A stretch of DNA of 64,000 nucleotides, taken from Chloroflexota bacterium. Its GTDB lineage: Bacteria; Chloroflexota; UBA11872; VXOZ01. The notes under the pieces are model-generated. The model ran no database searches and was not told the origin of the DNA. It was given only the letters and a program-made list of their open reading frames with translations. A program made the position numbers and the translations under genes. Positions 1-64,000 of the stretch are shown in pieces. The stretch lies in NCBI GenBank assembly GCA_964291655.2, contig OZ219802.1, positions 2,336,001 through 2,400,000 on the forward strand, written 5' to 3'. How positions within the stretch are numbered: position 1 is the stretch's first letter; each line of letters begins with the position of its first letter.

Positions 1-36
1 CGACACTATGGCAGGATAGATGCAGCGTTCAGCGCT

Positions 37-304
37 TGTAAATGTCAGGTAGTTCATTGACAGACTTGAGAACAAAAGCAGCTGAACGCAGTACTCTACA
101 TGAACAGTACATATGTCATTCCGAACGAAGCGCAGCGAAGAGTCGCTCTTAGCGCGGGATCTAGTGTGCTGAAGCCGTTTAGGTGCGTTGAGCAGTGACC
201 CTAGATTCCGCGAACAGGGTTCGACGCTCCGCTCGGAATGACATGCACCGTCAACTCCTCAGAGTGGAAAGCGGTTTTTGTCAACAATTTACTTAACACA
301 TACA
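37..304. mobile_element. MITE-like element family 2 (TGTA..TACA ends) enclosing an inverted REP-B pair
   Basis: Imperfect ~28-bp terminal inverted repeats (TGTAAATGTCAGGTAGTTCATTGACA / TGTCAACAATTTACTTAACACATACA); AGCGCT flanks both sides (31-36, 305-310); internal GTCATTCCG..GGATCT and AGATTCC..CGGAATGAC; homologous to 55925-56165 and 45886-46063. Confidence 0.7.
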
Positions 305-410
305 AGCGCTGCCCTGCGGTGAGTTCCCACCCGGCGATCCCCGCATAAAGGGGCAGGGTAGGGGCGGGCTTCCAGTCCAATGCGTAACTTGGGACAGTGG
401 CTTTGCGAAA

Positions 411-601
411 CTTCCTCTCCCTGAGGAGACTCTTGAAAAACCCGAGCCGTCAGGCGAGAGGACTCCCTTTCCATGGGGAGACTCTTGAACAACCCGAGCC
501 GGCTAGCGAGGAAACTCCCTCTCCTTGAGGAGACTATTGAACAACTCGAGCCGTCAGGCGAGGAGACTCCCTCTCCATGGGGAGAGGGCCGGGGTGAGGG
601 G
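411..601 (+). repeat. Three 52-bp tandem units of truncated REP-A hairpin ending in one complete REP-A
   Basis: Units start at 411, 463, 515; intact CTCCCTCTCC-atgg-GGAGAGGGCCGGGGTGAGGGG at 567-601. Confidence 0.85.
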
Positions 602-734
602 AATCTTCACCGTACCAACCTGAACCGGCGTATTTGACATAAGTACACAGAGCCTGCACTGTAACCCAATACGTGGAGCTTCACGAGCAAGAACCTAACC
701 TTCAAGACTCACGCGATGCCGAAAGGAGCCGTTT

Positions 735-1799
735 GTGCCTACCGTTACCGCCGACGCTTTGCGCAGCATTGGCTACGAATTCTTCACCGCTCTGGGCTGC
801 CGCCGGGAAGATGCCCGCATAGTTACTGATCACCTCGTGCAGTCCAACCTCTACGGCCATGACTCTCACGGCGTCGTACGCATGGAACAGTATTGGAGCG
901 CAGTAACGGAACAGCAGGTTGTCGACCCGCAAGCTGTACCGGAGATTGTGCGCGAACATCCCTGCACAGCGGTGGTGGACGCCAACAACGGGTTTGGTCA
1001 GGTGGGCGCAGTCTTTGCCACCAGGATCTTGATAGAGAAGGCACAACAGTACGGCATAGCCAGTGTCTCGCTGCGCAATACGAGCCACATCGGCAGAGTC
1101 GGGGAGTATCCGCACATGGTGGCACAGGCCGGCATGATTGGCCTGATCTTCGTCAACGCCGGGAGACTGGGCTTTCAGGTAGCGCCGTTCGGTGGCATCG
1201 ACGGCCGCCTCGGGACGAATCCGCTGGCCTTTGCGGCGCCACGGCGCGCCGACCCGCCATTCTTTGTGGACTTGACCACCTCCACCGTCGCCGACGGCAA
1301 GATCAAAGTGGCTGCCAACCAGGGGAAGCCGCTGCCTGAGGGCTGGATCGTGGATGCGGCAGGCAACCCCAGCACCGATCCCAGCGACTACTGGGACGAA
1401 CCGCCCGGCGCTGTGCTTCCGTTGGGCGGTCCCCTAGGGCACAAAGGCACTGCGCTGAGCATGATGAATGAGATCTGCGGCGGCGGGCTGAGCGGTCAGG
1501 GCATGTCCGCCGGCGACATGCGCGTGGATAGCAACGGTGTGCACATGACAGCCTATGACATCGCCCAGTTTGTGGAACCTGAGTTCTTCTATGATGAGAT
1601 CGATACGCTCATCAGTCACGTAAAGACGAGCCGCCCGGCAGCCGGTATCGATGAGGTTTTGGTTGCCAGCGAACCGGAATACCGTGCGCAGCGCGAACGC
1701 GAGCAATCGGGAATCCCCATCGACGAAACTACGTGGGGGAAGCTCTGCGCCGCCGCCCGCGACGTGGGCCTGGACCCAAACACCTGGCAACTCATCTAG
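735..1799 (+). CDS. Ldh2-family (malate/L-sulfolactate/ureidoglycolate type) NAD(P)-dependent oxidoreductase
   Basis: GHDSHG, DANNGFGQ, SHIGRVG, GTNPLAFAAP, GHKG motifs; RBS AAAGGAG before GTG. Confidence 0.9.
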   Translation: MPTVTADALRSIGYEFFTALGCRREDARIVTDHLVQSNLYGHDSHGVVRMEQYWSAVTEQQVVDPQAVPEIVREHPCTAVVDANNGFGQVGAVFATRILIEKAQQYGIASVSLRNTSHIGRVGEYPHMVAQAGMIGLIFVNAGRLGFQVAPFGGIDGRLGTNPLAFAAPRRADPPFFVDLTTSTVADGKIKVAANQGKPLPEGWIVDAAGNPSTDPSDYWDEPPGAVLPLGGPLGHKGTALSMMNEICGGGLSGQGMSAGDMRVDSNGVHMTAYDIAQFVEPEFFYDEIDTLISHVKTSRPAAGIDEVLVASEPEYRAQREREQSGIPIDETTWGKLCAAARDVGLDPNTWQLI

Positions 1800-2459
1800 C
1801 GTAACGTAGCACTGCCAGTGGGTATAGCCCTAATGGGGCTGCAATGAACTGCCTCACCAGCAGGACTCATAGGTTGCCGGACTTGTGAGAGAGAAGTGCC
1901 GCAGTCTTTGTTCACTTGAGTGGAGGCCTGCGAAAGATCTGGCATAGGCGATAGAGTTCTGCTGCCGTTGGAATCCCTTGCACAACGCATGCCGTTTGCC
2001 AAAGATCACCTCTCGGAAGAGGGAATGAGTGTAACTCTTTGTCGACACAGCCAAGTCTCGTTGGCTCTGTCAACACTCGCCAAAGCCCCCCTGGAGGACA
2101 AGGGGGCGGCTTACACTGTCAGTCTGAGAAGGCGTTGGCTGAGACTATAGCGGTACTGAGAATTTCTCTTGCTTGCGCGAATGCTTGGCAGGCAGAGAAG
2201 CACCCTCTTTATGACGAACGTGAGGGTATGGCGTACGACGCAGATACCATTCGATTGCAGGTCCGCGCTGAGGCATTCGCCATGCTGTCTCCAGCAGTTG
2301 GGGCGGATTGCAGACTTGTACCTTGAAGAAGAGGGGGCGTTCGCGGCATCTCATGACAGTTAATGGCAGCTAGTGCTACGGCCACAAGGTTAGTGGGTGC
2401 CCAAACATCAATCGAATAGTTGGTTGCCTCTGCCTGCCAAGCGCCCAAGGGCACGCCGA

Positions 2460-3227
2460 CTAGAGGCCGAATAGTCTCGCGGCATTTTCCTGCTCGATCA
2501 TCCGCCGTGCGTCGGCGGTTATATTGGCATGCGCAATCGCCAGCGTGGCGGCTTCGGGCACGTGCAGCGGCAGGTTGGTTCCGAGGAACACGCGGTCGGC
2601 GCCCATTGTTTTGCAGAGCTTCTCGATGTCTCCCACCGGCCCTTGCACGCGGGAAATCTCGAAATGCAGGTTTTCCGTGTGGGTGGCCTCCGACCAGACG
2701 GCGTTAATGCCCGTGAATTTCTCGGCGGCGACAAGAAACCGCACGTCGGGAAACGCTGAAACGGCCGCCGCTACCTGCGCGCTGGGCACGTCGGGCACCT
2801 TAACGAGCGGGTGGTGATGGCGCGTATCTTCCAATCCAGTTGTTAGAATCACAACAAAGTTGTGCGCCCGGGCTGCTTCCAGAACCGCCGCGCCCTCCGC
2901 TGAGTCCAGCGCGAACTGGTGGTAGTTCGGATGCAGCCGCATGACCCGCATGCCGAGTTCCCGCACGCAGATGGCGAGGTCTTCTTCCCAACCGGGAAAC
3001 ATCGGGTTGATGGTAAAAGCGGGTAGGAGCCGGTCGGCAGGGTGGTGCACTTCGGAATGCAAGTGGCGGTTGCCGGCAAGCTGGTCTTTATAGAAGACGT
3101 TTTCGAGCGACGACACGACGGCCTTCTCAATGCCGAGCGCGTCCATCTTGTCGAGTAACGCGATATGTGTCGTGTAGCGTAGTTGCCGAAACGGCCAATT
3201 GCCAATATACGCGTTGGCATCGATCAT
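2460..3227 (-). CDS. Amidohydrolase_2-family metal-dependent hydrolase
   Basis: N-terminal IDANAY, RLHPNYH, VFLGTNLP; overlaps the upstream paralogue (ATGA). Confidence 0.8.
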   Translation of the reverse strand: MIDANAYIGNWPFRQLRYTTHIALLDKMDALGIEKAVVSSLENVFYKDQLAGNRHLHSEVHHPADRLLPAFTINPMFPGWEEDLAICVRELGMRVMRLHPNYHQFALDSAEGAAVLEAARAHNFVVILTTGLEDTRHHHPLVKVPDVPSAQVAAAVSAFPDVRFLVAAEKFTGINAVWSEATHTENLHFEISRVQGPVGDIEKLCKTMGADRVFLGTNLPLHVPEAATLAIAHANITADARRMIEQENAARLFGL

Positions 3228-4012
3228 GACGTTGCTCCGTTGGCGGGTTTCTGTTGGTCGAACAGGGCTTGGGCGTTGCGGAAGAGAATTTTATCCTGCT
3301 CTTCCTCGCTCAAGTCTGCGCCGTACACCTTGGCAAGCTGGGACACCAATGAGCGCCCCGGCGCGTCGCTGCCGAAGACGATGTGGTCGGCGGTCTCGTG
3401 CTCCACCAGCAATTCGACATAGCCGTTCATCGCTTCGCCGCCGCCCAGGTCCATGTAGACGTTGGGTAATCCGCGGGCGCACTTGGCGCCGTACTCGTAA
3501 TCGCCGCCGCAGTGCCCCCAGAAGAAGCTCACGTCGGGATGCCGCAGCGCCAGCTCGCGGAGGTCCATCGGTGTGGACTCACCGGGCAGGTTACCCGTGA
3601 CCTTGAACCACGTGTGCTGCAGCACCGGCAGTTTGTGTTTCACGCAGAGGCGCATGATGGGATCCAGGCGCGGATCGTTGCAGCGCACCGCTACCCAGAG
3701 TTTCACGCCTTGCTGGCCGGGGTAAGCGGCCACACGCTCTTCAAGCTCTCGGCAGGCAAAGTCGCCGTGGGCGGGATTGAGGTACCACATGGGGATGATG
3801 CGCTCCGGGTGCGCGGCGGCCAGTTCGGCCGTCCAATCGTTGCAGCCCTTGATCTCATCTTCTGTCGGACTTTCGGGCATACCGGTGCCGCCTTTCGGGC
3901 TCAGACTGTTCACGCAAAGCGTCACGTCGAGAGCCTCGGCCTGGTCCAGCAGGTACTGGAAACCCTCTGGGTCCGGCCCCAGACGCGAATGGACGTGGAT
4001 GTCGATGATCAT
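3224..4012 (-). CDS. Amidohydrolase_2-family metal-dependent hydrolase
   Basis: IIDIHVH, VLQHT, GHCGG, VFGSDAP motifs. Confidence 0.88.
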   Translation of the reverse strand: MIIDIHVHSRLGPDPEGFQYLLDQAEALDVTLCVNSLSPKGGTGMPESPTEDEIKGCNDWTAELAAAHPERIIPMWYLNPAHGDFACRELEERVAAYPGQQGVKLWVAVRCNDPRLDPIMRLCVKHKLPVLQHTWFKVTGNLPGESTPMDLRELALRHPDVSFFWGHCGGDYEYGAKCARGLPNVYMDLGGGEAMNGYVELLVEHETADHIVFGSDAPGRSLVSQLAKVYGADLSEEEQDKILFRNAQALFDQQKPANGATS

Positions 4013-4141
4013 TGTATGGGTGCTGCCTTGATGTCTTTTCTTGCTCTTTGCACCTGATTATAGCCTAGACTCACGACTGGCTTCTCACGACCCGCAAGAG
4101 CTGCCTGATCGCGACGATGTGCATTGTCCCCTGGGACCTTC

Positions 4142-4341
4142 GCCTCTCAAGAATTCCCTTTTCCCACTGGAATCTATTGCAAAGCCCTTTCCCCTTGATG
4201 GGGAAGTCCGGGTGGTGAGGGGAGAGATTTGGCTTCATAGCTAGAATTCGCAAGCTATCCCCATCCTTCTGGATTCCGGCTTTCGCCGGAATGACGGAGT
4301 TGTTGAGAGCTCTCCGCTGGGAGAGGGTTGGGGTGAGGGTC
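4142..4341 (-). repeat. Composite REP-A / IS-like end / REP-B element (copy 1)
   Basis: Reverse complement aligns by eye with 26887-27055: REP-A half, CTCTCAACAACTCC, GTCATTCCGGCGAAAGCCGGAATCCAG, spacer, degenerate REP-A. Confidence 0.6.
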
Positions 4342-4391
4342 TTCTCTTGTAACAAGGTTTGGACAATCGCTGCGGCAGCGGTGAAACTCCG

Positions 4392-5636
4392 TCAACCTGC
4401 CGTAGCAGTTTCGCTATCAGGCGCGCGATGATAGCCCCGCGCCACCAACATGGCCAAAAGGAACATAGGAATCGTAACCCCTATGCAGACGATAAATGGC
4501 AGTCGCAGGAACACGGACACCAGCGCGCCCGAAATGAGCGTGCCCGCCAAGATGCCCACCGCCCAGAAGAACTCCGTGATGGCGATGAGGCGGCCCTGTT
4601 CTTCCGCCGAGCCGGCCTCCGCCACGAGTTTCGGATAGAGACCGGAGAACCACCACGCGCCCATGTTTGCTAACAAGCCGCTGGCGGCAAGCCACCAAAC
4701 ATCATTGATGAGGAGCGTGATGAGCACCGCGCCACTCAACACAAAGACGGCCGCCAATCGCACCGGCCCGCTCCGACCGTACTTATCGGCAGCCCAGCCA
4801 ATAATGAGCTGGGTCGGACCGATGATGAAGAGAATGGCGCTGCCGTAAAGCCCCACGAACGTGACCGAATCCGTGAGCCGGAAAAGCTGCAACACCAGCA
4901 GCAGGTTCATAGTGCCGTAGAAGTAGGTAGCGCAAAAGCGCAGTCCGCACAGGGAGAGAATTCTTGGGTCGCGCAGAAGCCCAAGGTAGTCCGAAAACGC
5001 GGCCTTCCGCTGTTCGGCACTCTCATCAGAGTCCGGTTCTTCGCTATCGGATTCGACTGAAGGCAGCAACCATGCCGTGAGCGGCACGAGCACCAGTCCG
5101 GCGATGATGGCAATTAAGCCCAGCGTGGCAAAGCCGGCCGTATCGGCTATTCTGCCGCCTATGGCGCTGCCTACTGCCATGGAAATTGTGAGGCACAGGA
5201 AGTAATAGGCGCCGCCAATGCCCATCTGCACCAAGGGCAGGGCGCGCGCGAGATACGTGCGGCTGCCGGTGGTCATGAACGAAAAAAGCAGGCCGTACAC
5301 CGGCGCAATGACAAGCAGCAGCCAGATAGTATTCATTTGCAGCATGAGACCCACCGCAATGGCCCCGCAGAACCCCAGCACCAGCGTCCACTTCGCGCCC
5401 AGCCGGTCGGCCAGCACGCCACCGACCAGCAGCATGACGCCATAAACGGCCGTATGCATCGAAACGACGATCGCCGTGAAGAACGGCGGCTGTTCCAACT
5501 CTTTCTCAACGAAAACCGGTATCAGGCCCTGTGCCGGACTCATAAACACGAGATTCACGAACAGGAGCCCGAACATGATCACGACTGACCGCCATGAGGC
5601 GAACCGGCCCATGCGCGCGCGCAAGCCTGCAACCAT
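4392..5636 (-). CDS. MFS transporter
   Basis: About 12 hydrophobic segments; GGVLADRLGAK and GWAADKYGRS motif A copies. Confidence 0.9.
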   Translation of the reverse strand: MVAGLRARMGRFASWRSVVIMFGLLFVNLVFMSPAQGLIPVFVEKELEQPPFFTAIVVSMHTAVYGVMLLVGGVLADRLGAKWTLVLGFCGAIAVGLMLQMNTIWLLLVIAPVYGLLFSFMTTGSRTYLARALPLVQMGIGGAYYFLCLTISMAVGSAIGGRIADTAGFATLGLIAIIAGLVLVPLTAWLLPSVESDSEEPDSDESAEQRKAAFSDYLGLLRDPRILSLCGLRFCATYFYGTMNLLLVLQLFRLTDSVTFVGLYGSAILFIIGPTQLIIGWAADKYGRSGPVRLAAVFVLSGAVLITLLINDVWWLAASGLLANMGAWWFSGLYPKLVAEAGSAEEQGRLIAITEFFWAVGILAGTLISGALVSVFLRLPFIVCIGVTIPMFLLAMLVARGYHRAPDSETATAG

Positions 5637-5670
5637 TCGCTGTACCTTTCTCCTGCTGGTATTGCGTTTT

Positions 5671-6903
5671 CTAGCCGGTTTCGAGTGCCGCCACGGGCTT
5701 TTCGGTCACCAGCCGGTGTCCGCCGTTCGCCACGAGCATGGCAACGAAAAGCGTGGGAATATTCAGCCACGCCGCCACCAGGAACGGCGCGCTGAGGTGA
5801 ACGGTTAAGAGCGCTCCCGCTCCCAAAGCGCCCACCACCGCGCCAATGTTCCAAGCCATCTCCGTGACGGCGACGAGGCGGCCTTGTTCATCGTGCGCGC
5901 CGCTTTCGGCTACCAGGAGCGGGAAGAGACCGGAAAGCCACCACGCGCCCAAGTGCCCAACGAAAGCCCCACCGACAAGTCCCCAGACGTCGTTTACGAA
6001 TATGGCCGCCAATACCGCCCCGATGATTACGAGCACCGTAGACGCGAGAACCGGCATGCCGCTGCCCCACCGGTCGGCGGCCCAGCCTACCGGCATCATG
6101 GTGGTGCCGATTGCCAGCAGGCTCACCGCATAGAAGAGCGCCGGCGCCACGGGGGACCCCGTCAAGCGCAGGAGTTGGATGCCAATCACCAGTTGCCCCG
6201 TGGCCCAATAGATCGTCGGCAGACCGCGCAGCAGAAGCAAGAGTTGCACTGAGCGGCGCTGCACCATCTGCCAATAGCTCCCCAGAGTAATGGGCTCGGC
6301 GCTCTCAAACTTTGGCGTAACCGACGGCAGCCAAAGCTGCGCGCCAAGGGCGGTGAGGAAGCCCAAGGCTACGATGACAATGCCGGCGAGTGGAAAGCCC
6401 GACCTCGCGGCGATTATGCCAACGGCGGCGTTGCCAAGAGCCGCGCCTAACGTGAATCCAAGTTCATAGAGGTTGCCGAGCAGTCCCATGCGCTTGAGCG
6501 GCACCGCCAGCACGAGATAGGCGCGGCTGCCGGCCGCGTGCAGCGCAAAGAAGGTGCCCGTGAGCGCCGCCACAAGCACGAGTTGCCAGACCTCCTGCGC
6601 GATCAACAGGAATCCGGCAACCGCAGGGGTGAGCAACCCGATGACAAACGTTCGCTTGGGACGGAAACGGTCGGCGAGAAAACCGCCAACCAAGAGCATC
6701 GCCGCAAATACGACGTGAAACGTCGACTGAACGATCGAGGTGACAATCGGCGCACCTGCCAGCGCGCTCTCAACGTAGACTGGCAGTTGCGCGCGCGGCG
6801 GATTGGCAGCGCCGACATTGAAAAAGAGGATGACGAAGAAGGCGGACATCGCAATCCACGAGAGGGTAAATAAGCTCGCGGACGACGGTGCCGTAGTTGC
6901 CAT
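5671..6903 (-). CDS. MFS transporter (tandem paralogue of 4392-5636)
   Basis: GGFLADRFRPK and GWAADRWGS; shares GAWWxSGLxPxLVAExG..EQGRL with neighbour. Confidence 0.9.
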   Translation of the reverse strand: MATTAPSSASLFTLSWIAMSAFFVILFFNVGAANPPRAQLPVYVESALAGAPIVTSIVQSTFHVVFAAMLLVGGFLADRFRPKRTFVIGLLTPAVAGFLLIAQEVWQLVLVAALTGTFFALHAAGSRAYLVLAVPLKRMGLLGNLYELGFTLGAALGNAAVGIIAARSGFPLAGIVIVALGFLTALGAQLWLPSVTPKFESAEPITLGSYWQMVQRRSVQLLLLLRGLPTIYWATGQLVIGIQLLRLTGSPVAPALFYAVSLLAIGTTMMPVGWAADRWGSGMPVLASTVLVIIGAVLAAIFVNDVWGLVGGAFVGHLGAWWLSGLFPLLVAESGAHDEQGRLVAVTEMAWNIGAVVGALGAGALLTVHLSAPFLVAAWLNIPTLFVAMLVANGGHRLVTEKPVAALETG

Positions 6904-7176
6904 GGGCTGCGCTTGTTCGGACGGTGAAGGATGACTTCGTCAGGGACGCTGCATTGAGCGCAAGTGTACCCCGCTTGTCCGCTGTGAGCAAGTTAGAGTT
7001 AACGGCACGAAAACCGCCCAAAAAAGGAAGCAAGCCGAGGCTCGAATGCTGTTCGACCTCACGCAATGAAACTTGCGCGCAACACCGTACACAAGCAGGA
7101 TGGCTGCCTCCCTCTTGAGACCCTCGATTCCGGGAGTGCGGCGGGAGCCGCATAGCTCTGGCCGGAGGCGTACCGT

Positions 7177-7267
7177 CTCCCCCCTCTCCCTGGGGAGACC
7201 TTTGCATAACCCCACTTTCAAGCAGGGGCACTCCCTCTCCTGGGCGAGAGGGTTGAGGTGAGGGGGT
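7177..7267 (+). repeat. Truncated plus complete REP-A with an intervening GAGACCTTTGCATAACCC IS-like end
   Basis: CCCCTCTCCCTGGGGAGACCTTTGCATAACCCC followed by CTCCCTCTCCTGGGCGAGAGGGTTGAGGTGAGGGG. Confidence 0.65.
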
Positions 7268-7381
7268 CTTTTGTTACAATGGCCCTTTACGCTGTGCAGT
7301 GTCAAGATGTGTCAGGGCAGACTCGGTGTGCATATGGAGAGACTTCAGAAAATTCACCCTCACCCTAGCCCTCTCCCGTCG

Positions 7382-7669
7382 TGTATAGACCGGGGACATG
7401 GGTAACAGTTGTTCGGGCTCATAGGTAACACCATAGAACGAGGGGGTTTTCGTAGTATGCGATGTCCTTGCCTTGAAAGTTAGATCCACTCAATATCCTT
7501 ATGCACACTGTTTGTTTCTCTGGCACAAGCTGACAGGCGGAAAGTGAGTGCACTGTGTCGCCAGTCTCTTATCAAACCCGGACCAACCCAATGCTCTCGT
7601 AGGTGTCAATCAGTAAAATGTGTTACCCATGTCCCCGAACAACTGTTACCTATGTCCCCGGTCTGTACA
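7382..7669. mobile_element. 288-bp MITE family 1 (IS481-like TGT..ACA ends), copy 1, inserted in REP-A
   Basis: 49-bp TIRs with 5 mismatches; 5-bp TSD CGTCG; near-identical to 42383-42670; no transposase. Confidence 0.9.
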
Positions 7670-8104
7670 CGTCGAGGGAGAGGGAACGTTCTCGCTTCCG
7701 CTTGGGTTTCGCAAAGGACTCCTGGGGGAGAGGGCCGGGGTGAGGGGAGGCTTGCGCATCCGACTTGCACAGTCTGTCGTGCAGATGCTCAGTTTTGCCA
7801 GACCACAGAATTTGCCGAGTCTACGAAGACTCTATGCCAAAGCTATGGGCCTTGTGTCAGTAGCCAGTGGTGTTTCCACACTCAAAGAGCATTGTGAACC
7901 GAGTATTGCAGGCGAGGACAGTGCGCATCTTGCCTGAGCTGGACCAAAGTCGACGCAATGCGCAAGGATAAAGTGAATCCGGCGTGCCGACGATCTGCTA
8001 ACCATCACTTCTGCAAACGCGGGAATCTGTATGGCGAGACGGCAAGAAGTACCAACGTATAGCAAAACCGGGGAAAGAGTTTCGCGCCGAAAAGAAGCTG
8101 AAAT

Positions 8105-8272
8105 TCGGCCTGTGCGGGGCTGACATGCATACCATGGTGCCAGCCGTCAGACCGCCGCCAGGTAGTTCAACCCTTGCCGCCAGCCAGGCAATGAAGATGT
8201 CCTACTGCCCGGTAAGCGTACCACCCAAGCGAAGGACAAGCGCCGGGCCACGCATTGACCACATCTTGAGGA
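8105..8272 (-). ncRNA. Candidate structured RNA, possibly 6S RNA
   Basis: Non-coding ~165 nt directly downstream of rel; ends can pair; internal hairpins TGTCCT..AGGACA and TTGCC..GGCAA; GGACA..GGGTTGAAC..GACGGCTGGCAC layout loosely resembles 6S RNAs; no covariance model run. Confidence 0.4.
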
Positions 8273-8304
8273 GCTAAGTGTTTCGAACTGCGCAAGTCCT
8301 CAAA

Positions 8305-10722
8305 TCAGTTATCTCGTTGGGGACGGTCGGTGCGCACGTCCCGCTGCACACTGACTACGCCGCCGACGCGTTCGATTTTGGCCATGAGGTCGGCCAGTCC
8401 GCCCACGCCGGTTACCTCGACCGTGAAGGTAATGGTGGCCGTGCCGCCGTCGGTGTGAACATTGGCGGCATTGATGTTGAATTTCTCTTCGGTCACGACG
8501 GTGCTAATGTCGCGCAGGAGCCCCGGTCTATCCATGCACTCGGCGCGCAGGGCTACCGGATAGAGAGTCTGTTGCTTGCTCGCGCGGGACCAGGATACAT
8601 CGGCGAGAGTACCCGGCGGGCCATTCTGACGCACGCGGCGGCAGTCGCTGCGATGGACCTCCACACCGCCATCGACAATGTAGCCCTTGATCTTGTCATT
8701 TTCCTGGGGGCCGCAGCACTGCGCCAGGTGAAGCGGCAGATTGCGCGCGTCATGACATAATACTTGGTCACCCCAATCCACCGGTACCAAGCGTTCTTTG
8801 TCCTTTACGCTGTGCACGTTGCGGCAGTCCCGGCGGTGTACGGTTACGCCCCGCCCGCGCGTAATGTAGCCGACAATGTGATCGCCGGGTAACGGCTTGC
8901 AGCAGGTTGCGAGACGGGTAAGCATGTTGCCCTCGCCCATCACCTGCACCGTACCCGTCGTCCTATCCGTCCGCGGTTCCGCAGGTAGAAAACTCGGCTC
9001 TACAGGAGCGGGTCCCGCTTGCTCGCTAGAACGACTCAGGTTCGTGACCACTTGCTGGGTGGAAATGGCGCCGTAGCCGATGGCCGCAAAGAGGTCCTCC
9101 GCCGTGTTGAAGGTGAAAGACTTGCACAACGTGCGAACGCGCGCCTCATCCACGCTGTTCAGGTCGCCCTGCCCCAAGCGCTGGATCTCTTTGTCCAGCA
9201 TGTCTTTGCCCCGCGCGACGTTCTCCGCGCGTTCTTGTTTCTTGAACCACTGGCGAATACGCTCGCGGGTGTGGCTGCTCTTGACGACGTTGATCCAGTC
9301 GCGGCTGGGGCCTTTCGGCGCCTTGCTCGTCTGAATGGCAACGACGTCGCCATTCTGTAGCTCCGTATAGAGCGGCTTGATTTGGCCGTTGATCTTGGCG
9401 CCGATGCACCGGTGTCCCACGTCGGTATGAATGCGATAGGCAAAGTCGATGGGCGTGGAACCGGCGGGCAGATCTTTCACATCTCCACGCGGGGTGAACA
9501 CAAAGACCTGGTCCTCGAAGATGTCGGCCTTGACGGTCTCAACGAAATCTCGCGCGCTCGAAAGCTCTTCTTGCCAGGTCAGCAACTGGCGTAGCCAGGC
9601 CAGACGTTCTTCCACGTTGCCACCCCGCGCTCCCTCTTTGTAGCGCCAATGGGCGGCGACGCCCAGTTCAGCTTCCTGGTGCATGTGCTGGGTACGGAGC
9701 TGCACTTCCACCGGCTGGCCGCGCGGCCCCATGACGGCAGTGTGCAATGAACGATAGTTATTCGACTTTGGTACCGAGATGTAGTCGTCGAACTGGCCGG
9801 GTATCGGCTTCCACAGGGTGTGCACTAAACCGAGCGTGGCATAGCACTGTTGCACGGTGCTGACAATGACGCGCAGGCCAATGAGGTCGTAGATTTCCTG
9901 GATGCCCACGCCCTTCCGCTGCATCTTGAACCACGTACTCGTAATGTGCTTCGGCCTGCCGCTCACCTCTCCCTGAATGCCGGCGCGCTTGAGTTCGTGC
10001 GTGAGGGTTTGCAGCGCTTCTTGCAGGACTGTGTCCTGCGCCGAGGATCTCTCCGCTAAGGTGGCCTCAATCTGCCGATAGACATCCGGATGGAGCACGG
10101 CGAAGGCCGCGTCCTCCAACTGCCACTTCCAGTGACCCATACCGAGTTGATTGGCGAGGGGCGCGTAAATCTCCAGGGTTTCGTGGGCTTTGCGGCGCTG
10201 CCGTTCCGGCTCAACATAGGCCAGCGTGCGCATATTGTGCAGGCGGTCCGCGAGCTTGACGATCACCACCCGGATGTCCCGTGCCATCGCCAGAAACATC
10301 TTACGGAGGTTCTCGGCCTGGGTATCTTCCAGATTCAAGAAGTCGAGCTGGGTGAGTTTGGTAACGCCGTCCACAAGCAATGCCACGTCGTCGCCAAATT
10401 GAGTCCTCACGTCATCCAGCGTTACGTCGGTGTCTTCCACGCAGTCATGGAGCAATCCGGCGCAAATGGTGCTGGTATCCATGCGGATTTCGGCGAGCAG
10501 GAGCGCGGTGCAGAGGGGGTGCTGCGCAAAGGGTTCGCCGGACTTGCGTACCTGCCCTTCGTGGGCGCGGTCGGCGAAGGCAAAGGCCTGTCGAATGCGG
10601 TTGAGTTCCTGCTTGCGCGCGTCGGGCTCTCCGCTCACATACGCGGCTACAGACGCGAGCAGTTCGTCGACCGTGCGTAATTGGGTCTCGTCGGGTGACG
10701 TGGCCGAGTGTGCCAGTGCCAT
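8305..10722 (-). CDS. relA: Bifunctional (p)ppGpp synthetase/hydrolase (long RSH) with duplicated zinc-finger domain
   Basis: HD motif GLLHDCVEDT, KLADRLHNMRTL, YRSLHT, EVQLRT, TGS (DFAYRIHTDVGH), two CC..H..C domains, C-terminal ACT (DRPGLLRDIS). Confidence 0.95.
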   Translation of the reverse strand: MALAHSATSPDETQLRTVDELLASVAAYVSGEPDARKQELNRIRQAFAFADRAHEGQVRKSGEPFAQHPLCTALLLAEIRMDTSTICAGLLHDCVEDTDVTLDDVRTQFGDDVALLVDGVTKLTQLDFLNLEDTQAENLRKMFLAMARDIRVVIVKLADRLHNMRTLAYVEPERQRRKAHETLEIYAPLANQLGMGHWKWQLEDAAFAVLHPDVYRQIEATLAERSSAQDTVLQEALQTLTHELKRAGIQGEVSGRPKHITSTWFKMQRKGVGIQEIYDLIGLRVIVSTVQQCYATLGLVHTLWKPIPGQFDDYISVPKSNNYRSLHTAVMGPRGQPVEVQLRTQHMHQEAELGVAAHWRYKEGARGGNVEERLAWLRQLLTWQEELSSARDFVETVKADIFEDQVFVFTPRGDVKDLPAGSTPIDFAYRIHTDVGHRCIGAKINGQIKPLYTELQNGDVVAIQTSKAPKGPSRDWINVVKSSHTRERIRQWFKKQERAENVARGKDMLDKEIQRLGQGDLNSVDEARVRTLCKSFTFNTAEDLFAAIGYGAISTQQVVTNLSRSSEQAGPAPVEPSFLPAEPRTDRTTGTVQVMGEGNMLTRLATCCKPLPGDHIVGYITRGRGVTVHRRDCRNVHSVKDKERLVPVDWGDQVLCHDARNLPLHLAQCCGPQENDKIKGYIVDGGVEVHRSDCRRVRQNGPPGTLADVSWSRASKQQTLYPVALRAECMDRPGLLRDISTVVTEEKFNINAANVHTDGGTATITFTVEVTGVGGLADLMAKIERVGGVVSVQRDVRTDRPQRDN

Positions 10723-10741
10723 CGGATAGCCCTATATTGTG

Positions 10742-12472
10742 TCACTCGCCATTCGAACTTTGGTCAGCGTTAGCTGCCTGCAAGTCTTGCAGGACAAACT
10801 CGAGACGAGAAAAGCCGCCCCACGTATTCTCTTGCAACGAATATACCACATCAAGGGTCTGCCCCTGGCTCAGCCCCCGGGCGCGGTCTGCCATGTGAAA
10901 GCCGATACCCGTAATGGACGTGCCATTTAGCGCAAAAGTTGTGCGGAGGTGGTTGGTGCCGACAACTCGCGTACCACTCAATGCGAGGTTCCGGCTGAGA
11001 AAGCGCGGTTCCGGATTACTCGCTCCAAAGGGGGAGAGGACGTTGATTTCGTCAAGAAGGTTGAGGTCCATCTTGTGGGCCCCTAACTGACAGTCAATAT
11101 CTAGCCGCGGCTGCAAGTCGGTGGGTTCAAGCAACCGGCGCGCGTCAGCCTGCAGCGCATCTCGCAGGGCGGCACGCCGTTCATTTACAACCGCAAACCC
11201 GGCAGCCTGGGGGTGGCCGCCGTGGCGTCGCATGAGGTCTCCCCGTGCGGCAAGCGCAGCGGCGATGTCGTAACCCTGAATGCTGCGACAAGAGCCAACC
11301 GCTTCGGTGTCGCCTACGGCAACGGCGAGCGTCGGCTTGCCAAATTCCTCGGAGAGCTTGCCGGCCACCAGGCCGATTATTCCGGTCGGCCAGTCTTCGC
11401 CCTCGACCCAGAGCAAGGCCTCGTCTTGCTGGGTCGGTTCAACTTGACTTTGCGCGTCGGCGATGAGACGTTTCGTCTCTTGCTGTCGAAGCTGGTTGAG
11501 CTGCTGCAACTCTGCGGCCAAGACCTGGGCGCGTGCGTGGTCCTTTGTCGTCAATAGGTCGTAGGCAAGGCGGGGATGGGCCATCCGTCCGGCCGCGTTG
11601 AGGCGCGGGGCCAGCGCAAAGCCAATACTGCGGCTATTGATTGTCGCCGGATCCACACCGGCAACCTGCATGAGCGCGCGCAAGCCGGCATGCTCGGTAT
11701 CCCGCAACGCCGCGAGGCCCGCCGTAACGATTGCTCTATTCTCACTGCGTAAAGGCACCACGTCCGCGACGGTTGCAAGGGCGGCAAATGCGCGGAGTTC
11801 GGTAAGTGTGGCGGATACCGCATCGCCGACCAATCCCACCGCGGTTAGGAGCGCGCAGGCCAGCTTGTATGCCAGACCGGCCCCGCAGAGTTCCGGAAAT
11901 GGGTACTGGCAGTCGTGCAGCCAGGGATTAATGATGGCGTGTGCTGCGGGGAGCTCCGGTGGAGGCTGGTGGTGATCCGTCACAATCACGTCCATACCTC
12001 GTTGCTTCGCCAGAGCCACCGGGCCGACGGCACTGATGCCGCAATCGACTGTTACGAGCAGCCCAACCCCCTCCGCCTCAAGCGCTTCGATCGACTGGTC
12101 CGTAATCCCGTAGCCATCCGTGACGCGGTGCGGCAAGCGGACGACGACCTTTGCGCCGAGATGGTCCAGCGCCTCGCGGAGAATGGCGGCGGCGCTGATG
12201 CCGTCCGCGTCGTAATCCCCAAACACCCCAATACACTCACGGTTGCGCACTGCCTCGAGAATGCGGGCGACCGCTGTGTCCATACCCTTGAGGAGAAACG
12301 GATCGTTCTCCCGCACATCTTCGCCCTGGAGAAAGCCCTGGATGTTTTCGCGTGTTCTGTAACCGCGATTGAAGAGCAGTTGCACTACCAGTCGATTGCA
12401 CGTCGGCAAGGAATTAAAGAGCGTCACCGGAGCGAGAGGCGCTACCTGCCAGCGGTAGCGAGGTGAGAGCAT
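10742..12472 (-). CDS. recJ: Single-stranded-DNA exonuclease RecJ
   Basis: GDYDADG, TVDCG, TDHH, ATVADVVPL, PRLNAAGR, GGHPQAAG. Confidence 0.96.
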   Translation of the reverse strand: MLSPRYRWQVAPLAPVTLFNSLPTCNRLVVQLLFNRGYRTRENIQGFLQGEDVRENDPFLLKGMDTAVARILEAVRNRECIGVFGDYDADGISAAAILREALDHLGAKVVVRLPHRVTDGYGITDQSIEALEAEGVGLLVTVDCGISAVGPVALAKQRGMDVIVTDHHQPPPELPAAHAIINPWLHDCQYPFPELCGAGLAYKLACALLTAVGLVGDAVSATLTELRAFAALATVADVVPLRSENRAIVTAGLAALRDTEHAGLRALMQVAGVDPATINSRSIGFALAPRLNAAGRMAHPRLAYDLLTTKDHARAQVLAAELQQLNQLRQQETKRLIADAQSQVEPTQQDEALLWVEGEDWPTGIIGLVAGKLSEEFGKPTLAVAVGDTEAVGSCRSIQGYDIAAALAARGDLMRRHGGHPQAAGFAVVNERRAALRDALQADARRLLEPTDLQPRLDIDCQLGAHKMDLNLLDEINVLSPFGASNPEPRFLSRNLALSGTRVVGTNHLRTTFALNGTSITGIGFHMADRARGLSQGQTLDVVYSLQENTWGGFSRLEFVLQDLQAANADQSSNGE

Positions 12473-12515
12473 GTGTTTGCCTTATGGAGTGTCAATCAGT
12501 TAGCTTATTGCCTGT

Positions 12516-12524
12516 ATTATACCA
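12516..12524 (-). promoter_or_regulatory. Extended -10 promoter for recJ-rel
   Basis: TGgTATAAT on minus strand about 45 nt upstream of recJ start. Confidence 0.55.
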
Positions 12525-12830
12525 TGCGCCTCTGCAGGGACATGCTGAGCGCAGACTTTGGGACTAACGAACTTGACTTGAATCTGTATGACAAGTCAAA
12601 TCCCGCGCTGTAGTGGTGGGTGGCAGCGGGGAGTCTTTGGGAAGTAGTAGATGGGAAGCGGCGAGGTTAGTTTAGGGATCGTCCGACTTGTCAATCGTTG
12701 AAGTCGAATCGTGCGAAACACGCCAAATGTGCACTCAAAAAGCGCAAGAGCTTACACAAATGCTGCGCAAACCCCACACTAACCCCAAACTTTACGACTC
12801 ATGGAAACCCCTTACGCCGCTTTGAAGTTA

Positions 12831-12839
12831 TGGTATGCT
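12831..12839 (+). promoter_or_regulatory. Extended -10 promoter of cassette genes
   Basis: TGgTATGCT about 50 nt upstream of 12888. Confidence 0.45.
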
Positions 12840-12887
12840 AGTGTAAGCGGAACGGACATAAAGGAGTAAACGTGAAAGGATAGGATC

Positions 12888-13160
12888 GTGGCTGCCGCTG
12901 CACATCCTGCTGCTTCTTTGGAGGAGAACATCGCTGCGTACAATGAAATGCGTAAGGAGCTAGAGGATAATCACTTCGGAGAATGGGTGGTGTTCCATGA
13001 CCGGCGACTGGTTGGCTTCTACGCCACTTACTCCGATGCCGCCGACGGAGCGATAGAAGCCTATGGCGATGACCCCTATTTGATTCGGAGAATCAGAAAC
13101 TACCCGGAGCACCTTCCGGTTTCCGCCTTGATAGGGGGAGGCAAAGTTGCTCACCGCTGA
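12888..13160 (+). CDS. DUF5678-like small protein
   Basis: 90 aa; ELEDNHFGEWVVFHDRRLVG..YGDDPYLIRRI pattern; overlaps the protease start. Confidence 0.7.
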   Translation: MAAAAHPAASLEENIAAYNEMRKELEDNHFGEWVVFHDRRLVGFYATYSDAADGAIEAYGDDPYLIRRIRNYPEHLPVSALIGGGKVAHR

Positions 13161-13572
13161 CATTGGGCCTATGGACAAAGACCTCCTAGTCCAAGATGGC
13201 CCACAGATCGAAGTAATGATTGGTTTTGACACCAAACTCATGAACGCTTGTCCAATGCCAGCACTTCTGGACACCGGCGCAACTTACAGCTGTATTGACC
13301 TAGAACTTGCAAAGCGCCTACACCTCAAGCAAACAGACTCTCGGCAGCTTGTTGGGGCGCATGAGAGAAGAGTTACGCCTTTCTATATGGCAGACATTTA
13401 CATACCACAGTTGGAGTGTGCTTGGCGTGATGAGTTCGGTGGATTGCCCCTTGAAGAAAACGGGTTCAGCTGCAAGGTCCTCATAGGAAGAAACCTGCTA
13501 AGCAACTTGCACCTGCGTTACGAGGGGTACACTGGAAAAGTGCTGATAGAATTCCCCAAACCAGGTTCTTAG
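13147..13572 (+). CDS. Retropepsin-like (clan AA) aspartic protease
   Basis: ALLDTGATYSCID catalytic motif and VLIGRNLL; RBS GGGGAGG before TTG. Confidence 0.88.
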   Translation: MLTADIGPMDKDLLVQDGPQIEVMIGFDTKLMNACPMPALLDTGATYSCIDLELAKRLHLKQTDSRQLVGAHERRVTPFYMADIYIPQLECAWRDEFGGLPLEENGFSCKVLIGRNLLSNLHLRYEGYTGKVLIEFPKPGS

Positions 13573-13611
13573 CTAAGCCCCTCTCCCCCGGACAAGCCTT
13601 GGATTGAAAGA

Positions 13612-13629
13612 CCCCGCCTTCCGGCGGGG
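13612..13629. terminator. GC hairpin after the protease gene
   Basis: CCCCGCC-ttcc-GGCGGGG; no clear U-tract on the plus strand. Confidence 0.35.
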
Positions 13630-14067
13630 CGTGCCAATTGCCGTCCCAAGAATCAAGTCAAGTTCGTTATTTCCTAGTCTTTCCAGGTAGTAAGATCTCG
13701 CGGGCCCGCTCTCCTGCCGGCAAGTGACCATCATGGTTCGACGAGTGTTTGCAGGGCGTCTGCGTGGGTCGTAGGCAGACGCGCCCGTATGGCAGATCGG
13801 CAAAGCGAACGTGCCGCGATCACCGGTGTTGCGGTCTCCGGACCGATGGGCGAGGCACCCATACCAGGGCCCACGGCCCAATTCGCTCCCAGCACACGCA
13901 GGTGCGAGAATGGCAGCGCGCACGCCTCTCATGCCACGAATCCACCCCGCAAACGGATGCGTGGTAGTAGGCATAGTTTGGCAATCTATGCTATTGTCGC
14001 CGTATTGAACATGCTCTTGTCGTAGCAACAGCGTTCGGAGCGCCTCGTCGGAATTGAAAGGCAAGCG

Positions 14068-14961
14068 ATGCAACGAATTGCACGTGAAAACTATACGTAC
14101 AGTTTCGATAAGGACGTGCCAGCGATAGCTGAAATAGCATCCGGCGACCGGCTCACGCTTGAGACCCATGATTCCTCTACCGGACGGATCAAGCGTCGTG
14201 AAGACCTGGACTACTATCTCTCCGTGCGTAAGACCCGTGAGTCGAATCCGGCGTGCGGACCGGTCACCGTGCGCGGAGCGATGCCTGGGGACGGACTCAA
14301 CGTTCGCATTGAAGAGATTGCGCTGGTACCTCCCGGTATCCTGCGCTTTACGCCGGGGTTCGGCATTCTGGCCGACGCGGCAGAATCGCCGGCGATTGTC
14401 ATTGTAGACGTGCAAGGCGACACCCTCGTTCTCGATAACGGCATTTGCCTGCCTGCACGCCCGATGGTCGGCGTCGTCGGCACCGCGTTACCAGATCGCG
14501 TGGTCTACACAGCCGATCCCGACATCAACGGGAGCAATATGGACTGCAACAGCATTGCCGAGGGCACGGTGGTGCACCTGCCGGTGTGGGTGCCGGGCGC
14601 GCAATTCGGTCTGGGCGACGTGCACGCGTCTATGGGTGATGCGGAGTCGACCGGCGGCGCAATTGAGATTTCAGCCGACGTGACGGTGCAGATTGACGTG
14701 GTGAAGAATGCCGGCTGGGAGAAAGTGTGGTGGGAGACCGATCAGTCCTGGATCACGTACGGGCACGGCGAGACGTTGGAAATTGCCACACGTGAAGCGG
14801 TGGCGGACATGTCAGGGTTGCTCTCGCGGCAACTGAATGTGCCGTACCATGAGGGCTTCATGCTGATTAGCGCTTATGGCGACGTGCGGATCGGTCAAGC
14901 CGCCAACTGCGGCCTGGACGTGACATCTTGGGTAGAATTTCCTAAAGTAGCAAGAGAGTGA
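14068..14961 (+). CDS. Acetamidase/formamidase family protein
   Basis: NPACGPVTVRGAMPGD, PMVGVVG, GSNMD, LGDVHASMGDAE. Confidence 0.92.
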   Translation: MQRIARENYTYSFDKDVPAIAEIASGDRLTLETHDSSTGRIKRREDLDYYLSVRKTRESNPACGPVTVRGAMPGDGLNVRIEEIALVPPGILRFTPGFGILADAAESPAIVIVDVQGDTLVLDNGICLPARPMVGVVGTALPDRVVYTADPDINGSNMDCNSIAEGTVVHLPVWVPGAQFGLGDVHASMGDAESTGGAIEISADVTVQIDVVKNAGWEKVWWETDQSWITYGHGETLEIATREAVADMSGLLSRQLNVPYHEGFMLISAYGDVRIGQAANCGLDVTSWVEFPKVARE

Positions 14962-15000
14962 TACCGGCGCAGTTCCTATCACGATGACGTGGAGGATGCC

Positions 15001-16254
15001 ATGAGCGAGCAGATTCCCCCGGACGAAAACGAAGATGACGTACGGCCCGCGCGCGGCCCGCAAGACGCCGACGATCCGGAGTTGCGGCGAAAAACCCAGC
15101 GCGAGCGCACCCTCGGCATCATCGTTGTTGGCATAATCGTAGTCGTCGCGCTCTTTGCCTTTGTCATCTATCCCCGTTTCCTGCAGCCCGTCCAACAGCA
15201 GACGGTTGCGAACATGCGCGGCGGTACGGAAGTGGCGGCGCAGGAGCATTTCACGCGCGCAATCGAGTTCATCAACGAATACGACTTCAACGGCGCCATG
15301 CGGGAATTGGATAGCGCCGTAGAGCTGGACGGCGAGAATCCGCAATTCCGTTTGGTTCGGGCCATCGTTGCCGTGCAACTCGATCGCTATAGCAAGGCGT
15401 TGGAAGACCTCGACACGGTTATCGCAGCGGATCCCGGCATGGCCGACGCCTATGGTATGCGCGCGAACGTCTATTTGCTGCAGGAAGACTACGAATCGGC
15501 GCTGGATGACGCCGACTACGCAATTTCGCTGGATTCTGAAACCGCCCACCGCTACTTGACCCGCGCCAAGGTGTACCAGGCCATGGGCGAATACGAAAAG
15601 GCGCTGGAGGATGCTGACGATGCGATACTCCTCGATCCGGGAAACCCCGAGGCCTACCGCGTGCGCGCGTATCTGGGCATCAAGGTAGGCGCCTGCATGA
15701 ACGCCCTGGCGGATGCCAATATCGTCACGGAGATGGTGCCAAATTACTCAGGGGCGTATCTGGCGCGCATTGCCGTCTACCTCGCACTGGAGCAATACGA
15801 GAACGCCATCGCCGATGCCACCCGGGAGATTGGTATGGCGCCGGAGGGCAGTTTCGGCTACAACGCCCGCGCCTGGGCCTACGCCAAGGCCGGCCAGTAT
15901 GAAAGAGCCCTTGAAGACGCCAACAGGTCAATTGAACTCGATGACGAATGCGCCGAGTGCTACGATACCCGCTCGCTGGTGAAGCTTGGTCTCGGCGATC
16001 TCAACGCGGCGGAGTCCGACGCGGATAGAGCCCTGCAATTGAGCGATCACGCGAGTTGGGCCTACGTAGGACGCGCCAAGGTCTTCTTGGCTAAGAATCG
16101 ACTTGATGCGGCGCTGGCCGACGCCAATTCTGCGGCGGAAGCCGGCCCCAATGAACGCGACGTCTTCAGCATCCGCGCCCAAATCTACCGCGCCATGGGC
16201 CGCACCAGCGAGGCCAACCGCGACGAGGCCCGGAAAGAGGCGCTTTCCTGTTGA
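15001..16254 (+). CDS. Membrane-anchored TPR-repeat protein
   Basis: One N-terminal TM helix, then ~10 TPR-like repeats (AY..RA..Y..G.YE.ALED...AI.LD); RBS GGAGG before ATG 15001. Confidence 0.88.
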   Translation: MSEQIPPDENEDDVRPARGPQDADDPELRRKTQRERTLGIIVVGIIVVVALFAFVIYPRFLQPVQQQTVANMRGGTEVAAQEHFTRAIEFINEYDFNGAMRELDSAVELDGENPQFRLVRAIVAVQLDRYSKALEDLDTVIAADPGMADAYGMRANVYLLQEDYESALDDADYAISLDSETAHRYLTRAKVYQAMGEYEKALEDADDAILLDPGNPEAYRVRAYLGIKVGACMNALADANIVTEMVPNYSGAYLARIAVYLALEQYENAIADATREIGMAPEGSFGYNARAWAYAKAGQYERALEDANRSIELDDECAECYDTRSLVKLGLGDLNAAESDADRALQLSDHASWAYVGRAKVFLAKNRLDAALADANSAAEAGPNERDVFSIRAQIYRAMGRTSEANRDEARKEALSC

Positions 16255-16469
16255 ACGGTGCGTAGGTTGGTGAAGTCTTCCCGGACTGCTCCAACAGTTG
16301 TCGTGTGCTGAGGGCGTGGCGCGGCACTGGCAATTGATACTGAGAGAACTCCCCATCCCAGTAGGCAGTGTCTGATTCGCGATCGTGAACTACCGAGACT
16401 TCACGGATTCTGAAGAGTCAGACTCTCAGTCGACCAGGACTCGCAAGACTTGTGCCAGCCGACTAGAAA

Positions 16470-17555
<1,086 letters not shown>

Positions 17556-17654
17556 GCGGCGAGAGTTTGACTCCTTCGGAACGAAATCCGGCTAAGGTAG
17601 GTGTGCGGCAGAATCGCGCAGACCTGCCACTGGTTTGCTCTGATACTCTTTGCG

Positions 17655-18974
17655 CTATGTTCGCACCGGCTCACCCAAGTCCACAATGCGAAGAAAGCCG
17701 GCAACTCTCTTCACCACTTCCAGGGCCGCAATGTCTTGCACGGCAGCCTGCATGGCCCGCTCATAGGCATCGTGGGTAGTAAAAACGAGTTCAGCCGTTT
17801 GATTGACCGGGTCGGCTTCTTTTTGGATCACGGAAGCAATGCTTATGCGATGTTCTCCGCAGATAGCCGCAATTTTGGCCAGCACTCCCGGTTGATCGGC
17901 GACCCACAGCCGAAAGTAAAATCGGGTTTCGATCTCGTCAATCGGTTTTAGCGACTTCGTGGCATCAATGGCATACGGAATACGGTTGGTTACACCGCTA
18001 ATTATGTTGTGGGCCACGTCAATGGCGTCGGCGACTATGGCGCTGGCCGTCGGCTCCGAGCCCGCGCCGCGACCGTAGAACATCACGTTTCCCACCAGAT
18101 CGCCCACGACGTACACTGCATTATACACACCCTCTACGCTGGCGAGCGGCGCGGCTTGAGGAATTAGGGCCGGGTGGACCGCCGCTTCATACCGGCCGTT
18201 GTCTTGGCGGGCAAGCGCAAGCAGTTTAATCACGTAGCCAAGGTCCTCCGCGTAGCGAAAGTCTGCAGGCTCAAGCTGCATGATGCCTTCATGGTAAATG
18301 GCTGCGGGGTCAACTTGGGTGCGAAAGGCCAGGGACGTCAGGATTGCCAGTTTGTAGGCGGCGTCGATGCCCTCCACGTCATTCGTCGGGTCGGCCTCGG
18401 CAAAGCCCAATTTCTGCGCTTCCGACAGCATATCCGCCAGAGCGGCGCCTTCTCGGGACATGCGGGTCAGGATATAGTTCGTCGTGCCGTTGATAATGGC
18501 GTAGATTTCATGAATCTCATTGGCGACCAGGTCTGAACGGAAGGGGCCGATCAGCGGAATGCCGCCGCCGACACTCGCTTCGTAGTAGATGTCGACGTTT
18601 TGCTGATTGGCTAGGCGCAGGAGTTCGGGCCCGTGGTTTGCCATCACGTCCTTATTGCCCGTAACCAGATGTTTGCCGGCCTGTATAGCACGCTTTGCGT
18701 ACGTGTACGCCGGTTCCACGCCGCCGATTAGTTCAATCACGATGTGTATCGATGGGTCTTCCAGAATTTCGGCGGGATCGGTTGTCAATAGCGCCGGCTC
18801 GACGCTGATCTCCCGGGCTTTCGCCATGTCTCGTACCAGAATCTTCTTGACGCGCAGATCGCGGCCCGTTTCCATAGCAAGCACGCGGGCTTTCTCACGG
18901 ACGATGCGCATAACGCCGCTACCGACGACGCCCAGGCCCAGCAACCCAATATTTATGGTCTTATCGTCATTCAC
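17655..18974 (-). CDS. hom: Homoserine dehydrogenase with C-terminal ACT domain
   Basis: GLGVVGSG, YEASVGGGIP, NGTTNYIL, GRGAG, DQPGVLAKI. Confidence 0.96.
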   Translation of the reverse strand: MNDDKTINIGLLGLGVVGSGVMRIVREKARVLAMETGRDLRVKKILVRDMAKAREISVEPALLTTDPAEILEDPSIHIVIELIGGVEPAYTYAKRAIQAGKHLVTGNKDVMANHGPELLRLANQQNVDIYYEASVGGGIPLIGPFRSDLVANEIHEIYAIINGTTNYILTRMSREGAALADMLSEAQKLGFAEADPTNDVEGIDAAYKLAILTSLAFRTQVDPAAIYHEGIMQLEPADFRYAEDLGYVIKLLALARQDNGRYEAAVHPALIPQAAPLASVEGVYNAVYVVGDLVGNVMFYGRGAGSEPTASAIVADAIDVAHNIISGVTNRIPYAIDATKSLKPIDEIETRFYFRLWVADQPGVLAKIAAICGEHRISIASVIQKEADPVNQTAELVFTTHDAYERAMQAAVQDIAALEVVKRVAGFLRIVDLGEPVRT

Positions 18975-19096
18975 CTCGCACCTTGCTCCTTAGCCGCGGC
19001 TACCTTATCGGGACACGTTTCTAGTTCTGGTTTTTCCAGACCCACCTGAGTGCTCTTCTACTGGGAGCCACTCTGAATCAGTACCCGCTTTTGCTC

Positions 19097-19633
19097 CTAG
19101 GTGAGTCCCAGTCGATAATCGAAGAATAGTGCCACATCCTGGGTGGGGTAGTACCGGTCATTGTATCCGCTGTACACAAATCCATTCTTGTTTAAGAACT
19201 GTATGGCGGGATAGTTTCGCGATTGGACGTCCATGCACAGTCCCTGCAGTTGGTTGTGCTTTGCCCAATTCAGACTCGTGCGCAGCAGGGCTGAACCCAC
19301 TCCCCGCCGACGCAGATCGGGCCGGACAACGATGCATTGCAAGAGACCGGTGCCGAGCCGCCGGGGCGAAAGCATGTCCAAGTATCCCACGATCACTTGT
19401 TCTACTTCTGCCACCAAGAAGAGGTCGCCGTTCCTCCAGTCCGCATGCAAGTCGTCGGGGTCTAGCGGCGGCTGCAGCGTTAAGACACGTGGCAGACGGC
19501 GTACGTTAAAGCCGGAAAGCTTCCGCTTGCCTTCCCAGCGCGTCTCCATAGCCCATACTGTTTGTGTTTGGTAAGAAGAATCGAGCCGTATGCAAGCGTC
19601 GATGTCTCTGCGCTCGGCGCGGCGTACACGCAT
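19097..19633 (-). CDS. GNAT N-acetyltransferase (SatA-like C-terminus)
   Basis: VRPDLRRRGVGSALL acetyl-CoA motif; NYPAIQFL..NGF. Confidence 0.85.
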   Translation of the reverse strand: MRVRRAERRDIDACIRLDSSYQTQTVWAMETRWEGKRKLSGFNVRRLPRVLTLQPPLDPDDLHADWRNGDLFLVAEVEQVIVGYLDMLSPRRLGTGLLQCIVVRPDLRRRGVGSALLRTSLNWAKHNQLQGLCMDVQSRNYPAIQFLNKNGFVYSGYNDRYYPTQDVALFFDYRLGLT

Positions 19634-19642
19634 GCGGGAGGC

Positions 19643-20773
19643 CTAGGTAGTTAGCTTCACGTAGAGGTAGTTAAGCACAATGCGGAGAATGGCCGCAGTT
19701 GGGATGGCGAGCAACATGCCGGAGATGCCAAAGAGCGCGCCTCCGGCTAAGATTGCAAAAATTGTCAATACCGGATTAAGCTGCACGTACCGGCCCACGA
19801 CGTTCGGGATGATGAGATAGTCTTCCAGATGCCGCAATACGGTGTACACGAGGGCAACTACAATCGCGTTCACTACCGGCGACCAACCGAACGGGCTTGG
19901 ATAAACCAACGCAAGCAAGACGGCCGGCGTTGCCGCCATGACAGGGCCGATAAAGGGGATCAGCTCCAGGAAGCCCGCTACGGGGGCAAGCACCAATGCA
20001 TAGGGAACGCCTAAGAGACGCAAGGAGATGTAGGTCGCTACCGACATGATTATTACCAGCATCAATTCGCCGCGAATGAAGCGGCCGAGCATGCGATCGA
20101 CCTGACCGCCCAACGTTGCCATTTCTTGCCGGTAAGGCGCCGGTACGATGCGCCGCGCCCACGTCCCAAAACGATTCGACTCTAGTAACAAATAGAACGT
20201 GGCAAAGAGACAGAGCAGGAATTTCAGCATGAGTTCCACTACGTGAATCGCAATGTCTAGTGCGGCATCGACCATGGTGGAAGTAGCAGAATCCAGCGCC
20301 CCTGCCAACAGCTCGCCGGATGTGCCGATTACGGTTTCTAACCCAAAGAGATCAATCTGCGCGTACGAGGCGAGAGTATTATCGAGATTCTCGACAATAC
20401 TTGGCAGGCTGCCGCGAAGGCCTTCAAGTTCACGACTCAACGGCGGGTAGCCGAAGGTAAAGAGCAGCACAATGCCGCCAACGAAGAAGCCCATGAGAAT
20501 CAAGGTCACCCAGAAGCGATGCAGACGCGTATGTCTACAGACCCAGGAGACGAGAGGCGCCAACAGGTATGCTAAGACCGCCGCCCAAATGAACGGCCAG
20601 ATAATGGCCCGCACGCCGTAAACAAAAAAGACCGCAACGACGAGGAGCAGCAAGACCACCATGACCTTGGTGCGTTGCGAGAAGCGGATACCCTGAGGCT
20701 GCGGCAACGGTGGATTCTCCGGTGCTTCCTCAGAGACGTCCTCGACCTCGGAAGGCTCTGCGATGCTGCTCAT
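19643..20773 (-). CDS. AI-2E family transporter
   Basis: LAYLLAPLV, ELIPFIGP, LEDYLIIPNVVG..LNPVL..GGALFG. Confidence 0.92.
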   Translation of the reverse strand: MSSIAEPSEVEDVSEEAPENPPLPQPQGIRFSQRTKVMVVLLLLVVAVFFVYGVRAIIWPFIWAAVLAYLLAPLVSWVCRHTRLHRFWVTLILMGFFVGGIVLLFTFGYPPLSRELEGLRGSLPSIVENLDNTLASYAQIDLFGLETVIGTSGELLAGALDSATSTMVDAALDIAIHVVELMLKFLLCLFATFYLLLESNRFGTWARRIVPAPYRQEMATLGGQVDRMLGRFIRGELMLVIIMSVATYISLRLLGVPYALVLAPVAGFLELIPFIGPVMAATPAVLLALVYPSPFGWSPVVNAIVVALVYTVLRHLEDYLIIPNVVGRYVQLNPVLTIFAILAGGALFGISGMLLAIPTAAILRIVLNYLYVKLTT

Positions 20774-20911
20774 AGACTCACTTTACCAATTCAATTCGTA
20801 AGCAAGGCACACATATTAACTATGACACAGGCAGCACGGAAACGCATCTCTCCCCAAGGGAAGAGGCCTTCTGTGGGATCAAAATACGAGCGCAAATCGC
20901 GCAAGAAACTG

Positions 20912-20940
20912 TTGACGAATGCTTAATTTTCGCTTAGAAT
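20912..20940 (+). promoter_or_regulatory. Sigma70-type promoter
   Basis: TTGACG, 17 nt, TAGAAT; RBS AGGAGG before ATG 20994. Confidence 0.7.
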
Positions 20941-20993
20941 TAAGGGCGTACGCTATTCACATAAGTTCAACTGTCTGGGTCAGGAGGCAATAG

Positions 20994-21401
20994 ATGGCGA
21001 GTAGTACCGACGTTGATGCAGTCCTTCGAATTTACACCTCCTATCTTGCAAATCAAAGGCGGCTTTCACGAACGGAGACGGGTAAGCGGATACGATGGCT
21101 GAGAGAATTTGGTCTCTCTATGTGCAATCGGAAGACAATCTACGAAATATCGGTACGTGACGTCGTCATCTACTTTGCAGAGTGGTCTGAGAAATTTGAA
21201 AATCCGGCTGAATGGTATGACCGTTATAAGGTCCTTGAAAGATTTTTCGACGATCTTGTAGACATGCAAGTTCTTGAAACAAATCAAATCAAAGGCATTT
21301 ACGACGATACCGATATCGAGCCCGATCTCGCGGAAGATACGGAACCGGCAGAATCACTCGCGCCGGTAAACTGGTTGCGACAGGACCATCCTCTGTATTA
21401 G
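20994..21401 (+). CDS. Hypothetical protein resembling the core-binding (SAM-like) domain of XerC/D-type tyrosine recombinases, no catalytic domain
   Basis: YL..QRRLS..T....R.LREF..I.EIS..DV..Y.AE..LERFF..LV....LETN helical pattern; acidic tail; own promoter and RBS. Confidence 0.6.
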   Translation: MASSTDVDAVLRIYTSYLANQRRLSRTETGKRIRWLREFGLSMCNRKTIYEISVRDVVIYFAEWSEKFENPAEWYDRYKVLERFFDDLVDMQVLETNQIKGIYDDTDIEPDLAEDTEPAESLAPVNWLRQDHPLY

Positions 21402-21838
21402 GCGTTGCACTTTTATTAGGTGGGTCCGTCTGGCGAATAAAACAGTAGATGGAAGTCCACTGTAGTGGTTTCCTGGCTGACAATAAACCAACCAGGTGCT
21501 GCCGCTCCCGTTGCGCAGGCTCTCCTTCACGCTTCAACGTACCGATCAATACATTGGCGGAGCGCACCGCCAATGACATAACGGAGAGACAGACTTCTCG
21601 GGTACGCTCTGTGCCAGGACGGCAGGCAACGCGGCATTCTGACGCACATGCCAACGCGAGTTAATCGTTTGCGACCCCTTCTATGGCGGCCTGCTCGCCG
21701 CTCGTGCTGAACCCCCCCCTTCTGCTCGGCGACCACATCTCCACAGTTTCTGCTTTTGCACCGTCGGTGTAGCCAAATGGTGCCAAGCTGAGTTCCAGTG
21801 ACTTTCGCGACCAAGCAACATGGTCAAAAGGACGACGA

Positions 21839-22591
21839 ATGGGAACGCTCTGTTTCGGACTTGACGAGAAAATCGTATTTGCCGGCGATAGCATTACTGA
21901 CTGTGGAAGGCGCACGGAGCAGGACGGTCCCTATGGGAGGGGTTACGTAAGTCTTGTGCGAGCCCTCCTCCACGCGCGCTATCCCGAGTATGGCCTGTCG
22001 GTGGTCAACCGAGGCATTGGCGGCAACACGGTGCGCGACCTGGCGGCGCGTTGGGACGCAGACGTACTTGCCGAGGAAGCGGACTGGCTCTCGGTCAAGA
22101 TCGGCATCAACGACGTAGGGCGGCTCATTGTTGGCAACATGGTAGATCACGTTCCGCTCGCCGAATATGAGGCGACGTATCGTTCACTTCTCCAACAGAC
22201 AAAGGCGGCTGCCAACGGCAGGCTCATTCTGATGGAGCCCTATGTGATTGCGCCGCCGTTGCAAGGCGATGCGGAAGTGGTGTCAGGCCTAAGTCTGACA
22301 GATGTGCAGGCGCAATTCGGCAACTTGCGCGCGAGCGGCGTGCAAGAAGATCCGCTCTTGACGGCCGGCTGGATGCATTTCCGTGCCCATATTGATGCTT
22401 ACATTGAGGTTGTACACCGTCTCGCCGGGGAATTTGACGCCATTCTTGTCCGCACCCAAGCCGCCTTCGATGTAGCGCTGGAAGCGCAGCCTCCGGCAGA
22501 GTGGGCTGCGGACCGCATTCATCCCGATTTGCCCGGCCATGCCGTGATTGCCCGCGCTTTCTTGGCAGCGGTAGGATATGGTGATATCTAA
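21839..22591 (+). CDS. SGNH/GDSL hydrolase
   Basis: FAGDSITD, NRGIGG, IGIND, DRIHP blocks. Confidence 0.92.
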   Translation: MGTLCFGLDEKIVFAGDSITDCGRRTEQDGPYGRGYVSLVRALLHARYPEYGLSVVNRGIGGNTVRDLAARWDADVLAEEADWLSVKIGINDVGRLIVGNMVDHVPLAEYEATYRSLLQQTKAAANGRLILMEPYVIAPPLQGDAEVVSGLSLTDVQAQFGNLRASGVQEDPLLTAGWMHFRAHIDAYIEVVHRLAGEFDAILVRTQAAFDVALEAQPPAEWAADRIHPDLPGHAVIARAFLAAVGYGDI

Positions 22592-22721
22592 GACCTCGCA
22601 TTCCAGTTATCCGGGCGGCGCGGGGATGTTTGGAAAAACTGTGCACTGAAAGCTGAAAGTCGCATCACAGCGCACGGGCGCTGGCTAAGAAGTGGTCTAC
22701 CAGGCGCAAAAGGAGATTCGT

Positions 22722-23720
22722 GTGAGTACCAAGCTTCGGGTCGGCATCGTCGGACTTGGCGGCAATGGCGGACGGTTCTTGGAGGCGTACACTACCAACC
22801 CCCGCGTTGAGGTTGCAGCCCTCTGCGACGTGCGGGACGATCACCGCCAGGCGCTGCAAGAGAAGTACGGCGTGCCGCATGGCTATGCCGACTTCGCAAG
22901 GTTCTTGGACCACGACGGCATAGATCTGGTTTCCATCCACGCGCCGGATAGGCTCCACGCGCAATTTGCGCTCGCCGCGCTCGACGCCGCCAAGCACGTG
23001 TTCGTGGAAAAGCCGATGGCGACGAGCATCGAAGACTGCTTGCGCCTTGTGGAACGCGCGGACTGCGCCGCGACGCGGGTGGCGGTTGGGCACGTGCTGC
23101 GCACGCGGCCTTTCTTCCGGATGCTCAAGGGGATGGTGGATGCCGGAGAGCTTGGTTCGCTCTATGCGATGCGTACGCACTACCTTACGAACGCAATGCA
23201 GAGGGGCGAAAGCTTCCTCAAGACTGCGAACAGCAGCTATTCTCCGCCGATGCTCACCATGGGCGTGCATCCGGTGGACTTGATGCGTTGGTACGCGGGC
23301 GACGTGGTGGAAGTGCAGGCCATGGAAAATCAAGGCCTGGCGATGCCCGGGAATCCAATCGACGAGTCGGTGACGGCGGTGTACCGCTTTGCCTCCGGCA
23401 CCACGGGCAGCGTTACGGTGTGTTGGGCGTCGAATTATGTCTTCGACTCTTTCTACGGCCTCGAACTCCACGGTAGCGAGGCGAGTGTGGTCTGGGACAA
23501 GATTCATCGTAGAGAGGCGAACAAGGCAGTGCCGCTGCCCACGCCCCCGCAACCAACGCGCGCCGGCTATGCTGCGGAGGTTGACACCGTTGTAGATAGC
23601 CTCCTCGACGATACCCCGCTCTTCTGCGACGTTCGCGAGGGCGCCCGCAGCGCTATCGCGTGCCTAACGGCCATAGAAGCCGCAAAGTCCGGTGAGACGC
23701 TGCAGGTGTTGAATCCCTAA
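22722..23720 (+). CDS. Gfo/Idh/MocA oxidoreductase
   Basis: RVGIVGLG, HVFVEKPMA, MGVHPVD; RBS AAGGAG before GTG 22722. Confidence 0.92.
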   Translation: MSTKLRVGIVGLGGNGGRFLEAYTTNPRVEVAALCDVRDDHRQALQEKYGVPHGYADFARFLDHDGIDLVSIHAPDRLHAQFALAALDAAKHVFVEKPMATSIEDCLRLVERADCAATRVAVGHVLRTRPFFRMLKGMVDAGELGSLYAMRTHYLTNAMQRGESFLKTANSSYSPPMLTMGVHPVDLMRWYAGDVVEVQAMENQGLAMPGNPIDESVTAVYRFASGTTGSVTVCWASNYVFDSFYGLELHGSEASVVWDKIHRREANKAVPLPTPPQPTRAGYAAEVDTVVDSLLDDTPLFCDVREGARSAIACLTAIEAAKSGETLQVLNP

Positions 23721-23782
23721 CGGATGCAAAGAGCAGAAGTAGCCGGCCTCCGGCCGATTTGTGCTTCGACCCGTCGACGGGA

Positions 23783-24030
23783 TCAGGACAGGCAAGCCCA
23801 GCCCGAACGTACGGAATTTAGGCAAGTCCCGAGGAGTAGCGCGGGGGCTAGTCCCCCGCTCTTAATCCGAGGTCTTGGTAGAATTGCGGACGTATAACCT
23901 CCGGCGGAAGGGCCAGGCGATCACGCTCATGTTTCAATTCTTCGCCGAGTTCAGGACAGGCAAGCCCAGCCCGAACGTACGGAATTGAAGCAAGTCCCGA
24001 GGAGTAGCGCGGGGGCTAGTCCCCCGCTCT
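23783..24030 (+). repeat. Two 80-bp direct repeats, each with a GTAG-type REP
   Basis: 23783-23862 and 23951-24030 nearly identical; each ends GTAGCGCGGGGGCTAGTCCCCCGCTCT. Confidence 0.9.
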
Positions 24031-24097
24031 CAAGTATTGGCAGACCATGCAGTCCTGCCAGAGTCTGAATTGCTCCCGCCATCCCGCGCACATTAGA

Positions 24098-24133
24098 GAA
24101 AGCCCGGAGAGTTGAACACTCTCCGGGCTCTTT
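24098..24133. terminator. Probable bidirectional intrinsic terminator
   Basis: 12-bp stem AGCCCGGAGAGT/ACTCTCCGGGCT flanked by GAA and CTTT, between convergent genes. Confidence 0.7.
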
Positions 24134-24179
24134 CGTCTCTCGACTCTTTTCGTGCGAGACGAGGCGTGGAACCGTTAGC

Positions 24180-25568
24180 CTACAGGTTGGCGGCGTTCCA
24201 GTCGTCCACGATGACCTGGCAGTCTTCCTCTGCCTTCTCAAGGGCCTGCTTGGCGGTGGTTGCTTCTTCGTTCCACCACGGGGTCATGGCTTCGCCGTAA
24301 GCGCCCCGCAATTCACCGTATTGGGGATGCGGGAAGTACGGCTTGGCGTAGTCCGCGGCGCGGGCAAAAGCCAGCAGGTTGGCGGGATCCGGGCTATCAG
24401 CCGAGGGCACGAAGACCTCCTCGGCAATCGAGTTGATCGCCGGGATGATGTTGCCCTGTCCGCCGGTCCAGCTCAGGTGTTCCTCTCCAACGAGGAACGA
24501 AAGGAACTCGGCAGCGGCGTCCAGCTTCTTGGTAGTTGCCACCGTGAAGATTTCCTCGATGCCGAAGAACGCGCCCTTGCCTTCTTGACCATCGCCCATC
24601 GCTGTCGGCTGCTCGACGATGTCGAAGTTCACGCCGGCCTCATGGCGCCGGATCGGCTCTAAGCCCCATGTGCCGTAGACGGCCATGGCGACCTTACCAT
24701 TGGCAAACGAGTTGAAGAACTGCGCGTCCTCTTGGCGGTTGTAGTCTTCAGCGCGCGGGCCGACTTCATACTTCGCCCAGTTGTCGCGCCACCATTGGAC
24801 CGACTCCAGTGCCAAAGGTCCATCCACCACCACATTGGCGCCGGAATCATCCATGAAGCCCTGATACATGCCCGCGATCCAGTAGGCGACGTAGTGTATG
24901 GTCGCCACGCCCCAGATCTTCTCATCGGACGTGCTCAGGCTGGCGGATACCTTCTGCGCCGCATCCAGCCGGTCTTCAAACGTGTCGCTATCCTGGGGAT
25001 AGGGCACGCCGGCCTTGTCGAAGAGGTCCTTGTTGTAGAACCATGCCGTGGTGTTGATGCCGATGGGCGCCGCAATCAATTTGCCCTGCCAGGTAAGACC
25101 ATTCACCAGCGTCTGATTGAGCTGGCTCATGTCGTACTTAAGGCCCTTCAACAGTTCGTTGGCGTCGTACAAGATACCGGAAAAGGGATGCAGCCCCACA
25201 CCAAACCAGCCCATGTCCGGCGCCGCGCCGCCCGCCACCGTGGCGAGGAGCTTCGACCTGGGATTGCCGCCAAAACTGCCGGCAACGTCCAGGGTGTTCA
25301 CATGGACACCGGTCTCCTTGGCGTTGTAGGTCTCCAGGATCCACTCCAGCCAGCGGGTCTTGCCGGCGGAATAATGGGGCCACAGGAAGGTGATTTCCGT
25401 CGCCTCCATCATCGCGGGCTTTTCGGCCTCAGCGGCCATCTCGCCGCCATCTGCCGGGGCCATGGTCGCACCGGTTTGGGCGCAGGCAGCCAGCAACGCC
25501 GTGCCGCCAACCAACGCGGCACCGCCGCGCAGGAACTGGCTTCTTGAAATGCGCTTCTCACTAAGCAT
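24180..25568 (-). CDS. ABC-type sugar-family extracellular solute-binding lipoprotein
   Basis: Tat-like SRSQFL, lipobox LAAC, GGAAPDM, FYNKDLFDKAGV, FANGKVAM. Confidence 0.9.
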   Translation of the reverse strand: MLSEKRISRSQFLRGGAALVGGTALLAACAQTGATMAPADGGEMAAEAEKPAMMEATEITFLWPHYSAGKTRWLEWILETYNAKETGVHVNTLDVAGSFGGNPRSKLLATVAGGAAPDMGWFGVGLHPFSGILYDANELLKGLKYDMSQLNQTLVNGLTWQGKLIAAPIGINTTAWFYNKDLFDKAGVPYPQDSDTFEDRLDAAQKVSASLSTSDEKIWGVATIHYVAYWIAGMYQGFMDDSGANVVVDGPLALESVQWWRDNWAKYEVGPRAEDYNRQEDAQFFNSFANGKVAMAVYGTWGLEPIRRHEAGVNFDIVEQPTAMGDGQEGKGAFFGIEEIFTVATTKKLDAAAEFLSFLVGEEHLSWTGGQGNIIPAINSIAEEVFVPSADSPDPANLLAFARAADYAKPYFPHPQYGELRGAYGEAMTPWWNEEATTAKQALEKAEEDCQVIVDDWNAANL

Positions 25569-25649
25569 GCAAGACCTCCTCTAAGGGTCTAAAGTAAACT
25601 TGCGTATCCCTGTTCCGATTGAACAGACTACCGATTCCGTAGCCTTACT

Positions 25650-25658
25650 ACTATAGCA
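25650..25658 (-). promoter_or_regulatory. Extended -10 promoter of the solute-binding protein gene
   Basis: TGcTATAGT on minus strand. Confidence 0.4.
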
Positions 25659-25707
25659 CAGCCCTTGCTGATTCGTTCCGCAACGTCGATTTGTTGAACG
25701 CTTACTC

Positions 25708-26688
25708 TTAGAGCGGAAGCGTAATGTCCCCGCCTTGCTCAGCCGACATGAAGGTGGCCAGGCACACTTCCAAGGCGCGGCGGCCGTCGTGACCGTCCGG
25801 CATGGGGGGCGTGCCGTTGCGTGCGCTGTCGTAGAAGGCAGCGAGCTGGTTCGTCATGCCCACGCTGCTCGGTTCGGACTCGATCTCCTCGCGCTTGCCG
25901 TCGTGGGTCACCAAAGTCGGCCCGGAGTGCCGGTTGATGTGAATGGCGCCCTTGGTACCGGCAATGCCGAAGTTCGACGCGCCCGCCGGGTAGATCTGGC
26001 TGCTGTGCAGCGAACCGATGGCGCCGTTTTCATAGTTCAACGTCGAGATAAAGGTATCCTCTACGTCGGTATTGGCAAACGTGCCGAACGTGGCGTTGCC
26101 GTGCACGGAAGCAACGGGACCTCCCATCCAGAGGAGCAGGTCAAGTTCGTGCACCGACGACGACCAGGTGCCGCCCACCGTCTCGCGCTTTAGCCGCCAC
26201 TCGCCCACGCCAAACGGGGGCCGCCCGCTCAGGCGTGTCGACCACGCCAGCTTGAGATCGCCGATATCGCCGTTTTGCAACCGCTTGTGCACCTCGACGT
26301 AGGTCGGCCAGTACCGCATCACGAAACCCAGCATCAACGGTACGCCAGCCTTGTCGGCGGCGGCGATCATGGCATCGCAGTCATCGAGCTGCAGCGCCAT
26401 GGGCTTCTCGCAGAAGATGGCGATGCCGGCTTCTGCCGCGTCGACGCAGATTTCCCGGTGCGTCCAGGTGGGCGTTACCACCAAGACCGCATCAAGCCCT
26501 TCAGCGATGAGGTCGCGGTGGTCGGTGAACGCCTTGACACCAAGCTCATCCGCGACCGCTTGAGCGGACTCCTTGTGCACATCCACCACACCGACTAATT
26601 CGATGTCTTCCATCTCATGCGAGATCTTCGCTTCGCTCGGCCCCAGACCTCCACACCCGATGACACCGGTTCGCAACGAATTTGCCAT
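25708..26688 (-). CDS. Gfo/Idh/MocA oxidoreductase
   Basis: GVIGCGGLG, IFCEKPMA, VHELD. Confidence 0.92.
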   Translation of the reverse strand: MANSLRTGVIGCGGLGPSEAKISHEMEDIELVGVVDVHKESAQAVADELGVKAFTDHRDLIAEGLDAVLVVTPTWTHREICVDAAEAGIAIFCEKPMALQLDDCDAMIAAADKAGVPLMLGFVMRYWPTYVEVHKRLQNGDIGDLKLAWSTRLSGRPPFGVGEWRLKRETVGGTWSSSVHELDLLLWMGGPVASVHGNATFGTFANTDVEDTFISTLNYENGAIGSLHSSQIYPAGASNFGIAGTKGAIHINRHSGPTLVTHDGKREEIESEPSSVGMTNQLAAFYDSARNGTPPMPDGHDGRRALEVCLATFMSAEQGGDITLPL

Positions 26689-26886
26689 GATCGGACCCTC
26701 CTCTTAGCTCACATGAACAAGGTAGAGACATTTGCCCCACGCAGATTTGGAAATCATGATAGCAGCTACCATGCCAGTTGGAAACTTTGAGGCTGCGAGA
26801 TACGCAGTAGCTACTTTTCTCTTGCAGTGTAGAGATTTGCCTACCGCCGGAGAGCACGGGGAGTGAGTTGGAACAGGGACCGTACC

Positions 26887-27055
26887 CACTCACCCCGGCC
26901 CTCTCCAAGAAGACCTTTGCAAAACTCCGTCACTCCGGCGCAAGCCGGAATCCAGAGGGATGTGAGTAGTTTGGGTTTGCAAGCCGTGAAGCTGTTCTAC
27001 ACCGACATGACTTCCTTCTCTCAATGAGGCGAAAGGGGATCTGCAACGCCACTCC
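26887..27055 (+). repeat. Composite REP-A / IS-like end / REP-B element (copy 2)
   Basis: CACTCACCCCGGCCCTCTCC, AGACCTTTGCAAAACTCC, GTCACTCCGGCGCAAGCCGGAATCCAG; homologous to 4142-4341 reverse. Confidence 0.6.
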
Positions 27056-27168
27056 AGGGAGGGGTAGCTTATCGCGTGCGAGCCAGGGCCTCGTAAGGGT
27101 CTCCTTCGGCGAGAGAAACTCTGTACAATGGAGCCACGAGTTTCATGGCAATCGCGTAGGAGTTCACT

Positions 27169-28212
27169 ATGGCGGGCAAGTATCGCGTAGGCATTATCGG
27201 TTGCGGGTGGATGGGCAAGTCGCACGCGCAGGCGTATGCCGAATTGGAAAACGTAACCATGGCGGCGGCAGCGGACATCCATCCAAAGTCACTGGCAGAG
27301 TTACAGGAAGAGCACGGCATTCCCAGCGGCTACGACGACTATCACGAGATGCTGGCAAGTGAAGACCTGGATATTGTCAGCGTCTGCTCGTGGCCGGGTC
27401 CGCATGCGCCTATGACGATCGCCGCCGCTGAAGCCAAAGTGCCGGGCATCATCTGCGAAAAGCCCATGGCGCGCACGTTGGCTGAAGCAGACGCCATGAT
27501 AGCCGCCGCCGAGGAGCACGGCTCCAAGCTCGTGATCGGCCACCAAGGCCGCTTTCGCACGCAGACCAACGCGATACGCAGTCTTATCCAGGACGGCGCA
27601 ATCGGCCGTGTGGAGTTTCTCTACATCCAGCAGAACGGCGGTCTGTCGAATAGCTCCATTCACAACGTGGACTACGCGCGCTACATTCTGGGAGACCCCA
27701 AGGTTGAGTGGGTGATGGGCTCAGTAGAGCGGCGCACCGATCGCTACGAACGCGCCGAACGCATCGAGGACCGCGCCCAAGCCCTTATCGGCTTTGCCGG
27801 CGGCGTGCGGGGGGTATTGGAGTCGGATATCGGTGACGACCGGCGCGTGCAGCCCTGTATCGTCTACGGCTCCCACGGCAGCATCTTTCCTGTCAGCAAT
27901 GGCATTCGGCTCCTGGATTCCAATGGTGTCAGAGAGACATCTTTCAAGGAACCCAACGCACAGGCCCTACAAGCCAAGGAACTGATTGAGTGGATTGAGG
28001 GACGGCGCGAGCATCGCGGGCACGCGCAGAACGGCCGCCAGGCGCTCGAAGTGCTGCTGGCGATTTCCGCATCCACCTACACGCGCGGGATCGTCAACTT
28101 TCCGCTGGAAATCACGGAATATCCGCTTGGGTTGGCCGTTGACGAAGGTGTCCTGCCGGTGGAGCAGCCCGGCGCGTACGACATCCGCGGCTATCTGGTA
28201 CGGAAGGACTGA
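27169..28212 (+). CDS. Gfo/Idh/MocA oxidoreductase
   Basis: RVGIIGCGWMG, IICEKPMA, IHNVD. Confidence 0.92.
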   Translation: MAGKYRVGIIGCGWMGKSHAQAYAELENVTMAAAADIHPKSLAELQEEHGIPSGYDDYHEMLASEDLDIVSVCSWPGPHAPMTIAAAEAKVPGIICEKPMARTLAEADAMIAAAEEHGSKLVIGHQGRFRTQTNAIRSLIQDGAIGRVEFLYIQQNGGLSNSSIHNVDYARYILGDPKVEWVMGSVERRTDRYERAERIEDRAQALIGFAGGVRGVLESDIGDDRRVQPCIVYGSHGSIFPVSNGIRLLDSNGVRETSFKEPNAQALQAKELIEWIEGRREHRGHAQNGRQALEVLLAISASTYTRGIVNFPLEITEYPLGLAVDEGVLPVEQPGAYDIRGYLVRKD

Positions 28213-28297
28213 GCGGAGTACACTGAGACGGAGACAGAGGTACATGTCCTGAATCTCCCACGAATTGCAACCCAACGCAGCCTTGCGTTGGGATGTC

Positions 28298-28424
28298 GGC
28301 GGACGGATAGCGCAGAGATGGAATGGTAACGCAGGGGCGGATGGGTATCGCAGGGATGGCTGGGTAGTGCAGGAACGGCTGGGTAGTGCAGGAACGGATG
28401 GGTAGCGCAGGTTTGTAACCTGCG
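28298..28424 (+). repeat. Six 19-bp tandem units running into an intact GTAG-type REP
   Basis: Units such as AACGGCTGGGTAGTGCAGG; last unit continues as GTAGCGCAGGTTTGTAACCTGCG. Confidence 0.85.
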
Positions 28425-28519
28425 GCTTTGCCAGCTCTCTCAGGAGGGATTTGGCCCACATGCCTAGGCGCAACTGCCTGGGGTTCATGACATTGAAAAC
28501 AGCAAAGGAGGCACCCGAC

Positions 28520-29566
28520 ATGGCCGTACAGAGCGCACAGATCCTGTCACAAGACGAGTTGGCAGCGAAACTGGCAGAACAGCCGCGCGTCGAGCTCGGC
28601 ACATTCCCCACGCCCTTAGACGCTTGCCCCCGGCTTTCAGAGGCCGTGGGCGGGCCGCCGATCTACATCAAGCGCGACGACCTCACGGGCCTCGCCCTCG
28701 GAGGTAACAAGACCCGCAACCTGGAGTTTCAGTTAGGTTCGGCGCTAGCTCAGGGCTGCGATAGCGTGGTAGCCGGGGCTGATACCCAGTCGAACCAGTG
28801 CCGCCAGGCCTCCGCGGCCTGTGCCAAAGTGGGGCTGGAGTGCTTCCTCGTCCTGGCCGGCGGTCTCCACAACGAGGTGCAGGGCAACCTGCTGCTCGAT
28901 CACATCTTTGGCGCAAGCGTCACGGTGTTGGAAGACGTGAATATCGACGGCCTGCAAGCGCGCATCGATCCCATAGAGGCGGAGTTGCGCGCACAGGGCA
29001 GGAAGCCGTACCGCATCACGAGCATGTACCCCGAACCGGCGCTGCGGGCCATGTGTGGCTACTTGAGTTGCGCGCTGGAGCTTTCTACCCAGCTAGATTC
29101 TCTTCCCAATCCGCCAAGCACAATCTTCATCACTTCCGGCTCCGGCACGACCCACGCGGGTTTTGCGGCCGGAATCAAAGTGCTGGGACTGCCAATTAAA
29201 GTGGTTGGCATCACGATCAAAGAACCCGCGGACGAGCAGCGTGAGACCGTGGCAGCGCGATCCCAGCGGCTGGCGGAACAGCTTGACATTCCGTGCGGCC
29301 TTTCCGCGGATGAGGTCCACGTCTCGGATGACTATCTCGGCGCAGGCTACGGCGCGGTAACTGACGAAGGCATGGAAGCCATCCGGCTCACGGCCCAGCT
29401 CGAGGGTATATTGCTCGAACCCGTCTACACGGGCAAGACGATGTCCGGCGTCATCAACATGGCCCGCAACGGCGACCTGCCCCCCGATCAGCCGGTGATC
29501 ATGGTGCACACCGGCGGCATTCCAGCGCTCTTCGCGTACCACGAAGAGATGATGGCTGCACTCTAG
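28520..29566 (+). CDS. PLP-dependent D-cysteine desulfhydrase-family protein (ACC deaminase fold)
   Basis: KRDDLTG..GGNKTR, QSNQ, SGSGTT, EPVYTGK, HTGG (Thr residues favour D-Cys desulfhydrase type); RBS AAGGAGG. Confidence 0.88.
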   Translation: MAVQSAQILSQDELAAKLAEQPRVELGTFPTPLDACPRLSEAVGGPPIYIKRDDLTGLALGGNKTRNLEFQLGSALAQGCDSVVAGADTQSNQCRQASAACAKVGLECFLVLAGGLHNEVQGNLLLDHIFGASVTVLEDVNIDGLQARIDPIEAELRAQGRKPYRITSMYPEPALRAMCGYLSCALELSTQLDSLPNPPSTIFITSGSGTTHAGFAAGIKVLGLPIKVVGITIKEPADEQRETVAARSQRLAEQLDIPCGLSADEVHVSDDYLGAGYGAVTDEGMEAIRLTAQLEGILLEPVYTGKTMSGVINMARNGDLPPDQPVIMVHTGGIPALFAYHEEMMAAL

Positions 29567-29648
29567 TAGGTGCAAGAGAGCGACATGACAATCTGCGGAC
29601 CGGCGATTGTGACGGCGGAAAGAGCCTCGAGTCTGAGGTAAGCAACCC

Positions 29649-30122
29649 ATGGGTACTATGAAACGGCTGGCGGCCATGGCGGGGTGTTGGCAAGGGTCCA
29701 ACCGCCTGCACGATCCCTTCTCGGGCAAGCCCGAAGATTCCACGTCCTCGATGGAACTGACCCCGCTCCTGGGGGGCCGGTTCATCCGTTTGGACTACGA
29801 CTGGAGCTACCGGGGCGCACGGCAGGAAGGCTCCCTTCTCATAGGCTGCCAACCAGACCACGGCAGGATGTCGGTTCACTGGATCGATTCGTGGCACATG
29901 TCGCACGACGTGCTGGCCTGCACCGGCGCCGTCGAGGAGAGCGGCGACGTCGACGTGCGCGGCAGCTACGCCGCGCCGCCGGGCCCGGACTGGGGCTGGC
30001 GCATCGTCATTCGGCCGGCAGAACCGGCTGCGCTGCACGTTGTCATGCACAACGTGACCCCCGGCGGCGAAGGGGAAGTGGCCGTCGAGGCGACTTTCAC
30101 GCGGGCGGAAGTCACCGACTGA
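29649..30122 (+). CDS. DUF1579-like protein
   Basis: LAAMAGCWQG, LGGRFI..DY, HWIDSWH, WGWRI. Confidence 0.7.
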   Translation: MGTMKRLAAMAGCWQGSNRLHDPFSGKPEDSTSSMELTPLLGGRFIRLDYDWSYRGARQEGSLLIGCQPDHGRMSVHWIDSWHMSHDVLACTGAVEESGDVDVRGSYAAPPGPDWGWRIVIRPAEPAALHVVMHNVTPGGEGEVAVEATFTRAEVTD

Positions 30123-30157
30123 GTTGGAGGTTCCAGTGACGTCCTGGTGCTCGGACG

Positions 30158-30538
30158 TTAGCCTGCGGTCCCGTCCTTGCGGCTGTGGAGAAGAATCAGG
30201 TTGCCGTCGGGGTCAGCGATTCCTGCCGCGTAACAGGTAGTCTGCTCGCCGGGCTCGAGCACCACGTCCACCCCCTGCTCACGAAGTTCGTCAATGGCTT
30301 GGTGCACGTCATCGACTGCTATTGCAATTGCGGCGCTGCTGGCCTCTCCTTTCGCGGCATGGTCCTCGCGAGAGGACCGCAGCGCGAGCACCGTTGGCGT
30401 GTCACCGATCGCAAACTCCACCCACCCCGGATCGATCCACGCAAAGAGCGTTAGGCCCAGCGTGTTCTCGTAGAATTCTGCGCTGCGGCGAATGTCACTG
30501 ACGGTGTAACAGAAGAAATCGATGCCTCTCGGTTTCAT
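30158..30538 (-). CDS. VOC/glyoxalase family protein
   Basis: VSDIRRSAEFYENTLGL, VDDV, IADPDGNLI; RBS GGAGAG before ATG 30538. Confidence 0.9.
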   Translation of the reverse strand: MKPRGIDFFCYTVSDIRRSAEFYENTLGLTLFAWIDPGWVEFAIGDTPTVLALRSSREDHAAKGEASSAAIAIAVDDVHQAIDELREQGVDVVLEPGEQTTCYAAGIADPDGNLILLHSRKDGTAG

Positions 30539-30900
30539 TATTCTCTCCACAGTCGATCAACATCACTGTGTTGATGTTCCGGCGTAGGTTAGGTTTACCC
30601 TGAGTGATGCGAGTGCAAGGTAGTCTGTCTCGATAGTAGCAGAAGCATGAAGCGATTCCAGCGATCTCAATTCATACTGCAGCTTTCTTTGGGAAAGCAG
30701 GGCGGCTCGGCTCCATTCAATGTGTCATTAATCTCCGCTCAGTGGCGCACCCTCTCGATGGTTGCGGTGCGACAGTCTTGACGAGCAACTCAAAGTCGTA
30801 TAGAACTATAGGAGAGGTAAGGCATTGCCACGCTAAGGAGATCGTTGCAATCGCGGTCGCTCCTTAGTTAGAGGCACAACTCTAATGGAGGTTTTCCGTA

Positions 30901-32313
30901 ATGGGTATTGTGCGTTCTATGAAAGTCACCCGGCGTACGGCACTCGCGAGCGCGGGAGCAAGCGCGCTCGGCGTGATGATAGCCGCAGCGTGCGGTCAGG
31001 CGACCGTGACAGCGCCCGAGGAAGCTCCCAAAGAGGAGATGAAGGAGGAGGCGCCCAAGGCTGAGGCGACGGCAATGCCGGAGGTCGAAACCGCAACAAT
31101 CGCCATGATCTCGGCGGAGAAACCCACTACGCGGCCGGTCTTGGAGCCAATCCTCGCCGATTTCACCGAGCAGATGCCGCACATCGCGGTTGACCTGGTG
31201 CCGTCCGGCGGTTGGGGCGAGGTGAGAACGAAGTTCTATGCGGCGCAGGCGGCCGGCGATCCGATTAACATCATGGAGAACGGCTGGAGCGCGGTTCTGA
31301 CGACATTTGAAACCGGTGTGACGATCGACCTCGCGCCGTTCTTTACGCGGGACAAGATTGATCCCGCCGCCACTTTTGCCGCCCCGGCCATAAACATGTG
31401 GACCGTGGAAGGCAGAATTCTCGGTATGCCCATCACCATGTCGGTAGACTCAATGGCCTACAACGTGGAGATCTTCGAGGCGGCCGGCATCAATCCCCTG
31501 CCCGTAGACCTTAACGACACCGACTGGAACATGGAAACACTCCTGGACTTGTCTACGCAGCTTACCAATGAAGACCGCACGCAGTTCGGCCACGGCGGCG
31601 GCATAACCTGCTCCAATGGCGGCGGCATCGGTACCGGCACCTTCTGGGGCGTGGGTCCGTGGGACTCCGAGGAGGGACGGGCAACGATAGACACGCCGGA
31701 GTTTATCGACGCGCTGGACTGGTGGCGCGATTTCGGCGACAAGCACCGCGTGACACCGAACGCTGATGAGCGTGAGGCGGCCATGGGTGGGCAGAGCGGC
31801 AACGTCTTCATGTCCGGTAAAGTGGCAATGCAGCTTACGTGCACGTCGTTCCGCGACGCGCCATTCACGTGGGCGCTGGCGACCATGCCGTATTCCGGCG
31901 AGGGGCCGAGCCAATCAGGCCGCACGTGGACGCACCCATTGCAGATGGCAGACGACGGCACCGACCAGAACGACTTGTCATGGGAGCTCTTCAAGTGGCT
32001 CCTACAGCCGGAAAACGGTGGTCGCTATCCGCCGTCGGCAGGTCACGTCGTGTCGCCTCTCTTGGATGACAACGCGTCAACGTTGGCGCAAGATGGCTAC
32101 AAAAATAGCTTGGGCGTCGACCCCAGAGCGTTCTTGCTCCACTCGCGTACCACGAAGCCGGCCGGCTGGGGCCTGTGGACGTTCACGGAGTTTGGTGACA
32201 TCTCCGGCGACCTCAACGGCCAGTATCGCGAGTTCCTTGCCGGAAGTCTCACAGCCGCGGAGTACGCGCGCTGGGCGGCCGATCTAATCAACGAGACACT
32301 CGGCGGCAAGTAG
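30901..32313 (+). CDS. ABC-type extracellular solute-binding lipoprotein
   Basis: Tat-like TRRTAL, lipobox AAAC, AYNVEIFEAAGI, FMSGKVAM. Confidence 0.88.
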   Translation: MGIVRSMKVTRRTALASAGASALGVMIAAACGQATVTAPEEAPKEEMKEEAPKAEATAMPEVETATIAMISAEKPTTRPVLEPILADFTEQMPHIAVDLVPSGGWGEVRTKFYAAQAAGDPINIMENGWSAVLTTFETGVTIDLAPFFTRDKIDPAATFAAPAINMWTVEGRILGMPITMSVDSMAYNVEIFEAAGINPLPVDLNDTDWNMETLLDLSTQLTNEDRTQFGHGGGITCSNGGGIGTGTFWGVGPWDSEEGRATIDTPEFIDALDWWRDFGDKHRVTPNADEREAAMGGQSGNVFMSGKVAMQLTCTSFRDAPFTWALATMPYSGEGPSQSGRTWTHPLQMADDGTDQNDLSWELFKWLLQPENGGRYPPSAGHVVSPLLDDNASTLAQDGYKNSLGVDPRAFLLHSRTTKPAGWGLWTFTEFGDISGDLNGQYREFLAGSLTAAEYARWAADLINETLGGK

Positions 32314-32417
32314 ACGGCAGCTTCACGCGCCCACTGGGCTTTCGGTGGGTGTGCCTTTGGCGCAATCGCCGCGCCCGGAAGGTGGCGACCGGCCTGGGAA
32401 TAAGTTGGTCGCATTGT

Positions 32418-32674
32418 GTAGGGGCACGATATATCGTGCCCCTACGTGCCTGCTGTGCACGGTGATTTGCAGTCATTCCCGCGCAAACTCGCGCCTGTGC
32501 GGAGGCGCGGAATCCATCTTCATGTGCTGCAAAATTGTCTTGCTAGGCCGATAAGTAGGTAGCCACATCCGAAACTGCTTACCCTGTCAGTCGAATTTGC
32601 CACTCATTCTGGGAACCAAGGCGCTAAAGATCTCCCGCAATCACCTGAGATTCCTCGCTCTCCCTCGGAATGAC
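32418..32674. repeat. REP cluster (GTAG-type palindrome plus inverted REP-B pair)
   Basis: GTAGGGGCACGATATATCGTGCCCCTAC; GTCATTCCCGCG..GCGGAATCC; AGATTCCTCGCTCTCCCTCGGAATGAC. Confidence 0.75.
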
Positions 32675-32697
32675 GGAACTGTAGAAGGAGCGCTACA

Positions 32698-34149
32698 TTG
32701 GCAGTTCTCCGACCGAGTCAACTGAGGCTCGGCACCGGCGCCGAGCGCATCAACCCGCCGCTCGGCGTGCCGTTGCCCCTGGCCTACAGCGGCGGTGGAG
32801 CGCCTGTGGTGGTTGAAGGTCGGTACGATGACTGCTGGGCGCGGGCGATGGTGCTGGAGCAGGGCGAAACTCGGCTGGCGATTATCTCGGTAGACCTCTG
32901 CACCATGCGTGACGACCAATACCAGAAGGTCGTCGCTCGCATTGCGTTGCGCTGTCACATCCCTACGGAAAACATCGCCATCGCGTGTACGCACAATCAC
33001 TCGAACAACTCACTGCTGGAGCCCTTCGACGCGCCGCCCTCACCGTGGCAGGAGACGTTGAACGATCTGATCGTCTCCGCTGTGTACCAGGCGAGCCAAC
33101 GTTTGGAGCCGGTTGCGCGCATTCGCTTCGCCACGGCGCGGTACGGCAACGTCGCCTATAACCGCCGGGTTGTGCTACCCGAAGTCGTGTGTATGCTCAT
33201 TGGCGCAGAACCGAATTGGGAGAGCATTGAAGAGCGGTTGACGGGCGCATTGGGAGCGACGCGGGAGCAATTGGGTATACCGAGCGATCCTGTTGTCCCC
33301 GCTGGGATTGTGGACGACCGCTTGCGCCTGTTGGCATTTGAAGGCGCCGGAGAAGCAACCATCGCCAGTATCGTAAGCGCCGCGTGCCATCCGGTCACGC
33401 ATAGTTTTGCCGATCAGCATACCTGTGCAGACTATCCCGGCATTCTTGTCAGGCAAGCAGAGCGCGAATTGGGCGGTAGGGCGCTCTTTCTGCAAGGCTG
33501 TAGCGGCGACGTGCGCACGCGCTATCGCGAACCTACCTACAGGGAGGTAGAGCGGGTGGGCGAGCAGTATGGCAGTGCCTTGCGCGAGGCGGCGAGCAAT
33601 TTTGAGGAAATTGCCGGGCCGCACACGATCGGCGCCATAAAGCAACAGATAGAATTGCCCCTGAAGCCATATCAAGCGCGGCAGAAGCAGCAGACCCGGC
33701 TGGCTGAGCTTGAGGAATCCCTGCGCAAGATGGCGCACGTGCCTGCCGATTGTGCCAATGACATTCGGGAACGCTGGGCCGTCTATCAGGAATGCGCCTT
33801 CCTGCGCTATCAACTGAAGTGGGGCGACCTTGAAACCCGCCGGGCGGATTTAGAGCGCGAATGCGTGTCGGTAACTCTGCAGGCGCTGCAAATCGGCGGA
33901 GTGTTAGTGCTCACTTCCCCCGCGGAGGTCTTTGCCGAGACGGGCATAGGACTAACAGATTGGGCTGCAGAACAGGGGTGGCGAGGCAGTATCGTGTCAT
34001 CTTGCACCAACGGCTACGTCAATTACATTCCACCCCGGGCAGAGGCGGACCGCGGCGGCTTTGAGCCAAGCTGCACCATGCTTGCACCCGGCGCGTGCGA
34101 GCAGATGGTCGCTTCTCTCAAGGCTTTGGGCCGGCAGGTGTCGGCCTAG
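32698..34149 (+). CDS. Neutral/alkaline ceramidase-superfamily hydrolase
   Basis: ARAMVL, IACTHNHS, ACHPV, ADYPG, FLQGCSGD, PAEVF, YIP. Confidence 0.8.
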   Translation: MAVLRPSQLRLGTGAERINPPLGVPLPLAYSGGGAPVVVEGRYDDCWARAMVLEQGETRLAIISVDLCTMRDDQYQKVVARIALRCHIPTENIAIACTHNHSNNSLLEPFDAPPSPWQETLNDLIVSAVYQASQRLEPVARIRFATARYGNVAYNRRVVLPEVVCMLIGAEPNWESIEERLTGALGATREQLGIPSDPVVPAGIVDDRLRLLAFEGAGEATIASIVSAACHPVTHSFADQHTCADYPGILVRQAERELGGRALFLQGCSGDVRTRYREPTYREVERVGEQYGSALREAASNFEEIAGPHTIGAIKQQIELPLKPYQARQKQQTRLAELEESLRKMAHVPADCANDIRERWAVYQECAFLRYQLKWGDLETRRADLERECVSVTLQALQIGGVLVLTSPAEVFAETGIGLTDWAAEQGWRGSIVSSCTNGYVNYIPPRAEADRGGFEPSCTMLAPGACEQMVASLKALGRQVSA

Positions 34150-34334
34150 GTAGATTGCGACTGAAATCACCGGACCCATGTGGTAAGAAGGCAAAGCTGC
34201 TTTCAGGAATGTCATCTGCACAAGAGTCGCGGCGAGCACCCTACCTGCGAAAGCAAAAGAGCGCCCAAACGGGCGCTCCCTCATTTCTGCCGAGCCTACC
34301 TGGACCTGCCAGCGGCGGGTCCGGCTATGCGTGG

Positions 34335-36293
34335 CTATGTGGCCATGCCGGGATACGGTCGGGTGCGGGGTTTTTGTGCGCTGTCATCGCTGTCCTGTGG
34401 GGGCGATGACGGCTGCTGGTCTTCATTGTCCACCAGCGTACTTGCCGCCTGGGTATCCACGTCGTCGGAGGGTTCAGGCTCTTCTTCGAAGAACGAACTG
34501 AAGGCCTTCCCGTCGAATGTCTCAACTTCCATGAGCGTGTCGGCAATCTCCACGAGCTTGTCCTTGTGCTCGGTGAGAACGCTCGATGCCCGATCATGGG
34601 CCTCCTGAATCAGTCCTTCGACTTCACCGTCAATATCTTGCGCTACCGCTTCGCTGTAGTTGCGCTGTTCTTGGATGTCTCGGCCCAAGAAGATGAGCTC
34701 TTCTTTGCGGCCAAATGCGCGGGGGCCGAGTTTCTCGCTCATGCCGTACTCCATGACCATGCGCCGCGCCAAGGTAGTGGCCATTTCAATATCGTTGGAA
34801 GCGCCAGTCGTCATTTCACCAAAGATCAGCACTTCCGCCGCGTAGCCGCCGAGGGCAAAGGCCATCTGTTGTCTAAATTGCGATCGCGTCCATAGGTGGC
34901 GGTCCTCCGGCGGAAGGACTCGAGTGTACCCACCGGCGCGACCCCGCGCTACGATGGAAATCTTGTGTACCGGGTCGACGTCCGGCAGCAATTGCGCCAC
35001 CAAAGCATGGCCCACCTCGTGGTACGCCGTGACTTTCTTTTCGCGCGGGCTTATGATGCGGCTGCGCCGTTCCGGGCCGGCGAGGACGCGTTCAACCGCT
35101 TCTTCAACCTCTTCCTGACTAATGGCTTTCTTGTTGCGCCGCGCGGCCAGCAACGCCGCTTCATTGAGCAGGTTCTTCAGATCGGCGCCGGAGAAGCCCG
35201 GCGTCTGTCGGGCGATGGTCTCCAAGTCCAGGTCATCCGCCAGCGGCTTATCCTTGCTGTATAGTTGCAGAATGTGCTCACGGCCTTGCACGTCGGGGCT
35301 GTCGAGGACCACCTGCCGGTCGAAGCGGCCTGGGCGCAGGAGCGCCGGATCGAGCACGTCCGGGCGGTTCGTCGCTGCCAGCACAATCACGCTGGTGTTC
35401 ATTTCGAAGCCGTCCATCTCGACGAGGATCTGGTTTAGCGTCTGCTCGCGCTCGTCATGGCTGCCGCCCAGTCCCGCGCCGCGCTGCCGTCCCACCGCAT
35501 CGATTTCGTCAATGAACACGATGCATGGCGCATTGCGCTTCGCCTGGTCGAAGAGATCGCGGACGCGCGAGGCGCCGACACCCACGAACATCTCGACAAA
35601 CTCAGAACCGCTGATACTAAAGAAAGGCACGCCTGCCTCACCGGCCACGGCGCGCGAGATGTGCGTCTTGCCGGTGCCGGGAGGGCCGACCAACAGGACT
35701 CCCTTGGGAATCTGCGCGCCCAACGCTTGGAAGCGCTCCGGGTACTTGAGAAATGCCACGACCTCTTGGAGCTCTTCTTTAGCTTCCTCCACGCCCGCCA
35801 CTTCCGCGAACGTAATCGTCGGATTGTTGCTCTTGAAGACTCTGGCTTTGCTCTTACCGAAAGAGAGCGCTTGGTTGTTCGTGCCCTGCGCCTGGCGCAT
35901 CATAAGCAGCAAAATGCCGCCAAAGATGAGAATCGGGAGAAATGTGCCCAAAATGGGGAGCAGGTTGCTGAATTGGCTGGGCTCCTGTACCGTCAGCTTT
36001 ATCTTGTCATCAGGAATCCCGCGGCTGTGCAGCGCCTCGAGCATATCCGTATCATCCATCATGCGGGCAGTAAGGCGCTGGTCTTCTATTTCAGCAGTCA
36101 GTCTATTGCCTGAGACGATGACGGTCGGGACTTGCTCATTCCACGCCGCTTCCTGCACCGCGGCCATGAATTCACTTAAAGAGACCGTCGTGTTCTCGCG
36201 GGTCTGGGGGGCAAACAGCGTAAAGATAATGGCCAAGATGGCGACGGTAATGACCAGGTAGACAAACCCGTTCTTCAACCACTTGCTATCCAC
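34335..36293 (-). CDS. ftsH: ATP-dependent zinc metalloprotease FtsH
   Basis: Two TM helices, [32 protein letters not shown]. Confidence 0.97.
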
Positions 36294-36365
36294 TATGTTC
36301 TTCCTAAGTTAGACGCCCTTTGCAAGGCGAATTGCGCTACGGTTCGCTACGTAGTCAGCACGCTC

Positions 36366-36374
36366 ATTATACCA
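36366..36374 (-). promoter_or_regulatory. Extended -10 promoter of ftsH
   Basis: TGgTATAAT on minus strand about 75 nt upstream of the start. Confidence 0.55.
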
Positions 36375-36677
36375 TACAGTGCTTTATACCAAACGTATGC
36401 AATTTCGGAGCGACCCAGTCAATCTGTCAGTCGATGGTTTGTGGTCGAGTTGTTGCTCTCGCCATTGCCATTGCAAGACCGGTGCAGCGGATCAGTTCTG
36501 CGCTACCAGCGTTCGCACCCCAGGCCCCAATTGCTTCACGTTTGCCGGTGAAAGTAAGGGTTTGTCATGGCTGTCTGCAAGGAGCAGCAGTGATACAACG
36601 CGAGGGTAAACGTCGCTGGAACTCCCGGGAACCGGTAGAGAACTACGTTACATTGTAGTCGTGACAAGTAAGCGATT

Positions 36678-38588
36678 CTATGTAGAGGGGACCGCGCTTG
36701 GCTCTTCGGCGGCTTCCTCGCCCTCCATGCCTGCGGTCACGCCGGTAGTGTAGAGTTCCGCGTAGAACCCCTGTGCTGCCAGCAACTCGTCGTGCGCGCC
36801 CCGCTCGACGATTCTCCCGTCTCGCAGCACGAGAATGGCATCCGCATTCTTAATGGTAGAGAGCCGGTGGGCGATCACGAACGCCGTGCGCCCTTGCAGA
36901 AGCGTGGCAAGCGCGCGCTGGATGAGGATTTCCGTGTGGGCGTCCACGCTGCTCGTGGCTTCATCCAAGATGAGAATGTGCGGATCGATGAGCAGGGCGC
37001 GGGCGAAGCAGATCAACTGCCGTTGTCCCACGGAGAGCCGTCCGCCGCGTTCCATCACCGCCGTGTTGTAGCCGTCCGGCAGGCGACTGATGAACGCGTG
37101 AATGCCCACGGCTTGTGTCGCTGCCTCGACTTCCTCCATGCTGGCGTCGGGTTGGCCGTAACGTATGTTTTCCAGAATTGTGCCGGAAAAGAGAAAACTA
37201 TCCTGCAGCACCATGCCCACCTGACTGCGCAGCGTACGGATTTGCACGTCGCGGAGGTCGTGGCCGTCAATTGTGATGCTCCCTTCCTGCACATCGTAGA
37301 ACCGCATGAGGAGGTTGACGATGGAGGTCTTGCCCGCGCCGGTGGGGCCGACGAGCGCAATCGTCTCACCGGGTTTGGCCTCAAGATCGATCTCGGAAAG
37401 CACCGGTAGCTCGGGATCGTAGCCGAACGTCACGTCTGCGAAGCGGACGTGGCCGTTCACTGCCGGCAGCGCCAACGCATCCGGCTTGTCGGTAATTTCA
37501 GGATCGGTATCGAGCAGCGCAAAGATGCGCTCGCCGCCTGCCATCGCTTGCTGGAGGTTGGTGTACCAGGCCGATATCTCACGGATGGGATTGAAGAATT
37601 GCTGAACGAATGAGAGAAACGCCACCAGCGCCCCCACAGAGAGATTCCCATTCAGAACGCGGTAGCCCCCAAAGACGATGACGATACCGATAGCGAGTGC
37701 AGTCACCAATTCTACGGCTGGCGGGAACGCCGCCATCACTCTCGCGGCGCGGACCGAGGCGTCGAGATTTTCTCGATTTGTGCCTTGGAATTCGCGGTAG
37801 TTTACATCCTCGCGGGTAAAGGACTGCGCAACACGCACACCGCTGATGTTCTCCTGCAAGTTGGCATAGACCTTGCCCACGCGATGGCGCACCTCGCGAA
37901 AACGCGACCGTGCCTGTCCGCTAAAAATGCGCGTAATCAAGAACATCAACGGCATTACCACGAACGTCGCAAGGGAAAGCACGGGGTCCAAAATCATCAT
38001 TACGACGAGAATAAGGACGAGACCCAGCAGATCGGCCACGAGCGTCATTGTGCCCTGGGAGAACGCATTGTTGAGCGCATTCACGTCGCTGGTAACGCGC
38101 GCAATGATTACGCCAATCTCGTTACTGTCGAGATAACGGAAGGACAGCTTCTGCAGATGGGAGACAACGCGCACGCGGAGGGAGTGGAGCATGCGCTGCG
38201 AAATTGCGGCGATCAAGGCGCCATGGGTATAAGAAGAAACACCCATGACGACAAGGCTAAGCAAATAGAAGATGGCTGCAAAGGCCAAAAGGCGCGGGTT
38301 ATTCTTATCTATGCCGTCGTCGATTGCGATCTTGATCAATAACGGCCCCGACGTCATGGCTGCTGACGTCACCAGTACGAGAAACACTGCCACCAGGAGT
38401 TTTCCCCGGTGGGGTGTGAGGTAGGGCAGCATCCGCCGCACGACATTCTGGTCAAAAACCTTGCCGTCCGGGTCAACGTCTACCGTATCGTCGCTGCCCC
38501 GCCAGCCCCCACGCGAACCCATGCTGCCGCGGGAACTCATGCCACCGCCGCGCCAACTGCCTCCCATGTCGAAGCCGCCGCTAATCAT
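36678..38588 (-). CDS. ABC exporter, fused TMD-NBD, heterodimer subunit B
   Basis: GPTGAGKT, degenerate signature LSVGQ, ILDEATS, IAHR. Confidence 0.93.
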   Translation of the reverse strand: MISGGFDMGGSWRGGGMSSRGSMGSRGGWRGSDDTVDVDPDGKVFDQNVVRRMLPYLTPHRGKLLVAVFLVLVTSAAMTSGPLLIKIAIDDGIDKNNPRLLAFAAIFYLLSLVVMGVSSYTHGALIAAISQRMLHSLRVRVVSHLQKLSFRYLDSNEIGVIIARVTSDVNALNNAFSQGTMTLVADLLGLVLILVVMMILDPVLSLATFVVMPLMFLITRIFSGQARSRFREVRHRVGKVYANLQENISGVRVAQSFTREDVNYREFQGTNRENLDASVRAARVMAAFPPAVELVTALAIGIVIVFGGYRVLNGNLSVGALVAFLSFVQQFFNPIREISAWYTNLQQAMAGGERIFALLDTDPEITDKPDALALPAVNGHVRFADVTFGYDPELPVLSEIDLEAKPGETIALVGPTGAGKTSIVNLLMRFYDVQEGSITIDGHDLRDVQIRTLRSQVGMVLQDSFLFSGTILENIRYGQPDASMEEVEAATQAVGIHAFISRLPDGYNTAVMERGGRLSVGQRQLICFARALLIDPHILILDEATSSVDAHTEILIQRALATLLQGRTAFVIAHRLSTIKNADAILVLRDGRIVERGAHDELLAAQGFYAELYTTGVTAGMEGEEAAEEPSAVPST

Positions 38589-40480
38589 CCGGTCTCACCT
38601 CTCGGTGAATCTGCAAGGTCAGCCGCGACCAGAGTATTGCCGAGGCCGGCGCCGTCTGCTTGCGCCGCCTGCTGCCGCTCCATGTGCTCTTCTTGCTCCT
38701 GCAACTGATAGACGTACATGTCGCGGTAGAGTCCTTCCTGCGTCACCAGGTCTCCATGTGTGCCCCGCTGCACAATTCTCCCCTCGTCCAGAACGACGAT
38801 CTCGTTTGCTTCGCGCACGCTGGAGACACGTTGCGCAATGATGAACGTCGTGCGTCCGCGCATGAGCGCCTTCAGCGCCATTTGCAGCGCCGCTTCAGTG
38901 CGCGTATCTACCGCCGACGTGGACTCATCCAGGATAAGGACGCGGGGATTCAGCAGCAGTGCGCGGGCAATCGCGACGCGTTGCTTCTGTCCGCCGGAGA
39001 GCGTTACGCCGCGTTCGCCGACGTGCGTTTCATAGCCATCCGGAAACTCCTCGATGAAATCGTGGGCCTGCGCAGCTTTGGCAGCCGCAATGATGCCCTG
39101 TTCAGTCGCGTCCGGTCGTCCATACGCAATGTTCTCTCGAATGGAAGCGGCAAAGAGGAAGGTCTCCTGGGCCACGAGCCCTACGTGCTGCCGCAGCGCC
39201 CGAAAGGTAAGATCGCGGATGTCGTAGCCGTCCAAGGTGATGCGTCCGGCAGTAACATCATAGAAGCGGGGCAGCAAGTTAATGATGGTGCTCTTGCCGG
39301 ACCCGGTGCTGCCGACGATACCGATCACCTGTCCCGCTTTTGCCGAAATCGTGATGTCCTTGAGCACAGGCAGTCCGCTCGCATCGTAAGACACTGAATC
39401 GAACTTGACGTTGCCGGCCACTGTGGCCATGTCGATTGCGTCGGGCTTTTCCTCGATCTCCGACTGGGTGTCGAGGATTTCAAAGATGCGCTCGCCTGCC
39501 GCGATCGCTCGCGCGTACGTATTGATTGTCATGCCCAACATGCGGATTGGGCGCTGTAGCAGCATGAGGTAGCCGGTAAAGGCAACCAGCGTGCCAAGGC
39601 TCATGCCATCGGCAATCACTAACAGACCGCCGTACCAGACCACCGCCGTGGTACCTATACCGGCGATGAACTGGAGCAGTGGGTTGCGCATGGCAAAGAG
39701 CTCCATTGTTCGTGACGTAGCATTCGCCAGGCGGTCGGAATTGTGCAAGAACTTGGCCGTCTCCTGGTCCTCTTGCGCAAACGCCCGCACCACGCGCATG
39801 CCGGAGAGGTCCTCTTGCAGGACGGTGCTGAGTTGGGCCGTCTCCTGCTGCACCAGGCTGAACATCGGCCGGAGTTGACGCGCAAAGAGCACGGCAATAA
39901 CGAAGAGCACCGGCATCGTCGCCAAGGAAAGGAGCGCCAACTGCCAATGCGTAAGCAGAAGAATGCCAAGCACGGCAATGAACGTCAATACCATCAGAGC
40001 CCCATTGATGAGGCCCTGCGAGACGAAGAAGCGGATTTGCTCCACGTCACTCGTCGCCCGCGACATGAGCTGCCCGGTCTGGGAGCGATCGTGGTATGCA
40101 AAAGAGAGGCGCTGGTACTGATTGAAGATGCGGTTGCGCAGATCGAAACAGGTGCGCTGTGAGAGATACTCGCCCAGGAACACCTGTGAAAAGGTAAAGA
40201 TACCCTTGATCAATGTGGCGACAAGAATCAGTCCGGCGAAGGCAAACAAAATCTGGACTGGTTCGAGCCCCAGCAATGACCCGGTGGCTTCAACCGCCAG
40301 TTCGCCGGCATTGTCTGCCGCCTGTATCTCCGGAGGCGGCAGCGCTTCGTCGACGACACTGCCAATCAGTCGCGGGATTATCAGACTAAGGAGCGCGCTG
40401 CCAGCGAGCGCACCGTAAGCGAGGAAGGCAAGCTTCCGGTATCGCCATGTGTAGAAGAAGAGTCGGCGCAGCGTATCCAT
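38585..40480 (-). CDS. ABC exporter, fused TMD-NBD, heterodimer subunit A
   Basis: GSTGSGKS, LSGGQKQR, ILDESTS, degenerate switch IAQR; ATGA overlap with partner. Confidence 0.93.
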   Translation of the reverse strand: MDTLRRLFFYTWRYRKLAFLAYGALAGSALLSLIIPRLIGSVVDEALPPPEIQAADNAGELAVEATGSLLGLEPVQILFAFAGLILVATLIKGIFTFSQVFLGEYLSQRTCFDLRNRIFNQYQRLSFAYHDRSQTGQLMSRATSDVEQIRFFVSQGLINGALMVLTFIAVLGILLLTHWQLALLSLATMPVLFVIAVLFARQLRPMFSLVQQETAQLSTVLQEDLSGMRVVRAFAQEDQETAKFLHNSDRLANATSRTMELFAMRNPLLQFIAGIGTTAVVWYGGLLVIADGMSLGTLVAFTGYLMLLQRPIRMLGMTINTYARAIAAGERIFEILDTQSEIEEKPDAIDMATVAGNVKFDSVSYDASGLPVLKDITISAKAGQVIGIVGSTGSGKSTIINLLPRFYDVTAGRITLDGYDIRDLTFRALRQHVGLVAQETFLFAASIRENIAYGRPDATEQGIIAAAKAAQAHDFIEEFPDGYETHVGERGVTLSGGQKQRVAIARALLLNPRVLILDESTSAVDTRTEAALQMALKALMRGRTTFIIAQRVSSVREANEIVVLDEGRIVQRGTHGDLVTQEGLYRDMYVYQLQEQEEHMERQQAAQADGAGLGNTLVAADLADSPRGETG

Positions 40481-40752
40481 ATTCGGCTGCTTTGCACCTC
40501 CTCATCTCTACCTGCCGCTTTCGCACGGAACTGTTCTCCTAGCTTTAGGGAGTCCTAAGCCGGACACTTACCCGCACGTTTACGTTAATGTGCATGCTAG
40601 CATGCACCGCCGAGTCGGTCAAACGAAATTCGACGGGAGAAACCGTCGCGATTCCCGGCGTCAGTTAGAGAGTGAAGATACAGCACTGGAACCCGTCAAA
40701 GCGCAACCACGCCCACGCCATCTACTTTTAAGGTCCACCGGAGGACCGGCGG

Positions 40753-41568
40753 TCAGTGTTGGCACTGCGGGCAGAGGTGGGTGCCGCGCTGCGCGACGAC
40801 GATGCGCTCGATGGGCGTGCCGCAGGTAAGGCAGGGGTCTTCTGTGCGGCGGTAGACTGCCAGGTGCTCCCGGTGGCGGCCGGGTCTTCCTTCAGCATCG
40901 CTGTAGACGGCGTCGAACGTCGTACCCCCGTTGGCAATCGCTGCGCGCAGTATCTGTCGCGTTGTATCGAGCAGCGCGGCGGTTTCCTTTTCATCGAGTG
41001 CATTGGCCGGACGACGCGGGTGCAGATTACAGGCATGGAGCACTTCATCCACATAGATATTGCCGAGACCGGCAATGAAGTGCTGATTGAGCAGCAGCGC
41101 CTTCAACGAAGTGGTGTGTCGCGCGAGACGCTCCCGCAATATGCCAGCCGTAAGCGCCGGGTCGAACGGCTCGGGGCCAAGCGGCGCAAAGAGCTCTGCC
41201 AGGCGGGCATCATCCACCAGCCAGATCCGGCCGAACCGGCGTACGTCATAGAAGCAGAGCACACGGCCTGATTCGAGATTCCACTGGGCGCGCAGATAGC
41301 GCATGTCCTCCACCGGTCGCACGAGCCTGAGCCGCCCGCTCATGCGCAGATGCACAACCAAATAGAGGTTTTCGAGGTCGAATATCAGGTACTTCGCGCG
41401 TCGTCTGACTGCGGAGATGCGCCGTCCAGGCAGCAATGCGGCAATCTCGGCCGGGTCCGGTTCAGCCACCGCGTGGGGGTCGAGCAACGGCACCGCGGCT
41501 ATGCCGTCGCCATCAAGATGCGGCACTAAGCTGCGGCGAATGGTCTCGACTTCGGGAAGCTCAGGCAT
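40753..41568 (-). CDS. mutM: Formamidopyrimidine-DNA glycosylase
   Basis: PELPEV, HLRMSG, DVRRFG, GLGNIYVDE, C4 zinc finger. Confidence 0.97.
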   Translation of the reverse strand: MPELPEVETIRRSLVPHLDGDGIAAVPLLDPHAVAEPDPAEIAALLPGRRISAVRRRAKYLIFDLENLYLVVHLRMSGRLRLVRPVEDMRYLRAQWNLESGRVLCFYDVRRFGRIWLVDDARLAELFAPLGPEPFDPALTAGILRERLARHTTSLKALLLNQHFIAGLGNIYVDEVLHACNLHPRRPANALDEKETAALLDTTRQILRAAIANGGTTFDAVYSDAEGRPGRHREHLAVYRRTEDPCLTCGTPIERIVVAQRGTHLCPQCQH

Positions 41569-41726
41569 GTTTAGGCTATTGCCTCTTCTAAGCGACTTGA
41601 CAGAGATGGTGTGAACTCTCGTACCAAGGAGCGGTGGACAAGCCCCCTGAACCCCGGTTCACCGCTACAGACGTGGGAGCGTGGATCGCGCGCACCGGCA
41701 AGTAAACGTCAGCGATTTCCAACTGC

Positions 41727-42368
41727 TTAGCGCAGGTCTTCGCCGGTAAGCAGGAGCTCGCCAGGTTGGATCTTGACGTCCGTCACCCGTATCCCGTGCT
41801 CCGTCCTGAAATAGGAGTCGAGCTTCTCATTGACCTCAGCGGTGGCCTCCGCAATGTACCATGCCGGCACCGAAATGAAGCCAATCTTCCCCTTCACCAT
41901 CTCAGCTTCTATCCTGCCGTTGCGCACGACGAGGCGTCCGCTCACCTGAATTGTCGCGCGGAAAGGTCGCTCCAGCCTGCCCCGGATATTGAAGGCGTCT
42001 GGCTCGAACGTCAGGACGACGTTCGATACCTCCCCTTCATCGTCGCTTGCCGCGATGGCTGCTACGACCTTAGGAGTCAATTCCTGTGCGGTAAGTGTGA
42101 GCATATACTGCCCCGGCGCTGGGGAGGGACATAGGTATTCGGGCATTGCCAGTGGATCCCCTTGCGGCGGCAGGCAAGACACCCATGTCGTCGCTTGCGC
42201 CGCGGGGACGGGCACTAGGGGTGTTTCTTTCGTCTGCGGCGCTGCTATCTCGCCGCCGCACTGTGCAAGGAACAGCATACACGCGAGAATAGCTAACCCT
42301 TTGCAGGCCCATGCGTACCTCTGCCAGACAGTTGGAATCGGTCCGGAGGGGTACCGGTCTCCACTCAC
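41727..42368 (-). CDS. Putative lipoprotein, LmeA/DUF2993-like domain
   Basis: Hydrophobic signal with LAQC lipobox; C-terminal domain paralogous to 42988-43707; start placed at GTG 42368 because the longer ORF runs through the MITE. Confidence 0.65.
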   Translation of the reverse strand: MSGDRYPSGPIPTVWQRYAWACKGLAILACMLFLAQCGGEIAAPQTKETPLVPVPAAQATTWVSCLPPQGDPLAMPEYLCPSPAPGQYMLTLTAQELTPKVVAAIAASDDEGEVSNVVLTFEPDAFNIRGRLERPFRATIQVSGRLVVRNGRIEAEMVKGKIGFISVPAWYIAEATAEVNEKLDSYFRTEHGIRVTDVKIQPGELLLTGEDLR

Positions 42369-42382
42369 CCCGGCCCTCTCCC

Positions 42383-42670
42383 TGTATAGACCGGGTACAT
42401 GGGTTACACATGTTCGGGCACATAGGTTACACCATAGAACGAGGGGATTTTCGTAGTATGCGATGTCCTTGCCTTGAAAGTTAGATCCGCTCAATATCCT
42501 TATGCACACAGTTTGTTTCTCTGGCACAAGCTGACAGGCTGAAAGTGAGTGCACTGTGTCGCCAGTCTCTTATCAAACCCGGACCAACCCAATGCTCTCG
42601 TAGGTGTCAATCAGTAAAATGTGTAACCCATGTCCCCGAACAACTGTTACCTATGTCCCCGGTCTGTACA
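42383..42670. mobile_element. 288-bp MITE family 1, copy 2, inserted in REP-A
   Basis: TGTATAGACC..GGTCTGTACA ends; 5-bp TSD CTCCC; near-identical to 7382-7669. Confidence 0.9.
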
Positions 42671-42987
42671 CTCCCCAAGGAGAGGGAGGTCTTCTCGCCT
42701 GCCGGCCCGGGTTGTGCAGAGTCCTCCTGTGGCTTGTAACCACATCCGCCCCATAGCGCAGTACCTTGGTACCCGATAAAACGTCCTCACTTACTCATAG
42801 TACAGAATTCACTGTCGTCAGTGTCGGATGTGGGACACTGGAGCATGGCGTAAAGCAACGGCGCAGAGCCAATTCATAAGCAACGATGCACGAAACGTCG
42901 ATCCCTTCGCACCACGCTCCAGGCAATTGGGTAAGTGACTACTCCCTACACAGGGCGCCAGAATCCTCGCCGGCAATCAGGGTCCGG

Positions 42988-43707
42988 CTACTCCTCCTCG
43001 AGGCGCTCGCCGGTGACAACAATCTTTCCGGGGGAAATCTCGACACTGTCGATGCGCAGACCTTGCGCTTCGCCGACATTCGATGCCAGGAATTCGGTCG
43101 CTTGGGCGGAGAGTTGGTCCCGCAACACCTTGGGCATTGCCAGTGCGCCGAGTAGCGCCTCGGTGAATTCGATCTCTACGGTGTCCTCAGTAATGACAAA
43201 GTGCCCTTTGGCCTGAATGTTTGCGCGAAACGGCGTCGTAACCGTGCCGCTCGCCACGAACGCATCCTGCTCGAACGTGACAACCAAATTGCTCACAGGT
43301 GGACTATCGAGCGAAGAAATGACCTCACCCAGCAGGGCCGTGAGATCGCTGTCGGTGGCCTCAATTGTGAAGCGACCGGGTTCGTCGGCTTGACTAATTG
43401 CGTCTTCAGCCCGTTGGATTGCCGCTGTTTGTTCCGAGACTACCTCGGGTGTCGCCGTTGAACCTGGAACGGGCGTGCCGGATTCAACCGCTTCACTATC
43501 GGGAGTCTGGGCAGGCGCAGGATCTCTGACGATTGCTGTGGTAGGCGTCGGGGTCGCTGCGGCGTCAAGGCCAAAGAGCGAGCTCAGCCCCGGCACTTCA
43601 ATCGCACCTATGCCTGCGAGCAGAATGACGCCCACGAGGATAAGCACGAGGAACAGGGTAAAGAACAAAACTGCGAGCGTCTTATAGACTTGCCACAGGC
43701 ATCCCAT
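42988..43707 (-). CDS. Membrane-anchored protein, LmeA/DUF2993-like domain
   Basis: N-terminal TM, P/T-rich linker, VSNLVVTF..PFRA..LRIDSVEISPGKIVVTG. Confidence 0.7.
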   Translation of the reverse strand: MGCLWQVYKTLAVLFFTLFLVLILVGVILLAGIGAIEVPGLSSLFGLDAAATPTPTTAIVRDPAPAQTPDSEAVESGTPVPGSTATPEVVSEQTAAIQRAEDAISQADEPGRFTIEATDSDLTALLGEVISSLDSPPVSNLVVTFEQDAFVASGTVTTPFRANIQAKGHFVITEDTVEIEFTEALLGALAMPKVLRDQLSAQATEFLASNVGEAQGLRIDSVEISPGKIVVTGERLEEE

Positions 43708-43871
43708 GTAATGTCATCCTGAGTTAATAGGTTTTCGCATTCTCCATGGTACAATACCGGCTGCGCTGGGTTGCTGTTGCCACTTACAGCGGCCCCGGTA
43801 CCGCGCGAGTGCTGATTGGATAGATTTGCGGCCCCTGCGACGAACTTCAGAGGCGAGCCGAGTTGCGTCTC

Positions 43872-44080
43872 CGTTCATCCTTCGACAGGCTCAGGACGAA
43901 CGGAGACGGACCTTTCGAGCGGGGACAGACCGTTCCGAATTGGGACAGACCGTTCGTGCTGAGGGCTAGGCGTAGCCGGCTGCGCGAAGCCGGCTTCGCC
44001 TAGCCCCTGTCGAAGCATGAACGGTTTTTCGCCAACGTACGGCGGTTCCTTTCACCCTTCGACAAGCTCAGGGCGAACGG
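43872..44080. repeat. Cluster of three REP-D hairpins (CTTCGACA.GCTCAG type), one interrupted by a 42-nt palindrome
   Basis: 43872-43903, 43950-44024 (insert 43964-44005), 44054-44080. Confidence 0.8.
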
Positions 44081-44100
44081 ATGGTGTTGCCCAATCTTCC

Positions 44101-44240
44101 ATCGCAAACACTCTCTTACAGTAGCGAACACTCTCTTACAGTAGCGAACACTCCCTTACAGTTGCGAACGCTCTCTTGCAGTTGCGAACGCTCTCTTACG
44201 GTTGCAAACGCTCTTTTACAGTTGCGAGCACTCTCTTACA
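44101..44240. repeat. Seven 20-bp tandem repeats
   Basis: Consensus GT(A/T)GCGAAC(A/G)CTCTCTTACA, contiguous with no spacers. Confidence 0.95.
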
Positions 44241-45109
44241 GCTAGGTCATCCGCATGTGCAGGAAGCAAGCGGCGGAACAGCATCTTGACCGTGTAGCGG
44301 CGCTTCGCTGCAAAGGGTTCAAGACGCTCGACGGTCTTGAGCACGCTCGGCTCCGGTCGCCGCGGTGCCCGGCTTTGACTGCTCCTGAATGGGGACTCCT
44401 CACCGCATTTGGTCTTGGCACGCTGGAGGAAGTGCAGCAGCGCATGAACGAACGCGCCCTGCTTGCCGCGTACGACGGCGCGCCGAGTTCGCTGTGTGAG
44501 ATGCGCATAGAGCGTGCGCCGGCAGCGATGGGGAACGGGTGTGCGCCGAACTGCACAGAGACACGCGTCGCGGCACAACGGGAAACGGTGCTGGAAACCA
44601 GGATGGATTACGACCCGGAGATGCTCCGCGCGTGTATGCGTTTCATGGTTACGTCGAAGGAGAGTGAAACGGCAGCGGGCGGACAACCGCTTGAAACAGA
44701 AGACAGCTGGTTTCATGCTGTTTCGTTTGACGTCCGCACCGGCGGCGTCGTGCAGAGAGAATTCGGCACGATCCGGCAGGTTCCCGGCCAAGCAGCAGCA
44801 CAGCATGACGTTGCGATGGAAACCGTCGCGCAGCGTGTGCTGTGAGCATCGAGACTCCCGCCGAGGCGGACTCAGTCGCGCTCCCGGGCGCGTGCGGGTG
44901 AGCCGCCGTGCCGAGACGGTGTTTCCTTGTTGGCAGCGAGAAGTGGCGGGCAAGCCCCCGCGCTACGGTTGGTCAATGAGGCCCAATCGTGTGCTGGCAA
45001 GAGCATGCCGATCGAGTTCGGTCGGACCGCATAGTTGCAACGGACACGGACGAATCGGCAAAGTAGATGCTGCTAGTTTCACAAGAGTTCCCGGCATGGA
45101 AGGTCGCGC

Positions 45110-45868
45110 GTGTCGCTGCTTAGTTTGACCGAGTTTCAAACACTTCTCTTGCTCGGCGGCATGGTGACGTTCTTTGCTGCCACGGTTGCCGGCATGACGG
45201 GATTCGGTTACGGGCTGGTCAGTGTGCCGCTGCTCATGGTTGTGCTACCGCCACGAGTGGTTGTGCCTGCCGTGACAACGCACATCCTATTGCTCTCGCT
45301 GCTCATACTTTTGGAAGTAATCAAGAAGGTTGACGTACGGCGCATTTGGCCGTTAATGTTGACCGGATTGTTTGGGTTGCCGCTTGGAATCTACGTGCTT
45401 CTCGCCTTGAGCGAGAGCGTCCTTAGGACCATTACCGGCGTCGTGATTGTGCTCTTCGCGCTCGCCTTGCTCCTGGGCCTCAATCTCGAAATCAAGAACG
45501 AAAAACTCGCACTCGCGCCGGTGGGCATTGCGAGCGGACTGCTCGCCTCGGGAATTGCCATGGCGGGACCGCCGGTGATCCTCTTCTTCTCCAATCAAGG
45601 CATGCTCAAGCAGGTCTTTCGCGCAAACCTGGCAGCCTACTTTGTATTCCTCAACACCCTAACCATTCCCGCCCATGCGGCAAGCGGGCTCATAACGGGA
45701 GAGGTGGTGCGGTTTGCGCTGCTCTTCTTGCCGACGCTGGTCGCGGGCATGGTGCTTGGCAGCTTTCTGTCGCGCAGAGTGCCGGAGGTGCACTTTCGCC
45801 GTGTCGTCTTGGTCGTCGTGCTGTGCTCCGGGCTGCTCTCGATAACTTCCGGTCTGGGGATCTTCTAG
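45110..45868 (+). CDS. TauE/SafE (sulfite exporter family) membrane protein
   Basis: AGMTGFGYGL..VP and GLLASGIAMAGPP repeats; about 8 TM. Confidence 0.88.
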   Translation: MSLLSLTEFQTLLLLGGMVTFFAATVAGMTGFGYGLVSVPLLMVVLPPRVVVPAVTTHILLLSLLILLEVIKKVDVRRIWPLMLTGLFGLPLGIYVLLALSESVLRTITGVVIVLFALALLLGLNLEIKNEKLALAPVGIASGLLASGIAMAGPPVILFFSNQGMLKQVFRANLAAYFVFLNTLTIPAHAASGLITGEVVRFALLFLPTLVAGMVLGSFLSRRVPEVHFRRVVLVVVLCSGLLSITSGLGIF

Positions 45869-45885
45869 GCTGTGTTTGAACTAAT

Positions 45886-46063
45886 GTCATTCCGAGCGAA
45901 AGCGAGGAATCTAGTGCCATACTCTACGCAGTCTGCAGCCCCGGCACTCTAGAATTCTCACTGCGCTGCGTTCCGTTCGGAATGACATGTGTAGTGGTCA
46001 TATACGCAGCTACATCCATCGATCTTTCTCCCAAGTCTGTCAACGAATTAGTCGACACTTACA
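45886..46063 (-). mobile_element. MITE-like family 2, truncated inverted copy
   Basis: One end TCTGTCAACGAATTAGTCGACACTTACA plus inverted REP-B pair; other end missing. Confidence 0.6.
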
Positions 46064-46090
46064 GGAATGACGGCGAAGTGTAGACGCACC

Positions 46091-46633
46091 TTAGGCAAAG
46101 CCGGTTGCGCGGAGCGTCTTCATGACCGCTTCCCAGCGGGCGGGAAAGCTCTCATGGCTCAAGAGCGGCCTAAAGCCTAGCTTCAGATAGATGTGGATTG
46201 CCGGGAGACGCGCGTCGTCGGTGAGCAACTGCACCGATTCAAAGCCTCGCTCCCGTAGGCGGTGCAAGACCGCGAGGGAAAGCCAGTACCCCAAGCCAGC
46301 ACCGCGGTGGTCCGGGTGCACGCAGACCATGTGCACGGTGCCGCGCTCCGGCGGGTTCTTCTCATCATGAAACGCAGTGGCGGTTCCGACCACAGCTTCG
46401 CCCTCAACGGCAAAGAACATGCCTCCCGCATCGAACCCCGGCGCCGCGATGATATTCTCGCGGCACGCCTCCACCGTCCACGAAGAGTTCATTGCAACCC
46501 CTACAAGCTTCGTCCACAGCACCTCGTCATCGGGCTGATAGGAGCGGATGCGGTAGGGTTCCGGCACGTGCAAAGGGGGCAGGTCTTCCAAATGCGGGCG
46601 TACCATTATCAGTTGCGGATTTGACGCGCTCAC
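46091..46633 (-). CDS. GNAT N-acetyltransferase
   Basis: VCVHPDHRGAGLG, PAIHIYLKLGF; RBS AAAGGAG. Confidence 0.88.
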   Translation of the reverse strand: MSASNPQLIMVRPHLEDLPPLHVPEPYRIRSYQPDDEVLWTKLVGVAMNSSWTVEACRENIIAAPGFDAGGMFFAVEGEAVVGTATAFHDEKNPPERGTVHMVCVHPDHRGAGLGYWLSLAVLHRLRERGFESVQLLTDDARLPAIHIYLKLGFRPLLSHESFPARWEAVMKTLRATGFA

Positions 46634-46676
46634 CGCGCTACTCCTTTGGCTGCGTTTGCAGTTGGATCACAGATAT

Positions 46677-48053
46677 CTATGCACCCTTAGGACGCCCCCC
46701 TATCGCTTCGGTCTTGCCTGGAAGTATCGTGTACGGATTCGGAATGCGCCAGTCTCTGCCCATGCGCTTCACTCCTGGAATGCGCTTGGCTTTGATAAGC
46801 TGGCCTACTCTCTGTCTCGATACCCCCTCGCGCTCAGCTACCTCTAAGGTGCTGAACGTCTTGGGCGTTTCAGACATTTGCTCTCCTTTCGCTGTGAAAT
46901 TGAAGATAGACCCGCCCCAGGTATCCACGGTGGGGCGGCTCCAGGGCGTGGGAATGTTCCGGTACGGGTGTTTGCGCAATTCTTCCTCATCCAGTTCAAT
47001 GCCCAGTCCCGGCTCGTCAGGTATGCGCAGCGTGCCGTCCGGTTGCAGGACTTCCAGCGAGTCCTTGACGATATCCTGCCGCCAGGGGCAACCGAACAAG
47101 AATGACTCGAGGATGAGCACGTTGGGGATGCAGCCCACCGCCTGCAAGGTGGCCGCCATTGCCACCGGGCCGTACGGGTTGTGGGGCGCCACCGGGATGT
47201 CGTAGGTCTCGGCCCACGCCGCAATCTTCTTGGCCTCCAAGATGCCGCCCGTGTGGCTGATATCGGGCTGGATGATGTCGAGAATCTGCTGCTCGATGTA
47301 CTCGCGAAAGCCCCAGCGGGTGAAGAAACGCTCGCCCGCTGCGATGGGCATACCGATGTGCGCCTGCGCCAGTTTGGCGTATGCCGCGGGATTGTCCGGT
47401 CGGAGCGGTTCTTCGTAGAAAAATGGCCGGTAGGGCCGCAACGCTTCAGCGGCCGCAATTGCGCTTGTGACATTGAGGCGCCCGTGCACCTCAATGCAGA
47501 GGTCAATTTCGTCGCCGACGGCCTCGCGCACGGCAGCGACACTGGCTGCCGCTTCTCTGATCTCCTGCTCAGAAGCTGTGATCCACGCGGTAAAGGGGTC
47601 CCACTTCAGCGCGGTGTAGCCTTGCGCCACCACCGCTTGGGCAGCCGTAGCAAATTCGTCCGGCGTGCTCGCGCCTTCAAACCAGCCGTTGGCGTAGACG
47701 CGCACGCGGTCGCGGCACGGTCCGCCGAGCAGCGCATGCACCGGCAGCCCGGCATCCTTGCCCTTGATATCCCAACACGCCTGTTCCAACGCGCTGATGG
47801 CGGTGTTGTACACGGGCCCGGTGCCGCCGTACTCGCCGCGGTGCAAGAGCTGGAGATTGGCTTCGATGTGCCGTGGGTCTTCGCCGATAAGCACGGCACC
47901 GATTTCCTTGATGGCGGTAGCCGCAGTGTGTTCCTTCCACGCCAGCGGCGCTTCGCCCCAGCCGTGGAGACCGGTGTCCGTGGTGACCTTGGCAAAGACC
48001 CAGTTCCACCACTGGCCGTCGACAATGTACGTCTGTATACCCCGAATCTTCAT
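46677..48053 (-). CDS. Mandelate racemase/galactonate dehydratase-family enolase fused to a C-terminal excisionase-like HTH
   Basis: GWGEA, WDIKGK, VYANGW, ALKWDPF, IEVHGR, EEP, AGER, QPD, PHNP; tail FSTLEVAEREGVSRQRVGQLIK..GRDWRIP. Confidence 0.88.
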   Translation of the reverse strand: MKIRGIQTYIVDGQWWNWVFAKVTTDTGLHGWGEAPLAWKEHTAATAIKEIGAVLIGEDPRHIEANLQLLHRGEYGGTGPVYNTAISALEQACWDIKGKDAGLPVHALLGGPCRDRVRVYANGWFEGASTPDEFATAAQAVVAQGYTALKWDPFTAWITASEQEIREAAASVAAVREAVGDEIDLCIEVHGRLNVTSAIAAAEALRPYRPFFYEEPLRPDNPAAYAKLAQAHIGMPIAAGERFFTRWGFREYIEQQILDIIQPDISHTGGILEAKKIAAWAETYDIPVAPHNPYGPVAMAATLQAVGCIPNVLILESFLFGCPWRQDIVKDSLEVLQPDGTLRIPDEPGLGIELDEEELRKHPYRNIPTPWSRPTVDTWGGSIFNFTAKGEQMSETPKTFSTLEVAEREGVSRQRVGQLIKAKRIPGVKRMGRDWRIPNPYTILPGKTEAIGGRPKGA

Positions 48054-48057
48054 AGTA

Positions 48058-48816
48058 TTAGGACATAGGTGTCTTGTGGAACGTGCGGATGAACGCGACG
48101 AGATTCTTGGTGATGGCGTCCAACAGGACTTTGCCTTTTTCCGCCGTTGCCAGAGTAGGATCGCCATTCACGCCGGTTGTGCCCGGATCAAAGACCGGCC
48201 AGAAGTAGACGGGACCGCCCGAGGGCAAGCGGGACGGCGGGAATCTCATGTCCTTTACCGTGGTATTCATGTCGACTAATTCTTGTCTGAGATGCAGCAT
48301 CAGTGACGTCTCAACTTCACAGGCGTGGCCGACTTTCTTGCGTTCGCCTTCGAGCACTGCCGCGATGTCCTCGGCTGCCAGGTCCCAGTACGTCGCGGCG
48401 GCGATTTCGATGCCTGCGGCGCCAAGTTTCATGGTGGTGGCTTTCATGGTCTGATCGTTGCCACCGTGGCCGTTGAGCAGCAAGATATGCCGGAACCCGT
48501 GCTGCCACATGCAGGTTACGACCTCGGCTATCACCTGGGAGAACGTGTCAACGGACAGGGTAAGCGTGCCGGTGAAATGCATGTGGTGCGGGGAAACACC
48601 CGTCCACAGGGGCGGGGCTATCAATACCGGCACTTCGGATGCGAGTTCTTGCGCCGCCGCCAGGGCAACGGTTTCTGCTAAAAAGATGTCGGTATCCACC
48701 GGCAGGTGGCGGCCGTGCTGCTCGATTGACCCGACCGGCAGAATAACCACCGCGTCGTGGTCGCGCATCTCCGCGATTTCGTCCCGGTTCATGTGCTGCC
48801 AAACGTAGCGTTCCAT
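48058..48816 (-). CDS. Creatininase family protein
   Basis: PVGSIEQHGRHLP.DTD, NGHGGN, GHACEVETS; RBS AAGGAG before ATG 48816. Confidence 0.93.
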   Translation of the reverse strand: MERYVWQHMNRDEIAEMRDHDAVVILPVGSIEQHGRHLPVDTDIFLAETVALAAAQELASEVPVLIAPPLWTGVSPHHMHFTGTLTLSVDTFSQVIAEVVTCMWQHGFRHILLLNGHGGNDQTMKATTMKLGAAGIEIAAATYWDLAAEDIAAVLEGERKKVGHACEVETSLMLHLRQELVDMNTTVKDMRFPPSRLPSGGPVYFWPVFDPGTTGVNGDPTLATAEKGKVLLDAITKNLVAFIRTFHKTPMS

Positions 48817-48906
48817 GGTTCTCTCCTTATGCATTCGGCACGTGTGTCGCTATGCCGTGAGGCTATTTCAAGCTTCCTCGCCACTCCCGTGCAGAGCCGA
48901 ACCCCA

Positions 48907-49167
48907 GATTTCCCGCCTGCGCAGGAGTGACCTCCGGTAGCGTAAGTTTGCAATCCCGTATCGAGTACGGAACAGGTCCTGCGCTTGCCCGAGACTTTCG
49001 TCAATGCGGGTGCGGCGGTTGATGCTCGTCACTCCCGCGCCTCAGCCCGATCCGTCATTCTCGCGCAAGCGGGATTCCATCCGCTTCCCGCCAATTGCTC
49101 GCCCCCAAATGCGGGAGGACAGTCCCCGCGCGTCATTCTTAGATTCCTCGCTGCGCTCGGAATGACA
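48907..49167. repeat. REP-B cluster
   Basis: AGATTTCCCGCCTGCGCAGGAGTGAC; GTCATTCTCGCGCAAGCGGGATTCC; AGATTCCTCGCTGCGCTCGGAATGAC. Confidence 0.7.
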
Positions 49168-49208
49168 TGAAATGTCAATACTGGCTCGTCCTTTTCGTGG
49201 CACTGACA

Positions 49209-50036
49209 TCAAAGTGTGGCTTCACTCGGTGCGGAATATGGCTGGATCAGCTTTGCGGTGCTCAGCGCCTTCAGCACGCTGTCGCCGCGGTATTCGACAA
49301 TTCTCGAGTCAATCTTAGTGCAGCCTTCCCCATCAAAGTAAATGCGGTCGACGAGGTCCGTGCTGTTGTACCGAACGCGCACCGTAACCGGTGGAGAAAC
49401 CGCATAAGGCGTGAACTCGCTCGCTCGCTCCACCGCACGGCATGCCTTGGCCTGGAGCAATTCACGCGAGCGTTGCGGCGAGAGCATGCGCGCCGCGTGG
49501 CGCCCCAGGGCTTGCTTCACTTGCGCCGTCTCAATGTTCCCAAGGAGATCACGAGCCTCGGCACAGGCCCTATCGTCGCCGGTGACCAGACCGACCGGCA
49601 CGCCGTGCGCACCGGCAATCGCGGCATCGATCATTATTTCCCCTGCCGGCAGGCCGTTGATCGTAATGTCCTGATAGGAGGCCGAACTCATGGTGTGGTC
49701 CCGCACGGCATTTGCCGTGCCGGACATGGCATGGTAGCCCACCAACATCATGACATCGGTATCTTCCAAGAATGGGAATCGTTCCTGGTGGGCGCCACCC
49801 ATGAGGTAGTCGGCGTCGGGGTGCAATTCCTCATAGATGAAGTTGAAGCCAGAGGCATGGGCGTCTATCACGACAACTTCATCAGCGCCTCCGTCGAGCG
49901 CGCCGGTGATGACGGCATTCGTATCGTTCACCAACATGCGGCGCGCTTCTTGATAGAACAACCTGCCGTGCAAGAGTTGCTCCGAGATGATGACGCCACT
50001 GATCCCTTCCATGTCAACGGCAATGTACGCTTTCAT
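49209..50036 (-). CDS. M55-family D-aminopeptidase (DppA-like)
   Basis: YIAVDMEGISG, IDAH, VGYHA, HTMS, VTGD; start at ATG 50036. Confidence 0.92.
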   Translation of the reverse strand: MKAYIAVDMEGISGVIISEQLLHGRLFYQEARRMLVNDTNAVITGALDGGADEVVVIDAHASGFNFIYEELHPDADYLMGGAHQERFPFLEDTDVMMLVGYHAMSGTANAVRDHTMSSASYQDITINGLPAGEIMIDAAIAGAHGVPVGLVTGDDRACAEARDLLGNIETAQVKQALGRHAARMLSPQRSRELLQAKACRAVERASEFTPYAVSPPVTVRVRYNSTDLVDRIYFDGEGCTKIDSRIVEYRGDSVLKALSTAKLIQPYSAPSEATL

Positions 50037-50539
50037 ATCCGTGCACTTCTCCTGGGCAAAACCTCTCGATACGTCTCTCATACTTGCAGCCGGGGAGCGG
50101 TTGCCACTGCCGAGCAACTTGAGCTTGAGGCTTTGCTAGTGGTGTCCGCCGGGTCATGCAATGTTGCCGCGCCGCGTGCAGGATGGGTTCATTTCCATAT
50201 TGAATGAACATCACTCTGGCACGGCGGGCCGATCAAATGCTCCAAACTGGCTGCGACAACGGAGGGGCACGCCCACCCCCGCCAATGCTAGACAAAGACA
50301 CGCTATTATAGTCACGCGCGGTGCTATTCGTAAACGCGCGCCTATCCTTAGCTGACATGCATCGAAAACTATGGTACTCTCAAGGGGTACGTAACTTGCG
50401 TGCGTATCTCTCGCGCGAGCCTCAACTTAGGGAAGGGCACTTTCCCTAAACCTCCTTGATGTGCACTAGCGGCACTTTCATAGTGAAATCAGAAGATTCT
50501 GGCAGCCAATTCGACTGTGAAGAGGAGTATAATCCCACC

Positions 50540-52399
50540 ATGCGATGTATGAACCGGGTACGTCACGTAACTGGGGCGCTTGCCCTGGTTGCAATTCTAT
50601 TCACCCAAGTGTCGATGCCTGTCAGTGCGCAGGAAGCGACGACTTTTACATCTGCGGTGGTAACCAAGAACCATTACGACACGACGCTGAAGCACAATAT
50701 CCCAAATCTCCAGGTCACGCGGAATGGCGTGACGCACAGCGTAAACTTCCTCGACCACTACAGCTCCACCGGCGGGCTGACACGGTGGGGAGTCCCGATC
50801 TCTGAGGTTGTCGAAGAAGAGATTGGAAACCTCTCCCAATACTACCAGCGCGGCGTGGTTGACTGGCATTGGCGTCCAGATCTCGGGCGCTATGAGATGG
50901 AGCGGCGCCTGGCATGGGACTTCTTTGGCGGCGGCTCCGGCGGCAGTGTCGACCTTGGGGTGGAGCTGGGCCGCACTAACCCGCATCCCGGAGAGGTCGT
51001 GGGCCCGTGGGGTCATAAGGTCTCAGACTTTTCGATCAGAGGCATCTACACTGGCTTCAAGAGTTTTTATGAATCGCTTGGGGGTGTGAATGCGTTCGGC
51101 TTTCCCAAGACTGATGCCAGAATTGATACAAACGCATCCGGAACGCTGCACATTCAATCAGCCTCACCCGGCTTTATCCGCCAGTATTTTCAGGCAGCAG
51201 TGTTGGAGTTCCACAGGGAAGACCCAGAGCCGGTCAAACTGCGGCTTCTCGGTGACGATCTGCGCAATTTGAATTACCCGAACAATAGCTGGCGGACGTA
51301 CGCGGCATTCAACGCCGTATCTGCGCTCACTCCGGGGCAGCAATACACTGTTCCTCGCGTGGTTCGCGGGCATACATCTGTGGGACGGCCAGTGGTTGTT
51401 GTGCCGACTGCCACGCCGAGGCCCGGGACACCGGTTTCACCCACAGCCACGCCAATTCCTGGGGCCACGCCGGTACCTACGGCGACGCCTGTTCCCGCTC
51501 CCGTGGTACCTGCTGGCACGAGCGTCTGGTTCGGGACAGCAGAAAAGGGCCTTTCTCACTTTGACGGCACCAACTGGGAAACGACGCGCTCCTTCAAGAA
51601 TCCTCTCCCGAGCGACGAGATCAACGATATCTTCATCTCCTCTGATGGGTCGAAGTGGTTTGCAACCCAGAACGGCTTGGCTTGGCTGCGTGGCGGTGTT
51701 TGGTTGCCTTTTTGGACGAGTTCGTCAGGCTTCGCCGCGAATGAGGTTACCTCTGTGCACGTACTTGGTAACCTGGTCTGGATCGGCACGGACGGAGGCG
51801 GCGCTTCATTCGGTCGCATTACAGGTAGCACCGTAAGATGGGAGAAATTGGACAGGGACAACTCCAACATCCCATCCGATGTCGTCCGAGACGTGCTGAT
51901 AATAAATGAGCAACTCAACCGCGTGTGGCTAGCCACGGACAATGGCGCCGCGATTTTCAATAACGGCATCTGGACGATTTTCCAGAACATCGATACCACG
52001 AGTCTGGCGGTTGAATCGGGCAATGTATGGGTAGGCACGAACGGCCATGGTGTCAGCGTATACGATGGTGAGACTTGGACGGTCTATACAACCACCAATT
52101 CTGCCATCGCCAGTGATACGATACGCCACATTACCGTGGGCCCGGACGGAAGAGTCTGGTTGGCAACGCAAAACGGAGTCAGTGTGTACAATGGCGCCAA
52201 CTGGGCGAATCACAACAGCTTTGCCTCGGGCATCACGAGTAACGACGTCTATGACATCGCCATAGACGCGGCGGGGCAGGCCTGGGTGGCCACCGATGCA
52301 GGCGCCAGCGTGTTGCTAACAAGCGGGACCTGGCAGCCGTACCAGACCGCAAATTCTGACATTCATGACGATTCAATTCGTGCGGTAGCGGTGGAGTAA
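50540..52399 (+). CDS. Secreted protein: LGFP-like repeat region, Pro/Thr linker, two-component-regulator-type beta-propeller
   Basis: Signal peptide; GGLTRWGVPISE..QYYQR and GGVNAFGFPKT..QYFQ repeats; PTATP linker; repeated S..V.DI....G.VW.AT.GG blades. Confidence 0.8.
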   Translation: MRCMNRVRHVTGALALVAILFTQVSMPVSAQEATTFTSAVVTKNHYDTTLKHNIPNLQVTRNGVTHSVNFLDHYSSTGGLTRWGVPISEVVEEEIGNLSQYYQRGVVDWHWRPDLGRYEMERRLAWDFFGGGSGGSVDLGVELGRTNPHPGEVVGPWGHKVSDFSIRGIYTGFKSFYESLGGVNAFGFPKTDARIDTNASGTLHIQSASPGFIRQYFQAAVLEFHREDPEPVKLRLLGDDLRNLNYPNNSWRTYAAFNAVSALTPGQQYTVPRVVRGHTSVGRPVVVVPTATPRPGTPVSPTATPIPGATPVPTATPVPAPVVPAGTSVWFGTAEKGLSHFDGTNWETTRSFKNPLPSDEINDIFISSDGSKWFATQNGLAWLRGGVWLPFWTSSSGFAANEVTSVHVLGNLVWIGTDGGGASFGRITGSTVRWEKLDRDNSNIPSDVVRDVLIINEQLNRVWLATDNGAAIFNNGIWTIFQNIDTTSLAVESGNVWVGTNGHGVSVYDGETWTVYTTTNSAIASDTIRHITVGPDGRVWLATQNGVSVYNGANWANHNSFASGITSNDVYDIAIDAAGQAWVATDAGASVLLTSGTWQPYQTANSDIHDDSIRAVAVE

Positions 52400-52647
52400 A
52401 GGCTGCCAGCCCGGGTTGGCTGCAAGAAGTCCTAGCTGGAAAACGAACGATGACCGCATCAGCGTGCATGAGCGCTGGTGCGGTCAAACGTTGTAGGGAC
52501 GTTGACTAGGGCCTCTAGCCTTCCAAGGCAATCATTGAGACTGGCTGAAACCGCAGCTTGTCTATGAGAGCTTGTGGTCACTTGCCGTGCTCTGCGCTCG
52601 CGAGAGTGCAGGGCATCGCGCATGGCGGATTCTGCTAAGCTGAGAAT

Positions 52648-53316
52648 ATGCGAGATCCAATTCGACACGTCAAAGCGCTGGCATTTGCGGTGGTTGTATT
52701 CCTGATCACCTCGTTCGCCTTGGCGCAGGCCAATCCGCAGGTATTTCCCTTCATGCCGTATGTTTGGCCGTACATTGCCGGCCGTTCCTTGACCTACAAC
52801 GGTACGGAACTCGAGAGTGCCCCCGCACCGCAGTTTGCCCTGCAGAATCAACACGGCGCAACAGTCTCCCTGGCGGACCAGCAAGGAAGGGTTGTGCTGC
52901 TTACCTTTCTCGACCCTCTGTGCAGCGACGACTGCCTACTCTTAACGCAGGAGATTGCCGCTGCCCAGCAGCAGTTGGGAGCAGATTCAGATGGACTATT
53001 GGTGCTGGCAATAAACGTCAATCCTGCGGAGCAGACGCCGGACGCAATGCAGACGTTTCTCCAAAGCCAGGGGCTTGAACAGAATCTCTCCTGGCATTTT
53101 CTGAGCGGAGAGTGGGATGCAATTGCAGAAATTGTAGCTGGGTACTACGTGTCAGCGGGTGAGCCGAAACCGAGCAAGCCGGGCGAGGTGGTTCATCAGA
53201 ACGTGGTGTTTCTCATAGATTCCCGCGGCGAGTTGCGCGTGTTGATCACCTATCCCACGCCGGTGGGCGCAGCGCTACAGGACGTCATCGTAGAACGCGT
53301 GCGGCAACTACACTAG
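52648..53316 (+). CDS. SCO-family copper chaperone/thioredoxin-fold protein
   Basis: APQFAL.NQHG, CSDDC (CxxxC), distal VVHQN..FLIDSRG. Confidence 0.88.
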   Translation: MRDPIRHVKALAFAVVVFLITSFALAQANPQVFPFMPYVWPYIAGRSLTYNGTELESAPAPQFALQNQHGATVSLADQQGRVVLLTFLDPLCSDDCLLLTQEIAAAQQQLGADSDGLLVLAINVNPAEQTPDAMQTFLQSQGLEQNLSWHFLSGEWDAIAEIVAGYYVSAGEPKPSKPGEVVHQNVVFLIDSRGELRVLITYPTPVGAALQDVIVERVRQLH

Positions 53317-54282
53317 CCGCTCTATATGCTCCACCACATACTGTGGCTGCGGCTCGTCTTCCTTGCCGCAGGAGCTTGGGAACGTGAGCATTTGCTCGGC
53401 TGCTTCGCGCACGCTGACCCTGTACGATCCTGCGCGCGAGGAATCGGGCAACGTGTAAGACAGCGTCACATTGGCCCTGTTGTCGTCCTCGTCGCTTACG
53501 GCGACTTCACTCTTTACACGGTACGCTGTCCACGGCCAATCCTCGGCCATCAAAACTGCATGCTCGGCGGTTTGTTCCAGCGGCGACAGCCGTCCCCAGC
53601 CCCGATACTGCCGGTCAAGCGCAGCAAACGATCCTTTGCGCGCCACAAGATTGGGCAGAGAATCGGCGGTAATGTAGGCATAATAGCGGCCTTCCGGTAA
53701 GTCGAGCAGCGTCGGCGCCATACGGTGCCCGCCAAGATGGCTGCACCGCCAGACGCGCAGGCCTTCCGGCTGTGCGCGGGCATAGTCTTCGCGGAGCTCG
53801 CGGTAGATGTTAAAGCCGAAGGTGGCGCAACAGCGGTCGCGGCTGCCGTGGTTGCACACGAGCAACTCGCGGATGCCGCCGGTGTCTTGCTCGTACGCGG
53901 CAAAGCGCTGTAGATCATCCTGCTTGTACAGCAGCGCCTCCACGAGCGCCGCGAGTAGTGCCGGAGGAATGAGATACTCCCGCTTCGCATAGGTCGGCGA
54001 TGTCACATCGGTATGCGCGAAGTAGAACAAGCGGGTAAGTCCGGCCCGCGAATATTCGGGATCCGGCATCAGGCCTGTTACGCGGGGTTCGATTCCGTCC
54101 TCGGCGGCCCGAGCGAGTACAGCTCCCACTGCCGCGGGGAACGTCGCCGAATCCGTTACTTCTCGCGCCCACGGCACCTCGCACTCTAATGCCACGTGCG
54201 CAAGGTAGGTCGGCGCGGTGCCAACCGGATGGAATCCGGCTGCCCGCGCTACGCGCGAGCAGAATCCTGTGACTGTAGACAC
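53308..54282 (-). CDS. Sucrase/ferredoxin-like (2Fe-2S) protein
   Basis: LLVCNHGSRDRCCA, WRCSHLGGHRMAPT; start trimmed because the ORF extension runs through repeats. Confidence 0.85.
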   Translation of the reverse strand: MSTVTGFCSRVARAAGFHPVGTAPTYLAHVALECEVPWAREVTDSATFPAAVGAVLARAAEDGIEPRVTGLMPDPEYSRAGLTRLFYFAHTDVTSPTYAKREYLIPPALLAALVEALLYKQDDLQRFAAYEQDTGGIRELLVCNHGSRDRCCATFGFNIYRELREDYARAQPEGLRVWRCSHLGGHRMAPTLLDLPEGRYYAYITADSLPNLVARKGSFAALDRQYRGWGRLSPLEQTAEHAVLMAEDWPWTAYRVKSEVAVSDEDDNRANVTLSYTLPDSSRAGSYRVSVREAAEQMLTFPSSCGKEDEPQPQYVVEHIERLV

Positions 54283-54336
54283 TCCCACCGTACTCCCTTT
54301 CACGGCTCGCTCTGCGCAGAATTGCGAGCCAAAGTC

Positions 54337-54610
54337 GTAGCGCGGGGGCTCGTCCCCCGCCTCTTGGCAGGGAATGTGCCCGGAGAAACGGCACAGGCTG
54401 CAAACCTGCGCTACCGTCAACCCCGCCTCTTGGCAGGTAAGTTGCCCAGAGACATGGCGCAGGTTACAAACCTGCGCTACCGTCCCCCGCCTCTTCGCAG
54501 AGAAGCTTTCCGAAGATATGGCACAGGTTAAAAACCTGTGCTACCGTCAACCCCGCCTCTTCGCAGGTAAGTTGCCCAGAGACATGGCGCAGGTTACAAA
54601 CCTGCGCTAC
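54337..54610. repeat. Four 64/66-bp tandem units built from two GTAG-REP subfamilies
   Basis: Intact GTAGCGCGGGGGCTCGTCCCCCGC, then units at 54351, 54415, 54481, 54545 each ending GC.CAGG.T.(C/A)AAACCTG.GCTAC. Confidence 0.9.
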
Positions 54611-54730
54611 CTTCACCCCTGTTCAACAGGACAACCGTGTCGAACTACGCGCGTATCTCCGTCCGCACGCGACCGTCGTCATCACCTCGCCCGGATTGTC
54701 GTCTCGCGTACACATCCCGCCGGTTCACCA

Positions 54731-54739
54731 TGCTACACT
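54731..54739 (+). promoter_or_regulatory. Extended -10 promoter, likely for the ccm operon
   Basis: TGcTACACT about 50 nt upstream of 54789. Confidence 0.45.
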
Positions 54740-54788
54740 AGCAAGGAATTGAGCCTGGGGCAACGCGGTACCGAGGATAGCGCCAAGT

Positions 54789-55295
54789 GTGAGCACGTTA
54801 GATTTTCTCCGTGTTGCACTGCGTTGGGTGCATCTGTCCGCGGCGGTGGTCTGGATTGGCGGAACGTTCTTCTACCTGTTGGCGATCCGGCCCTCAGTTG
54901 ACACGGCGGAGAAGGCCGCCGGTTGGGGAAAGATCCGCCAAGGGGTGGAGCGGCAGTTCCATGAGATCGTGCAAGTTTGCATCTGGACGTTCTTCATTTC
55001 CGGCGCCATCCTGACGTACGACCGGCTGACGTCGGTTAATCCAGGCCTGGATTACATTGCCGTCTTGGTGCTTAAGGTACTATTGGTAGTGTGGATGGTA
55101 TACGTTTCCGGTGGGCTGCGGCGGTCGGGAGCTCGCAAACCGATTGGCGCGCAGCGGCAGGAGACAGCGGCCGCACCGGGCATCCGCCAGCGCATGCGCT
55201 CGCCGGTTGTGCAGGTTGCAATTGTCGGTAGTGTGGTGCTCTTGTTGGCCGATCTGCTCAAGGTAATTGCGGAAAACGCGTTACGCTCGTTGTAA
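54789..55295 (+). CDS. CopD-like four-TM membrane protein
   Basis: LRWVHLSAAVVWIGG N-terminal motif; ISG..L; LKVLLV. Confidence 0.65.
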   Translation: MSTLDFLRVALRWVHLSAAVVWIGGTFFYLLAIRPSVDTAEKAAGWGKIRQGVERQFHEIVQVCIWTFFISGAILTYDRLTSVNPGLDYIAVLVLKVLLVVWMVYVSGGLRRSGARKPIGAQRQETAAAPGIRQRMRSPVVQVAIVGSVVLLLADLLKVIAENALRSL

Positions 55296-55315
55296 GCTGG
55301 AGGAAGCCGAACCAA

Positions 55316-55777
55316 ATGGCAAATGAGGTGGCGTTGCCACGTGCTGGCGGGAATAGCCGGCGAGTTTTCGATATCAAGATCCTCGTGGGTGGCATCATCA
55401 TCCTGTTGGCGGTCGCTTACCTGATTGTGGCCGCATTGCCCTCCGGCACGGCGTACTACATCACGGTGAGCGAGCTGCAAGAGATGGGCGCGGAAGCGCA
55501 AACCCAGCAGACTCGGGTCTCCGGCAACGTGGTGCCCGGTACCATCGAACGCAGCGCCGAGACTCAGGACGTGCGCTTCCAAGTCGAGGACACGAGCGGA
55601 AAACTGACTGTCGTGTACAGCGGGGTTGTCCCCGACATTTTTGGCGATCATGCTCAGGTCGTGGTCGAAGGCAAACAGGGACTGGATGGCGTCTATCACG
55701 CCCACACGCTGCTGGCAAAGTGCCCGTCGCGGTTCGAGGAGGCGCCTGCAAGCGGCGGTGATTACGCACCATCTTGA
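55316..55777 (+). CDS. ccmE: Heme chaperone CcmE, Cys-type
   Basis: TM anchor, YYITVSEL, VVYSGVVPDIF, VVVEG, LLAKCPSRF. Confidence 0.92.
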   Translation: MANEVALPRAGGNSRRVFDIKILVGGIIILLAVAYLIVAALPSGTAYYITVSELQEMGAEAQTQQTRVSGNVVPGTIERSAETQDVRFQVEDTSGKLTVVYSGVVPDIFGDHAQVVVEGKQGLDGVYHAHTLLAKCPSRFEEAPASGGDYAPS

Positions 55778-55924
55778 TTGCGTGCTACCCGGGTATTGGC
55801 AGGATACGTATGCTCGCTTGCTGGCCGCTGTGCCGGTTGAACGGAAGTGACGACATGGCCGCTCATTCTCGCAGGTGGGATGGGCGGTATCTTTGTGCTC
55901 TGGCAGGCTACTCTGGGCCCGGTC

Positions 55925-56165
55925 TGCAAATGTCAGGTAATTCGTTGACAGATTTGGCAGAAGAAACATGGGAGCAGAACTCTGTGCTTGCCTACATACA
56001 TGTCATTCCGAACGGAGCGTAGCGGAGTGAGGAATCTAGAGTGCTGAAGCCAGTGTACTGTGTGAAGCATGGACCCTAGATTCCTCGCTTCGCTCGGAAT
56101 GACAAGGCCTTGTAGCGCTTTCTACGGGAAAGCGAATTCTGTCAACGAATTACTCAACACTTACA
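55925..56165. mobile_element. MITE-like family 2 copy between ccmE and ccmF
   Basis: Ends TGCAAATGTCAGGTAATTCGTTGACAGA / TCTGTCAACGAATTACTCAACACTTACA; internal inverted REP-B pair; no clear TSD. Confidence 0.7.
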
Positions 56166-56264
56166 ATTCCGGCCAATGGAGTCAACAACATGGGCTTCCA
56201 AGGCCGCTGGCAAGCAGTTGGCGTACATGCGAGATAGCAGGCTGAAGCACTCAAAACCATCGCA

Positions 56265-58262
56265 ATGACCGCAAGTATCGGAACAGCGCTACTCTTCATT
56301 TCCTTCTTGGCGGCGCTTTACAGCGCCTTCGCCGCTGTGCTGGGGGCACGGCTGCGCATACCGGAGTTGGTAGCCAGCGCGCGCAACGCTGTGGTTGCCG
56401 TCGCCGTCTTGGTGGCGCTCGCCGCGCTCACCCTCATGTACGCGTTTGTTACCCACGACTTCAGCCTGAAGTACGTTGTCGCCCAGTCAACACGGTCACA
56501 GCCGTGGGCGTATCTTTTCAGCGGGTTCTACGGGGGCCAGGCCGGTTCGTTGCTCTACTGGTCGCTGACCCTAGCGTTGCTCTCGTCGATAGTCGTGCTG
56601 CTTCACTTTCGCACCGACCGTCAGCTTATCCCATACGTCATTGCTACGCTCATGATCATCGAGTCGTTCTTTCTCGTCGTGCTCAACTTCATTTCGTCGC
56701 CATTCGAGACCGTGTCGCCGGTGCCGCCCGACGGCCGCGGCCTCAACCCACTCTTGCAGGACCCAGGCATGCTTGTGCACCCGCCCATGCTGCTTGCCGG
56801 GTACATGAGCGTATCAATCCCCTTTGCTTTTGCGATTGCCGCGTTGATTACCGGCCGGGTGGACAGTCGCTGGCTCCAGGCGACGCGCCGTTGGGCGTTG
56901 CTCGCCTGGCTCTTTCTTTCGCTGGGCAACCTGCTGGGCGCGTGGTGGGCTTATCACGTCCTCGGCTGGGGCGGCTACTGGGGCTGGGACCCCGTGGAGA
57001 ACGCCGCGATCATGCCCTGGTTTGCCATGTCGGCCTACGTGCATTCGGTGTTGGTGCAAGAACGGCGCGGCATGCTCAAGGTTTGGAACATGGTGCTCAT
57101 CATCGTGGCCTTCAACCTTGCCATTTTCGGCACATTCGTCGTGCGGAGCGGGATTTTGTCCTCCGTCCACTCGTTTGCGGTGTCCGAAATCGGCCCGTAC
57201 TTCTTCGGTTTCCTGGCAGTGAGCCTCATCGTCTCGCTCACGCTGCTCATGCTACGTTTGCCGCAACTGCGGGACGAGCACAATTTCGACTCCATGCTGT
57301 CGCGCGAAGCGACGTTCCTCTTCAACAATCTGCTCTTCGTTTCAATCATTCTCGTTACGTTTCTCGGCGTCATCTTCCCCCTGCTCTCGGAAGCGATCCA
57401 GGGGAGGAAAATCAACGTCGGCGCGCCCTTCTACCAGCAAGTTAACGGGCCGCTGTTGCTGGCCGTGGTCGCGCTCATGGGCTTGGGCATGCTTGTGCCG
57501 TGGCGGCGCGGCGCGGCGCGGGCTCTCATGCGCGGATTGCGCATAACGCTGGCCGTCTCCGCGCTGATTACGGTTGTTGCCATAGTACTTGGGGCGCGCT
57601 CGCCCTGGACGATACTGAGCGTCGCTGCCTGTACGTTCGCATTTGTTGTCGCTCTGCGGGAGTTTCATCGCACGGCCCTCGCTCTGATGCGCGCCCAGCA
57701 GACGATGTACCCCGCCGCTTTGCTCGCGGTCTTTCGCTATAATCGCCGCCGTTACGGCGGGTACCTCGTCCACGTCGGGGTGGCGATCATGGGTATTGCC
57801 ATAGTTGGCTCCTCATTCTTCCAGACAGAGCGTTCCGTGAGCTTGCGTCCGGGCCAGAGTGTGCAAGTCGGGCAATACACCGTGGCGTATCAAGGACTCA
57901 CGACGTGGAGCGAACCGGGCAAGCAGCGTACCATCGCTTCGATGCTCGTGCGCAATGCCAGCCAGTCGTTTGAGGTAGCGCCCCAGAAAGTCGTCTATGA
58001 AAACTGGGAAGACCAGCCGATTAGCGAGGTAGTGATCAAGACCGTCTATCCGCAACTTGACGACGTGTACATCGTGATGGCGGCCTACGGTGAAGACGGC
58101 GCGGCGAGTTTCCACATTTTCGTTAACCCCCTGGTAGCGTTCCTCTGGCTGGGCGGTGCGCTCCTCGTCATTGGCGGTTTAATTTCCTGGTGGCCGGAGC
58201 CTGCGCCCCTGCGCGCTGACGTGCGTAGCGGCCGTTTGGCGCCTGGCACGGTGCCGCCTTAA
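56265..58262 (+). CDS. ccmF: Cytochrome c heme lyase CcmF
   Basis: GLNPLLQ..HPP, WGGYWGWDPVEN WWD motif, SVHSF, YGGYLVHVG. Confidence 0.97.
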   Translation: MTASIGTALLFISFLAALYSAFAAVLGARLRIPELVASARNAVVAVAVLVALAALTLMYAFVTHDFSLKYVVAQSTRSQPWAYLFSGFYGGQAGSLLYWSLTLALLSSIVVLLHFRTDRQLIPYVIATLMIIESFFLVVLNFISSPFETVSPVPPDGRGLNPLLQDPGMLVHPPMLLAGYMSVSIPFAFAIAALITGRVDSRWLQATRRWALLAWLFLSLGNLLGAWWAYHVLGWGGYWGWDPVENAAIMPWFAMSAYVHSVLVQERRGMLKVWNMVLIIVAFNLAIFGTFVVRSGILSSVHSFAVSEIGPYFFGFLAVSLIVSLTLLMLRLPQLRDEHNFDSMLSREATFLFNNLLFVSIILVTFLGVIFPLLSEAIQGRKINVGAPFYQQVNGPLLLAVVALMGLGMLVPWRRGAARALMRGLRITLAVSALITVVAIVLGARSPWTILSVAACTFAFVVALREFHRTALALMRAQQTMYPAALLAVFRYNRRRYGGYLVHVGVAIMGIAIVGSSFFQTERSVSLRPGQSVQVGQYTVAYQGLTTWSEPGKQRTIASMLVRNASQSFEVAPQKVVYENWEDQPISEVVIKTVYPQLDDVYIVMAAYGEDGAASFHIFVNPLVAFLWLGGALLVIGGLISWWPEPAPLRADVRSGRLAPGTVPP

Positions 58263-58274
58263 GGAGCCACCGGG

Positions 58275-58877
58275 ATGAAGAGGATTGCCTTGGTAGGAAT
58301 ACACATGATCAGACGAGATTCATCCGGCGGCGATGAATTTGCTTGTACGCAATTCCGGTTTGTGAAGCCGCGCACACTGTCTGTGACATTTCGCACAGCC
58401 TTGCTCTGTGCTGCGCTCTTGCTCAATTTTGTTCCGGCCGCAGCGGGAGCGGCGAGTATCGACGAGCAGACCGTGACCATTGCCAAGCAGCTCAAGTGCC
58501 CGGTTTGCCAGAATGTGCCGGTAGCGTACTCTCAAGCACAATTGGCAGGAGAGATGCGGCAAGTGATTCGCGAGAAACTGGCGCAAGGCGAGAGCGAAGA
58601 CGCCATCATCCAGTACTTTGTCGACCGCTATGGCGAGGACGTGCTGCTTGAGCCGCGCCGGGAGGGCTTTAGTCTCTGGCTGTGGATATCCTCTATCGGC
58701 GTGCTGCTCTTTGGCGCCGCCGTCGCTGGCGCCGTGCTTTGGAATTGGAGCCAAACCCGGCCTGCATCTTCCACCGGTACATTAGCTCCTACCGACTCTT
58801 CGCAAACACCCTCCAGCAGGTTGGAGCAAGTCTTCGAGGATGAGTTTGCGCGCTACAAGCAGGACAAGCGCACATGA
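58275..58877 (+). CDS. ccmH: CcmH thiol-oxidoreductase
   Basis: LKCPVCQN, YFVDRYGEDVLLEP, following TM. Confidence 0.9.
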   Translation: MKRIALVGIHMIRRDSSGGDEFACTQFRFVKPRTLSVTFRTALLCAALLLNFVPAAAGAASIDEQTVTIAKQLKCPVCQNVPVAYSQAQLAGEMRQVIREKLAQGESEDAIIQYFVDRYGEDVLLEPRREGFSLWLWISSIGVLLFGAAVAGAVLWNWSQTRPASSTGTLAPTDSSQTPSSRLEQVFEDEFARYKQDKRT

Positions 58878-60304
58878 GCGTACTGGTCTTTGGAGGCGTG
58901 TTCGGGGTGGCTGCGCTGCTGTGGGTTGTGTGGCCGCTTGTGCGGCGCAAGGGCGCCCACGCGCCAGTTGTGGCCGATGGTGCCCGCGACGACCTCGCTG
59001 AACGCACGTTGCTGCTCTACCAGGAATTGGAAGAAATCGACCTAGAGCACGAGCACGGCGACCTCACAGAAGCTGAGTACGCGGCTTTGCGGGAGGCACA
59101 GAAGCAACGGGTACTCGCCCTGCTCGAAGCGCGGCAAAGCGAAAGAGGCGCATTGGGCGATGCGACCGAAGTCAGTGATACGAACGCGCTTAATGACGCC
59201 TCCGCTAAGAGCGAAGTCTCCGCTAAGAGCGAGGTCTCCGCTAAGAGCGAGGTCTCCGCTAAGAGCGAAGTCTCCGCTAAGAGCGAGGTCTCCGCTAAGA
59301 GCGACGCCTCCGCTATGAGCGATGCCATCGAACAAGAGGTCCTACGCATTCGCGGGCGGTTTCGAGGGGAGCCGAAGACACCTGCCGACCTTTCGCCTTC
59401 TGCGGAGACTTCAGCGCCTGCCATGGCGCGCCGCATGCATTGGCTATGGGTTGGCGTACCGGTCGTTTTGGTGCTGCTTGCATTCGGCGCAATCTATCAA
59501 CTCTATAGCTCTTCGGCCCGCACGCTTACCGAGCAATCGCCAATTGCACAGATCGACGCCACGGCATTGGTAGGAATTGCCTACGTCGCGCCTGGGGAAG
59601 TATTGATGGCAAGTGTCGACGGTTTACAGGAGAGCCGCGACGGGGGGCGTTCCTGGACGCAAAGCACGCTCGATGCTGTGCCCGCCGCTATTGCCGTATC
59701 ACCTGCCGGTGATGGATATGCCTATGTGTTTACGGCGGACAGTGTGCACGTGACCGCCGATGCCGGACGCTCCTGGCAGACCTTGCCGGATTCGTTGCCG
59801 GACGCGGCAATACTTGCGGCTGCGGTGAATCCCTATGTGCCTACGCAAGTCTACGCGAGTTTTGCCGGCACCGGTCTCTATCGCTCCCAGGACGGTGGGA
59901 GATCGTGGGGTCCGGTTGCTACGCCGGACGACGAGAGTATCGTGGCGATTCTCGTAAGCGGGAGCGCTCCGCTGCTCTTCATTGCGACAGAATCAGGTAG
60001 AGTGCAGGTGAGCAGCGATGAGGGTGCGACGTGGCGGGCAGCGAGCGGTGCGGTGACCATGGCATTGCGGGGCCCCGTGCGCGCCTTGTCCGGCGCTGCG
60101 GACGGCAGCGTGCTCTATGCCGCTTCCCACACCGGACTGTACTTGTCGACAGCGGCGGGCCAGACCTGGGTAGACTTGCCCTTGCGCAAGCCACTTGCCG
60201 CAGTCGCGGTAGACCCGGCATCCGCCCGCACGGTGCTCGCTGTGACGGAGACTGGCGAGGTATATCGCAGCACCGACGGCGGTATTGCGTGGAGAGATGA
60301 ATAG
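58874..60304 (+). CDS. CcmI-like N-terminus fused to Asp-box (BNR) beta-propeller
   Basis: TM, LYQELEEIDLEHEHGDLTEAEY CcmI-like motif, second TM, six S/TxDxGxxW-type boxes. Confidence 0.78.
   Translation: MSVLVFGGVFGVAALLWVVWPLVRRKGAHAPVVADGARDDLAERTLLLYQELEEIDLEHEHGDLTEAEYAALREAQKQRVLALLEARQSERGALGDATEVSDTNALNDASAKSEVSAKSEVSAKSEVSAKSEVSAKSEVSAKSDASAMSDAIEQEVLRIRGRFRGEPKTPADLSPSAETSAPAMARRMHWLWVGVPVVLVLLAFGAIYQLYSSSARTLTEQSPIAQIDATALVGIAYVAPGEVLMASVDGLQESRDGGRSWTQSTLDAVPAAIAVSPAGDGYAYVFTADSVHVTADAGRSWQTLPDSLPDAAILAAAVNPYVPTQVYASFAGTGLYRSQDGGRSWGPVATPDDESIVAILVSGSAPLLFIATESGRVQVSSDEGATWRAASGAVTMALRGPVRALSGAADGSVLYAASHTGLYLSTAAGQTWVDLPLRKPLAAVAVDPASARTVLAVTETGEVYRSTDGGIAWRDE
59201..59326 (+). 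repeat. Seven in-frame 18-bp tandem repeats (SAKSEV)
   Basis: TCCGCTAAGAGCGA(A/G)GTC x5 plus two degenerate units. Confidence 0.95.
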
Positions 60305-61782
60305 TGACAGGCACCACGAGACAGCAATTGTATTGCCCCGCACGTAGTCCGTCAGTCCCGCGAAAGCGGGAATCCATCCGCTCCGGCACAGCGAGCAACT
60401 CGACTGTAGAACGTACAATCGCCCCCCGCAGCCGCTCATTGCCAAGGAATGACGCGCCCGGACTGTCATTCCCACGAAAGCGGGAATCCATCCGCTCCGG
60501 CGCGACGAGCAACTCAACCGGCGAATGTACGTTCGCCTCCCACTTACGCTTCTTGCCAAGGCGCCTCGCGGGAGCACTGTTCTGCAGCATTCTCCTGGTC
60601 TTCTTGCTCCCCTCTACTCTCGCAGCGGCAGACGGCGTCATTTCAGGTACCGTTGTCAACGGCACCGCGGGTGGCAGCGTACCGGCTGACATAGCAGTGA
60701 CCCTTTACTTCCTCCGTGATGGTGAGATTGTAGAACAGCGCACGCAGGTTATCGACGCTGAAGCCGCATACCGATTCTCCGACCTTCCTACCGATCCCAC
60801 ACTAGGCTTTGTCCTGGTGGCTGCTCATGCGCGTGTGCCGTACAACACCCCGGAGTTGCAGTTCGCCGAGAGCACCGAGATTCAAGCGCCGCCGATCATC
60901 ATTTATGATGTAAGCCAGGATGCGGGTGTGGTGCGAGTCTTGACCGACGTGCTCATCATCGCTCCGATGGAAGAAGGCAGCGGCATGCTTGCCGTCATCG
61001 AGGTGGTGAAGCTGGCGAACGAAAGCGACCGCACGTACCTTGCCACCGGCGTTGCAAGTGGTGGGGCGGTGATGGACAGGGTGCTGCGCTTCGCCCTTCC
61101 TCCAGATGCCCAAGACCTCACGATGCTGAGCGGGCTCAATGCGCAGAATATCGTGCAGATCGACCGCGGATTCGGCGTCTTCATGCCGCTGCCGCCGGGC
61201 GAACGGGAAGTAGCATTTGGCTACCAGGTGCCCTACTCCGGCAGCACGCTAGACCTCACCAAACGCATGGTGTACCCCACCGAACAGTTTGCCGTCTTTG
61301 CGCTTGAAGAGCATGGATTGCGCTTCGAAACGAAACAACTGGAGATCCAGGCCACGCCAATTGGCGACCGGCGTTACCTGGTGGGGTCTACCGACTCGCT
61401 GGCGGCGCGGGCAGAGGTAGCGGTGCAAGTTCAAGGCTTACCCGCGCCATCACTGCGAGTGCGGCTTGAGCGCTTAGTAGATCGTGTGGGCGGGTCCCAG
61501 GCCGGCATCTTTGGCGCGCTAGGGGTGGTTCTGGTACTGCCCCTGCTCTATGCGGTCTATCGAATGCGCGGCGGCTGGCGGCGCAAAGCGGCTCGGACGC
61601 CGGTTGCCCCGGCCGCAACTCCCGATACCGGCGAAGCGTTGCTGCTTGAAATCGCCCAACTCGATGATGACTTTGCGGCCGGCACCATAGTTGAAGACGA
61701 CTATCGGCGGCGGCGTGCGGATATGAAGCAGCGCTTGATGGACCACTATCAGGAGCGGGGCGAAGAGGGTGGCGATGAGTGA
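60304..61782 (+). CDS. Ccm-associated membrane protein: carboxypeptidase-regulatory-like beta-sandwich, TM, C-terminal CcmI-like motif
   Basis: GVISGTVVNGT..YRFSDL; TM; LLLEIAQLDDDFAAGTI..DDY; start uncertain. Confidence 0.72.
   Translation: MTGTTRQQLYCPARSPSVPRKRESIRSGTASNSTVERTIAPRSRSLPRNDAPGLSFPRKRESIRSGATSNSTGECTFASHLRFLPRRLAGALFCSILLVFLLPSTLAAADGVISGTVVNGTAGGSVPADIAVTLYFLRDGEIVEQRTQVIDAEAAYRFSDLPTDPTLGFVLVAAHARVPYNTPELQFAESTEIQAPPIIIYDVSQDAGVVRVLTDVLIIAPMEEGSGMLAVIEVVKLANESDRTYLATGVASGGAVMDRVLRFALPPDAQDLTMLSGLNAQNIVQIDRGFGVFMPLPPGEREVAFGYQVPYSGSTLDLTKRMVYPTEQFAVFALEEHGLRFETKQLEIQATPIGDRRYLVGSTDSLAARAEVAVQVQGLPAPSLRVRLERLVDRVGGSQAGIFGALGVVLVLPLLYAVYRMRGGWRRKAARTPVAPAATPDTGEALLLEIAQLDDDFAAGTIVEDDYRRRRADMKQRLMDHYQERGEEGGDE
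60351..60570 (+). repeat. Two 114-bp tandem units, each starting with REP-B, in frame within the ORF
   Basis: GTCA(G/T)TCCC(G/A)CGAAAGCGGGAATCCATCCGCTCCGGC at 60351 and 60465; encodes PRKRESIRSG twice. Confidence 0.85.
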
Positions 61783-62512
61783 TTCGGGACCTGCCGCGGC
61801 GGAACCGGCCGTTGAGGCGCGAGGGCTTGCGAAGTATTACGGTCCTCAGGTCGCGCTGGATCAGGTGGACCTGTCTCTCGGCGAAGGCGAACGTCTAGCG
61901 GTTCTCGGATCTAACGGCGCCGGCAAGACGACGCTGATTGACTTGCTAGGGACGACGCTGCGACCGTCGGCGGGCACGCTGCGGGTCATGGGTTTTGATA
62001 GCGCCGATGCGCCGAACGAGGTGCGACGACGCGTTGGTGTCGTCGCGCACCGTACCTACCTTTACGAGGAGCTCTCGGCACGTGAAAACTTGCTTTTCTA
62101 CGGCCGGCTTTACGGGGTGCAAGACCCGGAAGCTCGCGTTGAAGGGTTGCTGAAACTCGTAGGCATATTCCCCCGGCGCCACGAACAGATTGGCAATCTA
62201 TCCCGGGGCATGCAGCAGCGCGTGGCCCTGGCCCGGGCCCTTGTGCATGACCCCGCTGTGCTGCTCCTGGACGAACCCGACACCGGCTTGGACCAAGAGC
62301 ATCTAGATCTTTTGGCCTCGCTCGTGCAAGGCAACGCTATACCTCCCCGGACGACAGTACTGACCACCCACAACGCCGATCGCGCGCTCGCGTTGTGCAA
62401 TCGCGTCGCAGTGCTCGCCCAGGGACGTTTGGTCTATCAAGCCGCGATAGCCGATCTTGATCGCACAGCCCTGCACGACGCATTCCGGCGCCAGGCGGGA
62501 GCAGCGCAGTGA
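61775..62512 (+). CDS. ccmA: Heme ABC exporter ATP-binding subunit CcmA
   Basis: GSNGAGKTT, LSRGMQQR, LLLDEP; operon context. Confidence 0.9.
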   Translation: MSDSGPAAAEPAVEARGLAKYYGPQVALDQVDLSLGEGERLAVLGSNGAGKTTLIDLLGTTLRPSAGTLRVMGFDSADAPNEVRRRVGVVAHRTYLYEELSARENLLFYGRLYGVQDPEARVEGLLKLVGIFPRRHEQIGNLSRGMQQRVALARALVHDPAVLLLDEPDTGLDQEHLDLLASLVQGNAIPPRTTVLTTHNADRALALCNRVAVLAQGRLVYQAAIADLDRTALHDAFRRQAGAAQ

Positions 62513-63177
62513 GTCTCGCCCTGCGGCAAGTCCTGGCTGTTGTCCGGAAAGACCTTCTGGTTGAAGCGCGGGCGCGTGACCTGTTGCTCGTGATGCTCAC
62601 ATTTGCCGTGCTGTCTCTTGTCATCTTCAATCTTGCCCTGGATCTCTGGGGGCCAGTGGTGGAGCAAGTTGGCCCCGGCTTGCTGTGGCTGACGATAACG
62701 TTTGCCGCAATGCTGGGCATGGGGCGAACCTTCGTGCGCGAGTACGAGCGGGGCACCCTTACTGGTCTGCTCCTTGCGCCGATAGACCGGGGCACACTCT
62801 TCATCGGAAAGTTGCTGGCAAATCTCATATTCCTTTTCATAATGGAAGCGGTCACGCTGCCCATGTTTGCCCTGCTTTTCAACCTGCCGGTGCTTCAGCC
62901 GTCCGTGATTTTTGTTACCGCATTGGGCACGCTGGGTTTCGCTATCCTCGGTACAATGTTCTCCGCCATGGCGGCGCACAGCCGGGCGCGCGAAGCGCTG
63001 CTGCCGCTCCTGCTGTTGCCCACCACCGTGCCTGTGCTCATCGGCGCGGTGAAAGCGACCAGCGATGCCATGAGCGGCACCGAGGGCGGTCCACCGTGGA
63101 TCGGTCTGCTCATTGCTTTCAACGTGATATTCTTGACTCTCTCGTACTTGTTGTTTGAACACGCCTTAGAGGGATGA
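62509..63177 (+). CDS. ccmB: Heme exporter membrane subunit CcmB
   Basis: KDLLVEAR, EYERGTLTGLLLAP, IGK, LLPLLLLP..VPVLI. Confidence 0.95.
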   Translation: MSLALRQVLAVVRKDLLVEARARDLLLVMLTFAVLSLVIFNLALDLWGPVVEQVGPGLLWLTITFAAMLGMGRTFVREYERGTLTGLLLAPIDRGTLFIGKLLANLIFLFIMEAVTLPMFALLFNLPVLQPSVIFVTALGTLGFAILGTMFSAMAAHSRAREALLPLLLLPTTVPVLIGAVKATSDAMSGTEGGPPWIGLLIAFNVIFLTLSYLLFEHALEG

Positions 63178-63444
63178 ATTCGGCCTCATGGTTCGAGAGA
63201 AAGTAACAATACAATGGTAAACTGGATGCCGGAGCCTATTAAGCTCGCTTCACAAAGATTCTCACCCATTAATGTATGCTCGAGAGGCAAAGCAAACGGC
63301 GACAGTTAGCCACAGTCTTCGCGTTGCGCCGCGTTCGTGACAGAATCAGCGGACGATGCGAGGAACCGCGGACGCTGACGCGGGTGAAGAGTCGTTGTAG
63401 TCCTCAGATCATGCATCGCAATGTTACTGGAGGAAAGGAGGCCG

Positions 63445-64000
63445 ATGTTGCTGAGCAGGAATGAAGGCGGCGTGAGGAGATGGATCGACGACATTCTCGG
63501 CATTGCTACATTGGTCGGTATGGTGGTGGCGCTTTGGCTCATCCTCATCTACACCCCCGTTGAGCTCGTGCAAGGCGCGTCGCAGAAAGTCTTCTACATC
63601 CACCTGGCGTCGATCTGGAATGCCTATCTGAGCTTCTTTTTCGTCTTTGTGGCGAGCATTTTGTATCTCCGGCGGGCAAGCCCGGCCACAGACAGATTTG
63701 CACGTGCGTGGGCGGAGGTTGGCGTAATCTTCATCTCGATCACGCTGATCAGCGGAGCGATTTGGGGTAAGCCGATTTGGGGAACGTACTGGAGTTGGGA
63801 CCCGCGTCTTACCACCACGCTCTTGCTGTGGATTATTTACGTGGTCTACCTCATGCTACGGGGGTTCGTGGGCGATCCCGAACGCGGCCGGCGCTATGCG
63901 GCAATCGTTGGCATCATTGGTTTCATAGACGTGCCCATCGTGCACATGTCGGTACGTTGGTGGCGCACGTTGCATCCGGATCCCATCGTGGCCAGAGCAG
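63445..64000 (+). CDS. ccmC: CcmC heme delivery protein (3' end beyond window)
   Basis: Manual translation from ATG 63445 (RBS AAGGAGG): FYIHLA, GAIWGKPIWGTYWSWDPRLTT, VPIVHMSVRWWRTLHP; absent from the ORF track because it has no stop in the window. Confidence 0.95.
   Translation, partial: MLLSRNEGGVRRWIDDILGIATLVGMVVALWLILIYTPVELVQGASQKVFYIHLASIWNAYLSFFFVFVASILYLRRASPATDRFARAWAEVGVIFISITLISGAIWGKPIWGTYWSWDPRLTTTLLLWIIYVVYLMLRGFVGDPERGRRYAAIVGIIGFIDVPIVHMSVRWWRTLHPDPIVARA

Follow-up and report, generated by a model that had tools for sequence, protein, structure and literature searches.

An IS481-family insertion sequence and its MITE derivatives inserted at REP hairpins in a Chloroflexota genome

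Members of the IS481 family are about 1.0-1.3 kb long and have a single ORF, TIRs starting with TGT, and short TSDs, and canonical IS481 is described as preferring the short palindromic site NCTAGN. Another family, IS1182, includes IS1272 among its members. The transposition targets of IS1272 are described, in the available part of the respective article, as inverted-repeat structures, and no TSD is left behind (PMC5678879). Five families of REP-targeting ISs, i.e., IS3, IS110, IS4, IS256, and IS5, are named by Tobes and Pareja 2006 (PMC1525189), and the term IS481 is absent from this article. The elements listed there are IS621, ISPpu9, ISPpu10, and ISPa11 for the IS110 family and ISRm22, ISRm5, and ISNm1106 for the IS4, IS256, and IS5 families. 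For IS1397 and ISKpn1, the same article mentions experimental evidence suggesting that the transposases themselves are responsible for target specificity (PMC1525189). According to excerpts of two further articles, IS110-type elements use a DEDD recombinase together with a guide (bridge or seek) RNA (PMC11208160, PMC11187229). In the published full texts, as distinct from ISfinder, TnPedia, and supplements, we found no account of an IS481-family element that targets REPs or hairpins; in the passages that were checked, the REP wording occurred only in reference lists, and IS481 occurred there or in unrelated text and tables.

The window analyzed here is a stretch of 64,000 nt (G000:C2:2336001-2400000) from the genome of a Chloroflexota bacterium, and the whole genome, which consists of two contigs with 3.47 Mb and a G+C content of 59%, was searched. 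As the original prediction had stated from the letters of the window, two 288-bp elements with TGT..ACA ends are present, copy 1 at 7382..7669 and copy 2 at 42383..42670. Both are on the plus strand, they are 96% identical to one another, and their ends read TGTATAGA...TCTGTACA. Long TIRs with an internal 17-mer had also been noticed. The inverted arms of copy 1 were found to be 50 nt long and 90% complementary, and the 17-mer occurs twice per end with the expected start-to-start spacing of 23 nt. In the left TIR (7382..7431, plus strand) the two 17-mers are located at 7391-7407 and 7414-7430, and in the right TIR (7620..7669, minus strand) at 7621-7637 and 7644-7660; they are presumed to be binding sites for the transposase. 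The 5-bp TSDs that had been read from the flanks are exact in both cases, with CGTCG at 7377..7381 and 7670..7674 for copy 1 and CTCCC at 42378..42382 and 42671..42675 for copy 2.

Excision of the element together with one copy of the TSD was claimed to restore a REP hairpin, and at both sites the hairpin could be rebuilt. It has the arms CCCTCTCC(C) and (G)GGAGAGGG, a short loop, and, to the left, a tail similar to CCCTCACCC. The left half of the REP split by copy 1 (7357..7381, plus strand) comprises the tail CCCTCACCC (7357-7365), the spacer, the near arm CCCTCTCCC (7369-7377), and loop bases, and the right half (7675..7684, plus strand) contains the far arm GGGAGAGGG at 7676-7684. At copy 2, the left half (42361..42382, plus strand) consists of the tail (42361-42371), the nucleotides GG, and the near arm CCCTCTCCC (42374-42382), and the right half (42676..42686, plus strand) of the loop bases CAA and the far arm GGAGAGGG (42679-42686). 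Measured from the start of the arm, the two cut sites are 4 nt apart (arm position 9 versus 5), exactly the difference that had been proposed. Both insertion sites are intergenic. Copy 1 is hosted by a BIME-like composite repeat (7182..7750) that contains several REPs in alternating orientation, and its REP belongs to a subtype with a 7-nt spacer, which turned out to be under-used. When positions 7100-7900 were compared with Rfam, the sole match was located outside of the MITE, remained below the threshold (17 bits versus 49.5), and is attributed to chance.

A blastn search of the genome with copy 1 retrieved 45 full-length copies with lengths of 287-289 bp. They comprise 33 copies with 96-100% identity to copy 1, 11 copies of 287 bp with about 75% identity, and one copy with 69% identity. 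Identical copies were found at different sites, in classes of 16, 7, 7, and 5 members. A conserved small ORF was ruled out, since stop-free frames are not kept across the sub-lineages and none is common to M1/M2 and M3. The same blastn search also recovered matching pairs of ends at a distance of 1265 bp, from which 24 IS copies were picked by hand. All 24 were confirmed by tblastn, and the only further matches outside of them were one fragment and a second IS that is present four times. Taken together, the 45 MITEs and 24 ISs are 69 elements that make up 1.2% of the genome; this number leaves out four end fragments (C2:921069-921134, 1397818-1397854, 1965525-1965576, and 2293073-2293117).

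The 1265-bp IS has the same ends as the MITE and a TSD of 5 or 6 bp. It contains a single ORF of 377 aa, which is intact in each of the 24 copies; 11 of these copies are identical to one another. The window contains no copy of it, and the nearest one (C2:2406626-2407890) lies 6.6 kb beyond the window end. The encoded transposase matched the NCBIfam model NF033577 (IS481) over residues 12-298 with 290.4 bits (cut-off 224). The scores remained below the cut-offs for the IS3 (116 versus 160 bits), IS21 (67 versus 160 bits), ISNCY, and IS630 models. Pfam matches were obtained for rve, rve_3, HTH_32, HTH_28, and LZ_Tnp_IS481, and no Pfam family was detected in the C-terminal 98 aa, of which the last 80 residues extend beyond the IS481 family profile. 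The layout, one ORF with an rve DDE core and an N-terminal HTH and without the two-ORF frameshift of IS3-type elements, as well as the size, the TGT ends, and the TSD length are those of the IS481 family. An IS481-like transposase that is encoded elsewhere had been postulated, and the 24 intact copies outside the window provide it; the TIR variants are common to the MITE and this autonomous IS.

The relationship between the two elements could be read from their alignment. About 105 nt at the left of the MITE align to the left end of the IS, through the region of the start codon, and about 110 nt at the right align to the 3' end of the ORF and the right end of the IS; the MITE is therefore an internal-deletion derivative of the IS. 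Copy 2 belongs to sub-lineage M1, the left end of which matches that of the main IS lineage, I1, without a difference over 51 nt. In M3, both ends carry variants of IS lineage I2, and M2, which comprises copy 1 and is represented by 7 identical copies, has two arms that both resemble the right end. The elements of the window are thus MITEs, as had been proposed: they are short, non-coding, and multi-copy, they have 50-nt TIRs and 5-bp TSDs, no ORF is kept between their sub-lineages, and they are homologous to both ends of an IS. It is most likely that the 377-aa DDE transposase from the 24 intact IS copies moves the MITEs in trans, for which the classes of identical copies at different sites are indirect evidence, and it would do so via the 17-mer sites that both elements have in common.

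The transposase was modeled with AlphaFold2 using 18 sequences. The model had a mean pLDDT of 70 and a weak catalytic core, and it includes HTH domains, an RNase-H-like core, and a small C-terminal beta-barrel formed by the last 80 residues, for which the pLDDT was about 87-93. A Foldseek search with the whole model retrieved IstA, TnsB, MuA, and retroviral integrases as the closest structures. The modeled fold thus appears to be the usual architecture of this enzyme class, and the additional targeting domain for which inspection of the transposase had been suggested is not seen in it. Tn7-like, Mu-like, and IS21 elements can likewise have TGT..ACA ends, a repeated site that is present twice at each end, and TSDs of 5 bp, and this likeness, together with the proximity of the fold model to IstA and TnsB, might be taken to indicate a derivative of such elements. 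However, a multi-gene module of the Tn7, Mu, or IS21 type was rejected: the 1265-bp IS has a single ORF, leaves no room for a helper gene, and scores above the cut-off only for IS481. The chance that the element is a derivative of this kind, or that the REP halves are parts of a longer element, is negligible.

The latter idea can be judged from the sites themselves. If the REP belonged to the element, it should move with it. However, the tail is found to the left or to the right of the element equally often, identical copies of the MITE have differing REP subtypes on their sides, the TSD is located within the REP, and 229 REPs are unoccupied, so that the element does not carry the REP along. 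The empty site predicted for copy 1 was recovered in the form of paralogues: in the same genome, 58 uninterrupted paralogues of the composite repeat span the junction, and G002:C8:232088-232362 represents the exact predicted empty site with a single CGTCG. An empty allele of the very same locus was found neither for copy 1, where the contigs of the closest relative, G008, break at repeats, nor for copy 2, where G008 breaks at the element. In G003 and G005, the whole REP unit of the copy 2 locus is absent together with the MITE (query 604-1026). The contigs of four public runs were short and broke in repeats; a joint of 7378 to 7673 that skips the MITE was present in X1 and X2, and it may stem from any empty REP because its shorter side is only 22 nt long.

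For a quantification of REP targeting across the genome, each of the 69 elements was oriented, 45 nt were read on each side, and the empty sites were rebuilt. The target hairpin was defined as CCCTCTCC-loop-GGAGAGGG. When exact arms were demanded, the genome contained 161 empty hairpins, the reversed genome contained none, and 60 of the 69 elements were inside a hairpin. With up to one mismatch per arm, there were 229 empty hairpins, 12 in the reversed genome, and 66 of the 69 elements were inside. A definition with up to two mismatches per arm gave 1164 genomic matches and was replaced by the two stricter ones because the matches on the reversed genome were nearly as many (951). Hairpins with at most one mismatch per arm cover 0.18% of the genome, and about 22% of them are occupied. 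The binomial probability of finding 66 of 69 elements inside them is about 4e-177, which is to be read as an order of magnitude only, as the copies are not independent events. This limit applies to the P values in general, which are overstated because neither the copies in one genome nor the loci from the same MAG are independent. The enrichment at REPs that had been suggested on the basis of two insertions was thus observed genome-wide, and the opposite outcome named beforehand, that most copies lie outside of REPs, was not obtained.

The three elements not counted as inside a target hairpin are a MITE at C2:1507574, which resides in a different hairpin with the stem CCCCGTA/TACGGGG and has the TSD ATACG, the degenerate MITE copy with 69% identity, and an IS inserted where the arm of a REP meets its tail. 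TSDs were evaluated for the 67 elements with a hairpin rebuilt at the junction under a looser limit of two mismatches per arm. They had a length of 5 bp in 48 cases (6 with one mismatch) and of 6 bp in 15 cases, and were absent in 4 cases. Missing or imperfect TSDs possibly result from recombination between copies or from homopolymer errors in the assembly, and, in place of transposition, the duplication of larger repeats could account for the spread of some copies. The repeat itself has the properties of a REP. In addition to the 229 empty hairpins and the 66 with an IS481-type element, there are others that hold other IS types, composite arrays are represented by the 58 paralogues, and an extragenic location is known from both sites in the window. 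A terminal GTAG or CGTC tag was not seen on this REP, and CGTC was present only in the loop of one subtype.

The position of the insertion within the REP is well defined. It is the loop-proximal end of the arm that adjoins the C-rich tail, with the consensus ...GGCCCT^CTCCC^CAGGGAGAGGG, and the cut is displaced by 2-4.5 nt toward one arm. Among the 62 elements with a TSD and a clear tail (seven were dropped due to the lack of a rebuilt hairpin, the lack of a TSD, or an ambiguous tail), the TSD was on the tail-side arm in 57 cases and at the mirror position in 5 cases (p 3e-12). The orientation of the elements relative to the tail was 32:32. The same orientation relative to the REP that had been described for the two copies of the window is therefore correct for these two and does not hold genome-wide; their common orientation is a coincidence.

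Natural variants of the REP allowed the requirements for insertion to be compared. Among hairpins with a tail, 63 were occupied and 152 were free, versus only 1 occupied and 77 free hairpins without a tail (p 5e-9). With a spacer of 4-5 nt, 53 sites were occupied and 151 were free, versus 4 and 56 for the 7-nt subtype (p 0.001). Sites with a far arm truncated to GGAGA and with unchanged tail, near arm, and loop were occupied in 0 of 31 cases (p 9e-5), a comparison that does not separate stem length from sequence. Insertion thus depends on the far arm as well as on the tail, and the bases at the cut do not suffice. In addition, given the strong dependence on the tail, a symmetric hairpin alone is not all that is recognized. 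The 62 classified insertions had many different TSD sequences, and the positions of the cuts varied over several nucleotides. The view that the target is not chosen by exact sequence is thus upheld in a narrow sense, i.e., with respect to the varied TSDs, the spread of the cuts, the single hairpin with a different stem, and the 31 unused truncated-arm sites. In summary, the results show that integration is REP-specific and orientation-neutral, occurs with a stagger of 5-6 bp at a defined position of the REP, and requires the tail and both arms.

A preference for REPs could also arise by selection, when insertion is random or weakly biased and copies outside of harmless REPs are purged. The extragenic nature of REPs and the intergenic location of both window copies would agree with this explanation. 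However, the 0.18% of the genome that is covered by the hairpins is far below the non-coding share, 57 of 62 TSDs are confined to a few nucleotides on one arm, and nearby, near-identical sites with a truncated arm were never struck. Moreover, the 11 identical IS copies and the 16 identical MITE copies indicate recent bursts, which left little time for purging. We regard survivorship as very improbable and consider it, like the idea that the element includes the REP, to be effectively excluded.

Next to the elements of this genome, relatives of the transposase with 57-85% identity were analyzed. Of 569 transposase-encoding stretches from species-representative genomes, 80 loci were included; they were mostly on Chloroflexota or Dehalococcoidia MAGs, and single contigs were labelled Planctomycetota, Desulfurivibrio, Desulfobaccales, and Thiotrichales. 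The ends of the relatives are conserved (TGTATAGACCGGGGACAT...). TIRs and a TSD were found for 60 of the 80 loci; no TIR was detected at five, the flank was of insufficient length at one, and a TSD was lacking at 14. At 39 of these 60 loci, the TSD is at most 6 nt away from the apex of a perfect stem of 6 bp or more, versus 21 of 600 control positions from the same loci, many of which are from the same MAG and thus do not represent independent events. The targeting of hairpins is therefore also a property of the relatives. At the 39 loci, the TSD was on the tail side in 25 cases, central in 8, on the far side in 2, and the tail was ambiguous in 4. When the loop had 7 nt, the TSD coincided with its center, and one relative (L029) was found in a hairpin with a different stem sequence.

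The same REP is also used by other ISs of the genome. The second IS481-family IS has a length of 1287 bp, its transposase is 55% identical, and it is present in four copies. All four are in the same REP, where the first 5-6 nt of the tail-side arm are duplicated, so that it strikes the same arm 4-5 nt further out than the 1265-bp IS. The third element is an IS of the IS1182 family (NF033551, 364 bits versus a cut-off of 270) with a length of about 1.65 kb and 25 copies. The 23 complete copies are all in the loop of the same REP, with both arms 4 nt away, and of these 23, 13 have an exact duplication of the 4-nt loop and 6 have one that contains one mismatch. That an IS1182-family element uses the same REP agrees equally well with a general hot spot, based on structure or on a host factor, and with specific recognition.

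We therefore considered what is recognized at the REP. A non-B form might be recognized and not the sequence, i.e., a cruciform or hairpin, perhaps with a quadruplex-prone G-rich strand of the tail and the near arm, and any element with a preference for distorted DNA would then end up at the REP. The occurrence of three IS types with two unrelated transposase families at the same REP speaks for this explanation, as do two insertions into hairpins with other stems, one in this genome and the other in a relative. In the relatives, the cut tracks the apex of the hairpin although its distance to the conserved arm motif varies, and 7-nt loops have the TSD in their center. Truncation of the stem abolishes use, and the tail and near arm together have four G-runs on one strand, which could form a quadruplex. 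On the other hand, it follows from the staggered duplication of 5 bp that the DNA at the site of integration is a paired duplex, hairpins with full arms and no tail are almost unused (1/78), and REPs with 7-nt spacers and equally good arms are under-used (4/60). As the cut is displaced to one arm (57:5), recognition is not directed at a plain symmetric hairpin. An alternative hairpin, in which the tail would pair with the far arm, was also considered from the sequence and would explain the off-center cut no better than the ordinary hairpin. Recognition of a non-B form is thus somewhat unlikely. The wider proposal that a whole IS481-family clade reads an asymmetric structure, i.e., a quadruplex-prone tail attached to a hairpin or cruciform, and not sequence, seems rather doubtful; this clade would include the Chloroflexota MAGs and the contigs labelled Desulfobaccales, Thiotrichales, and Planctomycetota. 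If it were true, the same beacon would draw the unrelated IS1182-family element, and REPs would be structure-encoded landing pads that shape the accumulation of mobile DNA.

Alternatively, a REP-binding protein, e.g., a nucleoid protein, a gyrase-like enzyme, or a REP-associated nuclease, might recruit or activate the transpososome. A site that is common to several unrelated ISs could be explained in this way, and the dependence on an asymmetric tail would suit a bound protein. The genome contains one Y1_Tnp (RAYT-like) gene (C2:2523382-2524209, 30 bits). However, no REP of the target type is present within 1.5 kb of this gene, and the habit is kept on contigs labelled as other phyla, which would demand a conserved host partner. 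Furthermore, specificity seems to be determined by the transposases themselves in the cases of IS1397 and ISKpn1, according to PMC1525189. Tethering by a host factor is therefore regarded as improbable.

Taken together, the presence of a REP-specific IS481-family IS plus its MITE is almost certain. As a whole, the results are best explained by an IS481-family IS with MITE derivatives, the transposase complex of which chooses REPs, and we hold this explanation to be highly probable. Concerning the basis of this choice, we lean, with reservations, towards a transposase that intrinsically reads the whole REP. The transposase complex would pick its target by reading the tail and both arms, possibly as a distorted or bendable duplex, and the few bases at the cut would not be what it reads, in parallel to what is proposed for IS1397 and ISKpn1. 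The IS and the MITE integrate by a staggered cut of 5 bp, sometimes 6 bp, in either orientation, and the orientation would be random because the near-identical ends make the complex symmetric. Landing in extragenic REPs would spare genes and thereby let 69 copies build up.

Several aspects are of general importance. The genome contains natural controls that define the requirements for a target, i.e., both arms, the tail, and a short loop, for which mutagenesis is usually needed. A single protein of 377 aa that directs 66 of 69 insertions to a site of roughly 32 bp may be of interest to those who seek compact site-specific integrases. Three IS types share one REP, and insertions into REPs account for most of the IS load, which supports the view that REPs are safe havens in which compact genomes can accumulate mobile DNA.

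Compared with known systems, the behavior is of a known kind, as five other IS families are known to target REPs, and it is described here at a new family level. The closest cases are IS1397 and ISKpn1, members of the IS3 family that target the palindromic units of enterobacterial BIMEs. They likewise have an rve-type DDE transposase, which is related to that of IS481, land at the tips of REP hairpins, where they generate a short TSD, and use BIME-like arrays as landing pads. In contrast to them, the IS described here has a single ORF without a frameshift and belongs to IS481 and not to IS3, as judged from the model scores given above. Its TSD of 5-6 bp is displaced onto the tail-side arm, its 50-nt ends contain two 17-mers, it is accompanied by 45 MITE copies, and its host is an uncultured member of the Chloroflexota. 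The REP-targeting elements of the IS110, IS4, IS256, and IS5 families are similar in that all or nearly all copies are in REPs and the REPs of one genome are common to several ISs. Unlike IS110-type elements, which have no TIRs, the present element, a classical DDE IS, has both TIRs and TSDs and shows no sign of a guide RNA. With IS481 of Bordetella and the IS481 family in general, it has in common the match to the family model, the single ORF, the TGT ends, and the short TSDs. It differs from canonical IS481 in that the target is a REP of roughly 32 bp and not the NCTAGN site, and from the IS481 family profile by an additional C-terminal region of 80 aa with a predicted beta-barrel fold. IS1272 is also hairpin-seeking, as is the IS1182-family element found here in the loop of REPs (23/23); the IS1272 transposase, which is of the DDE_Tnp_1 type, is unrelated to the IS481-family transposase, and, in contrast to IS1272, which leaves no TSD, the IS1182-family element duplicates the 4-nt loop. 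IS481 would thus be the sixth REP-targeting family beside the five that are named by Tobes and Pareja 2006, and one with a large MITE progeny.

The REP hairpin houses, besides the 1265-bp IS and its MITE, a second IS of the IS481 family. This element is 1287 bp long, has the ends TGTATAGACC...GGTCTATACA, and encodes a transposase that is 55% identical to that of the 1265-bp IS. All four copies in the genome (contig C2: 1707151-1708269, 1755262-1756380, 1906093-1907211, and 2408103-2409221) lie in REPs, and in all four the cut is on the tail-side arm, 4-5 nt further out than that of the 1265-bp IS and the MITE. The target site duplication (TSD) is CCCTC or CCCTCT.

The same REPs are also the target of an IS1182-family IS of about 1.65 kb, which occurs at C1:64924-66567 and in 24 further copies, none of them in the window, with a copy-to-copy identity of 99.9-100%. 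In 23 of 23 complete copies the insertion site is the REP hairpin loop. Insertion duplicates the 4 nt of the loop. Both contigs of the assembly terminate within a copy of this IS, and therefore they may represent one replicon that was split at the repeat. Short elements with similar ends (GAGGCTGTCTCATAA...) adjoin REP arms at about a dozen sites of the genome as well (e.g., C1:742193 and C2:1965584), and these are possibly MITEs of the IS1182-family IS.

The targeted REPs are almost exclusively tail-bearing. On the G-rich strand, the tail and the near arm contain four G-runs that are 2-3 nt apart (e.g., window 7727-7749, G-rich on the plus strand), a pattern that, as read from the sequence, would be prone to quadruplex formation. 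Genome-wide, 121 hairpin variants retain the arm CCCTCTCC, while the far arm is truncated to GGAGA and followed by CCTTTGC (e.g., window 7182-7200). These variants are components of the BIME-like composite repeats, and no IS481-type insertion was found in any of them throughout the genome. A different repeated hairpin, with the stem CCCCGTA/TACGGGG and the loop CTCGA, is present at C2:1507540-1507590 and at L029, a locus of a relative that encodes a related transposase. The arm GGGAGAGGG borders it on one side and the tail GGGTGAGGG on the other, and insertion into this hairpin produced the same TSD, ATACG, in both genomes.

Parts of window 6400-8700 are present in public runs labelled sponge metagenome. 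The unique flanks within this region show about 97-98% identity in run X1 and in run X2, the latter bearing this label, and no differences in runs X11 and X12.

The genome contains a single Y1_Tnp gene, RAYT- or IS200-like (C2:2523382-2524209, minus strand; 30 bits, HUH motif visible), and no REPs of the CCCTCTCC type lie within 1.5 kb of it. Window 42303-42725 is absent from the orthologous intergenic region of two relatives (G003 and G005). The missing stretch comprises the MITE and the 135-bp unit that bears the REP, and the REP unit itself was therefore gained or lost between species. At window 7182-7381 plus 7670-7750, several REPs in alternating orientation are joined by conserved linkers to a BIME-like composite repeat. 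The genome contains at least 58 paralogues of this repeat, and copies occur in related genomes as well.

Follow-up and report, generated by a model that had tools for sequence, protein, structure and literature searches.

In the window, i.e., the whole 64-kb stretch of Chloroflexota DNA that was analysed, the intergenic region between recJ and a formamidase gene (FmdA_AmdA) holds a discrete cassette (Table 1) which, on balance, appears to be a non-autonomous mobile insertion cassette with a widespread two-gene module as its cargo. Its limits are inverted repeats, its two genes are real and conserved as a pair, and DNA similar to it, bounded by the same repeat, is found at a different chromosomal site in a related genome. 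The window copy of the cassette is referred to as W, and the copies in four related Chloroflexota genomes as L001, L002, L003 and L004; all positions given are those of the window.

Table 1. Features of the cassette and its borders, with positions in the window.
Feature	Position	Strand	Remarks
Possible target-site duplication, left copy AGACTTT	12553-12559		Abuts left terminus; 6/7 identical to 13676-13682
Cassette	12560-13674		About 1115 bp, two genes, bounded by inverted repeats
Left terminal inverted repeat GGGACTAACGAACTTGACTTGAATCT	12560-12585	+	Core 12565-12581; L003 DNA similarity starts at 12560
Non-coding 5' part of cassette	12586-12830	+	Identity 78-86% with L003, 72-73% with L002; in L001 present only from about 12683 on
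Candidate extended -10 promoter element TG-G-TATGCT	12831-12839	+	Identical in W, L003, L002 and L001; putative promoter role
Mini-ORF GTG AAA GGA TAG	12872-12883	+	Present in W; rejected as a feature
Ribosome-binding site of gene 1, AAAGGA	12875-12880	+	7 nt before GTG; AAAGGA or AAGGGA in 4/4 copies
Gene 1, 90-aa DUF5678-related protein	12888-13160	+	GTG start
Ribosome-binding site of gene 2, GGGGGAGG	13134-13141	+	Within gene 1, 5 nt before TTG; read from sequence
Gene 2, 141-aa cytoplasmic retropepsin-like aspartic protease	13147-13572	+	TTG start; D42-T43-G44-A45; G114-R115
GC-rich hairpin CCCCGCC-TTCC-GGCGGGG	13612-13629	+	Without T tract; possible transcript end
Right terminal inverted repeat	13649-13674	-	Core 13653-13669; outer 5 nt decayed, GGAAA vs GGGAC
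Possible target-site duplication, right copy AGTCTTT	13676-13682		1-nt offset from L003-defined terminus

A preliminary description of this DNA had pointed to a perfect 17-bp inverted repeat bracketing a lower-GC unit of about 1.1 kb without a transposase, and this was borne out. Repeat finding in the window returned arms of 26 nt with 88% complementarity around the perfect 17-nt core (TAACGAACTTGACTTGA), and the GC content inside the cassette is 0.513, compared with 0.599 and 0.604 for the two 5-kb flanks. Searching the 64-kb window for TAACGAACTTGACTTGA at up to 3 mismatches retrieved 2 matches only, where 0.04 were expected and 0/100 shuffles gave 2. A 22-mer of the repeat, searched at up to 5 mismatches in 1.56 Mb comprising the window and the 80 loci described below, was found only at both ends of the W and L003 cassettes. 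The sole conserved ORFs within the cassette are genes 1 and 2, neither of which matches a transposase, and a scan of 43 large ORFs in the window likewise revealed no transposase. No Rfam family was retrieved at E≤1 for positions 12300-14200, and no tRNA genes as possible integration targets were found in the window. Three other candidate features were considered and rejected: a hairpin within the left arm (TTGACTTG...CAAGTCAA, 12573-12599), which is not retained in L003; a minus-strand terminator-like site (12775-12747), the stem of which is absent from L003; and a 280-aa ORF on the minus strand (13573-14415), which we regard as a shadow ORF because it has no Pfam family and overlaps the formamidase gene on the opposite strand.

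When the window was compared with the related genomes using blastn, nothing outside the cassette aligned; the aligned parts were 12560-13669 for L003 (88.9% identity), 12592-13635 for L002 and 12683-13663 for L001, and for L004 only 12768-13141 and 13134-13174, which take in gene 1 and the initial codons of gene 2. Over the 23-30 nt beyond the cassette ends, identity drops to 26-48%, which is the random level, and the similarity to L003 ends at the repeats. L003 has a perfect 25-nt repeat (TCCGGGACTAACGTACTTGACTTGA) with an A-to-T difference from W that is present in both arms. A clear repeat is kept in only 2/5 related copies (W and L003), the ends of L001 and L002 having decayed. The genes flanking L003 are Fe-ADH and RidA/L-PSP; L001, L002 and L004 are mutually syntenic, with a 472-aa ORF of unknown function and an MFS gene on the right side and, in L001, a creatininase on the left. 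The cassette is thus located at three different chromosomal sites among the five genomes.

That this is instead an ordinary vertically inherited gene pair, with the repeat being a relic or an operator-like palindrome and the contexts differing by genome rearrangement, seems improbable to us, though parts of the data would suit it. In L001, L002 and L004 the cassette was indeed inherited vertically, since its divergence equals that of the flanks at one shared site (for L001 and L002, about 88% identity in the cassette and 82-89% in the flanks); both genes are also under purifying selection, and the repeat is missing at 76 other loci, as described below. Nevertheless, rearrangement breakpoints would need to hit both repeat ends exactly, and in separate lineages; the GC content of the cassette is 0.51-0.52 against 0.60-0.62 in the flanks, i.e., 9-10 points lower, in all four genomes; and the repeat core is still symmetric despite 14-25% divergence of the adjoining non-coding DNA. 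Less credible again is an inverton, in which a site-specific recombinase encoded at another locus would cross over the two arms and a flip would redirect the promoter to recJ or the formamidase gene: perfect 17-25-nt inverted repeats around a promoter-bearing segment, the same base change in both L003 arms (as arm-arm recombination would give), a 3' hairpin that makes read-through possible for want of a T tract, and flanking genes that point away from the cassette on both sides would all agree with it, but scanning 43 large ORFs of the window turned up no recombinase, the operon has its own promoter and would not be switched by flipping, flanking direct repeats are a signature of transposition, and the same repeat-bounded block at three unrelated sites needs insertion, not inversion.

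The preliminary description had held that no target-site duplication was evident, and here it needs correction, as a near-perfect 7-nt direct repeat (6/7) flanks W and had earlier been read as an extension of the inverted repeat. The arrangement around L003 is alike, with GGAATCC on one side and GGAACCC on the other (7 nt, 6/7 identical). We would like to note that the direct repeats of W are imperfect, partly palindromic and require a 1-nt offset, and that random flanks reach a direct repeat of this 6/7 type about 0.5% of the time (P ~0.005 each) under a criterion chosen post hoc.

Taking these sequence comparisons together, we consider the cassette probably mobile. In the mechanism we favor, a cassette with terminal inverted repeats of about 22-26 nt, its own promoter, a two-gene operon and no transposase of its own would have entered the recJ/formamidase intergenic region, most likely by means of a transposase supplied in trans, such that in this lineage the module would have been captured by a transposase-free cassette. 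Apart from the W and L003 cassettes, no such ends occur in the window or the 80 loci, and a search of the plasmid collection gave no match. Mobile insertion cassettes (MICs) are passenger genes between IS-type terminal inverted repeats that are moved in trans; MIC231 of Bacillus cereus is an example, and other MICs reportedly carry qnr genes. The cassette described here shares with MICs the terminal inverted repeats, the lack of a transposase, a cargo of genes, a low or single copy number, location at different sites and a possible target duplication. It differs in that no insertion sequence that could be its parent, and no transposase, is known to have these ends, its mobility being deduced from sequence, and in that its cargo is a protease gene pair and not a resistance or metabolic gene. 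The module had previously been called MITE cargo, a term which does not fit. In PMC4133298, where MICs are named as a class beside MITEs, the latter are described as multicopy elements of about 30-300 bp whose core lacks a transposase gene. The cassette resembles MITEs in being non-autonomous and limited by inverted repeats; in contrast to them, it is about 1115 bp long, holds two genes and is found once in 64 kb. As a coding, single-copy unit of this size it is better classed as a mobile insertion cassette. Separately, the window also holds a true MITE family with different termini (GTCATTCCGARCGRAGCG, 6 termini).

Genes 1 and 2 can both be regarded as real because, in the relatives, both proteins are 62-92% identical with the same starts and dN/dS is 0.13-0.51, indicating purifying selection on both. 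The extended -10 promoter proposed earlier has its candidate in TGnTATGCT, identical in 4/4 aligned copies; a consensus promoter scan, which requires a -35, did not report this element. The 3' hairpin of the preliminary description is likewise present, lacking a T tract. It appears in the centroid fold, the region as a whole folding no better than shuffles (z = 0.16), and L003 retains a stem with a different loop. In contrast, the mini-ORF with a strong ribosome-binding site that had been pointed out before gene 1 exists in W but loses its start or stop in L003, L002 and L001.

Genes 1 and 2 overlap by 14 nt and had been described as a pair, which their conserved order elsewhere upholds. Related loci were found with a 22-sequence alignment of the small protein (A4), yielding 80 loci seeded on the small gene. 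The protease gene lies directly downstream on the same strand in 65/80 loci (58 of them with a full-length protease), and the 14-nt overlap is found in 33/65 paired loci, implying coupled synthesis. Judged by record title, the gene pair spans at least 8 bacterial lineages, and two genomes hold two modules each. At the other 76 loci, a search for a flanking inverted repeat found none above shuffles. The repeat is therefore the vehicle of this sub-lineage and not a property of the module, which also spreads in other ways. About 22/80 loci have an orphan small gene or a truncated protease; because the small gene was itself the seed of the locus search, which biases these counts, we do not take them as evidence for a toxin-antitoxin system.

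The reading of gene 2 as a retropepsin protease with a DTG motif is well supported. Its product scores above the cut-offs for Pfam Asp_protease_2 (PF13650; 35.6 bits, cut-off 24.3) and RVP (22.2 bits, cut-off 20.7), and below the NCBIfam cut-offs for TIGR03698 (clan_AA_DTGF; 20.0 vs 57.35) and TIGR02281 (clan_AA_DTGA; 13.3 vs 57.95). In an alignment of 65 sequences, the active-site residues are conserved at D42 (64/65), T43 (63/65), G44 (65/65) and A45 (63/65), as is the G-R motif at G114 (65/65) and R115 (63/65). The TTG start agrees with the relatives, and nothing resembling a signal can be seen at the N-terminus of the protein. The AF2 model has a pLDDT of 90, and a Foldseek search with it against the PDB retrieved 76 matches at E≤0.001, with the RVP domain of Ddi1, the XMRV, EIAV and HIV proteases and Rickettsia APRc among the top matches at probability 1.0. 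On this modeling, the product of gene 2 has a retropepsin fold with an intact motif. Literature on PF13650, among the matches listed, concerned eukaryotes or HIV. In a quick protease tree of 59 rows, built without P0001-P0006 and 7 partial proteases, the distribution of the phyla takes 16 changes against a minimum of 5, but only 9/56 inner branches are well supported. Because the well-supported branches are compatible with a single origin per phylum, we go no further than to say that horizontal transfer of the protease among phyla is suggested.

Gene 1 had been described as DUF5678-like, and on checking with HMMs a relationship is likely from the family as a whole. The score of the window protein itself on Pfam DUF5678 (PF18929) is 15.2 bits (E = 0.02), below the gathering cut-off of 23.2, but 28/117 family members match DUF5678 at E≤0.01, P0016 and P0028 exceed the cut-off, and relatives with tandem repeats carry a precomputed PF18929 annotation. 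No family was found for the small protein in NCBIfam, PADLOC or PHROGs, and the Protein Atlas returned unnamed clusters only, plus one with DUF5678 on 39% of its members (score 0.89). A literature search on DUF5678 yielded nothing relevant, only unrelated plant work. The profile of the small protein retrieves 627 representative clusters at E≤1e-3, and the domain is also fused to HNH, DUF6998 and an Xre/MbcA-type antitoxin. The predicted structure consists of an alpha-beta-beta-alpha-beta core (residues 10-68) followed by a low-confidence C-terminal tail (pLDDT below about 53) with a conserved P-x-x-L-P-x-S motif; in the family, L76 is kept in 84/117, P77 in 87/117 and P73 in 75/117 members. 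No DNA-binding fold was detected in the small protein, and searches of the PDB for a solved relative were negative, both by Foldseek (no match at E≤0.001) and by sequence profile (no match below E = 0.2).

As to what the pair does, a toxin-antitoxin-like function is a tentative candidate. With type II toxin-antitoxin systems the module shares two small genes in an operon with a stop/start overlap (14 nt), a patchy spread over several phyla with several copies per genome and varied contexts, a first protein with a disordered conserved C-terminal tail, and a small domain that is also fused to other partners. It differs in that no retropepsin toxin was found in a literature search, which also returned no description of a module of a small protein with a retropepsin, and in that a DNA-binding domain cannot be recognised in the small protein. 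No toxin-antitoxin family was found for either window protein in Pfam, NCBIfam, PADLOC or PHROGs, and the tandem two- to fourfold arrangement of the small domain in some relatives is unusual for antitoxins. Hydrophobic-Pro motifs of the kind seen in the tail resemble retroviral cleavage sites. The disordered tail of the partner would, in our proposal, occupy the cleft of the dimeric protease, acting as inhibitor or substrate, and the pair would then behave as a toxin-antitoxin or addiction module. The fuller proposal, that of a widespread protease-based selfish or immunity module in which the retropepsin is checked by its partner or processes it via a retrovirus-like Leu-Pro site and which was captured by a cassette here, we put forward as possible but somewhat unlikely when taken in all its parts.

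Further down in probability comes a processing pair by analogy with retroviruses, which we consider unlikely: the small protein and its tandem forms would be substrates whose Leu-Pro linker is cut in retrovirus fashion, so that an active peptide or domain is freed. Proteins in which the small domain is repeated 2-4 times in tandem (P0016-18 and P0165-168), the L-P motif conserved in the low-confidence tail, the coupled synthesis implied by the 14-nt overlap and the in-frame fusions of small protein and protease in P0170 and P0180 would be in keeping with this. However, the five fusion forms (P0090, P0108, P0170, P0175 and P0180) came from one contig apiece where a count was returned, P0090 and P0175 have an apparent C-terminal frameshift, and the likeness of the motif to sites cut by retroviral proteases is a putative one. 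An abortive-infection or anti-phage module, with a protease released or activated at infection and degrading host or phage proteins, is more doubtful still: it would suit the patchy multi-phylum spread with two copies in some genomes, the mobile cassette as carrier, the integrase, DDE transposase, Fic or HicB adjoining some loci, and the small retropepsin-domain proteins that PMC3973734 places beside archaeal type III CRISPR loci, but neither protein matches any family in PADLOC-DB 2.0 (0 families at E≤1), no match was found in the plasmid collection (DNA and protein) or the phage collection (protein) and no PHROG was assigned, and the neighbouring genes of the loci are mostly housekeeping or metabolic and do not form defence islands.

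The product of gene 2 shares its fold, DTG motif and G-R motif with the RVP domain of Ddi1, Rickettsia APRc and Pseudomonas RloA, and differs from these retropepsins in being a stand-alone cytoplasmic protein of 141 aa whose gene follows that of a dedicated partner; for enzymes of the RloA type, PMC12239564 describes secretion. The arrangement of the pair also recalls retroviral Gag-Pro, where the retropepsin gene likewise overlaps the 3' end of an upstream gene in another frame, with a hydrophobic-Pro motif directly upstream of the protease, and rare in-frame fusions are seen here. In contrast to Gag-Pro, the protease gene here is equipped with a start codon and ribosome-binding site of its own and uses the +1 rather than the -1 frame. 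This likeness is an analogy and does not mean homology of the upstream gene.

To our knowledge, free-standing bacterial retropepsins are poorly understood, and the targets of most of them are not known. A dedicated, co-translated partner with a flexible Leu-Pro tail is a candidate substrate or inhibitor for the whole family, and if the pair is a toxin-antitoxin or defence module, aspartic proteases would join the toxin repertoire. The overlapping frames and rare fusions may bear on the origins of retroviral proteases, with no descent implied by the data. The cassette itself would exemplify a small selfish operon packed between inverted repeats and moved without a transposase of its own.

The 17-nt perfect inverted repeat TAACGAACTTGACTTGA of the preliminary description was confirmed: with up to 3 mismatches permitted, its two copies at the cassette ends are its sole matches in the 64 kb window, against a mean of 0.04 matches in shuffled sequence (two matches in 0/100 shuffles), and a repeat search lengthened each arm to 26 nt, with 88% complementarity between them. 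The enclosed 1.1 kb unit is, as described, lower in GC content (0.513, vs 0.599 and 0.604 in the two adjoining 5 kb flanks) and is filled by two ORFs overlapping by 14 nt. Both are genuine genes, with 62-92% (protease) and 78-92% (small protein) protein identity among close relatives, agreeing start positions, and pairwise dN/dS of 0.13-0.51 among four DNA copies. The extended -10 element held up as a sequence (TG-G-TATGCT in 4/4 aligned copies), and the ribosome-binding site AAAGGA is likewise kept in 4/4. The 3' hairpin stood in part: its stem is present, also in the relative L003, but lacks a T tract, and the overall folding of the region is no better than that of shuffles. A mini-ORF proposed ahead of gene 1 was dropped, L003 having GCG...AAG there and the stop being missing in L002 and L001. 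A 280-aa antisense ORF, spanning the right cassette end into the formamidase gene, matches no Pfam family and has the look of a shadow ORF in GC-rich DNA.

Features of the window and blastn alignments to the close loci L001-L004
Feature	Position	Strand	Remarks
recJ	10742-12472	minus	left neighbour of cassette
Left direct repeat	12553-12559		AGACTTT, abuts element
Extended repeat arms	12560-12585 / 13649-13674		repeat search
Inverted-repeat 17-mer, left	12565-12581	+	sequence match
Extended -10 element	12831-12839
Dropped mini-ORF	12872-12883
Ribosome-binding site	12875-12880
Gene 1 (small protein)	12888-13160	+	90 aa, GTG start
Gene 2 (protease)	13147-13572	+	141 aa, TTG start
Rejected antisense ORF	13573-14415	-
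Hairpin	13612-13629
Inverted-repeat 17-mer, right	13653-13669	-	sequence match
Right direct repeat	13676-13682		AGTCTTT, one base off element end
Formamidase/acetamidase-family gene	14068-14961	plus	right neighbour of cassette
L003 alignment	12560-13669		88.9% identity
L002 alignment	12592-13635		82% identity
L001 alignment	12683-13663		82% identity
L004 alignment	12768-13141 and 13134-13174		82% and 90% identity
Complete GTCATTCCGARCGRAGCG MITE	56001-56104		~104 bp, nested inverted repeats
Further GTCATTCCGARCGRAGCG-family MITE	115-242, 45969-45986, 49149-49166
Short intergenic repeats	26898-26955, 4269-4324, 555-605, 44006-44079

When the whole window was compared by blastn with four close Chloroflexota loci (L001-L004), the cassette alone aligned, and the 23-30 nt immediately outside its ends were 26-48% identical, the random level. 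The cassette lies between recJ and the formamidase gene in the window and between Fe-ADH and RidA/L-PSP genes in L003; L001, L002 and L004 are mutually syntenic, with a creatininase gene on the left (L001) and an unknown ORF and an MFS gene on the right, giving three sites among five genomes. In all four genomes cassette GC is 0.51-0.52 and flank GC 0.60-0.62. As judged from these comparisons, the unit with its bounding repeats behaves like inserted DNA. The L003 repeat is a perfect 25 nt, TCCGGGACTAACGTACTTGACTTGA, at 9644-9668 and 10737-10761, and its core differs from that of the window by one A-to-T change found in both arms. The arms are still symmetric while the adjoining non-coding DNA has diverged by 14-25%, which argues for a functional repeat. 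A 22-mer search with up to 5 mismatches through 1.56 Mb (window and 80 loci) found only the element ends of the window and L003; in L001 and L002 the cassette ends have decayed. In L004 (10230-10470) only the opening few codons of the protease gene remain, and everything from there to the right cassette end is deleted; a poly-G run at the break is followed by a miniature inverted-repeat transposable element (MITE) of the GTCATTCCGAGCGGAGCG family, which has at least 4 copies in the 20 kb locus and differs from the cassette repeat. L004 retains the small gene, whose product has an altered C-terminus.

No target-site duplication had been evident at first, yet with the termini set by comparison of the window and L003, candidate 7-nt direct repeats, 6/7 identical, were found at both elements, those of L003 (GGAATCC and GGAACCC) directly adjoining its ends. 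Random flanks at the same small offsets gave repeats of 7 nt or more, with no more than 1 mismatch, in 0.5% of trials. Because this criterion was picked post hoc and both sequences are partly palindromic, the duplication is suggestive only.

The description of a transposase-free, repeat-bounded cassette was borne out, as it carries passenger genes only and the L003 alignment is limited to it. The MITE label was not: an excerpt of PMC4133298 defines MITEs as ~30-300 bp and present in many copies, and the 1.1 kb cassette does not fit these criteria of size and copy number. The same excerpt mentions mobile insertion cassettes (MICs) alongside MITEs, and the cassette is best read as a non-autonomous, MIC-like unit, given the terminal inverted repeats, the lack of a transposase, the passenger genes, the several sites and the possible 7-nt duplication. 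An inverton is less likely, as is a plain vertically inherited gene pair. The window does contain a genuine MITE family in multiple copies, whose termini, GTCATTCCGARCGRAGCG, are unlike the cassette ends (6 termini vs 0.03 expected), and related copies lie in L002 and L004. Further short intergenic repeats, among them the motif types CCGGAATCC / GGCGAAAGCCGGAATGAC and GGGAGAGGG..GGGGTGAGGGG, are common to the window and the L004, L005 and L006 loci of related genomes.

The retropepsin identity of gene 2 was upheld: it passes the Pfam cut-offs for Asp_protease_2 (35.6 bits, cut-off 24.3) and RVP, falling below the NCBIfam cut-offs of TIGR03698 and TIGR02281, and a 65-member alignment keeps the active-site residues D42 (64/65), T43 (63/65), G44 (65/65) and A45 (63/65), along with G114 (65/65) and R115 (63/65) in the C-terminal half. 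Its AlphaFold model (pLDDT 90) matched Ddi1 RVP domains, the XMRV, EIAV, HIV and FIV proteases and Rickettsia APRc at a Foldseek probability of 1.0 each; the sequence profile reached DDI1 in the PDB (E = 9.5e-5). Since inspection of the N-terminus revealed no signal-like hydrophobic stretch, we take the protease to be cytoplasmic. In a quick tree the branch carrying the window and L001-L003 proteases is very long, at 1.72 changes per column; these proteases have an unusual amino-acid make-up and several family motifs replaced (e.g. N-terminal C-G-F, H-L-A-Q-I strand), so that this cassette-borne sub-lineage is either fast-evolving or functionally shifted.

The small protein alone scored 15.2 bits against DUF5678, under the cut-off of 23.2. 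A profile built from it and nine close relatives retrieved 627 representative clusters at E<=1e-3, of which 120 reached E<=1e-10; free-standing proteins of 76-110 aa make up the majority. As 28/117 aligned members match DUF5678 at E<=0.01, the protein is assigned to a family related to DUF5678, of which the Pfam model captures only a part. It was modelled at pLDDT 77 with an alpha-beta-beta-alpha-beta core (residues 10-68), and no solved structure resembled it by fold at E<=0.001 (by sequence, best E = 0.2). The C-terminal tail is conserved (P73 75/117, L76 84/117, P77 87/117, S79 60/117) despite a low pLDDT of ~47-53.

A genome profile search seeded with a 22-sequence small-protein alignment gave 80 loci, with record titles naming Chloroflexota/Dehalococcoidia, Latescibacterota, Alpha- and Gammaproteobacteria, Acidobacteriota, Verrucomicrobiota, Spirochaetia, Binatia and others. 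The gene pair recurs widely: a protease ORF matching the window-protease profile lies directly 3' of the small gene on the same strand at 65/80 loci (58 full length, 7 partial), overlapping it by 14 nt in 33/65 and by 8 nt and 1 nt in 7 loci each when the start codon nearest to the profile-expected position is chosen. By gene order, the pair is a conserved module reaching well beyond the cassette. No flanking inverted repeat above shuffles was found at the other 76 loci; the repeat is a vehicle of the cassette's own sub-lineage and no module-wide feature. Two modules occur per genome in OY760183.1 and OZ241365.1. Neighbours are chiefly unrelated metabolic genes; an integrase, DDE transposase, Fic or HicB gene appears occasionally. 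In L007 (Arenicellales, 9077-11015) the module is flanked by the genes for the alpha and beta subunits of nitrile hydratase, and in L038 (Dehalococcoidia, 9304-10683) it lies immediately 3' of a nitrile hydratase alpha gene, which may reflect either a recurring insertion site or a functional link.

Family members P0170 and P0180 are in-frame small protein-protease fusions, and P0090, P0108 and P0175 are partial or frameshifted-looking fusion forms. The small domain also occurs in 2-4 tandem repeats and fused to OMP decarboxylase. The proteins with 2-4 tandem domains and a Pro-rich linker per copy (P0165-P0168, P0016-P0018) resemble polyproteins and could serve as protease substrates. Elsewhere the small domain is joined to an HNH endonuclease whose C-terminal region is hydrophobic (P0154), to DUF6998 (P0058/P0172-P0174) and to an Xre/MbcA/ParS-type antitoxin (P0144), fusions which hint that different effectors may reuse it as a partner or regulatory module.

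Our literature search found no description of a DUF5678-related/retropepsin pair and no aspartyl protease linked with an antitoxin. An archaeal CRISPR survey records a retropepsin-domain protein in the vicinity of type III loci (PMC3973734), and the Pseudomonas retropepsin-like enzymes, as presented in an extract of PMC12239564, differ from the window protease in being secreted and having no partner. The cassette type is already known; the cargo module appears undescribed so far.

In layout and behaviour the pair resembles type II toxin-antitoxin modules, sharing their small size, coupling, patchy distribution, multiple copies and reuse of the small domain with other partners. Processing of the small protein by the protease is a serious alternative, because tandem-repeat and fused forms of the small protein exist. 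Retroviral proteases cut hydrophobic-Pro sites, and the conserved flexible Leu-Pro tail is similar to these; the likeness suggests that the small protein may place this tail in the protease cleft, as inhibitor or substrate.
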